A DNA stretch of 64,000 bases from Giardia intestinalis (Eukaryota). Made by a program: the position numbers and the translations under genes. Each line of letters opens with the position of its first letter. Position 1 is the stretch's first letter. Where the stretch lies: the NCBI GenBank assembly GCA_000002435.2, contig CM018793.1; one strand, 5' to 3'. The notes under the pieces are model-generated. The model worked only from the letters and a program-made list of their open reading frames with translations, was not told the origin of the DNA and ran no database searches. Of the stretch, positions 1 through 64,000 are shown piece after piece.

Positions 1-28
1 TACATCGCTCATATTTGCTACATATCCA

Positions 29-1297
29 ATGCGATGCAGCGTCGGCTCCAAGCACCATACTCTGTTCCTTGCCATGGCGATGATAATTACAGGCACCTTC
101 AATACTGTCTCCAGGAAGATTTCATACCAAATGGAAGGTAAGAACATTAAGGGTGAACAAGAGCAATATAACAAAGCGTGGATCACAACTTTCTTCATGT
201 TCCTTGGCGAGAGTATCTGCTTGGTCATCTTTTACATAAAGAGGTGCATCGCCAAGCGGAAAGCTTCTGCAACACCTCTTGATGCAACTGCTGGCAGCGC
301 AACGGAACCTGAGCAGAGAAGCACCACGGTCCTCAATGATGTCATCCATAACTCTGGCTGCGTGGAGACTACTGAGTCCCCGCAGAATACCCAGGTGACA
401 ATAGCGGATGCGAGGAAGGGTGTGACAGGCTCACTGCCTTATTGGAAGTTTGTTCTAGCAACGACCTGCTTCGCTGTCCTGGACCTTATACAGACAACGG
501 CCTTCAACATAGCCATGGTATATGTGCCGGCATCTGCAGCCCAGATTCTCCGAGGGTTTACCATAGTCTTCTGCTTGGTTCTCGCGATCCCCTTGCTGAA
601 GAGGAAGCCGAAAATGTGGGAGATTATGGGGGTTTGCTTTGCGTTTCTTGGGCTAGTTCTGGTCGGCATTGCCACTACCATCCAGGCGCAGAACTTGGGA
701 GAATATGGAAGCGCTCTCAAGACCATCATAGGCGTCCTGCTCGTTATTGCTGGTCAGCTCTTCTCTGCAACACAATATCTTGCGGAAGAGAAGATCCTCA
801 AGAGTCAGGACATAGACCCCCTAATGGTTGTCGGCTGGGAGGGTGTCTGTGGCGTGATTCTGTCGCTGTGCGTTGCGTGCCCGCTGGCACACGTGATACC
901 TGGCAGCGACCACGGGAGCCTGGAGAACTATGCTAACTCGTTGTACATGTCCTTCGTCAATGGGAACATACTAGCCATGAACATCCTGTATGTGTTGTCC
1001 ATTCTCTTCTTCAACTGGTCTGGGCTGACTGTCGGGAAGTCCCTTACGTCGACCCATCGGTCTCTGTTCGACAACTTGAGATCGCTGTTGATATGGGTCA
1101 TCATGGTCATAATATACTATTCGACGAGGCACTACAATCGTCCGTACGGAGAACCCCTCACCTTCTACTCACTTCTGGAGCTGTTTGGGTTTGGAGTGAT
1201 GATCTTGGGCGTCATGATCCACAACGACGTCCGTGGGTTTGGCGCGAAGGCTACGTGCAGAGGTGAACAAAAGGCGGAACCAACGTCTCCTAATTGA
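29..1297 (+). CDS. Multipass membrane transporter, drug/metabolite transporter (DMT) superfamily, SLC35F/CRT-like
   Basis: 422-aa ORF with about 10 hydrophobic helices. The N-terminal TM1 region (TGTFNTVSRK...WITTFFMFLGESICLVIFY) resembles SLC35F/chloroquine-resistance-transporter-like DMT proteins. The ATG at 29 is preceded by A/T-rich CATATTTGCTACATATCCA. A paralog lies inverted at 48994-50307. Confidence 0.6.
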   Translation: MRCSVGSKHHTLFLAMAMIITGTFNTVSRKISYQMEGKNIKGEQEQYNKAWITTFFMFLGESICLVIFYIKRCIAKRKASATPLDATAGSATEPEQRSTTVLNDVIHNSGCVETTESPQNTQVTIADARKGVTGSLPYWKFVLATTCFAVLDLIQTTAFNIAMVYVPASAAQILRGFTIVFCLVLAIPLLKRKPKMWEIMGVCFAFLGLVLVGIATTIQAQNLGEYGSALKTIIGVLLVIAGQLFSATQYLAEEKILKSQDIDPLMVVGWEGVCGVILSLCVACPLAHVIPGSDHGSLENYANSLYMSFVNGNILAMNILYVLSILFFNWSGLTVGKSLTSTHRSLFDNLRSLLIWVIMVIIYYSTRHYNRPYGEPLTFYSLLELFGFGVMILGVMIHNDVRGFGAKATCRGEQKAEPTSPN

Positions 1298-2611
1298 TGG
1301 CGTTTTCAGGTGACTGTTGATTTCCCATTTATGTGTTTTGTTTTCAAAGTGTGTTATTCTCAAGAGTAGTTTCAAGACTGACTACCAATTATCCAATGAA
1401 TGAGTGAATATCACGCTTTTTTCTTCATGAAAGAATCATTGGAAACCTTTTTTTGAAACTGGTTGGTATACCGCATCATTCACGCCACAGAAGTTCTCTG
1501 TGCTGAGCTTTATGTTTCTTCTAGCATACTACGCTGATGCTAGCGATATTATTAACAGATTAGAAGATCTTATTATGTAAAAGACTGAGGTCGTCAGGGC
1601 TATAAGTTCCCGCAAGGGGAAGAAGCTGACAGAGTCTGCCGCTTCTCTTGCCGGGGATAAAAGTTTACACTGCCGCAAGTCGTACCTGGGAAAGTATTAC
1701 TCGCTTCGTTACCTCGACAGGATTGCTGAGTGTGAAGCAGATAAGGCTATCATTGCATGCAATCCCCGCCCTACTCTTCGTTGATTTAATCATCGGACAG
1801 TCGCTTGCTCCGTTCCTGATGGCTAGTGTGGTTAATGTTATCCCTATTACAGGCCATCGTTACGACTAGCGCTTTTTCTAAGAGTAATAGAAGCATTCAC
1901 ACAAGAATCCAAGAGAGCCCACTGAGGCCGAGCATTGATGCCATTTTAGACCACTCTTCTGCTTTATCATTTCTATCAGTAGTTCTCATGAAAGTCATGA
2001 CATCGTTTTTGTCAGTGAGGTCAAGAAGCTCCGTGATGTTCCTGTACCGCAGATCTAGGAGTCTTAGAAAGGTGACAGAACTGTCGATCTATTTCTAAAG
2101 CACTACAAAGGTTTGCGAGAACATGGCTCCTGCTTGACCATAGATTACCAGACCGGCCCGTCCTGCAGCTGCAGAGGGACCGCATTCAGTGCATGGGATC
2201 CGCGGTCTGGTCTCTGAGCTTCATCATTGGTCACTCGTGGACCCTGGGTCCTGTATGGCTACCACCGTCCCATGTTTGTCAGAAGATACATGTGGTGTCA
2301 GTTGGACGAGGCGGGCAACCTTACCTTGACGCACGGTCCTCCATTTAGCCCCTCTCTGCAGACAACGCACTGTGGCGAGGCCTCTCCGGACCATCGCCCC
2401 AGAGAAGGCAGGCAGCTCTAGGACAATCCGCTAGAGAAGCCCCATGGCACACAAAACCCGCTGTGTGAGGCGCCGCCTCTTCTGTGCAAGCGGGCCTGAA
2501 AGCCTTTGTCATTCCGTAGTGACCACGCAGTCCAACTACGCCCCGTACTGCAGGCGCTGAGGGAAGAGACAGCTCTCGGTGCGCATTGTTCCTGGCCGAG
2601 CATAGCCGGGT

Positions 2612-3106
2612 TTACTCGAAGAGCTTCAGGTAGCTGTCCACTAGCGTGTCCTTGTCAGTGTCGGTGAAGATGACGAAGGACGGGAGCGGATCGCACTTGC
2701 AGAACCTGAAGCTCTGGTTGAACGGCTTGACCACATCGCCTGCAGAGAACTCCCCGGCGTACTTCTCCGCCGTGCCCCCGCACGTGCAGATGACGCGGAA
2801 CTTCTTGCCCGCGATCACAGCCTTGGAGCCAAAGGCCCATCCGTACGTCAGCACGCTATCCATAAAGACCTTAAGAGAAGGCGGTGATGAAAACCAATAC
2901 ACGGGGAACTGGAAGAAAACTGCGTCCGCCTTCTCTATGATCCTCTGCTCCTCGCTGACCTGCTCAGGGGTCATATGCAGGCTCGGGTAGAGCTCATCCA
3001 GCCAGCGGACCTCCACGTTCTTGAGCTTCTTGGCCGCCTCAACGAGGGGCGCGTTGACGACGCTCTTCGGCTCTGCGGGGTGGGAGTAATAGAGGACGAT
3101 GTGCAT
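2612..3106 (-). CDS. Flavodoxin-like fold NAD(P)H dehydrogenase (quinone) / NADPH oxidoreductase
   Basis: 164-aa ORF with MHIVLYYSHP...DAVFFQFPVYWFSSPPSLKVFMDSVLTYGWAFG, typical of the Flavodoxin_2 (MdaB/KefF/DT-diaphorase-like) family. The ATG is preceded by CACAAAA on the minus strand. Confidence 0.75.
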   Translation of the reverse strand: MHIVLYYSHPAEPKSVVNAPLVEAAKKLKNVEVRWLDELYPSLHMTPEQVSEEQRIIEKADAVFFQFPVYWFSSPPSLKVFMDSVLTYGWAFGSKAVIAGKKFRVICTCGGTAEKYAGEFSAGDVVKPFNQSFRFCKCDPLPSFVIFTDTDKDTLVDSYLKLFE

Positions 3107-3310
3107 TTTTTGTGACAGGCCACAGTGCCGGTAGTTATGTTAAGACACGACTACAAGTTATCCTGGAACCACAAAGGACGAGAGGTCTGAGGGACATCAG
3201 AAAGGACTGCTAGTGCCAAGGGTTGCAGTCACTAGCCGACAGAAGGGATGGTCTCGGCGCAACCCCACGTCTGCTGTTCGGACATTAATCAACCGTCTGG
3301 CCTTCTTCCC

Positions 3311-3754
3311 TCATCGTCTTCGCACCCGTGGAGTGGATAGTTTTATACCTGTCTGCTTGAGCGCCACATATTCTTCAATATACCCATTGAGGATCTTTGT
3401 CTGCTGCATGGTGTTCGCATTCTCTAACGACCCTCCCGCCTTCATGTCCTGGTGACGAGCCTTTTCGCTGGAGTGAACCCCGGTGCCGCCACCTGTATCC
3501 GCGCCTTCGTCGGTGCCAAGGCCAGCATCAGCGTCATCCTCTAGGCTCGGACTCACGCCCTGCAGATGTGTCTTCGTCTCCAAAAGACGCATTAGGGTCG
3601 TCTCGATCTCCCGCCGGATAATAGTGCCCTGGCTCTCCAGCCCCGGGTCAAACCCTACAGACCGAGAAACGGCCTGTGTAAATCCTTGCACACGTGATTC
3701 CAGCGCAGGCAGCTCCCTGCTAATCTTATAGTCGATCTCGATGAAACTGTACAT
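3311..3754 (-). CDS. Small hypothetical protein; possibly the remnant of the second nucleotide-binding domain of the adjacent decayed ABC transporter
   Basis: 147-aa ORF starting 5 nt after the ABC ORF stop. N-terminus IEIDYKISRELPALESRV resembles the ABCC NBD2 entry strand (IEFxNVxxRYxPxLxxVL). C-terminus ILNGYIEEYVA resembles the NBD end motif VLDxGxIxEYGxP. The Walker A, signature and Walker B region between them is absent. It has its own A/T-rich stretch (AGATATAAACTTA) before the ATG. Confidence 0.35.
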   Translation of the reverse strand: MYSFIEIDYKISRELPALESRVQGFTQAVSRSVGFDPGLESQGTIIRREIETTLMRLLETKTHLQGVSPSLEDDADAGLGTDEGADTGGGTGVHSSEKARHQDMKAGGSLENANTMQQTKILNGYIEEYVALKQTGIKLSTPRVRRR

Positions 3755-3759
3755 TAAGT

Positions 3760-6700
3760 TTATATCTTGGCGTTTTCAGATTTCACACTACAGCCGTCAC
3801 TTGCGCACGTCCAGAAGCACCGGGCGGGAGGGAAGCTGAAGAGGGTAGCCCCATGCCCATCGCGAAGCACACACGCCGTGACGAACTGACTGAGTATCAT
3901 TTGGATGTTGAAGGAGTACGACAGTATCAGGCCCGCATACTGAAGGAACTGTATCCCGCCGATGTTGACAGGCGCAATGACGCAGCTGATAAGAGCGATG
4001 AAGCCGCAAAAGAAGGCCCCAATGACGTTCAGTCGGAAGCTCAGCCAGCGGGGGAGAGAGATCTGCATCCAGTATGCCGACGAGTTGATCGTTATCTGCT
4101 CCCGGGCCTTGGCGATGAAGTGGGACTCGAAGCTGTACGCACGAATCGACGGCAGAGCCCCAAGGCTCTCTGTGCAGATGTTGATGACCGGGGACTTGGT
4201 TATGCTCTCCAGTCGCTTCACCTGCGGGGCAACGCGGCGGAACATGAAGAAGATGACAGCGTAGAGGATGATCGTCGGGATGACGACTATAAGGGCCGGC
4301 CAGGCCAGGACGCATATCATTACAAGCATCCCTACCAGTGACGCGCCATTCCCCAGCGCCTGGTTTATGAACCGCATCACCTGGATGTCCATGGAGTCTG
4401 TGTCCTTGCTGAAGCGGTTGAGGATCCGCCCCGTCGGAGTTGTGTCAAAGAACGACATCGGCGATCTGAAGATAGATCGGAGCATCTTCTTGAAGAGTGC
4501 GCGCGCGGCAGAATTAATGAACGAGACGAGGAAGACAGACGACAGGTAGGCCATAAGCATCGTAGACACGGTCATTCCGGCGTAAATCCCGATGTACTTG
4601 TAGTTGTACGACTTATCGGTGTCAGACAGTTTGAAATGATACTGGTCCTTAACCCAGTGATTGATCAACACGCCCTGGTATTGGGTGGATCCCTGCCATA
4701 GCAAGACAAAGACAAGGTAGCAGAGGAGGCTGCAGCGAGACCCGGACCTGAACCAGCGCTTGTAGAACGTCCCTGAGACGGACCCCTGCTGAGCAAAGGC
4801 CTCTGCAAGCATGAGCTTCCCCTTGGCCTCGTTGCCGTCATCGGTCATCAGCGCCAGGTCGCGCCTCTTCTCCTCGTCGGTCTGGGTTGGAATAACGAGC
4901 TGGCTCGCCACGCTCTCGATGCGTCCGGCATTGTTTAGCCCGCTGGCCACGGACGTGGTGCGGGAAAATCCGAAGTCGATGCCCTTGTTCATCAGGTTGT
5001 CCGGCGTGTCGCTGTGGACGATCTCCCCGTCCTCGATCCTGATGACAAGGTCGCAGTTTCCGAAGTACTGCGTCTGGTGGGACGCTATCAAGACGGTGGT
5101 CCCCTGCTCCTTCAGGAATCCACAAATGACCTCGTTCCACAGCCTCTGCCCGACGTGCGAGTCGACGGCGGAGAGGGGGTCGTCAAGGAGCAGGATGTCA
5201 CAGCCCGAGTACACGGCCCGGGCCAGAGCGACGCGCGCCTTCTGCCCGCCCGACAGAGAGACGCCCTTTTCACCGATCTCTGTCAGGTCGCCCGCCTTGA
5301 AGAGCTTGAGGTCGGGTATCAGGCAGCAGATGTCGAGCACCTTTTCATAGCGAGCACGGTCGAAGGGCCGGTAGAAGACGATGTTGTCACGCAGGGTGCC
5401 AGAGAAGATGCAGGACGACTGGGCAAAGTACGCGACGGACCCGTAGATGTGGACGTGGGGGATCTGCGGGTCGAACCTGGGGTCCTCCGTCGAGTACTTC
5501 TCGACGAACGAGGTAGGAGGCGTTAAGCCGGTCTGGTAGTCGAACTTGATCTCCAGGTTGTTAAACTTGTAGGAGTCCAGCTTTGCACGCTGCTCTCTCA
5601 CCAGGCGCAGCTCGCCCAGCAGAGCAGAGAACAGCGTGGTCTTGCCGGCGCCAACAGGCCCGCAGATCCCCACGAGGTAGCCCTTCGGTATGCTGAGGTC
5701 GAGGTTCTTGATGCGTGGAGGCAGATCAACGTGGTTGGGGTTCTTGTCGAGCTGCGTGTCAATGATCTGCTTGCACCTGGCAGGGTCTTTTCTGTACTTC
5801 TTGAGGTCGCGCGACACTTGGTTCTGCTCGGCGGCCAGGTCGTAGAGACCCCGTACCACAATCCGGTGCAGGAACGTCTTCTTCAGCACCTGGTAGGGAT
5901 TATCGTCCGGCGACGCCTAGTAGGCCTGGGGAATGTAGGCGCCGAACGACGTCACCTTGTCGGGCGGTAGGAGGCCGAACTCAATGACTCACGAGTCGAT
6001 GTAGCGCATTGCATCGGCCTCCTTGTCGGTAACATCGATGGAGTCGAATCGATTCAGCAGGATGTCTTCCTCGGTGGCGTCCACGGATACGGAGGGGTTC
6101 TTTGTCTTCCACGCCTTGTACTCCTTGACCTTTTTCTCGTAGTGCTTCTTAAATTGGGGATAGAGCTGCAAGACCTGCCTCTGCTTCTTCATGTTGTCCT
6201 TGAACATCGGGTCCAGGAGCGGCGGTATAATGGAGTCCTCCCTCAGGCCCCAGCAGAAGCTGGGCTGGTTGGACGTTTTGATTGCGTAGGGCACCGTCTC
6301 GCCCTTGGTAAGGGTATAGGACCTCTCGCGGGTGACGACCCCGTAGTCCGGCTGCGGAAGCGTTATAAAGGTCAGGATGTGCTTGGAGCTTATCTTCGAC
6401 TCGGAAATCCCGGACATCATCAGTGGCATGAAGACAAACACCAGGCCCAGCATGTTGTATACGAACACCGCGGTGTATGCGTTGGCAACGTCAAAGCTTG
6501 AGCTGGTCATGAAGAAGAGGAACCCGAAGAGGGACATTAATGGCGCTGCACCGTTGACGACAAGACCAAAGCCGGAGAGAATGATGCCAAAGCGGAAAAT
6601 CATCCCTATCTCCTTGTTGCGGATGTTCATCACTCGCGCCTCTTGGACATCCTCCATTCCGAAGAGCTTGACGACCTTCATTCCGTTGAGGACCTCAGAG

Positions 6701-7251
6701 ATCTTCTTGACACGCAGGTCTGTCATGCTGAGCAAGGAAAAGAGGAGCCGGGTAAAGGCAAACAGGATCAGTCCAACAATCGGCAGGATGATGAAGAGAG
6801 CAATCAGGCCTCCAATCCCTTTGGGGTCGATCTCGATGGCCATGTAGACCAGGTAACAGACAAACATCAGCGGCATCGTCATCATGAAGATGAGCAAAAG
6901 CATAAAGTTCGAGATTCTCATCGTGTCTGCGAAGAGGAGGTTGACCAGGTTGCCGGCGGCAGAATTTTGGCGGGTGATGTCCGAAAGAGACAGGGTGGCC
7001 TCGTCGGGACATTTGGACACTGACCTACTCTGCCTATTTGAAGGAGACCAAGCTCCCTCGTGACTTGCTGCAATCCTCCGTGGCTGCTGATAGTGGCATG
7101 GCAGCCAGAATTGTAGAGGAAACAGAGTCTGCTGCGAAGACCATATGCCAGACCCTTCAGACCGCAGAAACGAATCTGGTCCAGAAGCTGGTTGTCCCAC
7201 CGCGATGCAATCAGGCGTTTCTGGGCGCCTTGACACCGACTGAGCTGTCAC
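3760..7251 (-). pseudogene. ABCC (MRP)-type ABC transporter, apparently decayed: N-truncated TMD1, NBD1 and TMD2 present, reading frame broken by two in-frame stops, no intact NBD2
   Basis: ORF 5989-7251 encodes the distal part of TMD1 (GNLVNLLFADTMRISNF... and ISEVLNGMKVVKLFGMEDVQEARVMNIRNKEI, matching ABCC GEIVNLMSVD and NEILNGIKVLKLYAWE). ORF 3760-5889 encodes NBD1 (Walker A GICGPVGAGKTT, signature LSGGQKARVALARA, Walker B ILLLDDPLSAVD) plus a six-helix TMD2. The two ORFs are in the same frame, separated only by TGA at 5989-5991 and TAG at 5917-5919. Upstream of 7251 no ORF continues TMD1, and the ORF's first M is a GTG. Confidence 0.55.
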
Positions 7252-8174
7252 ACATGGGCATAAGGCAGCCAGGATACGATGTCGCAGACGATGAGCCCAC
7301 AGAAGCGTCGGGAATACTTGACACAGAGTACAGCGATGTGGTTTCAGAAGTATCGGCTTCCCTTAGTGGCGGTGCTAAGAATCATGCAAGGAAGCCACCG
7401 GTTATTTGCATAGGTGATCTTTACTTTTCGCGGTACAATCCTCTTTTCCACCACAGAGACACCTTACAAATACAGAGGCTTGACAGTAATAGGGGCAGTC
7501 CCTGTTCTGGCATCTGACACCTGAGCCATCCTATAGATTCCACCCTCCGAGGAGCCAGAGAGCCCAAGAGACACCCCGTCTCTGGCAGAGACCACCGATG
7601 GGCAACAGCACATAGGGCCCTTGTCCCAGCACTCATCCCTGCTGGCTAGGCTGTCTACGTCTGCATACACAAGACCAGCATGCCTGTTTCACTGAGCTGC
7701 ACCAAAGAACTGATTGTTGGCCGCACGACTGAGCCCATGAGACACTTGGCGATCCTCCATAAGGCTCAAGGCCGTGCTGCATTCCGAGTGGAGCCCGCAG
7801 GCCCTCATGGTACCTGATGCTCAGAAGTTATGTCAGTCGTTGCCCGATACAGTACTCCAGACAAGAAGCATGTAGTCCAACCCAGGCAGAGGAACGCTCC
7901 TCGAGTCCCAGATCAGCGCACGGTAGACGGGTGTTAAAGCCCGAAAAAGCCATTCTCCCGAAGTAGGACTGTGTCGGCACCAGAGCCAGAATAGTACGGT
8001 GTGTTCTGGATGGTTGCCTGCTCGGACACTGGCCGGTGAGATCAGGTGCTAACCACTCCCCCACCCGGTATCTGGACATAGAGGCCCCGGTGTGCGCACA
8101 GTGCCTCGCCGAGTGGCCCGTTGCGACCGACTAGAGGAGCCCTTCACACGTATTGTAAAGACGAGTGTTCACAA

Positions 8175-8195
8175 TTGATATTCAAAAAATCGCTG
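8175..8195 (+). promoter_or_regulatory. A/T-rich initiator-like element (ATTCAAAAAATCGCTG) immediately 5' of the HCMP ATG
   Basis: Short A/T-rich stretch directly abutting the start codon, the usual Giardia core promoter architecture. Confidence 0.4.
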
Positions 8196-10025
8196 ATGTT
8201 GGGATTGTTATGTTTTGGTGCGTGTGCCATCGGCCAGGCAATCCTGGTAGGCGATGGCTCTACTCCGTATAAGAACAGCTACTACGTTCCCTGCACGGAG
8301 GATCAGTCAGATTGCGTGAAGGACAGGTGTGTCGCATTCGGCCGGGGCGCAACACTCTGCACCGAGTGCCAATCTGGGAAGGTACCGATCAATGGCAGAT
8401 GCGTAGGACCCGACGATCCAGACTCACTTCTAGACTCGAGCGTCTGCACTTCGGAAAACGGCAGCAGCGGCGGACAACGCTGCAAGGCGTGTAGAGACCA
8501 GAACGAGGACGCTAGTGAGGACACAGACATCTTCCTCTTCTACGGGGGCTGCTACAGCAAGAGCGAGTGGCCGGGCTCGCACATCTGCAGGACCGCCTCA
8601 GGTGGGGCGTGCAGCGTCTGCGAGACAGAGCATGGGTATGTCTTCATGAACACGGGGCAGAGCGCCGCCGAAAAGTGTATTCTGTGCGGCGACACGGCCG
8701 GCTTCGGCAGCAGCGTCGGAATAGACGGCTGTGCGGTCTGTGTCCCTCTGTCGCAGGAGTCCGTGTCAAGTAGTCCAGCAAGCGCTATCCAGTGCACTGC
8801 CTGCTCCGCTAACGACAAGGCCCCGATTGACGGCCGATGCACGGATGTCGGCGCCAATAGGTGCGCGAATGGGTACTGCACTCACTGCGCGGCTGATTAC
8901 GTCTATCATCGAGGGGGCTGCTATAGCAAGAACGGGGTGGGAAACAAGGTCTGTGCGGAAGGCGATCTCTTCGAGATAGCCGGCTACTCGGCCTGTAAGA
9001 AGTGCGTCAACTCCAGCGAGGTCCCGCACAACGGGAATTGCGGGCCGATCGACGAGCTGTATAACTGTAAAAAGGACGCCTCCGGTGGAATGTGTGCGGC
9101 CTGCAACCAGGGCTTCCCCGGCCGCACGGTCTTCCTGTACGAGGGCGGTTGCTACAACACCACCGACCCCGTCGGAGGGACCGTGTGCACAGAAGCCTTC
9201 AACGGCAGGTGCACTTCTTGTAACGAAGCGCAGGGATACTATAAGAAGGACCTGGGATGCGATTCGTGCGCCGCTGTGATCGCCGACTGTGCCAGCTGCG
9301 TCCCCCGCTCTGGCACGTCCGACATACCCATCTGTGTCGGATGCAGGAACGGCAAGTATGCAGCCGTAGGCGGGGCCTCTTGCGACGCCTCGTGCTCTCA
9401 GCCGACGACGCCCACCTGCACGGACGGGCTCTGTCGCTGCAGCTGCGGGGTAGGGTCTTACCTCAGCACCACCACCAACAGCTGCACCCCCTGCGACCCG
9501 GCCTGCGCAGACTGCATGAGCCCCGGCGCCGACGGGTGCGTGTCGTGCGCCCCGGGCCGTTACATTAGGTACGGCGACTCCGGCAGATCCTGCGTGGAGC
9601 CCTCTGAGTGCGGCGACGGGTACTACGCGAACAGCGACAGTTACACCTGCACCCCGTGCGGCATCGACGCATGCAAGGCCTGTAGCAAGAGCGGCAACGG
9701 AATCAAGTGCACGGCGTGCTCCTCCGGGTACCTCTCCGCCGACGGATCCTCGTGCTCTTCTGAGTGCAACGGGCCCAACCAAGTAAAGAACGGCAGCGAC
9801 AACTGTGTCTGCGTGGGTGGGTACACCCTGAGAGATGGCGTTTGCGTTCTCCAGGCCAGGAGGGCCAGCTCCGTGCCGATTGCTGTGGGGGTCGCCGCCT
9901 CTGTCGTCGGGATCATGGTCGTCGCTCTCGTCTGCTGGCTCGTTCTGCGGCGGCGGCGAGGACCGAAGAGCCTCTCGACTATGGCGGGATCCCGAAGGCT
10001 TGCAGGCACCGTGGACGAGTTCTAG
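8196..10025 (+). CDS. High cysteine membrane protein (HCMP), VSP-like cysteine-rich type I membrane protein
   Basis: Signal peptide MLGLLCFGACAIG. About 12% Cys with many CXXC and CXC pairs and GGCY motifs (FLFYGGCY, HRGGCYSK, FLYEGGCYNT). A single C-terminal TM helix (IAVGVAASVVGIMVVALVCWLVL) is followed by a basic tail. Start re-placed from 8121 to the first ATG at 8196. Confidence 0.8.
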   Translation: MLGLLCFGACAIGQAILVGDGSTPYKNSYYVPCTEDQSDCVKDRCVAFGRGATLCTECQSGKVPINGRCVGPDDPDSLLDSSVCTSENGSSGGQRCKACRDQNEDASEDTDIFLFYGGCYSKSEWPGSHICRTASGGACSVCETEHGYVFMNTGQSAAEKCILCGDTAGFGSSVGIDGCAVCVPLSQESVSSSPASAIQCTACSANDKAPIDGRCTDVGANRCANGYCTHCAADYVYHRGGCYSKNGVGNKVCAEGDLFEIAGYSACKKCVNSSEVPHNGNCGPIDELYNCKKDASGGMCAACNQGFPGRTVFLYEGGCYNTTDPVGGTVCTEAFNGRCTSCNEAQGYYKKDLGCDSCAAVIADCASCVPRSGTSDIPICVGCRNGKYAAVGGASCDASCSQPTTPTCTDGLCRCSCGVGSYLSTTTNSCTPCDPACADCMSPGADGCVSCAPGRYIRYGDSGRSCVEPSECGDGYYANSDSYTCTPCGIDACKACSKSGNGIKCTACSSGYLSADGSSCSSECNGPNQVKNGSDNCVCVGGYTLRDGVCVLQARRASSVPIAVGVAASVVGIMVVALVCWLVLRRRRGPKSLSTMAGSRRLAGTVDEF

Positions 10026-10052
10026 CCCCCTAGCTTTTTGTAGTCCTTAATG

Positions 10053-10059
10053 AGTGAAC
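10053..10059 (+). terminator. Putative polyadenylation signal AGTGAAC (AGTRAAY type) 28 nt after the HCMP stop
   Basis: Matches the Giardia 3'-processing consensus, placed shortly after the stop at 10023-10025. Confidence 0.5.
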
Positions 10060-10614
10060 ATGACGATAATTCACTCCACCCCGATTACTTCCAGGGCTGG
10101 GTCCGCCCACTAAGACGGCAGACCAAGGAGGGCGCCATTAATAGACAACACGAGTCCATGAGAAGGCCAGAGATCTGGAAGCACACCCAGACAGGGTCCA
10201 CGCCACACGGAGCAACCGAGGAACGTGCCGGATTCTGGATGTGTTGGCGGAGGGAGCGCCTATTGTGTTATCCAAAATCAGCCATCGCCTCTGGGTATGG
10301 CCAAGAAGTGGACAAGAATTTACTCGTGAGGTCTCTGGACCACGGCCACAAGCGATGACCAGCAGCACAGCACTGGGGCTAATCGACGAGGGGTGAATCA
10401 CCTCGGCCGATCTCAGTCAATAGAAGCGGGCCTAGTCAGCTCAGCCTAGCCTCCCCTCTCCTTCAATCCTGGCCTTAACCTGTGACGCTAGCCAGATCCT
10501 GTGCTTTTCTGGTCCACTCGCTTCGGCACATCTTTTGCATTTAATTTCAACCACGATTATGTTCGCCACCACAAGCGATCATTCTTCTGTTCAACAGATC
10601 TACTAAAATATCAA

Positions 10615-11991
10615 ATGACGCTTTCCGAAGACACCCTGAGGGCCGTGGAGGCGACCGCCGGCCTCATCGCCGCTCAAGGCATCGAGTTTACTCGCGCCTT
10701 CTACGAGCGCATGTTGACCAAGAACGAAGAGCTGAAGAACATCTTCAATCTAGCCCACCAGCGCACCCTGCGCCAGCCCAAGGCCCTGCTCGACTCCCTC
10801 GTCGCCTACGCGCTGAATATCCGTAGGATCAATGAGCTGTACGAGCTGAAGGGGAAGGGCCTGCCGGTGCCGCCAGAGCACTGGGCCGAGCTGCAGGGCT
10901 TCTTCTCTGCCGCCGAGCGTGTCGCGAACAAGCACACCAGCTTTGGCATCCAACCTGCGCAGTATCAGATTGTCGGCGCACACCTGCTCGCTACCATCGA
11001 GGATCGCATAACCAAAGACAAGGACATTCTCGCAGAGTGGGCCAAGGCCTACCAATTCCTCGCCGACCTCTTCATCAAACGCGAGGAGGAGATCTATGCC
11101 GCGACAGAGGGCTGCAAGGGCGGGTGGCGCCAGACTCGCACGTTCCGCGTCGAGGAAAAGACCAGGGTCAACGAAATCATCTGCAAGTTCAGGCTCGTCC
11201 CGGCTGAGGAGGGCGCCGGCGTGGTAGAGCACAGGCCCGGGCAGTACCTTGCTATCTTCGTCCGCAGCCCCGAGCACTTCCAGCACCAGCAGATTCGCCA
11301 GTACTCAATTATTTCGGCGCCGAATAGCGCGTACTACGAGATCGCGGTGCACAGGGACGAAAAGGGGACTGTTTCCCGCTATCTCCATGATTACGTGAGC
11401 ACTGGCGATCTGCTCGAGGTCGCGCCGCCTTACGGGGACTTCTTCCTCAGGTATCTCGAGGCCGATGAGCAGGCCCCTGCGGACACACAGGCCTCGCAAG
11501 AGTTCCAAATGCTGCAGAGCGGGGCCATCAACTTTGCGGCAGAGAAGACGATGCCGATTGTGCTCATCTCCGGCGGCATCGGCCAGACCCCGCTGCTGTC
11601 GATGCTCAGGTTCCTCGCGCAGAAGGAGGGCAAGGAGACGGCCCGCCCCATCTTCTGGATCCATGCCGCGCACAACAGCCGCGTCCGCGCCTTCAAGGAA
11701 GAGGTTGACGCGATCAGAGAGACGGCTCTGCCAAGCCTGCGCGTCGTGACCTTTCTGAGCGAGGTCAGGGCGACGGACAGAGAGGGCGAGGATTACGACT
11801 TCGCCGGGCGCATCAACCTTGACCGTATCTCGGAACTCACCAAGCTGGAGGCAGACAACGCCAATCCGCACTACTTCTTCGTCGGCCCGACCGGCTTCAT
11901 GACCGCCGTGGAGGAGCAGCTCAAGACCAAGTCCGTGCCCAATAGCCGCATCCACTTCGAGATGTTCGGCCCCTTCAAGGCCTCCCATTAG
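10615..11991 (+). CDS. hmp: Flavohemoprotein (nitric oxide dioxygenase), bacterial Hmp type
   Basis: N-terminal globin domain (LSEDTLRAVEATAGLIAAQGIEFTRAFYERML...HQ...) followed by an FAD-binding region (RQYSIIS, GTVSRYLHD) and an NAD-binding region (IVLISGGIGQTPLLSML). The ATG at 10615 is preceded by CTAAAATATCAA. The ORF-track start at 10501 is a GTG. Confidence 0.9.
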   Translation: MTLSEDTLRAVEATAGLIAAQGIEFTRAFYERMLTKNEELKNIFNLAHQRTLRQPKALLDSLVAYALNIRRINELYELKGKGLPVPPEHWAELQGFFSAAERVANKHTSFGIQPAQYQIVGAHLLATIEDRITKDKDILAEWAKAYQFLADLFIKREEEIYAATEGCKGGWRQTRTFRVEEKTRVNEIICKFRLVPAEEGAGVVEHRPGQYLAIFVRSPEHFQHQQIRQYSIISAPNSAYYEIAVHRDEKGTVSRYLHDYVSTGDLLEVAPPYGDFFLRYLEADEQAPADTQASQEFQMLQSGAINFAAEKTMPIVLISGGIGQTPLLSMLRFLAQKEGKETARPIFWIHAAHNSRVRAFKEEVDAIRETALPSLRVVTFLSEVRATDREGEDYDFAGRINLDRISELTKLEADNANPHYFFVGPTGFMTAVEEQLKTKSVPNSRIHFEMFGPFKASH

Positions 11992-14099
11992 CTGCCCGCA
12001 CACGGCCCTCCGCCGGTGTGTGTAGAGCGATTACATCGCCATCCCAGGCTCCATGAGCCCGGTCCGTGCCTGGCCCTGGCTTCGCTGCATCTCTGCTGAA
12101 GAAGCTTGCGACACTCATCTCCAATGCGGGCAGCGGAGGTGGGGCTGGCTTCTTTCGTGGCGACGTCTTTGGTAGGAAACAGGAGGGCATCAGAAAGGAA
12201 GCCCCAGCAGGGACATCTCTCTATCGAGTCCACGATGTAAATCGCATACCGACCAGTTCGGGCGTTCGTTGCCCACCACAAGAAACTCTCCGTTGGGCGC
12301 TCGACAACATTCTGAGCCGACGAGCGCGGTAGCTGTCGGTTATGCCAGAGAGCGAAAGAAGCGGCTCTACTGGGGCATTCCATTCCAATGAGGATGGTGG
12401 AGTGCCATGATTCCGCATAATGGACAGGGCCTAGTTTGTCTTGTAAATTACTAAAATCGACTTGCCTATCAGATTCAAAGAGCGCCGCACTAAGCGTATG
12501 AGTTCCACGGCTTTTGTCCTGAAGCTTCACTGCATAGACGCTGGATTGCTTGTGGGGAGCCATAAGCATGCACAGCGCGCGTCTGAACAGACATAAAATA
12601 TCCACATACTTATCAAAGCCCATGGGAAGCAGCATTCTTCTATCCTGTAATGACAGAGCCGGGTCGTGTACTGTGTGTCCATGATTAGAGAGAACCTTCT
12701 GCAGACGTTCTTCCAACCACTGCAGATACCCCACAGCGGTCTACTTCACCAGCTGGCTACTCTCGACACTGTGCCATCGGGGCATCGTCTGTGGATATGG
12801 GCCAACAATCTCGCGGGCAAGCTTTCGTTCGACTTGGCTACGTCCGGAGACGAGGGTAGATTATCACTTGCAGGAGGAGCCGACCCGCATTACTCTCAAT
12901 AGAGTGGCGACATGCTGCCTATAGATGCGTGGAGTATCCGCTGGACGAGAGCAATGAAGTAGGAAGGGGCTAGTCAATGCGGAGTCGAAAGAGCACATGG
13001 CCATCACCATGTGCAAGCTATTCCCTAGATGGATACTGCAGTGGAAGATGAAGGCCCACAGGGATTGGACCCTCCGATCTATGAGGGCCAGCACATTCAG
13101 ACCCAAGAAGTGCCTCGAGAAGTCCCACCAGCCTGAACCTCCGTTATCGCCTACGTGATAGCGGACATCGGACGAAGCCAACCAGACAGGACCCAGGGCA
13201 ACCGTCTGCCGGATCACTTCTGGCTGGCAGCAGGACCTCCAAGGTAGGCCAGAACGGCTGAGAAGGACACCAAGATCCAGAGGCAGTGTTGCTCGCCTCA
13301 CCTGCCGAACTATAAGGCTGGCATCTTTGTGCGTCTCTTCACTGGTCTGAGCTGGTGGATTTGTAAGATACGTGAGGGAGTTGAGAGCTACGGAGTAGTG
13401 CCCACGCAATCGAATTGTCCAGGCCGCTAGCTGAAGCCCGGCCAGCTAGAGCAGGATATGGGCGGGCAGGCTTTGCTGAGGGCGAAGATCACAGTCACGA
13501 GGGGCACTGTAGTCCTTGCTGACTGCAGAATCTTGTCTGTGAACTGCTGAGCAAGCAGGTGTGGTTACTATCGACACTCACTTGGGGGCCGCAGACTCTT
13601 GAGAGCAATTGACCCGTTGTGTTCACGCGAAATGGAATTGGAAATCGCTCCAGCGATTGAGGATACTTATGCTCTTGTGGCCCCTAGCAATATCTGTGAG
13701 TGCTGGCTGTTACAGTTCGGGTGAACGACACCAGAGCTCAGCGAAACAGTCAGGAAGTCTACAACCCGCCCTTGCTGGACACAAAACTTCGGTGCGAGTG
13801 CCCTTGAAGTGCAAGTAACCACACCGGGTGAGACTGGAGCCAGGGACATTTGAAGGGGCTACGCAAAAGCCGTTGCACGCCGAAGATAAGCTACGGCCTG
13901 CTGAGCCCTGACAGTAGTACGTCAGCGAGAGCGAACATTGGTACATGCTAACACTGGCTGTGCCTCCACGTGCTACTAGCTCTGGAGGAGCTGTCCTCTG
14001 GCGCTGGCCTGCGCAGGCACACACATGTGTGCAGTTCAGGGTAAATCATATTTTCAATTCCTTATCAACATGTGGAACGAACCTAAAAGAAAACGAATT

Positions 14100-15608
14100 A
14101 TGTTGACCATAAGCCTCTTCATTGCGCTGTTGTGCAGATGCAACGACCCCGTGGTCAGCGAAGTCCCCCCGGGCCACGGAATGGGCGTGCGATACACCGA
14201 GCGTGGACTGGAGAAGTTCTGCCAGAAGGGATATAGCATTGTTCCTGACATTCTCGCCCAGTTGCCTCCCTTTGAAATCGAAGGGATTGCTCTCGGGGGG
14301 CTCAGGATCTCACTGTCGAACGTGCGCGTCCGTGCGGTCCAGCTCGCGACCATGAAAATGTTTCTGCAGAGCAGCGGGCGGATCAAAATGGAGGGGCGCG
14401 ACGGATTCATGCAGCTGTCCATGCGCATTGGGGCTACCCTCGGCACCCTGTCCGGCGCTGCAGACGCTATCTTCTCGCTCCACGGCTTCGGCGCTGACCT
14501 CTCTGCGAGGATCGGAGAAGACTTCGATTGTCCATTTCACTTCGGGCTGTTTGAATTCGCCAATCAGGTCTATATAAGCAAGTTAGACGTGGATGCCGTC
14601 GGCCTGGACACAATAGGAAGCGTCGTTGCCATGACGCTCCAGACAATGGCTCCCTCGTTAGAGTCGCTGCTCCGAACAACCATCCTCCAATCGATGCTGG
14701 ACACCATCTTACATTCTATCCAAAACATAATGCTTGGAGTACCCACGATGTCTCGCAAAGGCGAGTATCGGACAGATCAGCGGTACGTCAGCGGAATCAA
14801 CATACTCGGCGGGAAGGTTGTGGCAGACCTCGATGGGTACTCGTACATCTGCTACCCCGGCACCGACACCCCAGCGTCTGAGCGTTACCCCGTCGACATA
14901 TCCTCTCCCTTGCCCAAAGCAGTCTACTCGGACAGAGACTACGAAATCTACTTCGACCGGGAGGCGACAAACTCGTATCTGCACGCGTGGCAGAGCCTCC
15001 GCAGCAGCTACGACCTGTCTGCCCCGAGTATTGAGTACAGGGATCTGAGGAAGGTAGACATCCCAGGTCTTACAAAGGCCCTTGTGGAGGCGGGGCTTCT
15101 GGCCTCAGAGGACGACGCCGGGAGCGATGTCAAACTGGGCCTTTCTGTCCGGTTGGCCAAGGCTCCGCACGTTCCGTGGCTCGGGGCGGCCGGGTTCCCT
15201 GTCTACTTCGACGGCATTTTTTACATTACCGCCCAGAAGGATGTCGAAATCAGGTCCCTTGCAAAGATTGAGGGTGTTGCGGTCATATTGGGCACGCTCA
15301 ATCTGAGCTCGTACAACGCCGGCTTCAATAGTGACAGGGCGTACGGGTACGTCGTCCTGAAGGGCCTCGTCGAGCTGACCACGGCCAAGGTAGAAAGTAG
15401 CTGCCCGGAGCTGGACTCCAACGCGCTCGCCAGGTACATGATCTCTGTGGGGTACATCCCGGAGGCAAATAGGGTCCTCAGCGACCCCGGCATCATACTA
15501 ATCAACGGGAACTTTGTTAATTACACGACAGCCGTAGCTGTCTACCTTCCCACCGAGGACCGCATTCTCTTTATGGCTGACATAGCGGGTAATCCGTACT
15601 TTTCCTGA
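14100..15608 (+). CDS. BPI/LBP/CETP-family (tubular lipid-binding fold) secreted protein-like
   Basis: Signal peptide MLTISLFIALLCRC, then GLEKFCQKGYSIV...LPPFEIEG...ISLSNVRV...SGRIKMEGRDGFMQLSMRIG. This parallels the BPI N-terminal domain pattern (GLDY..QQG...IPDFSG...ISNANIKISG...[20 protein letters not shown]). A/T-rich CTAAAAGAAAACGAATT precedes the ATG at 14100. The alternative upstream ATGs at 14025 and 14070 lack this element. Confidence 0.5.
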   Translation: MLTISLFIALLCRCNDPVVSEVPPGHGMGVRYTERGLEKFCQKGYSIVPDILAQLPPFEIEGIALGGLRISLSNVRVRAVQLATMKMFLQSSGRIKMEGRDGFMQLSMRIGATLGTLSGAADAIFSLHGFGADLSARIGEDFDCPFHFGLFEFANQVYISKLDVDAVGLDTIGSVVAMTLQTMAPSLESLLRTTILQSMLDTILHSIQNIMLGVPTMSRKGEYRTDQRYVSGINILGGKVVADLDGYSYICYPGTDTPASERYPVDISSPLPKAVYSDRDYEIYFDREATNSYLHAWQSLRSSYDLSAPSIEYRDLRKVDIPGLTKALVEAGLLASEDDAGSDVKLGLSVRLAKAPHVPWLGAAGFPVYFDGIFYITAQKDVEIRSLAKIEGVAVILGTLNLSSYNAGFNSDRAYGYVVLKGLVELTTAKVESSCPELDSNALARYMISVGYIPEANRVLSDPGIILINGNFVNYTTAVAVYLPTEDRILFMADIAGNPYFS

Positions 15609-18275
15609 TGCAAGGCTGGATCCTCTTACTATGATATTGAGGACTGTAGAGTAGTCCGCTGGAACTGAAGATAAGGAAGCTCACATCAAAGGGATTTACC
15701 TGTTCTCAAACACGCAATTTTGTGGTGTTGAGGGAGTGAATCGGCGGCGCAGACGGTCTGTTGTTCAGCGAGGCCTGCGAGCCATCAAGCGCCTCGACGC
15801 TGGATCCGGCTTAGAGGAGTCCAAGAGGTGCCCTGTGATTCTTCGGTGCTGCGTACAGTGTTGCAACCTGGGGCGAGGAGTACTAAAGGCAAGAGAAGCG
15901 AGGCCACAGAGGCGGGTGTTCGGGGTACCAAGACAGCGGCCACCACGAAGGAAGGATATAGCAGTCATGCAGGCCTCGCTGACCTCCTATTTGTGAAATA
16001 GCTCTATTAGCTAAAGTAGACGAGAGAAGCAACGTTCTGCGGAGTGTGGCGTCCCAGCTCGGTGAATTGCGTCTGCAGGGTCCCATAATTGAGAAGCCTG
16101 GGCAATAGCAGAGAGACAGCAGGACCTAAAGTAAGTGGCATCCTATCTTTCTGAGCACTAACACTCATAACACTTGTCTCAGTGTGCATGCCTGTGAGCT
16201 GTCTAGTCGCTTCTTCGACGGCACTGAAAGGCGTGACATATGTGGTACTGTTCTAGAAGACTACGAGGGTAGGAGCGACCACTAATGAGCTGCCGGTAGG
16301 ATAAGGCATAGGGCAGAAGCTGCTTTACGCGTCTAGTCTCCTGTGGACAGGTTGAGGACAAGACCGTTCCACTACCAGCCCGGTCCTCGATGTTGGTTGC
16401 TACCAGGGCCACTGACGCACTTGGGGACCGGCGACAGCTGCGTGAGTAACAGACACAAGGGTCGCGTTTTGGACCGTAGCCGACCTGTCTTAGCCGCGGC
16501 TCGGAGGAAACAAAGCGCTAGTTGCTCGCACGGCTTCTATTGGATATCTGTGAAGGCACCCAAGCTGCGCAGTCAACGATGTGATGGCCACGAGGGGACA
16601 CGCATGCACAAGACAGGGCTCCAAGGGTCAGAACACAGCGAGAGCCCAGGTCTCGCGCTAGATTCAGCCAGCCTCAGTGGCGACGGCTTGTGATTCAGAG
16701 CAAACGACTCGCCTAATCACGTTTAGAGTGTTTACACGCCCCTGTACACGACGAAAGGAAGGGTGGCAGAGTGGCTTGAAGCATCTTCACGATCGCTCCA
16801 CGAGGAAGGGCCTTGCCATGTAGATGCAGCGATTGTGGCAGTGACGCCAAGTCTCTCAAATCCACCACCAGTGGGAAGGCCTCAGCAGCAAGCGACCAAT
16901 GCCGATGTTCTATTGTACACGCTTCAGCCTCGTTACACTATGCACTGAATTAGCACCAGACAACGACATCTGCTGCATGGCTCACGCGCATCTGTATATG
17001 TCCCTATCACAGGGGCACCCATGGGCGAATTGAAGGACAGCCTTCCCCACGTCAGCGGGTCTATAGGGCGCTCTCTAGCGACGGAATACAATGCACCCTG
17101 CTGCACTGGCAAGCCCATGAATACAGCTGAGGGTCAAAGCGATAGCCCCAGGGACGAGGCACTTTCTGAAGACAGACTGGCTTGCCAAAGGGCAGTACCT
17201 GGTGCTTCGTCGCTGGAGAAGCAGCCCAGCCAGGGCCCTGGTCCAGGTATCAAGCGTTCTTGTTCGCCCTGGTTGTGCCGGCCCAAGGATAGTCTGCATC
17301 CACAGCTCGAGCTTCCAGTTGGGCCGCCTTAGTCGCTGTTGATCATGACTTGTGGAAGACGAAGAGCGGCGCTGTTCTGGGTGTGCTGTAGGAGCATCTT
17401 GTCGTTGCGATCTTTTTTTAAAGGCTCATTATTGAGGTGGGAACACAGCGTCTGTCGTTACTGCGCGGGCTATAGCCTGGTCACAGAATGGCCAGAGTGG
17501 GGGCCCTCGGGCTGCCAACCACGCGCCTGCAACATCTCTGGCGACCTGCAACGGCCCGTGCTGTCTTCCCTAGCACTGGTCCTTCGTACCCCCGCGCAGC
17601 TCCTTGACCGAAGAAGTGCTCTGTCTACCCCTCTCTTCTGCTGATGGAGCACTGCCTTATGCCGTGTCTCCGGGCCGTTGTTTGCTTGAGTGGCGTCGGC
17701 GATGAGATGTCCCCCTTGTGAGCAGCCTAGATACTATCGTCAGCACCACCGTGAGTAGTAGGGATGCTAGAGCGTATCGGATTGCTCATTCTGGGGTCTG
17801 GACAATGGCCCCTAGACAGCTGCTTTCGTGCCGTGCTTGGACGAGCTGCGGCCTCATAGCACGGCCCACTACATCTCTCTCCTCCGGAATCGGCTGACTG
17901 CTGCTGTCTCTAGTGTCCGGGCAGATGCGCAGGCTGTAGTTGGGGGTTAGCTGGCCATGTCTTAGATACCTCGCCGCGGTGGGCCAACGATGTGGCTAGA
18001 GAGCTGCAGCGCTCTCCTGAGGTTGGGGTCTAGGATGATGTGTGGACACCTAGGATACATTTCCAGCTGTATCCCATCCAGGCCATTGCTCTCGATCCTG
18101 CTTCGTCGAAGTCCCGACCAAGCCACTTGCGCCGCGTAGTCACAGTGTGGGCCGCTGCTCCAGTGGATGCGTTGATCGACCATCTCGACTTTTCCAGGGA
18201 TCGGTCCGGGTCTCCTACAGGCCTACATCAGCACTCTTCAAGCCCTCGTTGACACAACAGCGCGGCTACGCCTCC

Positions 18276-18282
18276 GTTTACT
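18276..18282 (-). terminator. Putative polyadenylation signal AGTAAAC overlapping the TAG stop of the Cys/Asp-string membrane protein
   Basis: The minus strand reads TAGTAAAC at the end of the ORF. Confidence 0.5.
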
Positions 18283-19327
18283 ATACGAAGGTGCTCAGTT
18301 GTGCACGGGACACAGTAAGAGTCGAGCCATCATATGGGTCAGTTACTTCCGCCGGAGAGCGCGTCAGCTCGTACGCATAGGAGCCGCTTTGCGTAACGTT
18401 AGAGAACGAGCTCTGAGGAGTGTACTCGTCGTCGAGGTCGTAAAACTGCTCGTTGCTCTCTTGGATGTGCTTTCTGCGCAGCTCGATGAGGTACGTAAGG
18501 AGATAGCATACGACGTTGGTGAACGCGAGGATGAGCCCGGAGGTCATCAGCTGATACTTCTCGAAGTGATGAGCTACTTTAAGCTTCTCCATTGTCTTCT
18601 GGGAGCTGGCGGCGATGATGACGAAGATGAGCCCGAAGGAAAGACTGGTTCCAAGCACAGGAGCCAGGCTTCTCACGCACTTGTTTCGCGAGGTCACACA
18701 CGGGAGGCAGACGGTGAGGGTGAGGATCCACGCCACGCCCATGCACAGCGACGCATACCCGCTGTACTGGCCTAGCACGAAGACCACAGGGCTCATGGAA
18801 GACCTGTACCACTTTCCCAGTGAAACAACGGTGACAAGAAACGGCATTGCAAAGTAGCATATCAGGTCAACGAGAGCACAGTACCCCAATCCGATTGACA
18901 TGAGGTAGAAATATACAAACCCGTCCAGATCCTGGCAACCGTCTGTGCACGCGTCGTAGCAGTCGAAGCTTTCGCAGCAGTCACAGTCACAGTCGCAATC
19001 ACAGTAACAACAGCAATCGCAGCTGTCGCAATCGCAACAGCCGTGCTCCTTCAAGCATTGAAACCAGCTGATGGAGTGGGTGACGCCGTAATAGAGGACG
19101 AAAAGAATGAGGGTCATATTGACACCGACCCATATCTTAAAGTCGGTGCTGGCGGCCTCATCGAAGACGCACGCACCAAACTTCCTCTCCTCCTTGCTGC
19201 AGCGGTCTATGTGCAGCTTGACAGCCGTAATATTACGCGGCATAGAGCCTAGCGCCAGCGAACACAAAATGCATGGGAGCCCCACGAGCAGGAGCATCCT
19301 TATCCTTCCAGACCAGTAGCGCCCCAT
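18281..19327 (-). CDS. Polytopic membrane protein with a cysteine/aspartate string (about 6 TM helices)
   Basis: 348-aa ORF. An N-terminal hydrophobic segment and a TM helix are followed by CCDCDSCDCCCYCDCDCDCDCCESFDCYDACTDGC, which has 20 Cys in about 35 residues. Four more TM helices follow, then an acidic, Tyr-containing tail. The ATG at 19327 is preceded by TATTTAAAAAGAAATTGAAGG. Confidence 0.7.
   Translation of the reverse strand: MGRYWSGRIRMLLLVGLPCILCSLALGSMPRNITAVKLHIDRCSKEERKFGACVFDEAASTDFKIWVGVNMTLILFVLYYGVTHSISWFQCLKEHGCCDCDSCDCCCYCDCDCDCDCCESFDCYDACTDGCQDLDGFVYFYLMSIGLGYCALVDLICYFAMPFLVTVVSLGKWYRSSMSPVVFVLGQYSGYASLCMGVAWILTLTVCLPCVTSRNKCVRSLAPVLGTSLSFGLIFVIIAASSQKTMEKLKVAHHFEKYQLMTSGLILAFTNVVCYLLTYLIELRRKHIQESNEQFYDLDDEYTPQSSFSNVTQSGSYAYELTRSPAEVTDPYDGSTLTVSRAQLSTFV
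18950..19045 (-). repeat. Imperfect hexanucleotide-periodic tract (TGYGAY)n that encodes the Cys/Asp string
   Basis: Plus strand reads GCAGTC ACAGTC ACAGTC GCAATC ACAGTA ACAACA GCAATC GCAGCT GTCGCA ATCGCA. The minus strand is TGC/TGT and GAC/GAT codons in near-alternation. Confidence 0.5.
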
Positions 19328-21055
19328 GCCTTCAATTTCTTTTTAAATAATGTCCGCAATAAAGGGACATCTCGCAGCAGCGTCTGTTGATATATCGTTA
19401 CCAGACCTCTTGTTCCCAAGTAAGAGGCGCAGGTTGGTTCTAATCTGCCATTGCCCACTAGGGGCAACAGAAAGCAGATGGGCACACAGCCATCCCTGCT
19501 CTTGCCGATGGAGTTGGCCGTAGAGTGCTCACATCCAATCTCAACAAAGATTGGACGTGTCATAATGGTTTAGAATTTTAGTAACATTTTTATGCACACA
19601 CTGAAGGATGAGGGCCACGCCTACATACCTCGCTACTGAAGTGCTGCAGGCGCTATATCCTATGCTACGACGTATAGGAGAGGCAGGGGCGACGGACAGA
19701 GGATAGAGTAGCTCAGAGGCCCCTCAGTCGAGTGAAAGGCTGGCCACGGGCACGGGTTATAGCCTGGGTACTCCTTGCAGACGTGTATCGGGATCAAGTG
19801 TAGCATTGCTAGGGCCACATTCCAACGCGTCTGAGGTTGCTTGACGAACACGCTGCTGCACGATTTAGCAGAAACTACTGCGACCTTCAGTGAGCCTTTG
19901 ACACGTGTCTTGTTAATTGCCAGGTTTGCGCGCCTTAGCAATCCGTTGGAAGTGGGCGCACAGGAATGTTGTATGATCGAGGAGATAAACGGAGCTCTGG
20001 TTAGCGAGGTGGGGCGGGCCCAGTAGTCCCGCATACCCTAGAGATGGGCGGGATTTTGGAGGAGATCCTAGGTCCGAACCCAAAATCCGAGATTCGGATG
20101 CCATAGTTCTGGCGGGAAAGGAGAGCTTCGTGCTTCCGGTTCGAGGGCCACCGTCCCGCCTTTCACACTGCCCTTCTAGAAATTTTCATTCCCTTCACTC
20201 AATCCCCGCGGGGTCAGCTACTGTCTGGCAAGCAGCTCCAAGCTCACCATCTATGCTACAACGCACGGATCTTTTGTGATGATAACAGTGATGTGATAAA
20301 ACTAATGAGGTGCTATGGCTCGACGGTCAACACTGGGTGTGGGAGCACTGAGGAGCAGGAGGCCTTCTTCCTGGCCGGTCGAAGGAGCCCCCAGGGCAAC
20401 GGAGGGCTGAAGCCAGTGATGGTACTAATCACTCGCCACGCTGGTTGAGATGGACCCACACGTGACTCATGTGAATCCCTCGACAGGCAAGTCGGGATCC
20501 TTGGGGTGCTTGGCTGACAGAAGCAGACTGAGTCCTGGCTACCCTAATCGGCCGGAGGAAGGGGAGGTCTTAGAAAACACTGCGAGAAGCACAACAGATC
20601 CCAAGAGGATAGGGCAAACCTTCTTCTTCTCCCACGGGGATCTAGGACATCCGGTTCTCGGGTCTCGGACGGTGAGCGGGAAGCATGCTCAGGGAGGCGA
20701 TGACTCGCATGGAAAACCTGTTCGGACAGCAGTTGACAAGCTAAATTCAGTGAAACAGAGTAAGTGAGTGGCTCCTCTCCTGCTGTGTCACGATAGAACG
20801 GACGCTGCTTGGAAGAACAGCCAGCAGGCACACTCCTCTGCACACAGTGGGACCGCGATAAGGCAGACTGATAAGCCAATAATGCAAAAGTCATTCACAT
20901 AGCATTGCCGTGGGGCATGATGTCCGGTATGCAATAAGCACCACCTCACAGTGCACGCACACGCCGGCAAGCTTATGCGGCCATTACATAGACTTGGAGT
21001 GAATGAGCGATGTGACGCTCGTGGAGGAGCTGATGCGCTTGCCTCTACAAAGGAA

Positions 21056-30141: not shown

Positions 30142-32829
30142 ATGAGCGGCGCTGTTCGAAGTCAGCAGCAACAGGGATCAGGAAGAGGCCGGAGACGACT
30201 TAAGATACCCGTGGGCAGCCCGGTATCCGTAAATGCCGACCAGAAAGATTCCTCGATTTCCACTGCAAAACCCACTAACTCTAACCTCAACTCGGGGATA
30301 CTCACTCCCCTTCCTCTAGCTCAGCCGAATCTCTTGCCATCCTCCGATGTTACGTTGGCATCAGACAAGCCTTTGAGGGGAGCATCAGATACTTTGAAAC
30401 CGGAGAAACCCATCCATCAACCGATCTCAGCAACGTTCGGCATTGCAGTCCAGCCTGCTCCTGTCCTCAATGTCTCGCTGCCAGATGCCATTTTCCCTCT
30501 GCTTCCCTCCACAAATCCACTGGCCGTTTGTAGGTACATCGACAGCATTCTGAGCTTTTGTGAGACACCGCAGCACCGGCTTTTGTATCTTGCCATCCGC
30601 TTTCGGCTGGAACTCATCTCGACTGACGACAATTACCAGTCGCTGTTTCTTCCCGATGCCTCACCTTTTCTGCAGGAGTTACGTGAGCTAGAGTTAGCGC
30701 AGGCACACTCTAGTTCTTCTACACTAACTGCAACCATGACTTGGCCACATTCTACCCAGCAAGCCCCAGATACTACCCTCGAGGACTATATGAGCTCACA
30801 TTCTATACAAGAGACGTTTGATTTCCTAATAAACACGCGCGACTACTACAATGCATACCTTTTAGCATTTTCCTGCTCAAACAATGTCTGGATTACTCAA
30901 CTCTTCAGTGCTAGCAAAAGCGTGTCCCCCACAGTGCTTCGGTTTCTTAATGACATACTCCCATCCCTCTCCTCCTCTGGTGTGCAGACCAGTGATATTG
31001 ACGCCTGGCCCGCGGTGCTTCTTTGGTTTATCAAGACAATAATACGTGCCCCCAAGGGAAGCTGGAATCCAGATTTCCTAGGTATGCAGAGGCGCTATTT
31101 TCTTAAGTTGCTACTCCACGGCTACATACTCGAAGCACAGCTCTCTGGCATTGCTCTTGGATATATCTTAGAACCAGGATCTTACACCACATTTATTCAA
31201 AACAATGCAAATCTTTTACACGCATCTGTAAGTGCCCTCCTTAATTTTAAACCTGCTACAGCCCTGCCAAACCATATGGTACAGGCAATGTTTATTAATC
31301 CTCAACAGCCTCTTCACAGACAAAAGCTTATGGCATCCACATCATCCATCGAACTCAGAACCAACAATTTGCGTGTTATCACACAAGTCTTTGTCGAGGA
31401 CATCAAGGAAAAGCAGCAAATATCTCCAGAGATGCTCCTTCTTGCAGAGCTAGTCGAGTATACACACATGGCGACCTACTTCTATTGTGCAGCAAAAGTT
31501 CGAGGAAGGTTCTTTCCGCCTGAACCCAAAAGCATCTTCGACTCCAGTATTCATCAGAACCTTACTCTATTTCCCCACTTGCTGCCATACAAAGTTCACG
31601 AGATACTTTCCCGTGGCTACGTTGAGCTAGCCCTACGGTTCCTGCATACGCTACTGGTCATTATCCCCGAGCAATTCACAAACACCCCGTTCGTCACATC
31701 AGCATACGATAATTGTACTATCTTACCCTCAACTGGGAAGGCGTCACTACCTCCTGCTGAGATTCTTCCCACAGCAAATTTGGCAGATGCAATCGGAGTC
31801 ACTAACAATAAAAAGGACAAAAAAGGGCTTCAATCGTTAACTACGCTTGTCTGGCCTGAGCCTAAAGTAAGAACGGTGAAAATCGTGCCAACGGTCCCGT
31901 TCTCTGCAATATTACTTCCACTTTCACCTGTGGCAATGCATGCCTGGTCAGAGCTTACCAGAATTGGAACAGATATTAAGTCCAGAAGAGACACGATGCC
32001 TGAAACGGCGTTTATTGCTCATAGACTATCCCGGCAGCTCTCGGAAAAGGTATTTCTTCTAGGAGCTCTAACAATACGTCAATCTTGCAACATCTCCACT
32101 ATATCTGAAAGTGCCCTTCCAGGGTATGACAGTGCATCTGAAATTCTTCCCTCTTGTAATACCAGCATGACGTCCGAGTGCTCAGGTGAGAACAAGCAAC
32201 AGACGGATGGGGGGACGCTTCTCAGCAATCTGGGCAAAAAAGCGACGACAGGCCTTGGCAAGCTCTTCGGAACACTCGATCCAGAAACAGACTGCATCAT
32301 GGAGACTTCTTGTGCCAGGGAGTTACAAAGCACAAATCAGTCCCAATTCTTGCAGCAGCCGCTTCAGACCGGCTCACTAAACCCGTTCACCGTCACTAAA
32401 CAGGCGCCCACCTCTCCCAGTATCCTCCATCACCCATATCCTCATAACAGATCCAGCTCATGGCTTAAGGATGTGTCAGAAGGCGTTGATACTCATGCAG
32501 GCCCGGACATTTCTTTCTCAGATGAGCTAGGACCACTTCAGTGTACACAGCCCGTTGTGCAGCCACTTGTATCTAAGCTGTCTACTGAGACATCGCCAGA
32601 TGTCGCATTTTTCAACGAAGCTGTCTACCCTTCTAGCGCGTCTTCACTCGCGCTTTCTGTAGCATCCACTAACATACCAGTGCCACTGGCACCTCCTTCT
32701 GTGGTCACATCAGTTCCTGCAGCTACGCGCGCTCCTGTTCCTCAATATGCTACAATTGCTCGCCGAAATGCGGTCAGAGCGCGAGCAGGACCGGTGAGAC
32801 CTCCGACAATGCTGATTCCTACTTCCTAG
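30142..32829 (+). CDS. Large hypothetical protein (895 aa) with S/T/P-rich termini and no recognisable domain
   Basis: Long ORF starting 46 nt after the previous gene on the same strand. Low-complexity Ser/Pro/Thr-rich N- and C-terminal regions. Confidence 0.6.
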   Translation: MSGAVRSQQQQGSGRGRRRLKIPVGSPVSVNADQKDSSISTAKPTNSNLNSGILTPLPLAQPNLLPSSDVTLASDKPLRGASDTLKPEKPIHQPISATFGIAVQPAPVLNVSLPDAIFPLLPSTNPLAVCRYIDSILSFCETPQHRLLYLAIRFRLELISTDDNYQSLFLPDASPFLQELRELELAQAHSSSSTLTATMTWPHSTQQAPDTTLEDYMSSHSIQETFDFLINTRDYYNAYLLAFSCSNNVWITQLFSASKSVSPTVLRFLNDILPSLSSSGVQTSDIDAWPAVLLWFIKTIIRAPKGSWNPDFLGMQRRYFLKLLLHGYILEAQLSGIALGYILEPGSYTTFIQNNANLLHASVSALLNFKPATALPNHMVQAMFINPQQPLHRQKLMASTSSIELRTNNLRVITQVFVEDIKEKQQISPEMLLLAELVEYTHMATYFYCAAKVRGRFFPPEPKSIFDSSIHQNLTLFPHLLPYKVHEILSRGYVELALRFLHTLLVIIPEQFTNTPFVTSAYDNCTILPSTGKASLPPAEILPTANLADAIGVTNNKKDKKGLQSLTTLVWPEPKVRTVKIVPTVPFSAILLPLSPVAMHAWSELTRIGTDIKSRRDTMPETAFIAHRLSRQLSEKVFLLGALTIRQSCNISTISESALPGYDSASEILPSCNTSMTSECSGENKQQTDGGTLLSNLGKKATTGLGKLFGTLDPETDCIMETSCARELQSTNQSQFLQQPLQTGSLNPFTVTKQAPTSPSILHHPYPHNRSSSWLKDVSEGVDTHAGPDISFSDELGPLQCTQPVVQPLVSKLSTETSPDVAFFNEAVYPSSASSLALSVASTNIPVPLAPPSVVTSVPAATRAPVPQYATIARRNAVRARAGPVRPPTMLIPTS

Positions 32830-33196
32830 CAAGATCTTAAAACCTCAGAAGTCGATATGTATCATGTAAAGACGCACTCAGAGGCTTTTTTGCCTTGATG
32901 CAGGTGGTAGGACTGCAGACCAATACCTTTGGACATTGTACCGATGCTTCTGTCCATTAATATGGGAGATGATGCTTTGCATCGTCCCTCGCCTCAGACG
33001 TATTTTACAATATGGGCAAAAGTACCTCATTGGACTTTTGCGACAGATTTGCAGAATCAATAAAATAATGATCCACGTCTATTCATTGAAAGGACTCACA
33101 TTACTGCGCTAGAGATGCGGTCCGATTCCGTTCAGCAAATGGGGAAATCTTATTTTAGGTCAATAATTTTCAAAAGCATATTTTTCATTTCTTTAT

Positions 33197-34600
33197 TTGC
33201 AAATGAGCATGCTGGTGGGGCTCCTTTTCCTCGCTTGCGCGTGCTTTTCACGGGAAGCGTGGCCTAAGCCTATGCAAGTGATCAATACGTCCTTTGATAA
33301 CTCGCCTTTTGTGAGCTTGTTTGCAGCCCAGACCGCAAAACATGCTAAGACAATACGAGAGGTCCTGGATCGTATAAGGTCCCAATATCTCAATGTTGCT
33401 GACATAATTGAGTTTGAGACGTACGTTAATAATGCGTACAGCTCCGATTTGGCAGCAGAGTTTGTCCGCGCGGTGCCGGACACTAAGTACACAGACTTTC
33501 TCCTCTATAACAGCTTCTTTGAGGTGGCGTCAAACTCCATGGTAGCCCTCATGTCCGGGGTGTCTCCGGTTGGGACCTATATGGGCTACTCGCAAACGAT
33601 AGATAATAAGATATCCTACGCTGACGAGCTCTATAAGTACCTGCAAGAGTTGACCTACGAGGTTAACTATATGGATGGCGAGTATTCTGCGGTCGCCGTC
33701 ACGTTTGCTGGCTCCTTTGGGTATTCGATCACACGCTCTGACTATGCGGAGCTGATCATATCTCGAGTTTTCGACAACGGCGGCAAGAAGCCCTTCCCTG
33801 CGATCCAGGACGACAACCATTTTTCATTCCTTGTGACTGAGTTGGCCAAGAAACTCGCAGATGGATATGAGCTGCCTTCACAGCTTTTCCAGTCGTTTAT
33901 CTATGAAATCTACGAAACGAAGAGTCTCCCCACGCCTACAGCGTCTGACTATTTTATTAGGAGCGGAAGCAGGAACTACCCTTATTCCTATCTCATTGCA
34001 TTTGCCAACTTTGCAGAATATATGGGACAGATTCTTACCACAGATAGTGTTGGGTATTCGCGCACGCTGGACCCAAGCACAGACGATGGGTGGCGCATTG
34101 TGCAGTCTCCAGAGCGTTACAATATGGAGAAGCCAATGAAATCCGATTTCCGCATCATTCAGATTGAGCGCGCTCTGGACTCTAATGTTAAGGATAGTCG
34201 TACCCTAGACTCATTCAGCAACATGCTCCGAACGTATCCGTTCCGACAGTCGACGACCGTTTACATCACCACGTTTAGTGGCACTGAGGAGGTGTCTAAT
34301 CTGCAGAAGTGCACAAACATCATGGATGCTGCTAAATCCATAGTCGCTTGCGCTGATCCTCCTCCCCCAACCAACTGGCTAAGCGTAGTACTAAGCTTGG
34401 CTCTCATTGTGGTCATCATTGTCGGTTGGGTCTTTGGGATTAAGAATGCGAAGAAATATGAGCAAGGCCTATACGAAAACGCTAGAGACACCAAGAGCCC
34501 CAAGGCAAAGAGGGGGATTGAGAAGTCCTCCACAGACCAAGTTTCCCGGGAGAATGCGCCGCTGAAAGACTCAGGGAGCAACGATGAGATTGTAGTGTGA
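33197..34600 (+). CDS. Hypothetical type I membrane protein (signal peptide, large ectodomain, single C-terminal TM, about 50-aa cytoplasmic tail)
   Basis: N-terminus MQMSMLVGLLFLACACFS. TM helix WLSVVLSLALIVVIIVGWVFGI near the C-terminus. TTTTTCATTTCTTTATTTGCAA precedes the ATG. Confidence 0.6.
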   Translation: MQMSMLVGLLFLACACFSREAWPKPMQVINTSFDNSPFVSLFAAQTAKHAKTIREVLDRIRSQYLNVADIIEFETYVNNAYSSDLAAEFVRAVPDTKYTDFLLYNSFFEVASNSMVALMSGVSPVGTYMGYSQTIDNKISYADELYKYLQELTYEVNYMDGEYSAVAVTFAGSFGYSITRSDYAELIISRVFDNGGKKPFPAIQDDNHFSFLVTELAKKLADGYELPSQLFQSFIYEIYETKSLPTPTASDYFIRSGSRNYPYSYLIAFANFAEYMGQILTTDSVGYSRTLDPSTDDGWRIVQSPERYNMEKPMKSDFRIIQIERALDSNVKDSRTLDSFSNMLRTYPFRQSTTVYITTFSGTEEVSNLQKCTNIMDAAKSIVACADPPPPTNWLSVVLSLALIVVIIVGWVFGIKNAKKYEQGLYENARDTKSPKAKRGIEKSSTDQVSRENAPLKDSGSNDEIVV

Positions 34601-34668
34601 CCGGATTGTGCAGAGTACTGAGTAGACTTACGCACTGTAACTGAGGGCTGTAAATTAAGGCTGTTGGA

Positions 34669-37600
34669 TCACTGCGTTGACACTCTTTGCGGGCCCGCCA
34701 AGGCCGCGAAGATGGACTCAATATGGTCTGCAAGATCGATATTTATATAATCGTTCTTCTCTATGTAGCTATTAATTAATCGGGCGCCCTCGTTGAATAT
34801 CGTTCGCAGTCTATCCCCAGGGTCACTCTGAAAAGGTACCGCTTTGTCTGGCACAGTATAGAGAACTGACGTTAGATCAAAGAGAAGAGAAAAGAAAAGT
34901 AACTGGTCACGTAGCATGGAGGACGTGAAGACAGGAACTAGCATCCCGCCACAGCCAGGGACTCCGCAGTCTTTGCCAGAAAGGGTGGCGATCGCATATT
35001 TCTTATACTGTATATTGTAAGCGTCTAGCTGGCTTGTGTAGCATCCCGGATAAATCTTTCTCCGTACTTCTTCCGTAAGGTACAAGGGACACGTTTGATG
35101 CACACAGTACGAAAGCTGTGCTTCATAAAGCCTAAACATCTGTGCGAGCTGCTTATGGAGCGATGACACAAAACAGCCCAAATTTAGGCGGCATCCACAG
35201 CGTAGGACATCGAAGTCCAGTGGGGAAAGAAGAGGCTCGTCACCCTGGATCGCCTTTTCCTTTCTGAATGCGTTTGACGGTGTTTCAAGGTCTGGGTGTG
35301 GCGTAACTATAACTTCTTCAGATGAGCGATAGTCTCTGAGCGGCGGAGGCCATGCAGTAACAGATTTCGGGTTTCCGCAGGCACAATGGTATATGAAGCA
35401 GCAGCAGGATCCATACCGACGCCGCACTTCAATACTGTACTCTTGCCTATTGAAGCCAGTGAGTTGCTCTTCAGATACAGTATCTGCAATATAGTCCCGA
35501 GAGTCTAGTCCAAAGCACTCAGCAAGCTGGCCTGCGGAGAGATCGGGTACATAGCTACATACACGCTGTAATGGGGGAATTATTTGGCTCTTGATGTACC
35601 ACTCAATGTCCAGGACATTAACAAGTGGACAGCCTGAAAGATACTGAGAGTAGTATTCAAATGGTATGGATCTGCGTGCGATATCTCCACTGGAACTTAC
35701 AGAGGCCTGCTTCAGATCTGGGGCATCGTTAAAGGCAGCCTGCTTACTATCCTTACCCATTGCTACCTGCAATGCCGAGATACCCTTATTGCTTAGGACA
35801 AGGTATTCAATAATATCCCCTATTCTAACAGGCTTACCAACCCGTTGTAGTTCCCTTGCCACAAAGACGTGCGGCAACTGAGTAACGGCAGTGGCAGAGT
35901 ACTGGTGGAGTTGCTTGGTCAGAGATTTGGTCATTTTGAACTGCTGGGCGTATTTGAGCTCGCGAGCAGGTGTGCGGGAGGCTAATATATCTTTGTAGGA
36001 GGCTACAAGCATATTGAGTAGGTTGCTGGCAATCACATTTTGAGGATAGCCCATTATGATTTCCAGGGCCCGCTTGGAGATAGTTCTGGAAATAGGACAC
36101 CAATCTCTGCGGACAAGGTCTAGCCCCTTGTACTCCAGTGCAACAGAGAAGTCTGGAAACAGGCGCGTTGCAGCGTACTTTTTCTTCTGAAGAAGTAGAT
36201 ATTTTATAAAGATATAATCTAGGCCTAGCTGAAGGTACTTCCGATCTTCTCCCACTCTACTGCTGATAGTTGTGGCTATTGCCTTGACTTGAGCCATAAT
36301 TTTGTGTTTCTCTGATTTGTTGTATTCAATATTTGTTTTGATCATGATGGAATCTGTGTCTCCATAAATGACTTGATATCCTTGCTGCTTTGCTATGTTG
36401 CTGGCTCGAGTCAATTCCAGCCTGCCTCTGGCCGGAATGCGAGCTGCTACGTGAGGACAATAGAATCGTCCGTACTGATAACCTAGAGAGCCATACATGG
36501 CATTGGCGCACAGCTTGATAGCAAGCTGTGAAATCTCCAACATCTTCAGGCGTTGGCTGATTGTCTTATCATCCTTAACTTGCATGGCTTCGAGGTCCTT
36601 GATTTTTCTCTTTATGGCCTGTCTCTGTGTGATAAGCCGTGCAATAATCTTCGGCAGAATAACTGTGTGACTAATTTGCTTAGAGGCACGAACCTCTTCC
36701 TCTATCGTCTGGTTCCAGGTATCCTGTGGATCTGCGTGTAAGTGGATTAAACCCGATGGGTCGTCGGTAGTATTGGTGGGATCGGGCCAAGTGACGTAGT
36801 TTTGAGGATCTAGGGTTGTAAAGCATAGACTGTACTCACGAATGATATTTGGATAGAGACTATTAAAATCCAATACTATTACTATTTTATCATGAAATCC
36901 TGCTACAGGATCCATAACATAGCCACCCTCATACCCAGCCCCATGCCGAGCTTCCTCAGTTGCATCAGCGGCTGTATCATCCTTTGGCCTGAACTCGTCG
37001 TGACTTTTAGCACTTTGCTCATGTGTCTTATACTCCGTGTCAGGAAGTATGTACGGCATTACAAAGAAGTTATACAATATAAGGCTCTCTGCTCGTCTGG
37101 CACGGCCAATTGAACACACAAGCTGCCAAGGCAGAGCAGTTAGCTGAGAGATTCGGCAGGTAAGTGGAATATAATTTAGCGCATTTGCAATTCCGATGAG
37201 AGCTAGGATTTCAGCAATCAATTCTGGTATCACCTGGGTTTTGAATTGCGCCCCGGCTTTAAGCTTTGACCCTAAATGGGAAGGAGGCGTTAACGTAAGG
37301 TCCCTCTTAAGAAGAGACGATGCTGCATAGTCGATTGTTGTAAGCTTAGTGTCAGTAGAGAACTCACTGATGCCCCTCTCTAAGTCCATAAGTAAGCGTC
37401 CATGGATAGTGTTCATCACATGCCAGCTGCTCCGAGCTGCCTGAAACGTCTTGAATAAATTTTCAATCCGTAAAATTCTGGGATTGAGCCGTGAAAGCCC
37501 AGCTAGGATTGTGTTTTTAAAGGAGTCCGTTGTAAGGCACGACCGAGAGTGCCACATGGTGTTGTAAAGGTGAAAGTAAATGTTGTGGCCCATTATGATA

Positions 37601-39861
37601 TCCGGATTAAAATGCATCAAAACCTTAGAAAGCTCCTCGTAAAGCTGGAGCTCTTTGTCTACCAACTTTATGCGTATGCTGATCGTCGCAGAGTCGCTTA
37701 GGGGTTCCTTGTTAAGTGAATCGTAACTTAGTTTAGATAGTGGGACAATGTGGCTGCTGTCGGACGGCATGTTTATGTGGACAAGCTTCCGCGCCAGGAT
37801 ATGCGTCTGTGTAAGGAGCTCCGTCTGGAAACTGGCCCCCTCTGCAGAATACCCTGGATGGTACGTGACTGTGATCGTCGTGGCAACATTTTTGACTACG
37901 GGTGCTATGTTCTTTCCTGTTTTTGAGGAGGGCTGCACTCGACTAGCCTCTGGAATGTAGCGCACCTGCACCGTACACACAGATAACAGCGGTAGCGGTG
38001 TCGTATTCTGATCCTTTTTGGTGCCAAACTTGTAGATAGGCCGTATAACAGAATCAGATTGAGATTGCTGTAGGCTCGTATGGAATTCGTGATAGACCAG
38101 CGTGCAACTCCTACTATCTGAATATAGGGATATAGCTTGAGGGAGGGTGAGCTTCGGATGCTGCTTAATAAGTGCCGAGATTGCTTGAGTACGAGCTTTG
38201 TAGAAGTCCCAGTCTATCTGAGTGACATGGAGCCACATTGGTCCTGAAATGCGTGTCTTAGCCAACCAGTACTCTAGTGGAGAGATGGTGTGCCCGACAA
38301 CTGCTTCTACACCGATATCGAACTGCAAATTGGCAGCGGCCGCATCACCTACATCCTTCCGAACACCAAGTACCTGTGGTCCAAAGAACATCGGGCTCAC
38401 TGGGGGTTTGTTGGCGGGATAAGTCACTTCGATCCAAACCCTAGGGTGTCTAGGAAGAGTGCGCTCGTTGAACACATAGCGCCTCCACACAGGCCTTACG
38501 GTAACCGTACTGGAATTAATGCCATGTTTCTGCAGTACTTCAAGGATATCCGCTTTCAGTTTTAGAAAGACGCTTATGTTGACAAGATCCGCCTGGTGAC
38601 GCTGTGTGTCATCCGGGAGGATGGGTTGATCTAAGCACATGTAATCTATCTCGTCATTATACGTGGGATCTGGTACTTTAGCATAGACTCGCTCAAATAG
38701 AGCATTAATTTCATCTGAGGTCATAGTCTTTGTATCGCAATTCTCAATAGGACCATGGGGAAGAATATAAAAGATGCGCCGCAGACCCTTAACAACTACA
38801 CAAGCGCTCTGGGCTCGATTGACATAGGGGTTAGTGGCATTAAACTTTTTACCGTCTTCTGGAGTGGTTAGCACCTTCCCCCATAGTAGCGCAATATCAT
38901 CGGCCTGGGGCATCAACTCGATATTGTAACAGAACATCAAGAGGGTGTTATTTCGCACCATTTTATCAGAAAGAGGATGGATATCTTTTTCCACTGACAA
39001 GGAGTATGGGTCTGTGTCCACTAAGGTTTTGAATTGCATCTCATTGAGCTGACAAGACTGTGGGCATGAGTCCTCCTGCTCTGCCTCAAATCCAAGGGGA
39101 TCCATGGTCAGCTCTGTGATAAGAAGGCCTGCCTCCTCGGTACTATCAAAGTTATGATAATTGCTTGTGCCTGTTGGTTCGGTATTCTCTGTGAGCGCAC
39201 CCTTGAGATCAGAATGATCATGCTTAAAGGCATGTGCAGTCTCTGTCACGGCTATATTATTTGATAATTTCTGCTGCTCATTGGAGAGAGAAGATAAAGT
39301 GGCTGTAGAAGTAGCAGGGGAAGCAACGGGCGGAGAGTGATCAACGTTGGGCGCGTATTTAGCTTCTGACGTAGTATTAGTAGCTATCTTCCCAGCACGT
39401 GGTAGCACAATTGGTTTCAACTGTGTCGCAGCATATGCAGTAGTTCTCTGGACGTTTGTTAATATTCTATCTGCCATTGAAGTTTGGTCATTGGCTGGGG
39501 CCCGCCCTCGGCCGAGTCGGCTAAATCTCCCGTTGGGTAGTGGCTGTTCTGGGCCAGAGTCAACTTTCTTTAGAATATCTTTCAATGATTCATCCAAAGA
39601 TCGAACAACGTTATCGTTGATCATTCCACTAACACCCGTGAACTTAGATGAGTGCAGAAATGCCTGATTTGTTTGGCGAACTACCTCCGGTTGCTTCTCC
39701 TCTGGCTCTGGCCTTTTCTCAGATCCGACAGTGTCAAGCTTAAGCCCTCCTCTGGCTAAATCATCTGCTTGATATTCTCTTTCTAACTGGTAGTCCCGTC
39801 TGTACGCATCTTCATCATCTGAGAAGAAGCCAGAGGAGCTGCTATTTTCACTGTTAGACAT
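34669..39861 (-). CDS. POLA1: DNA polymerase alpha catalytic subunit (family B)
   Basis: Motif II [21 protein letters not shown] (Pol alpha [21 protein letters not shown]). Motif B [20 protein letters not shown]. Motif C [14 protein letters not shown]. KKKYA motif. C-terminal Cys-rich zinc modules. Start placed at the first ATG (MSNSENSSS, preceded by CGAAAAA). The ORF-track start at 39894 is a GTG. Confidence 0.9.
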   Translation of the reverse strand: [1730 protein letters not shown]

Positions 39862-40266
39862 TTTTTCGGTTGTGAGATTTTTGTTCACAAGCACTTTGGC
39901 GACGTGTTAACTATTTGCTGGGCACTCTTATTATTGTACTGTTTCCTGAACTACATTTGAAGGTACAGATTGTACACCACACTTTAAAATAAAAATGAAC
40001 ACCATCAACAAACATACTGGCCGGTCCTGAGGGTTCACTTCTTGTCTTCTTTGTACCTAGGACAGACAATACATTTTTAGCCCTCTGCATCGAAGGATTG
40101 AGCAGTGGTGTTGACCCTACTGGCATAAGTTCATGAGTTATCGCTCAGCATGTACTCACAGCTAATAGAGCTTTATGAAAGCCCGCTGGCTACCTGGACA
40201 CAAACTTCAAGATAGAGGTGCACGGGGGAATTTACTCAGACAGTAGTGGTCGGAGTAAATACCCCT

Positions 40267-43200
40267 TCACTCCCGTGTTCCTAAGGAATAGGCTCTCGAT
40301 CTAATTATTAGTACGTCCACTTCAGAAACTTTCAATCGCTGTAATAGGTCTAAAATACCATAACATAGCTCATTACCAGAGCAGTCTGCATAATGCAGTA
40401 CGAAGGATAATGATTCCAAAAGAGTAACAACATACTTTTGACGATTGTATCGTGATTCCATTAGGCTGCATATACGTCTAGGAAGTGGACTGCACTTAAG
40501 ATCCGGTAGCATAGAAGAGCTAAAGACAATGTATCTGTCTCCATAGTCTATTGTATCATCCCACTCATCAGTCAACTCATCGGCAAAATCTGCAGTTCTA
40601 AGCCAACACAGCACCTCTGTTACCATTTGCTCCACGGAGTCGCCAAATTGAACAGCAAATATCTTACCAGCCAGAGCTCGGAGCGAGATGTGTGAAGAAA
40701 ATAGAAGATGAATGACTGATTTGAAGAGCCTCAGGTTGTCACTTTGGATGCTAGGAACGTGTGCATATACAAGTCCAGCGCTGAGTATTTGCTCCACTGT
40801 ACAGTCATCTGCCCCTTTTGCATAGATAAATCTTTCGAGAGAGTTTCCGATACGTTCCAAGGCACTGGAATTGAGTCTATCAAGTAGTTTTCGCCGGTCG
40901 AGACCTGTATTATAAAAGGTTGTCTTTGCCACGGTTCCAAAGAGAGACATCCATGCGTTATGTATTTCCCAGCTTGAGCTTTTCATATGCATGATCGAAG
41001 AAATGAGGGCTTCAGATCCTATTCTACGGCTAATTGTAGACATCGTACTCTTTCCATCTCTTGATATGAACGACAGATAAAAGCCCTCTGCGAGATGAAT
41101 GTAGGAGACAAGATTATCGTAGCATGCCAGATCATCAAAGCAATTTGGGTGCCTGAGAAATCTAATGATAAAATTTGCTACAGAGTCGGTAAAAGGGGCC
41201 AGCATGGCACAATGGGTGAAGCAGAGAATTCCATTGACGATACCATATGAGCGCCGCTTGTGGGAGAAAGCCCTTGACACTGTTTTAAATCTATTAAGCA
41301 ACATCGTAGCCATGTCGGTCAGTAACTTAGAAAACTTCTGCCGAAGAGTTAACGAAAGCTCCTTTTCTAACGTGTTAATGAGGGATGAATAGAGAGAGCG
41401 GATATTTTCCGATGTTGTCTTACAGTTTAGAGTTGTTACAAAGAAGGGCACCACGGCCAGTTGACGCATTGCTTCTGTTGGATCTGTTTTAAGAAAGGAT
41501 TTCCACAAGTCTACGCATCCGAAAAGACGCCTTATGTATGACATAGGATAGGTGCTTAATAGCATTGAGAGATTCTCGCTTCTGACAGTAAACCGCTGGG
41601 ACATGAGGTAGTCATGCGTGCCTGGGCTAATGGGATATGGAAGGATCGTGTTGACAGAGAAGCGAGAGGTGTCAGGAATAACCACTTCTTGCGCTGGGTC
41701 AAAGGGGACACCGTCACTCTGTCCTTCACTAGGTCTCTCTGCAACACACTGCTCCAAGCTTAACGTTCTGCCTCCTGCAAGACAATAGTGATCTATGACT
41801 GGAACGTATATTTCTTCCGTAAGTAGCCTGCCGAACTCAGCGCTGTGCATCTCACTTGGTCGACTAATTCCAAAGGACACCCACCCCATGGGGACATGTA
41901 GACACGTGGGCATCAGTTTCAACGGCATATTGACAATAGATGCTAGCGTATTCAAGAGCTCTAGAAAGAAAGGAGTATACAACCATAACATACGATATGC
42001 AGGAGAGTTGATAGCCGCGGGCTGTCTCTTCACATATACGTCCCCAACCAGGACGGATGTTCCGTTGGGACTCGTCACCGTCTGCATCGAGCTGGTACCC
42101 GTAGAGCTACTTGAGCTTGGAGTGCCCAAAGGAGAGCGCAACCTTCTATCACGTGGTTGTGAGTTAATAGGAGACAAAACGTAGGAGACGGTAAGCAGCT
42201 TATTTGCGCCCTGATCAGTTGTATTTGCACCTTCGAATATGTAATTTAAAATCTGAGAAATACGGTATCCTGCATCGGAAACAACCTGCTTTACATCTTG
42301 CTCTGAAATACTTCGGCGTGGCTCATCCACAAAGAGGACAAGAGAGCTGGAGTTCTTACAGAGTATGAAGAAGTTCAGCAGACCAATTATTATGCCAAGA
42401 AGCTCGTCGTTCTCCACTGTCTGATACGCACTATAGGAATACTTAATGAAGTACCCAAGCATGCGCCCTATACGGATGGGGATATCCACAGTGGACGTAT
42501 CTATACTAATCGATAGAGAATAGGACACGAATGCTTTGTTGGTAGCCAATATTATAGCCTGGAAGTTACAGTTGTCGATGCACTCATCAACAAACTTTGC
42601 ACAGAGTATGTCTAAATAAGTATCTGGAAGGTGTGTGAATAGGCAAGAACCTAAGGTGAGTAGCTGCAACGTAATCATCTCATTTATGTGAAACTTTGAA
42701 ATAATACTTCCGTTGGATTCGGCTTCCTGCAAAGACGTTGTAAAGCAATCCAGGCCTCCCTGGACAAACAGAAAGTGTAAGACGCTGAGAGGAGCGTACT
42801 CTTGCGATTCGCTCCCAAGCATTCCAGGGACCAGAGCGCTTGAAAATAAGGCTGTATACTTTGATAGCAAAGGCTCTAGCTGTGCATAAACAACTTGTGC
42901 GGTGTCTCGATCAGCGCCACCAAAGAAGAATTTGAATAGTAGGGCATACTCCTTCTGGTGTAAATTGGTTCCGAAGGTATTGTTGATAGCAAGCAGAAGA
43001 GGCCCTAAGGGAAACAAAATAACTTTGCTATTAGCTGGGACACCGCAACAAAGATCGCTATAGTAGCAGTGAGTATCCATGGATGTTGTGAGAAAGTCCT
43101 TGAAAAGCCCGATCGTGCAGTCTTTAATTTGCTCATCTCCAGGAGCAAGGGATGTCACACTCAATAAAAACTGACAGAGCACCTCTTTGCTGATGTTAAT

Positions 43201-44628
43201 GTGACTTCGTAAACAGACTCTTATGAAAAGTTCATGCGGCAGTGCCTCCTGGAGTGCAGCGGGAAAGTCTCGGGTCAGCTCTTCAACCTTAAGTCGCACA
43301 ACCCCTGCGGTTGGTGCATCTCCCTCAATAAGGAATAACGCGTACAACTTGATTATCTTAAGCAGATCTTGGGAAGAAAGCGCTTTGTGGTTAATGGTGC
43401 TGATCATCCTGCTAATGAAGATAGATGCCTTTCCATGTTGAACAATAAACTTCCGCATTTCAAAGAATACTGCATCAGAAGGGAAAATGCTGAAACAGGA
43501 TAATTGTATCTCTACTAGCTTCCAGAAAGTCTTTGATTGGGTTTTATGTGTACGCAGCAAATACTCAACAGTGCGTGACACTACTCTTCCATAAATGGGC
43601 AGGGCTATTGGAGAAAGCTTATGTGGTAGCTTTGTCAATAGTCCTGAGGACGCAAAGCTATCTATAGAAACGATTGTTTCAAAGAGAGCAAGATAATATC
43701 TAGAGGACCAATCTGTCCGTGGATGTGAAATGAGGCGCTCTGCATCAGCTACAAGCATAAACAAGACTGGAGATGACTCTGGATGAAGGAATTTCAGTAG
43801 CAGTGCATATGGACAAGCGTCATCTTGTACATAGAGCCTGAAGTCCTCTGGCTGGAGGAATAGGTGGATAAGCATGCGGCCATGAGTTACATCTATCGAC
43901 TCCGTCATTGGATTGACACTCTTATTGGGGAACTTAATTGTAGATAGAAAAGCTGGATTGTGGATACTGCAGAGCCTGACGATCATTTGAAGAGACGAAG
44001 TGTATGCCTCCTTATCTTGATCTAATGTGCTAATATTTGCTAGATTGGTTTGTGAAAAGATCAATATAAAGTTTTGCAGATACAAAGCCATATCAGAAAG
44101 GCATAGATAAGTTCTCCGATCTTCTACAGATGTCGTTGTCTCACCAGAGCTTGTTGTGCGAGACGAAGCACCATAACTATCGCCAGAAAATAGTGCCTGG
44201 GTGTACAGAAGTAGGCAGTTGAACACGTGTCTGAAAGTCAATACTTCTGACGAAACACTGCTACCAAGCAAGGCTTTACAAATATCCTGCTTTGCAAACC
44301 AAGTGACAAAGTCGCTGGCGGCTCCATCTACCTTTAGAATGAGCTGTCCTAGCAAAACCCACAGCCCCTTGCATCCCGTGACGGTAGTTCCTCTGTTTTC
44401 TGGCAGTTGTATGTGGGCTAGAAGCAGCTTCAAAAAACTTCGCAGAATGTGCATTGTATGGTCGCTATCGTTGTTCTTCTCTGCAAAGCAAAGTAGAGTG
44501 GTCAGAGCAGCATCTATCTGAGACTTAACGACGCTATTATGGGCTTTAATCAATGGTGCAAGAACAGCGCTGATGTCGAGCTCGCTGGACCCTGGAATGG
44601 TCGAATAAATGGAGAGAAAGGCATTCAT
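40267..44628 (-). CDS. Very large hypothetical protein (1453 aa), Leu-rich and probably helical-repeat, no recognisable catalytic motif
   Basis: Uninterrupted 4.36-kb ORF. The ATG is preceded by TTAAAGTTATT. Confidence 0.6.
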   Translation of the reverse strand: MNAFLSIYSTIPGSSELDISAVLAPLIKAHNSVVKSQIDAALTTLLCFAEKNNDSDHTMHILRSFLKLLLAHIQLPENRGTTVTGCKGLWVLLGQLILKVDGAASDFVTWFAKQDICKALLGSSVSSEVLTFRHVFNCLLLYTQALFSGDSYGASSRTTSSGETTTSVEDRRTYLCLSDMALYLQNFILIFSQTNLANISTLDQDKEAYTSSLQMIVRLCSIHNPAFLSTIKFPNKSVNPMTESIDVTHGRMLIHLFLQPEDFRLYVQDDACPYALLLKFLHPESSPVLFMLVADAERLISHPRTDWSSRYYLALFETIVSIDSFASSGLLTKLPHKLSPIALPIYGRVVSRTVEYLLRTHKTQSKTFWKLVEIQLSCFSIFPSDAVFFEMRKFIVQHGKASIFISRMISTINHKALSSQDLLKIIKLYALFLIEGDAPTAGVVRLKVEELTRDFPAALQEALPHELFIRVCLRSHINISKEVLCQFLLSVTSLAPGDEQIKDCTIGLFKDFLTTSMDTHCYYSDLCCGVPANSKVILFPLGPLLLAINNTFGTNLHQKEYALLFKFFFGGADRDTAQVVYAQLEPLLSKYTALFSSALVPGMLGSESQEYAPLSVLHFLFVQGGLDCFTTSLQEAESNGSIISKFHINEMITLQLLTLGSCLFTHLPDTYLDILCAKFVDECIDNCNFQAIILATNKAFVSYSLSISIDTSTVDIPIRIGRMLGYFIKYSYSAYQTVENDELLGIIIGLLNFFILCKNSSSLVLFVDEPRRSISEQDVKQVVSDAGYRISQILNYIFEGANTTDQGANKLLTVSYVLSPINSQPRDRRLRSPLGTPSSSSSTGTSSMQTVTSPNGTSVLVGDVYVKRQPAAINSPAYRMLWLYTPFFLELLNTLASIVNMPLKLMPTCLHVPMGWVSFGISRPSEMHSAEFGRLLTEEIYVPVIDHYCLAGGRTLSLEQCVAERPSEGQSDGVPFDPAQEVVIPDTSRFSVNTILPYPISPGTHDYLMSQRFTVRSENLSMLLSTYPMSYIRRLFGCVDLWKSFLKTDPTEAMRQLAVVPFFVTTLNCKTTSENIRSLYSSLINTLEKELSLTLRQKFSKLLTDMATMLLNRFKTVSRAFSHKRRSYGIVNGILCFTHCAMLAPFTDSVANFIIRFLRHPNCFDDLACYDNLVSYIHLAEGFYLSFISRDGKSTMSTISRRIGSEALISSIMHMKSSSWEIHNAWMSLFGTVAKTTFYNTGLDRRKLLDRLNSSALERIGNSLERFIYAKGADDCTVEQILSAGLVYAHVPSIQSDNLRLFKSVIHLLFSSHISLRALAGKIFAVQFGDSVEQMVTEVLCWLRTADFADELTDEWDDTIDYGDRYIVFSSSMLPDLKCSPLPRRICSLMESRYNRQKYVVTLLESLSFVLHYADCSGNELCYGILDLLQRLKVSEVDVLIIRSRAYSLGTRE

Positions 44629-44772
44629 AATAACTTTAACCCTTAAGCCTTATCTTAAAATTGTTAGTGTTTTTGCATTTAGGTATACACATCCTTTTAA
44701 TCAGTAGTAGAATAAGCTAACCATAACACTGCCACTGCCACTGTCGTCTGTGATGCTTTCTTTAAAATTTAA

Positions 44773-45147
44773 ATGGACAAAAAGGAGCTCGACGCCCTAT
44801 TAGATGCTCTGTTTCCCGAGACTATGGCAGACGATACCTCAGTGACTGTCATGCCTTCGCGACTATCTTACGACTCTAAGGCAGGCCTTGGGTATGCCGT
44901 CAAGCAGACGGAGGGAGACAAAAAGATCATGGAGACATTTAGGCGCCTTGACGGCTCTGAGAGAAGAAGTGCTGCCTCAGGCAATTCAGAGCCTCATAGG
45001 CTTCTTGGGCATTCTGGGATAGCCTACACTAAGGCAAGTAACTCCCTACCCTCTGTATCTAGGGAGCCAGAGTCACGATCAAAGCTCACTATTAAGCCCC
45101 GCACAGAATCATTCTTTGATAAGATCCTTAAAAAGGTCAAAAGGTAG
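44773..45147 (+). CDS. Small hypothetical protein (124 aa)
   Basis: The ATG is preceded by the strongly A/T-rich TTTAAAATTTAA, divergent from the 1453-aa gene. Lys/Ser-rich; no homology recognised. Confidence 0.4.
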   Translation: MDKKELDALLDALFPETMADDTSVTVMPSRLSYDSKAGLGYAVKQTEGDKKIMETFRRLDGSERRSAASGNSEPHRLLGHSGIAYTKASNSLPSVSREPESRSKLTIKPRTESFFDKILKKVKR

Positions 45148-46216
45148 ACGTTGCATACACGCCCCCATCAATGGCGACCGCGAGGACATCCCGGGCTGCC
45201 GCTGCAGAGCATGCCCTTGATATAGCAGATCCTAACCTCAAAGAGGTGTTTCTACTGGCAATGTTACTGCACAGTAAGGGGTCGAGACCTTCGTGTTCAG
45301 ACTCAGTGCTTGTAGCATTCAACAGAGCTAATCTACTTTCCGTTCTACTGCACACAAGATATGGAGACACCAAGGTATTATTGTAACATAGTATGCTGTG
45401 AAGCCAGGTGAAGGTTTCACTGGGATGTTTTGCCACACGTGACATTAAAGACGCTGTGGATTTCGTATCGAGTCCATTATTGTTATCATTGTTACGTGCA
45501 TGATGACCAACGACTGTAAATAATCTGTCTGATTGGATGGTATATAGCAATGTCTTACTTTCTAAATGTGGACAGACTTCTAAAGCTAATTTGGCGGAGG
45601 TCTGGGTCGCCTTGGGGAATAGCAAGATCTCCTTCTGGGTTCGGAGATCCATTGTAAACAGGGACAGATACTGATGGCCAGCCAAGTAGAAAATGCTGTA
45701 GGGAGTCTTGGAGTAGAGGGCTAGCGCGCGAACTGGGGCAGAGTTACTAACAAAGAGTCTTTTCTTGGTTCGGATATCAATAGCCTGCATGGTCTTTCCT
45801 CCTACGAGAAAGGTCTGCATGTCCTTGCTACATGTGGTGCACGGACAGTCAGTAACTTCGGCTGGGGCAGAGGTGGTATCGTTGAAAGTAATTGCAATGG
45901 AGTCGATAGTCTTATCCAGTTCGATATCAATTAATTGTAGGACGTTAGTAAAGGTAGATGCCCCTGGCTTGTACGAGTGGAGAAAAAGACGCTGCTCAGT
46001 ATACCACTGTACATGGTATGGAGAAGCAGCTGACGATAGTGTGACTCCATTAACAGAAACGCGCTTTTGATGGCGTATGAGGACACCAGGGGGGTCAGAT
46101 GTGTGGGGAGAAATGGACATAGACAACACTGGATCTGTATAGCTACATATGTACCGAAGATGCTTTGAGGTCAGCGTCTGTACAATATGTTGATCGACGC
46201 TCTTCCGCTCCTGCAT
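45137..46216 (-). CDS. Hypothetical protein (about 359 aa)
   Basis: The ORF-track start at 46258 is a TTG. The first ATG at 46216 is preceded by CAGAAAATAAAAAGAG. No recognisable domain. Confidence 0.5.
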   Translation of the reverse strand: MQERKSVDQHIVQTLTSKHLRYICSYTDPVLSMSISPHTSDPPGVLIRHQKRVSVNGVTLSSAASPYHVQWYTEQRLFLHSYKPGASTFTNVLQLIDIELDKTIDSIAITFNDTTSAPAEVTDCPCTTCSKDMQTFLVGGKTMQAIDIRTKKRLFVSNSAPVRALALYSKTPYSIFYLAGHQYLSLFTMDLRTQKEILLFPKATQTSAKLALEVCPHLESKTLLYTIQSDRLFTVVGHHARNNDNNNGLDTKSTASLMSRVAKHPSETFTWLHSILCYNNTLVSPYLVCSRTESRLALLNATSTESEHEGLDPLLCSNIASRNTSLRLGSAISRACSAAAARDVLAVAIDGGVYATSTF

Positions 46217-46235
46217 TTCTGCACACAGGCTCTTT

Positions 46236-47114
46236 TTATTTTCTGAATCTATCTGCAAGGCTGATAGTAGTGTATCTTCTTCTATTGACGTGCATCAGTA
46301 GTGTGGTAAAGAAGCAAACATAGCATAGTAGCTGCACTGCGATGCCTGTTCGAAATTGTACAGGCACTTTAGCTCGTCTATAGAAATGAACGGCGCTATC
46401 AAGCAAGCCGAGAAAGTACATGTGGATTGCACTGATCAGGGCGAAGAGGAACCACTTATAGTTGGCCTCGTTGATGCAGCATCCGAGCCAGAAGCAGTGA
46501 TGGTCGAACCGGTCGACACAGGTGTTGCAGTATCGACAGTGGACTTGTTTTCGACGCCATCGTGGGCTGGCTCGCATAGGAAGACGGCACAGGTGACATC
46601 TTGTAGCCGAAAACGGTGCTCCGTGGTGGCTGGCGTTACTGTAGAATGCATACTGCCCGGACTTGTACCATGTAAGTACTGATGCGGATAGGAAGAGACA
46701 AATAGCAAGTAGATGGAGAGGAACCCAATGATGGGCCATGCTCAAGTGCATGATGAGGTACGTAGAGATCAGGACAGGCCCACAACGGTTCATGGGCCTC
46801 AATTTAGGCCGACGAGGATGTCCTAAGGCGTTGATAAGGGACCTAGTGTACAGTGCATACTCTGATGTCTTGCCATCGAGCAAGTCACTAATAAGTTGGA
46901 CATCGACAAGGCCTTGGGCAATCCCATAGTCGAACAACTCAACAAAATCACTCTCAAGAGCCACCTGGAGAAAGTGAGGATCTTGAAGAAGGGTAAGAAG
47001 GGCCTCGTTAAACCTTGGCCTCGAGGTGAGAGATTCGCAGGTCCGCACCAGAGCCACCGCGGCCTCTAGTTGGCCCTCTTCCAAAAGAGATAATACTGCA
47101 TCTTTACTCAGCAT
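46236..47114 (-). CDS. DHHC-type zinc-finger palmitoyltransferase
   Basis: CHLCRLPMRASPRWRRKQVHCRYCNTCVDRFDHHCFWLGCCINEANYKWF is the DHHC cysteine-rich domain, flanked by TM helices. A helical N-terminal extension precedes it. Confidence 0.8.
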   Translation of the reverse strand: MLSKDAVLSLLEEGQLEAAVALVRTCESLTSRPRFNEALLTLLQDPHFLQVALESDFVELFDYGIAQGLVDVQLISDLLDGKTSEYALYTRSLINALGHPRRPKLRPMNRCGPVLISTYLIMHLSMAHHWVPLHLLAICLFLSASVLTWYKSGQYAFYSNASHHGAPFSATRCHLCRLPMRASPRWRRKQVHCRYCNTCVDRFDHHCFWLGCCINEANYKWFLFALISAIHMYFLGLLDSAVHFYRRAKVPVQFRTGIAVQLLCYVCFFTTLLMHVNRRRYTTISLADRFRK

Positions 47115-47253
47115 GGAGGGACAGTGGATTTTATTTCCCGACCAAATTGTAAACCACCTCTGTAGACATGCAGACCATAGACTGCAGGCCAGGGTGTCGT
47201 CAAAAAGTAATTTAAAATCAAATTATGCGTACTATTTTTCACCCAGCAGCGAG

Positions 47254-47628
47254 ATGAGGCCCCGTATCAAGAAGTGCGTCAAGAAGGAGCAAGGCAACAT
47301 CCGCTTCGCTGTTGACTGCAGCGCGGGAAAAGATCTGGAGCTTAACCTCAACGAGTTTGCGGACTATGTGAGAACACACTTCAAAATTAACAATCGCAAG
47401 CACGGGGTCGCCGAGAAGGTAGCCTGTTCTGTGGAGGGAGACTCCCTCGTTATCCAAACGACAGGCTACGAGTTTGCCAAGCGCTATGTGAAGTATCTCA
47501 CCAAGCGCTTTTTGTACCAAGACTACCAGGGTGTCTTTAGAGTCCTCTCCACCGATAAGGAGACGTACACTCTCAAGCCATACACTATTGAAGACGACGA
47601 CGACGAGGCTGGCACGGATGACGAGTGA
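47254..47628 (+). CDS. RPL22: 60S ribosomal protein L22e
   Basis: IRFAVDCSAGKDLELNLNEFADYVRTHFKINNRKHGVAEKV...FAKRYVKYLTKRFLYQDY...acidic tail, which matches eukaryotic L22e (KRYLKYLTKKYLKK). The ORF-track start at 47026 is upstream read-through. The L22e-homologous sequence begins at the ATG at 47254. Confidence 0.85.
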   Translation: MRPRIKKCVKKEQGNIRFAVDCSAGKDLELNLNEFADYVRTHFKINNRKHGVAEKVACSVEGDSLVIQTTGYEFAKRYVKYLTKRFLYQDYQGVFRVLSTDKETYTLKPYTIEDDDDEAGTDDE

Positions 47629-47638
47629 AGCTCCATTA

Positions 47639-47645
47639 AGTAAAC
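47639..47645 (+). terminator. Putative polyadenylation signal AGTAAAC 11 nt after the RPL22 stop
   Basis: GAGTGAAGCTCCATTAAGTAAACGG. An AGTGAAG also overlaps the TGA stop. Confidence 0.5.
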
Positions 47646-47665
47646 GGATTACGGGTTGACGCCGG

Positions 47666-48841
47666 CTAACCACTTGTGTCTGTCTGTGCTTCCAAGCTGT
47701 TTTGGGGGATGGCGTCGGGGTTCAGGACGTCAATCTGCATGAGCGTTTTGTGCACTTGAGTGAGCGTCTCTGCAATGGCCTGATAAGCCTCACGGGGGTC
47801 TAACTCGTGTCTGGAGACGCGTGCATTCATCATTCTATCGAGGACTGCGTGCGAAATTAGGCTGTTGCAAAGAGAGCATACAGCTCGCTTGGCGGTTAGG
47901 ACGACTACTTGACCCATATACACCTGCCCAGATAGATTGTAAAAGCAAGACTCGCAAATGCTATGTCCGCAAGGAGCAAGGGCAATGATTCGGCGCGAGG
48001 GTCCGTACCGTTCGAAACACTTAGGACAGGATAGATCCAAATATGACTTAATGGAGGAAGTCGCAGCGGCAATGACATGCTTCATTTCGATATGCTGCTC
48101 CTCAAAGGATGTCCGAAGGCTTGACACACGGTTCTGCACACACCGTGCCATAATGAGCATCCTCTCCTCAATAATGCTTGGTATTTCATCCTGCTGCTTG
48201 TATCTTTGTAAGAAGGCCGTAAAATCATCTTTCGGAAGGACACCAGAAACAGCTTTGAGGTCCTCCAAGCGCTTATTTAGACCAGCAAAGAGGTTGGAGA
48301 GCCTGGCAAAGTCGGCTTCAAAGGCTGCAGAAAGCAGCTCAACCTTATTGTCATAAAGTTTATTCATAGAGGCCATGCTTTCAGCTACTGTGCGAGTTAT
48401 CTCAGTAATGTGGGAGTTGAATTTTGTTAGGAGAACGTGCGCTCTTTCATTCAAGACGTCCTCAATAGCTTCATCAGTTAAAAATCTACGGACCTGAGTA
48501 GGATCTGTGACTCCTTGAGCGGTCATTTTGTTAAGAATGAGCTGGTCCAGCCCCATGCCCACCCCTTGTGCATCTGCCTCGTATCTTAGTGCATTTTCTA
48601 GGTGGAGTATCTCTGTCACTTCGGGATTATTCTGGGTGCTACTCGGTTCTGTGTCTCGGTTCTCTGGAAGGCTTGTAAAATTGGAGACTCGAGACTCCCC
48701 GTATGGCCGGCTCGGTTGTATCGGGAAATTCTCATGAAGGCGCATTGATTTAGTAGGCTGTGCGGCATTAAGGCTCAATGAACGTACAGACAGCTGTGCA
48801 CTAAGGGCCTTTCGATCCAGATATGCCTGAATGGATTGCAT
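47666..48841 (-). CDS. Coiled-coil protein with a C-terminal RING-type zinc finger (putative E3 ligase)
   Basis: C-terminal CPKCFERY...CGHSICESC...CSLC is a C3HC4-like spacing. Long helical N-terminal region. First ATG at 48841 is preceded by TTTTATTTTTGG...AGAATAATC. The ORF-track start is a TTG. Confidence 0.6.
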   Translation of the reverse strand: MQSIQAYLDRKALSAQLSVRSLSLNAAQPTKSMRLHENFPIQPSRPYGESRVSNFTSLPENRDTEPSSTQNNPEVTEILHLENALRYEADAQGVGMGLDQLILNKMTAQGVTDPTQVRRFLTDEAIEDVLNERAHVLLTKFNSHITEITRTVAESMASMNKLYDNKVELLSAAFEADFARLSNLFAGLNKRLEDLKAVSGVLPKDDFTAFLQRYKQQDEIPSIIEERMLIMARCVQNRVSSLRTSFEEQHIEMKHVIAAATSSIKSYLDLSCPKCFERYGPSRRIIALAPCGHSICESCFYNLSGQVYMGQVVVLTAKRAVCSLCNSLISHAVLDRMMNARVSRHELDPREAYQAIAETLTQVHKTLMQIDVLNPDAIPQNSLEAQTDTSG

Positions 48842-48993
48842 GATTATTCTTCCGAGTACCAAAAATAAAACACAACACTACTGACTTAATGCTGACTTAA
48901 CTATGGCCATATAAGCTACGAGCTACTTGCCCTAGTATCGGCATCCAAACATTTTGAAGGGTATCTTAGTACTTTCAAAAGAATAATTTACAA

Positions 48994-50307
48994 TTAGCAC
49001 TCGAGGGTCACTGGAGGATCGTTGGGCGTGCTCGAGTTACAGTTACTTGAAGAGCCACCCTCAGAAGGAAGGAAAGGTGCTTCTTCTTTCAGTTTCCTTT
49101 CCGTCGTTTTGCTTCTACCCATCCAACACCCATATCTGGAAATATTGGTCTTCTTGCAGTATGGAACAATTCTGAACACGTTATTAAATATAAGCGTCCC
49201 CACGACGATAAGGACGTACCCGATAATCATGATGATTGACCCTGGGATGCTCCAGTGCTCCCATCCTATGGCCAATGAGGCCAGCCAGACAATCATTGCG
49301 CGGCAGGAGTTGAATGTGGCCCGTGTAGCCGATGATATCCGCCGGGTAACCTCCATGCCAGATACATTGAAAAGCAGCGTACTGAATGCATAGATAACTA
49401 TGAAAAGGATTTGTATAGGCTGAATAGACACTTGGTATGCCCACTCAACTGCTGACTCTAGCATTGTGGACCTTCCCGTGTCTGGACTGCCGGACCGCGA
49501 GGGATCTGGTACAAAGTTCATGATAGCAATGAGACAGGCACAGAAGCCAATACCCCACAGCCCCTCTATGCCGACACCGATCATTCCAGGAACATGAATT
49601 CTTCGGAGGAATAACTCTTCAAATATGAAGCAAAGCGCCGCAAATATCGTCCCCCCGAATCCCAGCACAACCCCTAGTACTGCGTTACGAGAGGTCCCTA
49701 TGCTGTCTCCGTACACAATAGAAACGGAAGATGCGGCTGCGATTCCTCCTGCTATAACTAGAAGGCCGATTCCGTGAGGTAGATCAAATTGCTGGCGATA
49801 GTCGCGCCAGCAGATCAGAGAAAAAAGAGCGACAAACACTACAACAAAGTTGCTGATTGTTTGCTGCACAGACACCACTACAAAGAAAATAGAAAAGTTG
49901 AGCATAACGGTTGCACCGAGATCGAAAAGTGTTGGGACAAGAAAGAGAAAGGCATGAGGACACGGTTTGAAGGGCTTCTTCTCAAGTTGCTTGATCGAAA
50001 GAGGCTCTAGGAAGCTAGTTGTTTTGGTTACCGTCTTCTTTGACCGGGTGCAAGTAATCACGCGATAGACTCCATAAAGAATTAAGCTGCAAGCCTCTCC
50101 CACGAACAGGAAGAGAGAGGTCATGTATGTGTGGTCAAAAACAACAGGAGAACCCCCCGGTCTTGCCGGAACTGGGTCCATCATACCCATGCTCTTGACT
50201 GCTATTGCCGATGACGACCCAAAGATAAGGACCCCTGCTGCACACAGCCATGCAAAGGGACTGAAGCCGGTACTGTTGACACGCTCATTGGCCGGCTTGC
50301 TCTGCAT
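48994..50307 (-). CDS. DMT-superfamily SLC35F/CRT-like transporter, paralog of the 29-1297 gene
   Basis: FLFVGEACSLILYGVYRV parallels FMFLGESICLVIFYIKR of the first gene. About 10 TM helices with colinear topology. First ATG at 50307 is preceded by CGGAAAATAGTTCCCATATTT. The ORF-track start is a TTG. Confidence 0.65.
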   Translation of the reverse strand: MQSKPANERVNSTGFSPFAWLCAAGVLIFGSSSAIAVKSMGMMDPVPARPGGSPVVFDHTYMTSLFLFVGEACSLILYGVYRVITCTRSKKTVTKTTSFLEPLSIKQLEKKPFKPCPHAFLFLVPTLFDLGATVMLNFSIFFVVVSVQQTISNFVVVFVALFSLICWRDYRQQFDLPHGIGLLVIAGGIAAASSVSIVYGDSIGTSRNAVLGVVLGFGGTIFAALCFIFEELFLRRIHVPGMIGVGIEGLWGIGFCACLIAIMNFVPDPSRSGSPDTGRSTMLESAVEWAYQVSIQPIQILFIVIYAFSTLLFNVSGMEVTRRISSATRATFNSCRAMIVWLASLAIGWEHWSIPGSIIMIIGYVLIVVGTLIFNNVFRIVPYCKKTNISRYGCWMGRSKTTERKLKEEAPFLPSEGGSSSNCNSSTPNDPPVTLEC

Positions 50308-50784
50308 AAATATGGGAACTATTTTCCGACATCTACAGAAATTATTTGGCAATAGTTGTTGCCTAGAAAAGAAATTTTCCTACACTACCATACACTACAT
50401 TAGACTTCAATTAATTCATTGATCAGTGAAAGCGAGAGGCAGAAATTTACCTTGCTTTCTCTGTCTCTAAGTCGATGAACAAGACATACTACTATTTGCA
50501 TCACGCAACTGTGCGTAGCCTTCCCCTTCTATGTCAACCTTGTTGCTTTATATGAAGCTTATTAGACGGATTTAAACATGAGTGCTATTTTCTGAAAGAG
50601 GCTTTTCTTCCATCGTGTCCCTCATTTCATGCATAGATACGATGCTATGTCCATAGTCTAACACCTTCTTTTCGGTGGCACGCTTATTGTCTATTGATAC
50701 ATGTCTTATCTACTTCCACTTTATCTTAGGGGGTGGTACTGTAAGTCTCACACTTCAATAAAGCCGGCAGACCGGGAGTCAGGT

Positions 50785-52380
50785 TCAAATGAACACCTTT
50801 TCCACGCTATTTATGGAAACCCTACAGATTGGACAACGCTTATCTAGCAACTGAAGGTAGCATTCATGGCAGATGCACACATGCTTGCAGGGATCCAACT
50901 TTATATTCTTTGGTCTGTGAAGACACACTACGCATTCTGGGCTACACCGAAGAAGGCGTGTGCTGACTATCTTATCTTGTAGCTTTCTGCACTCGTTCTC
51001 TAGAGACATTAACTCTTCGTTTGTAAGAGTGGTCGTATCTATTTCATCGGCTTTTGTTATATCCACCTTCATGCTAGCTATGGTTCTTTTTAGCTCCTGT
51101 CTTAGCTCCTGAATCGTTTTATCTTTAGCCCGAGCGTCTTTTTCTAGGCTGGTATGCAGCGTTGATAGTCTTACCACTTCCTCTTGCGCCTCCGCCTGAG
51201 CACTAACAGAATCTGAGAGCATCGCACTTAATTTAGCAAGAGATTCATCCATTGTTGAGATAATATACTTGAGCTGTGCAAAGTAGAGCTTCTCGTCGGT
51301 CTTGACCGGCCATTCTATTGAAGTGTCCGTCACATCTGCTACATCGTCTACCTTGTTATTTGGTGAGGTGAGCATGTTATATGCTTGAAGAGTTGACATT
51401 CGGTCGGATGGATCTGGCACCAAAAGGCCGCAAATTATTTCACCAATGGGCTTGAGAGTGGTACCGATTGTTTCCATTACCTTTTCAGATAAGACGTATG
51501 ATTGCTGCGTAGCTTTGGGTTTTCTAAATGGATACTTCTGAAAGATAAGTGCAAAGAGGAGACAACCAAGGTCCCAGCTATCTGATGCGAAGGTAGGCCT
51601 TAGATACGATATGTTGTTCCACGGCAGCATCCAGCAGTCCTTAGTTGGAACATATCCCTTAACAGGAAGCTCAATTCTTCCAGGTATAAGACTGGAGTCA
51701 CCCAGGATATTAGCTTTTGCTCCTGGATTTGGCCGGGTTTTCTGTCTACCAGGCGTCACAATCTTCTCTGGAGCCGGCGCAGATAATTGGTTATTAGGAG
51801 CTTCTGCAGGAAACGTGCTACCGACCCAGTTCAAGGGAGCTCCAATTCCCGGGAGGAAGCATAAAGAAAGTTCGTCGTCCAGAAGGATATTGTCAAGAGA
51901 TATAGCCCCAAGAGGTACACCTATTGTTGCAGTATTTATAACCCAGAGTCGATTGTGTAGAAAAGAAATGGCAGATATTAGACGGGTACAAGCATCGTAC
52001 ACTCTTTCATTGTTGGCCCCTGCCCACTTGCACCTATTGCCTCCAGATATGCTATTTGCAATACTTCCATTGGAGTAATATTTCATAATGACATAGAATA
52101 TTCGACGACTTTTATCAGCGTACACTTTATAGAATTTTGCAATCCCTGCTACGTCTAGGCCTATTAGAGTCTCTACCCATTGACAAAGCCTATACTCATT
52201 AAATCCTTGTATCTCACGTGCCTTAATCACTTTTATGGCTACCGTGTCTCGCGACCGAATGCTTGTGCACCTATATACGGTTCCTGTACGACCTGTGCCG
52301 ATTGCTTCATGGAATGTGTAGAGAGATCGTATGTCCAGGGTCTGCGGAGAGATGTCGCGGGGAGCCATAAGTGAATGCAT
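50785..52380 (-). CDS. Protein kinase-like domain (probable pseudokinase, NEK-like) fused to a coiled coil and a C-terminal RING finger
   Basis: Gly-loop IGTGRTGTVYRC and VAIKVIK are present. The catalytic-loop HRD is replaced (AISLDNILLDD) and DFG is replaced (LPG). C-terminal CVVCLHRPKNIKLDPCKHVCICHECYLQLLDKRCPICR is a C3HC4 RING. Start placed at the ATG at 52380 (MHSLMAP). Confidence 0.7.
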   Translation of the reverse strand: MHSLMAPRDISPQTLDIRSLYTFHEAIGTGRTGTVYRCTSIRSRDTVAIKVIKAREIQGFNEYRLCQWVETLIGLDVAGIAKFYKVYADKSRRIFYVIMKYYSNGSIANSISGGNRCKWAGANNERVYDACTRLISAISFLHNRLWVINTATIGVPLGAISLDNILLDDELSLCFLPGIGAPLNWVGSTFPAEAPNNQLSAPAPEKIVTPGRQKTRPNPGAKANILGDSSLIPGRIELPVKGYVPTKDCWMLPWNNISYLRPTFASDSWDLGCLLFALIFQKYPFRKPKATQQSYVLSEKVMETIGTTLKPIGEIICGLLVPDPSDRMSTLQAYNMLTSPNNKVDDVADVTDTSIEWPVKTDEKLYFAQLKYIISTMDESLAKLSAMLSDSVSAQAEAQEEVVRLSTLHTSLEKDARAKDKTIQELRQELKRTIASMKVDITKADEIDTTTLTNEELMSLENECRKLQDKIVSTRLLRCSPECVVCLHRPKNIKLDPCKHVCICHECYLQLLDKRCPICRVSINSVEKVFI

Positions 52381-52405
52381 TTTAAAGATTTGACGGGGAA
52401 GACCC
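52381..52405. promoter_or_regulatory. 25-nt divergent intergenic spacer (TTTAAAGATTTGACGGGGAAGACCC) shared by two head-to-head genes; candidate bidirectional core promoter
   Basis: The ATG codons of the minus-strand pseudokinase-RING gene (52380) and the plus-strand coiled-coil gene (52406) are only 25 nt apart. The spacer has an A/T-rich half. Confidence 0.4.
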
Positions 52406-55400
52406 ATGCTCAAGCGGGCACCACGGCTACCTCCACGCATGGCACCCCTGCAGTATACCAACGCATCCCTACCTACAGAGGCCATGGCCCGGGCCTCAAC
52501 CGATTCTAGCCTTGCCTGCTCTGCGCAACACTTCTGTGGCCAGGCGCTTACATTTAGACAGAGCTTGGTCGATGACATGCAGCGGCGGGAAGAGGAGCTG
52601 AAGGTGAAGTCGAAGAGCCTGGAAAAAGATATGAACGAATTGCAGCGCCGGCTTGAGGCTGTCTCTCGTGCAGAGAAGCGTCTTGCAAAGGTGCAGAGGC
52701 AGCTTAGTGAAGCAGAGACAGCTCTTCAAGCTAAAAATAGCGAACTGATGCAGCTTACAGCTAGTCATGCAGCCATGAAACAGCGTGTTGTCGAGTTAGA
52801 GCGGCGACTTGAATCGCGGGCTATGAATATTGTTACAGCAGAAGGACACATTACCCTAGAGCGGCAGCGGCTTGCAGAGCTAAAGAAGAAGGCAAACGAT
52901 ATGGTGGACGAGGCTGTGACAGCCAAGGAGGAGGCAGCAAAGCTCTGCAAACGGTACCTTAGCGACAAAGCACAGCTCGATGAGAAAAATGCTAATTATC
53001 AGTTTCTGCAGCTAGAAAACAAAGAGCTGAAGAGGAAATTGGAAGAACTAGACAGGCTAAATAAGGTGAGAGATGACGAGGTCTCTCGTTTCCGTGCTCA
53101 ACAAGAATCAGAAGCCTTCCACCTCAAGCAGGATAAAGCGCACATTCAACGAATGGACGAACTTTGCACTGCTCGGGAAACCGCGATAGCACTTCGAGAA
53201 CGAGAATTAGAGCGTATGCTTAAAGAAATCGAAGGACTGCATCATATGTCAGATGATAAGACTGCAAAAATGGAGCTAGAACATCAAAAGGCTAAGTTAG
53301 AATATAAGTCTGCAATAGATTCCTTGACACATCGCATTAAATCCAAAGACATAGAGCTATCCAAGCTACAGATGGAAAACACGCATCTTAAAGAGGTCAC
53401 AGCCAATTCTCTCTCTATTGAAAATGCTACTGAGCTTAAGAGTGCCAACAAAGCTCTTTCAGCACACGTAGAAGAGCTCACTAGTCATCTGCTCTCGGTC
53501 AACGCCGCACTGGATAAGCTACAAATGGAAAACATAAAGCTTCTAGAAGAAAATAAACGAAATGGAACAATGTTAGAGCAACTACAAAGGTTTACGAAGA
53601 CAATACAACAACCAATGCCCCCAAGTGATGCTGTAACTGAAAGTTCACTATCTCACCGTCCAATGTCTCCCGCCGCTAGGCTTGCAGCAGATCGCATCAC
53701 TCATTATAATTCCATACTCTCCAGATCCCAACCAATAGATGGTCTTAAAAGCGCAATTAACCGACGAAAAGAAGACGCTAATGAGCGCCTGTTAGAAGTG
53801 CAAGATCTTCAGCAAACAGGGGGAGACACCAGCAGATTGTCCGCCAAGTCCCACAGTGTCGCTGGTGATGTAGGCTCGCACCCAAATGGTGTTGAAGCAA
53901 CAGCATATCGTACTCTGGAGGGGATTCACACCATTAGACTGAAATACGAAAGAGGGCTGATGCAGTCCGAGGACTTTTTGTCGGCTCTACACCGGGATGC
54001 ATCCAAGACTATAGACTATATATTTCGCAAGTCGCAGGAGCTTCAAGCAAAAGAGGAGCTCATCCAGCAGATTTGTGGGCAAATCAAAGCAGATGCAGAA
54101 AGCCTTGTAGTTGAACGTAGTAACTTAGAGCAACAAAGGAATGAAATTGAGAAGATAATAGCCGAAGAGGTGAAAATGCAACTACAAACCAAGCTAGCTA
54201 TCTATGAAAAAGAGAGAAGCGCAGAACTGTTATCGCCTGAGTTCAAGAAGTCTTTCATCGAAATTCTTCGATTACATAAGCAGATGCCTGAAGCCGATGC
54301 AGTCTACATATTAGAACGTATCATCTCGCGAGCAGCATCTGTCAACCGATCGGAATCTATACAGCGCATTGTGGACAACCAGTCAACTAGCACAGTTAAG
54401 AATCACGGGACTGTGACTTCCCCAGCAGAGGCACTGCCGGTGTCATCTAAGTCTTTCAGGTGTGAGTTCTGCGGCAGATCAAACGCTATCATTTCAAGCG
54501 TTACTGTCCGTGATGCCAGTGACAAGGGTGTCCAGACCGATACAAGACTCTCAGAATTGAAAGAATTTTATGCTATTGCAGACCAGTTGCAATCCTCGGT
54601 GAATAAGTTGCCAGTGGCCGCATCCACTCTGCAATCTACACATTCTGCCCGACTCTCCCCAAGTGCAGCTCGTCCCAATATTTCCATTCATGCGGCTGCT
54701 TCAGCCTTAAATGGAACTCCCAGCCAAGTAGATATACTTCCAGTATCTCTTTCACGAAGTGGTCTTACCAACTTCTCAGAAAGCAAGCCTAGGTACAGCC
54801 GCTTCAGCATGCTAGATACCCTGAACCAGACTCATGCCCCCACTATGCTGTCTCGCACAGCTGCAGATCTTTCGAAGGATGACTCGCTGTCGTCACGAGG
54901 GACACCGTCTCGAAGTCATTCTCTTGGGCGAACAGCTTCCAATCCAGATACGAGAAGCGTTAGATTCAGTGGTGTGTTGGAGCATGTATTATCGCCCCAT
55001 GATGGAGCGGGCAGCAAAGCAACTGCTCAGTCTATTCTTCTAACCGGGGATTCTGTCCAGGCGCTGGATACTTACCTTCGACGAGGGTACAATACCACCG
55101 GAAGTGTTCGCCCTGTCAATCTAATATCAAGCTCTGAAACCATGACTAGCCTGGCAGACCCATCACCCTCGACCGACAAGACATCGATTACGGCTAATAC
55201 TTCATCTATATCCACTACAAGTATAGGCTCCCACGACAGGCCGTACTATCGAGAAGCAAAGCAGAACGCAGCAGAAATAAACCGTTTACTCATGAAGACT
55301 GAGAATCTTACCAGGAAGCCGTTACCCATTCAATACAGTGATGCAACTCACACATCCATCTCTGCTATAACTAAGCCAGAAAGCGCTAGTGCTCTGCTGC

Positions 55401-55711
55401 AAATCCCTGTCAGCTCAACATCTAATATGAACGCTGTGAATCTTCCAGACTCTCAGCTCCTTCAGCGAGTGGAGGACATATTAAATCGCTCTGGAGCAGA
55501 GAGCCTTACTCTGGATCCCCCATCGTTGTCTCAAAGCGGAGGCTATCTCGAGGGATACATGGGTATGCGTGGATCGGAGGTGCCCCAACCATTTCCACCG
55601 CCTAGTACATCCAAGTTCTCTACCATATATGGCTTGGAATCTCCTGCTGGGCGGCAAGCAACAGCCTTGTCAGATAACATGGGCGGCTCAGATAGCTGCA
55701 TCTATGTTTAG
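52406..55711 (+). CDS. Long coiled-coil protein (1101 aa) with a Ser-rich C-terminal region
   Basis: About 600 aa of heptad-rich sequence (LKVKSKSLEKDMNELQRRLEAVSRAEKRLAKVQRQL...), then a low-complexity S/T-rich tail. The start could alternatively be a downstream Met (52484 or 52580). Confidence 0.6.
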   Translation: MLKRAPRLPPRMAPLQYTNASLPTEAMARASTDSSLACSAQHFCGQALTFRQSLVDDMQRREEELKVKSKSLEKDMNELQRRLEAVSRAEKRLAKVQRQLSEAETALQAKNSELMQLTASHAAMKQRVVELERRLESRAMNIVTAEGHITLERQRLAELKKKANDMVDEAVTAKEEAAKLCKRYLSDKAQLDEKNANYQFLQLENKELKRKLEELDRLNKVRDDEVSRFRAQQESEAFHLKQDKAHIQRMDELCTARETAIALRERELERMLKEIEGLHHMSDDKTAKMELEHQKAKLEYKSAIDSLTHRIKSKDIELSKLQMENTHLKEVTANSLSIENATELKSANKALSAHVEELTSHLLSVNAALDKLQMENIKLLEENKRNGTMLEQLQRFTKTIQQPMPPSDAVTESSLSHRPMSPAARLAADRITHYNSILSRSQPIDGLKSAINRRKEDANERLLEVQDLQQTGGDTSRLSAKSHSVAGDVGSHPNGVEATAYRTLEGIHTIRLKYERGLMQSEDFLSALHRDASKTIDYIFRKSQELQAKEELIQQICGQIKADAESLVVERSNLEQQRNEIEKIIAEEVKMQLQTKLAIYEKERSAELLSPEFKKSFIEILRLHKQMPEADAVYILERIISRAASVNRSESIQRIVDNQSTSTVKNHGTVTSPAEALPVSSKSFRCEFCGRSNAIISSVTVRDASDKGVQTDTRLSELKEFYAIADQLQSSVNKLPVAASTLQSTHSARLSPSAARPNISIHAAASALNGTPSQVDILPVSLSRSGLTNFSESKPRYSRFSMLDTLNQTHAPTMLSRTAADLSKDDSLSSRGTPSRSHSLGRTASNPDTRSVRFSGVLEHVLSPHDGAGSKATAQSILLTGDSVQALDTYLRRGYNTTGSVRPVNLISSSETMTSLADPSPSTDKTSITANTSSISTTSIGSHDRPYYREAKQNAAEINRLLMKTENLTRKPLPIQYSDATHTSISAITKPESASALLQIPVSSTSNMNAVNLPDSQLLQRVEDILNRSGAESLTLDPPSLSQSGGYLEGYMGMRGSEVPQPFPPPSTSKFSTIYGLESPAGRQATALSDNMGGSDSCIYV

Positions 55712-56220
55712 TCTACTTTGAATGATACAGCTCGCGCAGTAAGCCATAGAATAGAGCAGCTGTATGTAAGGCTTAAAGCCATCATGAAATTGGTGTTCAT
55801 TGCGTCGTATCGTTTCCAGACAAAGATGCAGGACGCAAACATGCATACTATGTAACTGCGAATTCTGTGGGCTGTCAGGAAACGTGGGAACAAAAGAGTA
55901 AGTAGAAGCTCTGCACCAAGAAGTACCCAAGCTGGGTTTCTGATGGTAGTCCAAACAAATATGCAATAACCAGCACAAAATTCAAGCTCGTTCTTTAGTT
56001 GACGAGCTGCTACCGAGTTGCTATATATGTCATAGAAGCTGCAGCCCAGGCAGAATATCGCAATCCCATAACAAATAGAAAATTGAAACAGCCCGTATTC
56101 AGTTATAGATGCAACTGCATGCCACAGCATACATAGGGACGGACTAATAGAAAAGCCATTCCAGTCGTTTGCCCACACAAGGCCACTTAGACACAAGCCA
56201 AGAAGCATTCCGAGAAGCAT
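55708..56220 (-). CDS. Small multipass membrane protein (about 170 aa, 4-5 TM), family not recognised
   Basis: Hydrophobic helices LLGMLLGLCLSGLVW, FSICYGIAIFCLGCSF, WVLLGAELLLTLLF, YIVCMFASCIFVW, MMALSLTYSCSILWL. First ATG at 56220. The ORF-track start is a TTG. Confidence 0.4.
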   Translation of the reverse strand: MLLGMLLGLCLSGLVWANDWNGFSISPSLCMLWHAVASITEYGLFQFSICYGIAIFCLGCSFYDIYSNSVAARQLKNELEFCAGYCIFVWTTIRNPAWVLLGAELLLTLLFPRFLTAHRIRSYIVCMFASCIFVWKRYDAMNTNFMMALSLTYSCSILWLTARAVSFKVD

Positions 56221-56631
56221 AGCGTTGAATAGATAGCTATGTGCTGCGTGCAACTTATCAACGCTTTTCCTTTGTGAATTTGTATACTAAGTAAATTATA
56301 CAGCTGTGCAGCTGGACACTTAGCAGTTATATGGCGATTACAATGCAACAGTGACATGTTCAAACCATGAAGGCCGCTGCCGATATTCCTGTAGATTTGT
56401 CGAGGGACAAAGCTTTAGTAAAATGAAAATATCTTAGCTTTTGTGTTACACATTTGAAGCGGTCAAGACGTGAGCTGAATGAGCAGTTGGAGAAACCCGG
56501 AAGCAATGTGTGCAGATCTTGTTAAGGAAACAGAAAGTTATGTAGATACTTTTTGACAGTGGGCAGAGCCATCCAGGACATTCTATTGGGAAGACTTTAG
56601 TAAAGAAAAATTAGCCTGTAGTTTAGAAGCA

Positions 56632-58740
56632 ATGGAGAAGATCAAGACCTATCTAGGTAAGATGTGGGAGCCAATAACAATACTCCAATCGCAAGTACTG
56701 CAGCACGATGTTTTTCAGTCAAAGCCGGGTCCAGTATATATGCAGCCGTCTAAGAGTCCACAGGATAATTCAGTAGATGAGCTTACAACGTCGACCAGTG
56801 ACCCTGCACTTATCACAGATGGCGACGGTGTCAAGGAGCCCGTGCTGAAGCAAGCCTCTCCCACTTCCTCTGTACCCACGCTGATCAATCCCGGAAAGCC
56901 ACCTACTTTGGCGACACAGCCACCTGCCTCTGCCTTTGAGCGCTCGCCATTCACTGCGTGCTTTAACCATGACCCAACCGGTGTACCCTTGCATAGAGGA
57001 TTCGACGAAGACTCCTTCTTTCAGCACCGATCATTCCCAGATGAGGCCTACTACAAGAAAGCTATGCAGCACGTGGGATTTACAGAATACAGGCATGGTC
57101 AGCGAGCCGCGCTGTACTGCATTAATACCATGCGCAAGGTTCTAGCAATTATGCCTACTGGCCACGGGAAGTCTGCCCTGTTCGTCCTCCCTGCGCTGGC
57201 CTCCTCCAGAATTGCTGTTGTCATTATGCCCACTGTTTCTTTGCAACAGGACCAGTTTAATCAGTGGGCTCAGTACTTGACTGTCCGGGTGTGCACTTCA
57301 CAATCAGGGCATAGAGAAGGGGCGATTCGCTCTCGAGACGTTGCTGCACTCACTGGCCCGTTAATACTCATTGTCACTCCAGAAAAGCTTTGCATAGATG
57401 CTATCCTCCAAGAAGCCATTACTTCTCTCACGCAAAGGGGGCGAATCTGTCTGTTTGCCATTGATGAGGCACACCTTGTTCTGGAGTGGGTCTCCTTCCG
57501 ACCCGAGTTTCTTAGTGCAGCAGATCTTCTTCAAAAGTGGCACATGCAAGGTAATAGCAGTCTTCTCTTGCTGACGGCAACGCTCACCTCCACAGCCTGC
57601 CGACGCCTTATGGAGATATTCCATTTTACCTGCAATGACAGGGTGGACGAGATGTGCACAAGCGAAAGACAGCTTCTGTACCGAACCAGTGCTGTGGATC
57701 ATTTGCTTGTCTTTCCTGCTTACAAAGACAATATATTTCTGGATGTAGTAGAGATTGGAGCAAACACCCCACTTATTGAAGAAGTCCTGGATGCGCTGAA
57801 GGGATACATGGCTGACTCCAGTATCATATACTGTCGGAGACGGGCAGATAACGATGTACTAGCCAATAACCTAAATTGTGCCCTGAAGAAAGGATTTGCA
57901 GAATCATATCATAGTAGTAAGCAGGACCAGAGTGAAATTGTGCAGCGGTGGCTTAGCGGAAGAACCCTCTGTGTATGCGCCACTATTGCTTTCGGGATGG
58001 GGATCAATAAGCCAAATGTTCGACTCGTTATCGATGCTGACCCCTCTGGCTCCATCAACACTATCCTTCAGAAGATTGGAAGGTGTGGAAGGGATGGGCA
58101 GCCAGCGAAGGCAGCCCTTTATTACAATTGCAAGGAGCTGCAGAAGCTTCTTCTTATTGTAGCACGGGATCATGACCAGAGCCTTCTTTCTGCCGCCGTT
58201 TCTGCTTGCCTTTTCTACCTTCGAGATGATATCTGTAAGTGGCGGCTAATGTTACTGTACTTTGGTCAAGAGATAGAAAGGAGTGGTGCCCCGATAGAAC
58301 GGTGCGGTCATTGTAGCTATTGCTGTTCGTCCCCCGTGGAAGTCAATGAAGATCACGAATCTGATTCCAGTGACTGCCAGCCTCTAGTACTATCGCTCTT
58401 ACTATTCATTGAGCACAATAAGATGCACGAAGCTGATGGAAAGACAGGCTTCACTGCTGCCATAAATCATTTGGACAAGATCTTCATCCGAAAGCAATCT
58501 AAAGGACGAAAGCAGCCGGAAGGCCCCTTTTATAGCAAGCGTAAGATCCTTCAGACCGTCTTAGAGTTAGTACAAGCTGGCTATCTAGAGTTCTACATGA
58601 GCAGTTTTCAGGGGACCCTTTGTCTCCGTTTGAACCCAAACCGCGCCATAGAGGCAAAGACCATCAGACACATAAGCACAGTCTACAGAGATAAAAGCGA
58701 TAACAAAAGCAACAACAGCAGTTTAATCATTAAAACATAA
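56632..58740 (+). CDS. ATP-dependent DNA helicase, RecQ family
   Basis: Motif I LAIMPTGHGKS. DEAH box FAIDEAHLVLEW. Motif III LLLTATLTS. RecQ C-terminal zinc module CKWRLMLLYFGQ...CGHCSYCC. The ATG is preceded by AAAGAAAAATTAGCC. Confidence 0.85.
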   Translation: MEKIKTYLGKMWEPITILQSQVLQHDVFQSKPGPVYMQPSKSPQDNSVDELTTSTSDPALITDGDGVKEPVLKQASPTSSVPTLINPGKPPTLATQPPASAFERSPFTACFNHDPTGVPLHRGFDEDSFFQHRSFPDEAYYKKAMQHVGFTEYRHGQRAALYCINTMRKVLAIMPTGHGKSALFVLPALASSRIAVVIMPTVSLQQDQFNQWAQYLTVRVCTSQSGHREGAIRSRDVAALTGPLILIVTPEKLCIDAILQEAITSLTQRGRICLFAIDEAHLVLEWVSFRPEFLSAADLLQKWHMQGNSSLLLLTATLTSTACRRLMEIFHFTCNDRVDEMCTSERQLLYRTSAVDHLLVFPAYKDNIFLDVVEIGANTPLIEEVLDALKGYMADSSIIYCRRRADNDVLANNLNCALKKGFAESYHSSKQDQSEIVQRWLSGRTLCVCATIAFGMGINKPNVRLVIDADPSGSINTILQKIGRCGRDGQPAKAALYYNCKELQKLLLIVARDHDQSLLSAAVSACLFYLRDDICKWRLMLLYFGQEIERSGAPIERCGHCSYCCSSPVEVNEDHESDSSDCQPLVLSLLLFIEHNKMHEADGKTGFTAAINHLDKIFIRKQSKGRKQPEGPFYSKRKILQTVLELVQAGYLEFYMSSFQGTLCLRLNPNRAIEAKTIRHISTVYRDKSDNKSNNSSLIIKT

Positions 58741-58754
58741 GACCAGGACCAGTT

Positions 58755-61112
58755 TTAGATAGTATTCTCGTTGATACACCTCCGTGCTATGTTAAACAGC
58801 TGTTGCTGATCAGGTCCCATGATTGCACCAGCAACTATACGAGCCTGGGAAAGCTCAAACATGGAGAGCAAACACCCTGATGCAACCACTATAAACCCTT
58901 GTCTGTGTGCATATGGAAAGACAGTGAGAACACAAAGTGGAGAGCAAGTCAGTGTGGCTATAGCGGACCTACAACCCAGACGCTGCAAGTTCATGGATAG
59001 CCCCTTGTTACAAATGCCACTTACGTCTATGAAGCGTGCTCCCCATCTATCGTCGTTGTGTCCTCGAAGAGCATTGACACAAGAAACGTTATACACATCA
59101 GTTGCACAATATATGTCTTTAGTTTGCACCTGATCAGTTATGAGAATAACGCGCTGAACACCGAGGACTTGACAGAGCCTAGCGGGGAACGTCGTTTCTT
59201 GTAGTGACACCTTGTTGCATATACTTGGAACTACGAAGATAAGAATGCCCGTGCGCACATCAAAGTAGATATCTAACGGACTTGATACTGAAAGGCGACG
59301 ATAGCTGGACAGATCAACACGGTTCTTAACAGAATCAATCAGAATAGCGTTCTTAAAATCTGCAATCACATACGTTTTAATTTCATTGGCAACACGCCCT
59401 ACGTGTTCATATTTTAACTGCTGAATGTTATCAAAGAGTGAAAACTCATACTTTTTAACCAAGGAATGTGTAATCGAAACCTTTGTGGCCGTCGACAAAA
59501 TAGATACAAAGCGAGGATCACTGCATATCTCCAAGAGCTGCTGAGCAGACCCTACGAAAAGATTTTTGAGACCAAGAGCCCGTGCAACGGCGACCAGACC
59601 GAAATGGAAGGCATTAGTCACTGCAGTCATGGTGGTCTTACCTAGCATCGCAGTAATGTATGTACTAGCAGGGTTTTCAAGCGATTCTACGACCAATAAG
59701 AATGTATTATTGGCTAGCGAAGACAAGTATTTATATGCAGAGCCGTTGAACAGAGGTTGTCCTCGGCCTTCCAATTCGACAAGGCAGGCACCATGAACGC
59801 TGGTAAAATTCATGATGTTTTCAAGACGCACCAGCCCAGGGTGCATAAGGGTTCTGTCTAAAATCAGAAAGACACTTATCCCTAACTCCATAGATGCCTC
59901 GAAGACGGCCACAATCTTTCGCAGGGAGAGGTTGAGAGGCACACCAACAACCAGACAAGTATCCATGGGTTTAACAAAGAAGATTGGGGAAGAGATGAAG
60001 AGACAAAATCGAAGCTTACTCAGACCTGGAACATCGTTTAGAATCTCTTTAACGTCTTCTGCGCTGGGAAGGGACTCGGTAGCCGGGACAATCGGTGTAT
60101 CCCGGACCTTGGGGGTATACCTCGAAAGCAGGGGCAGTCTGGGGATGTTGACTCTCGCAATAAGTGCCCCAATTAAAGCGTAAACAGCTGTACTGACAGC
60201 ATCACTTACCAATTTTACATCTGCATGATCAAGGGTCTCCTTAGAAAGACCGGCGGCTAGATTTGTTACCACGCTGAGACCAATGACGTGCATTCCAAGG
60301 AGACGGGCGCAAAGAGCTTCAGGAATGCTAGACATTCCTACTGCCCCGGGCCCTAGTGACATGATAGTCTCCGTGTCAATCTGCGTTTCATAGTGAGGCC
60401 CCGAGTTGAGCACGTAAGTACCCTCATAGACCTTTACCATGTGCTTATGCCCCTTGAGCATGATACTGGTCTTATCAATGAAGGCCTTATCTTTTGCTAG
60501 TTCTCTGACCAAGCTACGAAGCTCTGCAGAATATATGTTAGCATTGGGGATGCTACTTGGATAATGAAATAGACCCGGGGTCTTTAAATAACCCAGCAAC
60601 GCTTTGAGATTCTCTAACTCCAGAAGGCAGTCAGGATCATGTTGGAGCTGGCAGGATTCGTACCCATAAAGAGGGTTCCAGCGGAGAAGGGACATCTGGT
60701 CGTTAATTAGCATCAAACACCCTGCTTCCATGCCCCGCTTTGTCCCTCCTGCCGCATTTGTAACAATATAAATGCGTGCTCCAAGGTAGCATGCAACGTA
60801 AGGGAAAATAGTCAGTGTCGGCGGCGTGTATCCTTCGTAGCTATGAAATCGGCCACTGAAACATAAAATTGTCTTATCTCCCATTTCCCCCACTAGAACC
60901 TTGCCAGAATGGCCTGAAACAGAGGTCTTTGCCATGAAGGGAACGCGTTCGTAATCTATCTCAGTGTAACCAGTGGAAAACATCCTATCGGCAAACCCAG
61001 AAAGACCAGAGCCCAAGACTACGGCTATGTCCACCTTCTTACCAATGATGTTCTTGATATAGTCTGCTGCCTCATGCATATGGGATGTGAAGACATCATA
61101 GGTTAATTGCAT
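58755..61112 (-). CDS. Purine nucleoside phosphorylase (PNP/MTAP family) with a second, catalytically degenerate PNP-like domain
   Basis: Domain 1 covers about the first 290 residues: VVLGSGLSGFADRM, HSGKVLVGEMGDKTILCFSGRFHSYEGY, IVTNAAGG, EGTYVLNSGPHYETQIDTETIMSLGPGAVGMSSIPE. All are trimeric-PNP hallmarks. The C-terminal about 300 aa repeat the fold order (TTFPARLCQVLGVQRVILITDQ...NALRGHNDDRWGARFIDVSG...QGFIVVASG) but lack GSGL, RFHxYEG and VTNAAGG. Start at the ATG at 61112, preceded by GGTTGCAAAAAATAAAA. The ORF-track start at 61172 is upstream read-through. Confidence 0.7.
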   Translation of the reverse strand: MQLTYDVFTSHMHEAADYIKNIIGKKVDIAVVLGSGLSGFADRMFSTGYTEIDYERVPFMAKTSVSGHSGKVLVGEMGDKTILCFSGRFHSYEGYTPPTLTIFPYVACYLGARIYIVTNAAGGTKRGMEAGCLMLINDQMSLLRWNPLYGYESCQLQHDPDCLLELENLKALLGYLKTPGLFHYPSSIPNANIYSAELRSLVRELAKDKAFIDKTSIMLKGHKHMVKVYEGTYVLNSGPHYETQIDTETIMSLGPGAVGMSSIPEALCARLLGMHVIGLSVVTNLAAGLSKETLDHADVKLVSDAVSTAVYALIGALIARVNIPRLPLLSRYTPKVRDTPIVPATESLPSAEDVKEILNDVPGLSKLRFCLFISSPIFFVKPMDTCLVVGVPLNLSLRKIVAVFEASMELGISVFLILDRTLMHPGLVRLENIMNFTSVHGACLVELEGRGQPLFNGSAYKYLSSLANNTFLLVVESLENPASTYITAMLGKTTMTAVTNAFHFGLVAVARALGLKNLFVGSAQQLLEICSDPRFVSILSTATKVSITHSLVKKYEFSLFDNIQQLKYEHVGRVANEIKTYVIADFKNAILIDSVKNRVDLSSYRRLSVSSPLDIYFDVRTGILIFVVPSICNKVSLQETTFPARLCQVLGVQRVILITDQVQTKDIYCATDVYNVSCVNALRGHNDDRWGARFIDVSGICNKGLSMNLQRLGCRSAIATLTCSPLCVLTVFPYAHRQGFIVVASGCLLSMFELSQARIVAGAIMGPDQQQLFNIARRCINENTI

Positions 61113-61130
61113 TTTTATTTTTTGCAACCT
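61113..61130 (-). promoter_or_regulatory. A/T-rich initiator-like element CAAAAAATAAAA immediately 5' of the PNP gene ATG
   Basis: Classic Giardia short A-rich core promoter abutting the start codon. Confidence 0.45.
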
Positions 61131-61342
61131 AAACCCCGATGCAACTAACGACAATCCTTGGTAGATTACCATGGGTATGCAAGATGTTGTAGAAGCATAT
61201 TATCTGTGAATCAGCTTAGTAAATTTACTACCATGCAAACTCTCAACCATCTTCTTATCTTGCGAGCTACTACAGTTGAAGAGGTCTGGACGTTTAAGAA
61301 AGGCGCGAAATTTCACAGAGCAAATCGAGAGCGCATTAAAAA

Positions 61343-61981
61343 ATGAGCTGGATGGATTACACAACCGATGGCCCCGGGCCGGGCGGCTACATGATCCAAT
61401 CAACCATTGGTAAAGCCCCAGCATTTTCTTTGCGTGGAAGGCACAAGGAAAGCTCCAAAGATGCAGGTCCTGGCCCTGCTCAATATGATGTCACCAATGG
61501 AATGAAAGCGACCAAACGGTCTTTACCGTCATTCTCTCTCTCTAGTCGCACTCAGACTCTTGATAAGAAGAACGTTCCTGGCCCTGGTGCATACACTGTG
61601 AGCGATATAGTCGGAAAAAAGAAGGCTCCTGCGTTCTCCCTCTCTGGAAGGCATGCGGTCGCCGCCAGCAACGACAACCCGGGGCCGGGGGCCTATGAAA
61701 ACAACTACCTCTCCACGGGGAAGGACGCGCCGGCCGCCTCCCTTTCGGGTCGCCACCCAGACCTGGCCAAGAACACAAATCCGGGTCCGGGTGCATATAA
61801 TGTAGACAATGACCGCGTCATCAACAGGTCCGAACCGGCGTTCTCGCTCTCCGGGAGGTACGACGTCACGAAGACAAACGAGACCCCCGGCCCAGGGGCG
61901 TATGGTGTTCAAGGAGAGCTGGGTGGTCCTGCATTCACCCTTCGAAGCCGTACAAAAATGCATGTGAAGCCAGTGGATTAG
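61343..61981 (+). CDS. SHIPPO-repeat (sperm-tail PG-rich, STPG/ODF3-like) protein
   Basis: Seven repeats of GPGPGxY...PAFSLxGR (PGPGGYM, GPGPAQYD, PGPGAYTV, PGPGAYEN, PGPGAYNV, PGPGAYGV). The ATG is preceded by GCATTAAAAA. Confidence 0.75.
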   Translation: MSWMDYTTDGPGPGGYMIQSTIGKAPAFSLRGRHKESSKDAGPGPAQYDVTNGMKATKRSLPSFSLSSRTQTLDKKNVPGPGAYTVSDIVGKKKAPAFSLSGRHAVAASNDNPGPGAYENNYLSTGKDAPAASLSGRHPDLAKNTNPGPGAYNVDNDRVINRSEPAFSLSGRYDVTKTNETPGPGAYGVQGELGGPAFTLRSRTKMHVKPVD

Positions 61982-61987
61982 TGAAGA

Positions 61988-61994
61988 AGTGAAT
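61988..61994 (+). terminator. Putative polyadenylation signal AGTGAAT 7 nt after the SHIPPO stop
   Basis: TTAGTGAAGAAGTGAATGC. A second AGTGAAG overlaps the TAG stop. Confidence 0.45.
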
Positions 61995-62040
61995 GCAAGG
62001 AGCACCTTGACTCTACTTTACCACCATATCTTAATGCGAT

Positions 62041-63999
62041 CTAAGATATGCTGTCCAGAATGTTTGTACGGGCATAGTAGAGACAACGATCTAATACCCC
62101 AGAGGCAACATTCGGTAGAATGGAGTGCATCCGCTCGAGCTTCTCCTGATTCGGAATATCGCTGCTTTGTATTAGCCTGTCAAAGACGCCGCTTGAAGTG
62201 AACGCAATTTGAGATATGCTATAATTTATGACTGAGATGGTTTCGTAAAGCTGAGTTTGAAATTCCTCACTAGGCAAGTAGAACCAAGCAACAGGGCAGG
62301 CTCGATGAAGCTTTGTCATGTCCATTTTATTCGTATTTAAACGAAGTTTCTTTTTCCATTGTAGCTCATCCAGTTCTAAGGATACTATGTCCAGGATTAA
62401 GGGTCTGTTAAACAGAAGACAATACTGTGCAAACAGTAGGTCGCTGTCCAGCTCAATGTTAGTGGCCCACAATCGATAGGACGAAAACCCACGCAATGCT
62501 CTCTTCGTTCCTCTGATTGCAACTGCGTATATAAGCTCTATAAGTTGCTCCTTAGGTAAGTGCCCGAGTTCAGTGATAAGGGCGTCACATGCAACAAGAT
62601 GGTTATTCATCTCCTGATGTTTCCAGAAGGATATGACCCAGTTATCCAGTAAGCACTCCTCCTCAATGTGCTCAAGTGAATGCAACCTGAGGTCGTTCAA
62701 GGAGGTCATATGGTCATCTGCATGGTCACTCGGTTTGCTGGCATTTAAAGCAGGGCCATCTGTACTAACCTTCCATACATCACCCCAAGATTGTAAAAAT
62801 AAAATCTTCTGCACAATTGAATGTAAATCATTGGAAAGTACAGATTGAGTAGCGGCACATTTTTTGCAAGAATTTGAGATGTGAATAGAAGAGGTGCCAG
62901 ACTGCAAAGATGGTTGGAGAGACACATGTGTTGAAACAAGAGACCACAGCGAGCGGTAAAAGTATGGAGTTGTGGTAGTCGCGCTATAATCATACAACTC
63001 TGCTCTCAGGTACTTTCTGATGTTGCGCTCTGTAAATATCTCCACAAGTCTCTGGTCACCTGGTCTTAAATGGTCGTTAATTCTCTGCCCCTCCTTCAAT
63101 AACATAATCGGGAACACAAGCGTGAGGATTCGCCACGATAGCGAAAGGCTACGAGAGGTGTACTGGTGTCCGGAAGTATTGTATCTTGATTGGCAATAGC
63201 GGAGACAAGTGCTTTTTGACAAGTAGCTACACTCTGGACGTAAAAGAAGCAGTTCTATGAGGTTCATGTTAGTGTTACGGTCAAGTGGGATAAGTTTCTG
63301 CACTTTCCTCGCGAAGACGGCCTTTGCAGCTCTGAATTTAAAATTGGCGCGAAGAAACTGATATTCGGTGGACGAACCAGCATCTATAAAGGAGGTGTTA
63401 GCGTGCAAAAACGGTTTTGCAGCCGCGTCGCATATACCATCTATTTTATCTAAATCTTTTTTGCTTATAACTTGCGAGAGGAAGTCGGCTTCAATAGATT
63501 GAAATTTCTTCAAGAGCTCTTTGGGCATCCTCACCGGTGGCGCTGGACAATCTGTAATTAATTTTTGATCCAGCTTAAGAGCCTGCAAGGTAGACAGAGT
63601 AGTAGGAGGCGGTATGAGAAAGAACCCGGGTGGGCTAACAGAGGTACAGTTGCCGTCGTGTATATTGTAATACAGTGTAACGTTTGCTATCTCTATTTTT
63701 CTATAGGGAACGGAGCGAATGGAAAGAGAAATGTACTTAAGCTCATACAGCAAGCTGGAGACAGCATCAGAGGCGGACAAGAAGCTCGGTGACGGTCCGG
63801 CAATAATTTGCTTGAGTGCAGGAAGCTTCAGTCCATCGCTTGAGATTGACGATATGTCTGTGGCCCTGTCATTGCTGCTCTCGACCACATTGGCTACCGA
63901 GCTTACAGAGTTCTGCTGATTTGCTATGTGCCTCCTTCCCTCAGAGATGATGCTGTTTTTATCAACAGCTGGAGGCAGATAGGAGAGGCGATTAGTCAT
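62041..63999 (-). CDS. Hypothetical protein (at least 652 aa); start at or beyond the window edge
   Basis: Long ORF whose first ATG is at 63997-63999, one base from the window end. No recognisable domain. Confidence 0.5.
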   Translation of the reverse strand: MTNRLSYLPPAVDKNSIISEGRRHIANQQNSVSSVANVVESSNDRATDISSISSDGLKLPALKQIIAGPSPSFLSASDAVSSLLYELKYISLSIRSVPYRKIEIANVTLYYNIHDGNCTSVSPPGFFLIPPPTTLSTLQALKLDQKLITDCPAPPVRMPKELLKKFQSIEADFLSQVISKKDLDKIDGICDAAAKPFLHANTSFIDAGSSTEYQFLRANFKFRAAKAVFARKVQKLIPLDRNTNMNLIELLLLRPECSYLSKSTCLRYCQSRYNTSGHQYTSRSLSLSWRILTLVFPIMLLKEGQRINDHLRPGDQRLVEIFTERNIRKYLRAELYDYSATTTTPYFYRSLWSLVSTHVSLQPSLQSGTSSIHISNSCKKCAATQSVLSNDLHSIVQKILFLQSWGDVWKVSTDGPALNASKPSDHADDHMTSLNDLRLHSLEHIEEECLLDNWVISFWKHQEMNNHLVACDALITELGHLPKEQLIELIYAVAIRGTKRALRGFSSYRLWATNIELDSDLLFAQYCLLFNRPLILDIVSLELDELQWKKKLRLNTNKMDMTKLHRACPVAWFYLPSEEFQTQLYETISVINYSISQIAFTSSGVFDRLIQSSDIPNQEKLERMHSILPNVASGVLDRCLYYARTNILDSIS

Positions 64000-64000
64000 G

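Follow-up and report, generated by a model that had tools for sequence, protein, structure and literature searches.

GL50803_3269, a hypothetical membrane protein of Giardia intestinalis, carries a genuine and unusual cysteine/aspartate string in the loop (L2) between its second and third hydrophobic segments. The protein belongs to an orphan, genus-restricted, six-helix family. We tentatively read the string as an expanded juxtamembrane S-acylation (palmitoylation) site on the cytosolic face of the membrane, and hold this reading at somewhat less than even confidence. Acylation and metal binding by the same loop are mutually compatible.

Identity and genomic context of GL50803_3269

Within the window, the whole 64,000-nucleotide stretch of DNA that was analyzed, the product of the open reading frame at 18281-19327 on the (-) strand is 100% identical to GL50803_3269 (GL50803_003269; XP_001704474 / KAE8306021 / UniProt A8BWB9). 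The gene and its borders, the latter two read from the sequence, are as follows.

18281..19327, (-) strand: CDS GL50803_3269, hypothetical six-helix membrane protein of Giardia intestinalis WB; ATG start, 348 aa, TAG stop
19331..19350, (-) strand: A/T-rich stretch TTATTTAAAAAGAAATTGAA; 3 nt separate it from the ATG
18276..18282, (-) strand: AGTAAAC, overlapping the stop codon

The A/T-rich stretch resembles a Giardia initiator/promoter element, and AGTAAAC agrees with AGTRAAY, the consensus for polyadenylation in Giardia, and so is a putative signal of that kind. The gene is conserved and looks expressed, and its family is found only in Giardia. Neither a second copy nor a paralogue was found in the window, and tblastn against phage records returned no match. 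A literature search with all locus tags and accessions, and with 'Giardia' together with '3269', found no paper naming the gene, its orthologues or its paralogues, and the gene is absent from the encystation transcriptome supplements (PMC8700996). The literature searches also returned nothing relevant on a cysteine string in Giardia, nothing useful for this gene on the Giardia surface proteome, no Giardia palmitoyl-proteome and no Giardia metallothionein paper.

The window is a chromosome segment of Giardia intestinalis WB (assemblage A). Among its large open reading frames are matches to Giardia VSPs, to a DNA polymerase alpha and its zinc finger, to a DEAD-box helicase and to further proteins of eukaryotes. 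VSP/HCMP genes flank GL50803_3269, those at 21056-23470 and 24174-26315 matching PF03302; gene order in the window has no operon meaning.

The string and the DNA tract that encodes it

The string proposed in an earlier sequence-only reading was found verbatim at aa 97-131, between hydrophobic segments 2 and 3, with a smaller cysteine count than the 20 in about 35 residues that had been claimed: the 35 residues hold 16, and no window of up to 45 aa attains 20, the richest 45-aa window of the protein having only 17.

18935..19039, (-) strand: Cys/Asp string CCDCDSCDCCCYCDCDCDCDCCESFDCYDACTDGC, aa 97-131; of its 35 residues, 16 are Cys, 10 Asp and 1 Glu; it begins with the family-conserved CC
18980..19003, (-) strand: exact (TGYGAY)4, 24 nt, the only such stretch; it reaches 18974-19009 with 1-2 mismatches

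This cysteine density is far beyond chance. The second-densest 35-aa window in any open reading frame of at least 100 aa in the 64 kb, three VSP/HCMP-like genes included, contains 8 Cys. Sequence shuffles gave 0 expected matches to the (TGYGAY) tract, and TRF reported a weakly scoring repeat with a period of 6, 5.3 copies and 80% matches at 18978-19009, together with a period of 18 at 18975-19022. Near-hexanucleotide periodicity had been claimed for 18950-19045; this is only partly true, and the tract coordinates are slightly off. The potential for slippage is small, as no perfect tandem is longer than TGTGAC x2.

An identical string was present in 7/7 protein variants of the assemblage-A cluster, seen across 94 contigs that include the DH isolate and the two WB assemblies at NCBI. 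The string is therefore not an assembly artefact, a possibility that had been raised when it was first noticed. The assemblage-A variants of 338 aa and 362 aa differ solely in the called start.

Membrane architecture

Six hydrophobic segments were identified by Kyte-Doolittle analysis at aa 12-27, 66-89, 137-170, 180-212, 221-243 and 260-284, dividing the protein as listed.

19247..19294, (-) strand: hydrophobic segment 1, aa 12-27; R3, R8 and R10 on its N-terminal side, ALG|S after it; a signal peptide or N-in signal anchor
19133..19246, (-) strand: loop L1, aa 28-65; Cys pair C43/C53 kept in the 3269 orthologues and G. muris homologues; predicted exoplasmic
19061..19132, (-) strand: TM2, aa 66-89; hydrophobicity and AlphaFold2 helix
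18920..19060, (-) strand: loop L2, aa 90-136; 17 Cys, 14 Asp/Glu and 1 Lys/Arg; predicted cytosolic
18818..18919, (-) strand: TM3, aa 137-170; family-invariant Asp154
18692..18790, (-) strand: TM4, aa 180-212; invariant Y191, G197 and W200
18599..18667, (-) strand: TM5, aa 221-243; ahead of it lies L4 (TSRNKCVRS), a short basic loop with one Cys in every member
18476..18550, (-) strand: TM6, aa 260-284; hydrophobicity and AlphaFold2 helix
18284..18475, (-) strand: C-terminal tail, aa 285-348; RRKH, then an acidic Ser/Thr/Tyr-rich stretch of low model confidence; predicted cytosolic

The L1 cysteines form a conserved C-x9/10-C pair. AlphaFold2 gave an unusable model for the WB protein (5 sequences, pLDDT 40) and a better one for the G. 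muris homologue (7 sequences, pLDDT 64.7, pTM 0.60). In both, helices fell at positions matching the hydrophobic segments, in agreement with the polytopic membrane protein envisaged at the outset.

A Giardia-restricted family

A word-indexed search returned Giardia orthologues only:

GLP15_4085: 3269 orthologue of assemblage E (P15), 336 aa
GL50581_921 / QR46_3177: 3269 orthologue of assemblage B (P0004), 343 aa
P0005: 3269 orthologue of a further lineage, 339 aa
P0002: short form of the 3269 orthologue, 322 aa

HMMER, run exhaustively with a profile against 1.84 billion representatives, yielded six proteins at E <=0.001, four of which were taken as real: P0004 (E = 1.2e-197), the paralogue GLP15_818 (P0030, E = 1.3e-28), P0034 (249 aa, E = 2e-8) and P0031, a fragment of another 3269 orthologue. 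The two remaining matches were repeat proteins and were taken as spurious. Giardia muris GMRT_11397 (P0037), 78% identical to P0034, was added by a further profile search (E = 9.8e-53). The family thus comprises the 3269 orthologues, a paralogue group that includes WB GL50803_95451, and GMRT_11397. Its alignment shows full-length homology with P18, P30, W66, C97, D154, Y191, G197, W200, G226, F231 and Y275 shared and invariant.

No relatives outside the genus Giardia were found by word-indexed or profile searches. Pfam-A hmmscan at E up to 10 gave nothing credible in any of the 13 family members, and the best hit of a PDB sequence profile search, to an acetylcholine receptor TM region, was not significant (E = 0.12). 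For the G. muris model (pLDDT 64.7), the best Foldseek match in the PDB had E = 1.0, and TM-scores did not exceed 0.31. The sequence-only reading had been unable to place the protein in a known family, and these Pfam, PDB and Foldseek searches, none with a credible match, bear it out.

UniRef labels the paralogue GSB_150093 a 'MARVEL domain-containing protein'. The likeness lies in a small multi-span protein with both termini predicted to be cytosolic; there are six hydrophobic segments rather than four, no PF01284 match was obtained in the 13 members at E up to 10, and aligning the family profile to human MAL with hhalign gave a probability of 0.2%. The sole MARVEL-related Pfam signal was CASP_dom, at E = 0.76, in one paralogue. 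PLAC8 and CYSTM were also rejected, with no Pfam match in family members. The PLAC8 motif is CCXXXXCPC, and CYSTM proteins are tail-anchored with a Cys-rich TM. By eye, CCCAACCPC of G. muris fits the PLAC8 motif, likely by chance inside a nearly all-Cys run.

Conservation and lineage variation of the loop

A Cys cluster lies right after TM2 in 13/13 aligned family members, with C97 invariant and C98 present in at least 90%. Its surroundings vary. The post-TM2 loop of the paralogues reads CC(K/S)(C/S)(S/N)(K/R)xRN, for example CCKCSRNRN, and has 2-3 Cys, 2-3 basic residues and no D/E. The G. muris cluster KCVLCCCAACCPCICCC sits in a loop, KCVLCCCAACCPCICCCFD, with 10 Cys in a hydrophobic context and 1 D/E. 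Loops of the 3269 orthologues hold 4-17 Cys and are always acidic (6-14 D/E), with His in those of assemblages B and E (CCEHDGC, CCDHDGC). As the neighboring residues shift from acidic to basic to hydrophobic across the family, cysteine itself is the conserved feature; the acidity is specific to the 3269 orthologues.

Among these orthologues the loop has 9-10 Cys in assemblages E and B versus 17 in A. The proximal part is labile and the distal 18 residues are nearly unchanged. Proximally, assemblage E has CCDHDG, assemblage B has CCEHDGCGNYDNN, and a second B allele, CCEHDGCGDCDNN, is of equal length with one more Cys and one more Asp (NY -> DC). Assemblage A has CCDCDSCDCCCYCDCDCDCD, and the P0031/P0035 lineage has CCNDCDGCDDCDRC(H/Y)D, an independent Cys-Asp version. 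Apart from that independent version, the (Cys-Asp)n part is specific to assemblage A. The distal residues form a conserved core:

18932..18985, (-) strand: conserved core CDCCESFDCYDACTDGCQ, aa 115-132, under purifying selection

In the core (CDCCESFDCYDACxDGCQ, 18 residues), assemblages A and B differ by 11 synonymous codons and 1 non-synonymous change. All six cysteines (6/6) are kept, four of them with a switched codon. This excess of synonymous change indicates clear, strong purifying selection on the protein.

The tract had been described as potentially length-polymorphic. Between lineages this holds, with at least five different loop lengths, among them that of a haplotype without 26 residues; no length variant was found among the 94 contigs and 7 protein variants of assemblage A or among the 16 sequences of assemblage B. 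The haplotype in question (L001-L004) encodes 322 aa and was recovered from four read sets in three accession series, with contigs that share 99-100% identity. Missing from it are 26 string residues, the CC among them, and it has gained Cys89, which creates a juxtamembrane CQC.

The loop as a putative S-acylation site

We favor S-acylation because the cysteines are juxtamembrane, stand at several TM ends of the same face, lie in basic or hydrophobic contexts in most family members and have a Giardia precedent in DHHC enzymes. Giardia has nine DHHC proteins, and juxtamembrane or tail cysteines of its VSPs and of HCNCp are S-palmitoylated (PMC4109852). Under this reading, Giardia DHHC acyltransferases would modify the post-TM2 cluster at multiple sites, and the acyl groups would anchor the TM2-TM3 loop at the inner leaflet and affect sorting or microdomain residence. 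If aa 121-135 are helical, one face would carry C123, C127, C131, L134 and Y124 and the opposite face D122, D125, D129 and D133, and the period-2 (Cys-Asp)n in an extended chain would likewise segregate Cys from Asp. The loop could then lie on the membrane with thiols or acyl chains inward and carboxylates toward the cytosol. The long acidic Cys-rich loop would have been elaborated from an ancestral CC in the 3269 orthologue line, with further growth in assemblage A by in-frame gain of TGY-GAY (Cys-Asp) units.

Known acylated cysteine strings lie among hydrophobic or basic residues. Against acylation, the 14 acidic residues of L2, with a net charge of about -13, would be atypical beside an anionic leaflet, and the His and Asp of the assemblage B and E loops look like metal ligands.

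The cysteine string of DnaJC5 offers one comparison, with about 13-16 cysteines in about 25-35 residues at the membrane, and G. muris CVLCCCAACCPCICCC is very similar to it in composition. GL50803_3269 differs in having no J domain (no DnaJ match in Pfam), and its string is a loop between two TM helices of a polytopic protein, whereas that of DnaJC5 is the sole anchor of a soluble chaperone. The intervening residues of the WB string are Asp rather than hydrophobic or basic, and acylation here is putative. Juxtamembrane poly-Cys S-acylation sites (the coronavirus spike endodomain, claudins/tetraspanins, the Giardia VSP CRGKA tail and HCNCp) share the placement of Cys right after a TM helix, on what is here the predicted cytosolic face, and at several TM ends. 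They show no homology to GL50803_3269, whose loop is much longer and strongly acidic; the family profile matched the coronavirus spike S2 chain weakly and non-significantly (E = 0.2).

If the loop is acylated, it would be among the densest S-acylation sites known and, for diplomonads, the first reported cysteine string, in a polytopic rather than a peripheral protein. It would also offer a handle on membrane organisation by Giardia's nine DHHC enzymes.

Possible metal coordination by the same loop

It is possible, if somewhat unlikely, that the cytosolic Cys/Asp(/His) loop forms a metallothionein-like thiolate cluster for Zn2+, Cd2+, Cu+ or Fe-S. It would then act as a metal buffer, a sensor or the regulatory gate of a transporter with Asp154 of TM3 in its pore. 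The string is rich in C-X-C and CC motifs among its 16 Cys and 10 Asp, the acidity extends to every 3269 orthologue loop, and His stands beside the CC in assemblages B and E. Strong purifying selection on the core and the invariant buried Asp in TM3 point the same way, and Giardia Cys-rich surface proteins (VSPs) bind zinc (PMC4488794). Yet the paralogues and the G. muris homologues, whose loops are basic or hydrophobic, do not keep Asp, Glu and His. The suggestion in the sequence-only reading that alternating acidic residues favor metal is weakened by the paralogues (no D/E) and G. muris (one in the loop), a pattern closer to juxtamembrane S-acylation sites than to a Cys/Asp metal site. For the 3269 orthologues, with their acidic loops and the His of B and E, metal binding is still conceivable. 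Moreover, a defined cluster would not easily tolerate orthologue Cys numbers of 4-17 or a haplotype without most of the string, the aromatics Y108, F121 and Y124 are unusual for metallothioneins, and no metallothionein or metal-transporter family was matched in Pfam at E up to 10.

Cys-rich cytosolic metal-binding tails occur in transporters such as plant HMA4 and yeast Ctr1, in both cases at the C-terminus. With these tails and with metallothioneins the string shares its C-X-C and CC motifs, a Cys content of about 45% and, in some orthologues, acidic or His neighbors. Metallothioneins are small, soluble and about 30% Cys, with few or no aromatics, whereas this string is part of a 348-aa six-helix orphan; its Cys number is variable, no family profile matches it, and metal binding is putative. 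The WB protein (P0001) and the 13 members matched no Pfam metallothionein family at E up to 10, and membership was rejected.

A more far-reaching version seems unlikely to us: the TM2-TM3 loop would be a membrane-tethered, metallothionein-like thiolate/carboxylate metal cluster, or a redox buffer in an organism not known to have glutathione, on a new, Giardia-only class of six-helix transporter or sensor, its capacity set differently in each host-adapted assemblage as Cys-Asp units were gained and lost. Should the loop bind metal, the parasite, whose zinc/cysteine biology is clinically relevant, would have a thiolate metal buffer bound to a membrane.

Topology of the string

The S-acylation reading places L2 in the cytosol, and from the sequence features below this placement is probable. 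Segment 1 resembles a signal peptide, with R3/R8/R10 before it and A-L-G|S at its end, so that L1 would be exoplasmic and L2 cytosolic whether or not cleavage occurs. In the 7 paralogues, K+R number 7-9 on the L2 face versus 3-5 on the opposite face. In the 3269 orthologues the L2 face also has 7-9, versus 10-17 opposite when L1 is counted and 4-8 when it is not, so the positive-inside count for these orthologues alone is ambiguous, or reversed with L1. Loop cysteines are one-sided in 13/13 sequences, with 3-18 on the N-terminus, L2, L4 and C-terminus versus 0-2 on L1, L3 and L5. The G. muris homologue has an extra MCGC at its N-terminus and KPCFCCGK at its C-terminus, on the same face as L2. 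We infer that the N-terminus, L2, L4 and the C-terminus share one face, the cytosolic one.

With the topology reversed, the string would face the lumen of the ER or peripheral vesicles, or the cell surface, and form disulfides or bind metal in the manner of VSP/HCMP CXXC-rich ectodomains. We consider this improbable. The L1-inclusive K+R count of the 3269 orthologues is in its favor, as are the greater frequency of acidic loops outside and the many Cys-rich exoplasmic proteins of Giardia, some encoded in the genes that flank GL50803_3269. It is opposed by the three Arg and A-L-G|S of segment 1, by the short, basic L2 of the paralogues with its K+R bias, and by the G. muris KPCFCCGK, which resembles a palmitoylated cytosolic VSP tail and is necessarily on the L2 face. 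No VSP Pfam match was obtained.

Giardia VSP/HCMP proteins resemble GL50803_3269 in being Cys-rich membrane proteins of the same organism encoded nearby (21056-23470, 24174-26315). They differ in being type I proteins with CXXC-rich ectodomains, PF03302, a single C-terminal TM and a CRGKA-type tail. Membership was rejected for GL50803_3269, which has no PF03302 match, six hydrophobic segments, a tail ending in STFV and its Cys cluster on the opposite, predicted cytosolic face.

Expansion and loss of Cys-Asp units

In the S-acylation reading, the (Cys-Asp)n would be a tolerated low-complexity expansion of a functional site and not an indispensable structural element. The extra units are lineage-specific and dispensable, having been deleted in at least one natural haplotype. 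That the whole string is a functionless expansion, a linker inflated by slippage or unequal exchange of TGY-GAY pairs in which few or no juxtamembrane cysteines matter, we regard as quite unlikely: (Cys-Asp)n is confined to assemblage A plus the independent CCNDCDGCDDCDRC of P0031/P0035, is absent or short elsewhere and deleted in L001-L004, and its DNA is locally hexanucleotide-periodic, but the adjoining core is strongly constrained, the length is fixed within assemblage A, and Cys/Asp enrichment arose independently in at least three lineages, including the NY -> DC change of the B allele, which hints at directional pressure and not drift.

At present the string is a curiosity in an uncharacterised gene, its most striking part dispensable in at least one natural haplotype. 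The assemblage differences (4-17 loop cysteines) could serve typing or reflect host adaptation of a Giardia-specific family.

Compared with the window, the short haplotype showed 97-98% identity over 16800-18956 and 78-87% over 19042-19593. This step in identity falls exactly on the tract, which thus has the appearance of a boundary left by recombination or gene conversion, or of a site prone to deletion.

Allelic variation at the Cys/Asp tract

The 322-aa allele of GL50803_3269, drawn from four read sets (SRR445169, SRR445170, ERR15315897 and ERR13302886; contigs L001-L004), showed two distinct levels of identity to WB when these contigs were compared with the window. Sequence 3' of the tract was 97-98% identical to WB, whereas identity 5' of the tract dropped to 78-87%, and this change, located between window positions 18956 and 19042, coincided exactly with the Cys/Asp tract. 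The position of the step suggests that the tract marks a recombination boundary, a gene-conversion boundary or a mosaic allele. Three proteins from the same cluster as the 322-aa allele (P0012-P0014) combined segments resembling assemblage A with segments resembling assemblage E, forming mosaics of differing make-up.

Variation was also found in the assemblage B orthologues (P0004, P0015-P0028), where two alleles of equal length, GCGNYDNNCDCC and GCGDCDNNCDCC, coexisted and differed by two linked substitutions that add one Cys and one Asp in the loop equivalent to window 18990-19010.

A single public contig carried a variant (P0010, 362 aa) affecting the presumed initiator region, with read-through from an ATG further upstream (window 19328-19369). 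The A-run preceding the start codon was one A shorter in this contig than in the window sequence.

Homologue and paralogue

The homologue represented by G. muris GMRT_11397 (P0037) and by P0034 contained a hydrophobic cysteine string, KCVLCCCAACCPCICCC. It also carried MCGC at its N-terminus, and its C-terminal motif, KPCFCCGK, was reminiscent of the palmitoylated CRGKA tail of VSPs. Its CCCAACCPC segment matched the PLAC8 pattern CCXXXXCPC by eye, a match without Pfam support. The paralogue GSB_150093 (P0041) is named 'MARVEL domain-containing protein' in UniRef, an identity that was unsupported by a Pfam scan of 13 family members or by hhalign against MAL.

Genomic neighbourhood

Other ORFs in the window included an adjacent pair with ABC transporter matches and a flavohaemoglobin-type protein:

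3760-5889, minus strand, ABC_membrane match
5989-7251, minus strand, ABC_membrane match
10501-11991, plus strand, flavohaemoglobin-type protein with Globin, FAD_binding_6 and NAD_binding_1 domains

One ORF of the adjacent pair also matched ABC_tran, and GTG starts were listed for both. The pair may represent a single ABC transporter gene broken by a stop or frameshift, or an artefact of the mechanical way in which ORFs were listed.

In the assemblage E isolate P15 (contig L006, ACVC01000581), an MFS_1 transporter gene (1219-3255) lay upstream of the orthologue, whereas the equivalent position in WB (window 21056-23470) held a VSP-like PF03302 gene of 804 aa; local synteny is therefore not the same between assemblages.

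Base composition varied along the window. G+C was approximately 53-62% over most of positions 1-27000, which contain VSP/HCMP-like genes, an ABC transporter, a flavohaemoprotein and GL50803_3269, and approximately 44-50% over positions 28000-64000, whose genes include those for DNA polymerase alpha and a helicase.

Follow-up and report, generated by a model that had tools for sequence, protein, structure and literature searches.

We find that a purine nucleoside phosphorylase (PNP) gene of Giardia intestinalis encodes three PNP-type domains in a single polypeptide, here called D1, D2, and D3. The gene occupies 58755..61112 on the minus strand of the window, the 64,000-nucleotide stretch of contig CM018793.1 (assembly GCA_000002435.2) analyzed here; all features described below lie on this strand. 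Catalytic residues are present in D1 only, the loop that makes subunit contacts in trimeric PNPs is present in D3 only, and D2 has neither (residue tables). This architecture is conserved across lineages and is under purifying selection. Judging from the sequence, we assign a probability of about 0.6 to the reading that the gene encodes a covalent, single-chain PNP pseudo-trimer that has a single active site, that of D1, buttressed by the D3 loop.

The gene comprises 785 codons and a stop (ORF list and translation), and an exact-sequence look-up identified its product as XP_001708591.2 / KAE8306039.1, annotated as PNP in G. intestinalis. The mechanical ORF runs on to 61172. A-rich initiators adjoin the ATG in Giardia genes, and an A-rich stretch (GCAAAAAATAAAA, 61113..61127) lies directly 5' of the ATG at 61112. 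This stretch is likely to be the initiator and the ATG at 61112 the true start; the Met encoded there is also the first residue of the homologues. A-rich initiators are also mentioned for Giardia muris (PMC7641422).

D1 (aa 1-325; 60138..61112) is a trimeric-type PNP that, by its residues, appears catalytically competent. It matches PF01048 (aa 29-318, E = 1.7e-29, 103.3 bits; cut-off 25.1), NF006054 (E = 1e-71, 241.7 bits; cut-off 218), and TIGR01697 (PNPH-PUNA-XAPA; E = 2e-65, 220.6 bits; cut-off 197.1). The human PNP sites tested included those for phosphate (S33, H64, R84, H86, S220), ribose (Y88, F200, M219, H257), and base (E201, N243). D1 keeps the equivalents of human S33, H64, R84, H86, Y88, A116, A117, G118, Y192, E201, V217, G218, M219, S220, T242, N243, and H257, with Tyr in place of F200 (residue table). 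In every lineage, the 18 tabulated catalytic positions are retained in D1, bar F200->Y throughout and, in the homologue P0009, N243->D. Two segments of D1 also correspond to the “acceptor” side of the PNP subunit interface: RFHSYEGY (aa 88-95; 60828..60851; human 84-91), which carries phosphate and ribose residues, and SGPHYETQID (aa 237-246; 60375..60404; human 196-205), which carries the base-binding Glu. Enzymatic activity is thus to be expected in D1. Against this, purine nucleoside cleavage in Giardia is classically ascribed to hydrolases.

In ordinary trimeric PNP, a long loop of each subunit shapes the active site of the next. The interface is formed by this loop (141-168) packing against residues 87-91 and 196-205 of the neighbor, and Phe159 is the sole active-site residue supplied by the neighboring subunit (PMC9916683). 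In D1, a non-homologous insert of 47 aa (aa 146-192; 60537..60677) without a Phe159 equivalent takes the place of the inter-subunit loop (human 145-163, NPLRGPNDERFGDRFPAMS; alignment to human PNP). The insert is found in all lineages but varies between them; within Giardia, aa 145-225 of D1 are conserved (dN/dS 0.064). The first-pass annotation of this DNA recognized the N-terminal trimeric-type PNP domain, which the profile matches confirm. However, it gave the domain 290 aa rather than about 325, and its statement that every trimeric-PNP hallmark is present does not hold for the Phe159 loop.

D3 (aa ~549-785; 58758..59468) is a degenerate trimeric-type PNP in which the catalytic residues have been replaced and the inter-subunit loop kept. 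The C-terminal 446 aa alone match positions 65-149 of TIGR01700 (E = 2.7e-8; NCBIfam) and solved PNPs (E = 6e-4 for the single sequence and 4.3e-15 for a profile), and D3 aligns with canonical PNPs by hhalign (99.2%, E = 3.7e-19). None of the D3 scores reaches the curated cut-offs for whole proteins; D3 is thus a diverged relative, not an equivalog. At the 18 catalytic positions, Giardia D3 matches only at S33 and V217, which is chance level, and neither match is conserved across lineages. The D3 loop (DVYNVSCVNALRGHNDDRWGARFIDVS, aa 672-698; 59019..59099, from the translation) corresponds to human 134-163 and includes F694 (codon 59031-59033), the equivalent of Phe159. Within this loop, L147, G149, N151, G156, R158, F159, and S163 are invariant (11/11 sequences), as is R148 in 10/11.

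D1 and D2 are joined by a Pro-rich linker (aa 326-345; 60078..60137), which is poorly conserved between lineages and is modeled at low pLDDT, without secondary structure, in the full-length prediction. D2 (aa ~346-548; 59469..60077) is a degenerate nucleoside-phosphorylase-fold domain that lacks the catalytic residues and from which the inter-subunit loop has been deleted. Its three-dimensional fold matches members of the NP-I (nucleoside phosphorylase/hydrolase) fold. Neither Giardia D2 by itself nor a 10-sequence profile of D2 had a match in Pfam, NCBIfam, or a PDB profile search, and HMM profiles of D2 built from 5 and then 10 sequences returned noise only against PDB sequences. Two indirect sequence links were found: D2 aligns with D3 by hhalign (E = 1e-5), and the D2 of P0063, an uncharacterized homologue, matches TIGR01697 (E = 1.8e-4). 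An hhalign self-comparison of five Giardia sequences gave no signal, the profiles being too shallow; domain comparisons gave signal once distant lineages joined the profiles.

The first-pass annotation described the C-terminal half as a single second PNP-like domain. A degenerate PNP does lie at the C-terminus, but two domains, D2 and D3, are present instead of one. The motifs said to be repeated there, TFPARLCQVLGVQRVILITDQ and NALRGHNDDRWGARF, are located at aa 641-694, far beyond chance, and the described loss of phosphate, ribose, and base residues is borne out by the D3 residue table. Cys enrichment is real but modest (4.2% in D3 vs 1.8% in D1). The weak second PF01048 match that was expected did not appear: a Pfam scan gave one match, in D1, and none in the C-terminal 446 aa, D2 alone, or D3 alone. 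For the C-terminal part, NCBIfam models were more sensitive than Pfam.

The full-length AlphaFold2 model (7-sequence alignment; pLDDT 48.8, pTM 0.35) is unusable for domain packing; within it, D3 has a pLDDT of about 80. Foldseek with this model returned PNP matches (14-16% identity, about 260 columns), which we attribute to D3, the output giving no query range. Searches against PDB sequences found no solved structure of the three-domain protein.

Purifying selection is equal on all three domains, with dN/dS about 0.06 (D1 0.066, D2 0.055, and D3 0.066 between Giardia assemblages). Compared with Giardia, D2 and D3 of other lineages have 14-27% identity and the D3 loop 48-59%. Conservation of the acceptor segments H86-Y91 and P198-E205 is confined to D1, and catalytic-position matches in D2 and D3 are scattered and lineage-specific. 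The same D1-D2-D3 order and residue pattern recur in Hexamita, Trepomonas, Spironucleus, P0009, P0045/49, L007, L013, and the distant P0063; several of these lineages are uncultured. L013 was the one new locus from a metagenome locus scan with three Hexamitinae sequences; a word-indexed protein search with the D2-D3 alignment returned matches from Giardia only. D3 position 155 covaries with D1 position 202, an observation that we do not count as evidence because only one or two phylogenetic events lie behind it.

With one apparently working domain and two dead copies of the same fold, the normally trimeric enzyme has probably become one chain with a single active site. The domain number, three, is also the subunit number of the trimeric PNP class, and we count this toward the pseudo-trimer reading. 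From the residue pattern, we infer that the three domains pack as a PNP trimer within one chain and that the D3 loop docks on D1. The monomeric form of PNP is unstable and inactive, and the human F159A substitution barely alters activity (PMC9916683). Given the near-normal activity of F159A, the D3 loop may contribute chiefly to interface stability and less to catalysis. The first-pass annotation had proposed that a dead PNP-like part alters the oligomeric state, for which D3 now provides sequence statistics and D2 a fold. Its covalent pseudo-dimer, with one extra domain, was wrong; two dead domains are present, and what each domain has retained favors a pseudo-trimer with a single active site.

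We propose that, in the diplomonad ancestor or an earlier eukaryote, a PNP gene underwent triplication and fusion and that the three copies specialized afterwards. D1, with its catalytic machinery complete, would perform phosphorolysis of inosine/guanosine-type nucleosides. D2 and D3 would have lost catalysis and become built-in structural “neighbor subunits.” One canonical contact would be left, that of the D3 loop on the D1 active-site segments. The D1-to-D2 and D2-to-D3 loops would both face dead sites and would thus have been free to decay, the D1 loop being swapped for the insert and the D2 loop deleted. The outcome would be one active site per pseudo-trimer, making concentration-dependent assembly unnecessary. 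The odds are somewhat better than even that, in diplomonads and in one or more further eukaryotic lineages, an obligate homotrimer became a monomer of three domains, a pseudo-trimer in which exactly one site is live and the sole canonical contact supports that site.

Other arrangements could be compatible with parts of this evidence. The protein might be an active PNP with appended pseudo-enzyme modules and no trimer mimicry, D1 forming a homotrimer or other oligomer across chains with D2 and D3 outside. We consider this unlikely, though it deserves serious consideration, and regard in the same way the roles that D2 and D3 would then have, in regulation, in sensing of ligands (nucleoside, base, or phosphate), or in protein binding. 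Dead enzyme domains commonly turn into sensors or scaffolds, the strong purifying selection on D2 and D3 within Giardia is explicable by any function, and the full-length model is too poor to show packing. However, D1 lacks the loop that makes canonical PNP subunit contacts, making a canonical D1 homotrimer unlikely. That loop is, moreover, the only D3 element strongly conserved across lineages, whereas residues of the nucleoside, phosphate, and base pockets are unconserved in D2 and D3; the equality of domain and subunit numbers also speaks against appended modules.

A domain-swapped higher oligomer (dimers, trimers, or filaments), with each D1 site completed by the D3 loop of a neighboring chain, seems a distinctly slimmer prospect. 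The residue pattern fits inter-chain and intra-chain docking alike, and the linkers, at 20-30 residues, are flexible. Nothing speaks directly against such swapping, but a closed intramolecular arrangement is the simplest for three PNP-fold domains, and the decayed D1 and D2 loops fit a closed ring with two dead sites. It is highly improbable that an error of annotation or assembly accounts for the long ORF, whether as two to three adjacent genes joined by sequencing error or as non-functional read-through of the C-terminal 460 aa. Database models do vary in length at the N-terminus (785, 805, 853, and 889 aa), and one assemblage B record is split (417 and 368 aa). The frame is nevertheless unbroken in the window, and the same 783-785 aa ORF recurs, with conserved synteny, in independent assemblies of four Giardia lineages. 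Co-linear full-length homologues occur in at least 7 other lineages, and dN/dS is as low in D2 and D3 as in D1. These observations refute a frameshift or two-gene artefact and uphold the earlier description of a single gene: it is one uninterrupted minus-strand ORF.

Among drug targets, trimeric PNP is a classic one (immucillins), and it is a standard example of an obligate oligomer with seemingly independent subunits. The reason for its trimeric state is still under debate (PMC9916683). A naturally occurring single-chain PNP with one live site and two fossil subunits would be a ready-made test of which parts of a neighbor are indispensable. If the pseudo-trimer reading is true, such a natural “one-site PNP” would bear on why trimeric PNPs must be trimers. 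One-third-of-sites behavior towards transition-state inhibitors has been reported for trimeric PNPs, and the one-site enzyme would bear on this as well. The salvage enzyme of Giardia and other diplomonads would then differ from that of the host in quaternary structure, and the parasite enzyme would have a drug-targetable interface that is absent from human PNP. Its unique inter-domain surfaces (the D1 insert, D2, and the linkers) could allow selective targeting. The first-pass annotation called purine salvage essential in this parasite; for this enzyme the case is weaker than stated, because the PNP gene is missing from Giardia muris (PMC7641422, Table 4).

The Giardia protein appears to be a variant of a known enzyme with an apparently new three-domain architecture. 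Domain databases see one PF01048 domain per 720-800 aa protein, and about 460 residues are thus effectively unannotated. Literature searches (pseudo-trimer, tandem pseudoenzyme PNP, Giardia) found no paper describing a three-domain PNP architecture; the Giardia and diplomonad papers found that mention PNP do so only for its presence or absence or as a lateral-transfer marker.

The closest known system is the homotrimeric low-molecular-mass PNP (human/calf; PDB 1ULA, 1PF7, 1A9O; TIGR01697/NF006054, PF01048). Giardia D1 shares its fold and its phosphate, ribose, and base-binding residues; D3 and, more remotely, D2 appear to derive from the same domain, and the D3 loop corresponds to its 141-168 subunit-contact loop, Phe159 included. 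In contrast to three identical chains, the Giardia protein is one polypeptide with three non-identical domains. Only one of its three sites can be active, its catalytic domain lacks the contact loop, and, at the two dead sites, domains would meet through non-canonical contacts.

Tandem homologous domains with complementary motif loss, which mark a single-chain pseudo-oligomer, are found in the Giardia protein. A precedent is the monomeric dUTPase of herpesviruses (EBV, PDB 2BSY), which, as PMC12524310 summarizes Tarbouriech et al. 2005, arose when the gene of an obligate homotrimer was duplicated and fused. In that summary, the EBV enzyme too shows complementary motif loss between domains, and a single active site is formed by domains acting as neighbor subunits, as the pseudo-trimer reading would have it for Giardia. 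The EBV protein is viral, with an unrelated jelly-roll fold and two domains, whereas the Giardia PNP has an NP-I alpha/beta fold and three. Further, dUTPase subunits share the catalytic motifs themselves, whereas a PNP neighbor gives a buttressing loop only.

Among the matches returned, the closest bacterial relatives of D1 are Clostridia phosphopentomutase-PNP fusions (P0005-P0008, P0061; 34% identity). Like the Giardia protein, these are multi-domain PNP fusions; their partner, however, is another of the pathway's enzymes (PF01676) rather than dead PNP copies, and their PNP domain retains the canonical loop that Giardia D1 has lost. P0063, encoded on a metagenome contig that is GC-rich and eukaryote-like, shares the D1-D2-D3 order of Giardia, with the loop absent from D1 and kept in D3, and with catalytic residues in D1 only. 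Degeneration has gone much less far in its D2 and D3 than in those of Giardia: D2 still matches TIGR01697, and D3 has 29-35% identity with canonical PNPs (E = 1e-18 to 5e-25). P0063 thereby appears to show an earlier stage of the Giardia protein.

The 785-aa protein encoded at 58755-61112 (minus strand) contains three purine nucleoside phosphorylase (PNP)–type domains that show complementary retention and loss of features, are conserved among lineages, and are under purifying selection. The gene itself is known and annotated. The protein is identical, by exact-sequence look-up, to Giardia intestinalis XP_001708591.2 / KAE8306039.1, named [quoted passage not shown] in the databases. It begins at the second Met of an uninterrupted, mechanically called ORF (58755-61172, minus strand; 805 aa). 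Public gene models differ in their start across 61113-61172 (785, 805, 853, or 889 aa), the three longer forms coming from older records with upstream starts and the name “PNP lateral transfer candidate.” We favor the start at 61112 because an A-rich sequence, GCAAAAAATAAAA, lies directly 5' of its ATG, orthologues in three other Giardia lineages (79-82% identity) have their first residue at or near this Met, and synteny is preserved, the gene lying between a SHIPPO-repeat gene and a RecQ/DEAD helicase. The RecQ/DEAD-type helicase gene (56632-58740, plus strand; PF00270 and PF00271, 702 aa) converges on PNP, leaving only 14 bp between its stop codon and that of PNP (58755, minus strand); the two transcripts must therefore overlap or abut at their 3' ends. 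The SHIPPO / sperm-tail PG-rich repeat gene (61343-61981, plus strand; PF07004, PGPGAY motifs, E = 1e-34, 212 aa) is divergent from PNP across a 230-bp spacer. A 652-aa ORF adjoining the window end (62041-63999, minus strand) has no Pfam match.

The N-terminal domain (D1, aa 1-325) is, on its sequence, unambiguously assigned to the trimeric-type PNPs. It matches PF01048 over aa 29-318 (Pfam, E = 1.7e-29), and its NF006054 and TIGR01697 scores exceed the curated cut-offs. Each domain was aligned to human PNP (reference sequence identical to PDB 1PF7/1ULA), whose numbering is used here. All 18 tabulated catalytic positions are retained in D1 of every lineage, with F200 replaced by Tyr (the others being S33, H64, R84, H86, Y88, A116, A117, G118, Y192, E201, V217, G218, M219, S220, T242, N243, and H257). 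The first-pass annotation had credited this domain with every trimeric-PNP hallmark, which holds for the catalytic residues but not for the inter-subunit loop (human 137-163): after the motif NPL.G, D1 has a longer non-homologous insert instead (Giardia aa 146-192). We regard D1 as a trimeric PNP family member failing this one family feature. One homologue, from a JGI metagenome (P0009), has Asp in D1 at the base-specificity position N243, a substitution that moves the preference of human PNP toward 6-aminopurines (adenosine). Among the search matches, the bacterial proteins closest to D1 are phosphopentomutase-PNP fusions of Clostridia (34% identity; P0005-P0008, P0061), which bear on the “lateral transfer candidate” label.

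PNP-like motifs lacking catalytic residues had also been noticed in the C-terminal part, and these are real beyond chance. The C-terminal 446 aa alone match TIGR01700 (E = 2.7e-8, model positions 65-149) and, as a single sequence, solved PNPs (E = 6e-4). A multi-lineage profile of the last domain (D3, aa 549-785) matches solved PNPs at E = 4.3e-15, and hhalign aligns D3 to canonical PNPs (99.2%, E = 3.7e-19). None of the 18 catalytic positions is conserved in D3, as had been anticipated. The expected second, weak PF01048 match was absent from the Pfam scan, a result that alone would wrongly suggest no second PNP domain. The reported Cys enrichment is confined to D3 and is modest (4.2% versus 1.8%). 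D3 is a diverged, catalytically dead PNP relative. It keeps the inter-subunit loop, in which L147, G149, N151, G156, R158, F159, and S163 are invariant in all 11 sequences, R148 is retained in 10, and N137 and N145 in nine.

Between D1 and D3 lie ~200 residues (D2, aa 346-548) for which searches of Pfam and the PDB gave no sequence match, including those with a 10-sequence profile. In the full-length model, their predicted secondary-structure order mirrors PNP. A template-free model of D2 alone, from a D2-only alignment (Giardia, P0009, P0045/49, Hexamita, Trepomonas, Spironucleus, and P0063), reached pLDDT 78 and pTM 0.79. Its best 50 Foldseek matches in the PDB are all PNPs or uridine phosphorylases (best E = 3.6e-5, probability 0.99-1.00, TM about 0.5). 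Profile-profile alignment places D2 in register with D3 (82%, E = 1e-5, 92 columns); the D2 profile also aligns to human PNP residues 73-145. The inter-subunit loop is deleted from D2, and the 18 catalytic positions are not conserved. In the distant metagenomic homologue P0063, D2 directly matches TIGR01697 (E = 1.8e-4), and D3 shares 29-35% identity with canonical PNPs. Given the D2 model, the D2-D3 profile alignment, and the P0063 matches, the protein is therefore a PNP with two degenerate PNP-fold domains, not one. Judging from the model, D2 is an NP-I fold member at the structural level only.

A D2-D3 search of 1.8 billion representatives returned only a handful of relatives. Three-domain homologues occur in Hexamita inflata (723 aa), Trepomonas sp. 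PC1 (716 aa), Spironucleus salmonicida (725 aa), P0009 (806 aa), an ENA/Logan lineage (P0045/P0049), two Hexamitinae-like metagenome loci (L007:3159-5414 and L013:3-2144), and JGI sample 3300059473 (P0063). The two loci are open only with TAA and TAG read as Gln (code 6), and contain 14-16 such in-frame codons. Prokaryote-style gene calling breaks Hexamitinae-type genes into 3-5 fragments each (e.g., P0010, P0011, and P0054), and this splitting at TAA/TAG hides the architecture in protein databases. The GC- and Ala-rich 18.7-kb contig of P0063 is apparently non-diplomonad eukaryotic and also encodes a single-chain ATP-citrate lyase nearby. The D2 and D3 domains of P0063 have degenerated far less. 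Identity to Giardia across lineages is 36-45% for D1, 14-22% for D2, and 21-27% for D3, within which the loop is an exception (48-59%). Between Giardia assemblages A and B, amino acid identity is 85-86% for D2 and D3 and 78.5% for D1, and dN/dS is 0.066 (D1), 0.055 (D2), and 0.066 (D3), approximate values with dS near saturation. A stand-alone, N-terminally truncated PNP-like protein (P0012, ENA, 198 aa) is without the phosphate-loop region and retains the 141-168 loop and the C-terminal half, with 40% identity to PNPs, and could represent a free-standing “neighbor subunit” or a pseudogene.

The PNP subunit interface consists mainly of loop 141-168 of one monomer against 87-91 and 196-205 of its neighbor, Phe159 being the sole active-site residue supplied by the neighboring subunit; a monomer loses stability and activity along with the geometry of its active site (PMC9916683). 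Because the acceptor segments H86-Y91 and P198-E205 are conserved in D1 only, not in D2 or D3, exactly one canonical donor-acceptor interface is predicted to remain, in which the D3 loop is the donor and the D1 site the acceptor. If the domains form a closed ring, D1 donating to D2, D2 to D3, and D3 back to D1, the D1 and D2 loops would face dead sites, and precisely those two have decayed. D3 position 155 is Trp where D1 has Thr202 (Giardia, P0009, and P0063) and Phe where D1 position 202 is Ser or Tyr (Hexamitinae), a pairing that could be inter-domain covariation but reflects no more than one or two events in evolution.

We propose that a PNP gene was triplicated and the copies fused. D1 would have stayed an enzyme, and D2 and D3 would have become permanent structural neighbors, supplying the scaffold that D1 needs as a PNP subunit, with the D3 loop supporting its active site. 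The product would be a pseudo-trimer that is monomeric and has a single active site. We place the probability of this reading, which entails trimer-like packing within one chain, a D3 loop docked on D1, and enzymatic activity, at roughly 0.6, because the full-length model is poor (pLDDT 48.8, pTM 0.35) and F159A reportedly has little effect on human PNP activity (PMC9916683). Given the latter, the loop probably serves interface and site stabilization rather than chemistry. The covalent pseudo-oligomer of the first-pass annotation survives in this form; its single extra domain and “dimer” give way to two dead domains (D2 by fold match, D3 by homology).

D2 and D3 might instead have a regulatory or sensor role as appended pseudo-enzyme domains, with D1 oligomerizing by itself. 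This seems unlikely, however, as D1 is without the contact loop and D2 and D3 show no pocket conservation. Docking of the D3 loop between chains, giving domain-swapped oligomers, is more doubtful still. That the long ORF is an annotation artefact has a negligible chance and is refuted: co-linear homologues and the conservation of D2 and D3 exclude an artefactual fusion or frameshift. The single-chain pseudo-trimer is our preferred reading.

Precomputed domain annotations of these proteins give PF01048 only. Our literature search, which was incomplete so that prior description elsewhere is possible, returned no description of a single-chain multi-domain PNP and no discussion of the extra 460 residues in diplomonad proteins. 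The architecture and complementary-loss pattern thus appear undescribed. Purine salvage is generally essential in Giardia, as the initial annotation held. The case for PNP itself being essential is weaker, since G. muris lacks the gene (PMC7641422, Table 4). The best conceptual precedent for the Giardia PNP is the herpesvirus monomeric dUTPase, in which the gene of a trimeric enzyme was duplicated and fused, followed by complementary motif loss, and a single active site is formed by domains acting as neighboring subunits (PMC12524310).
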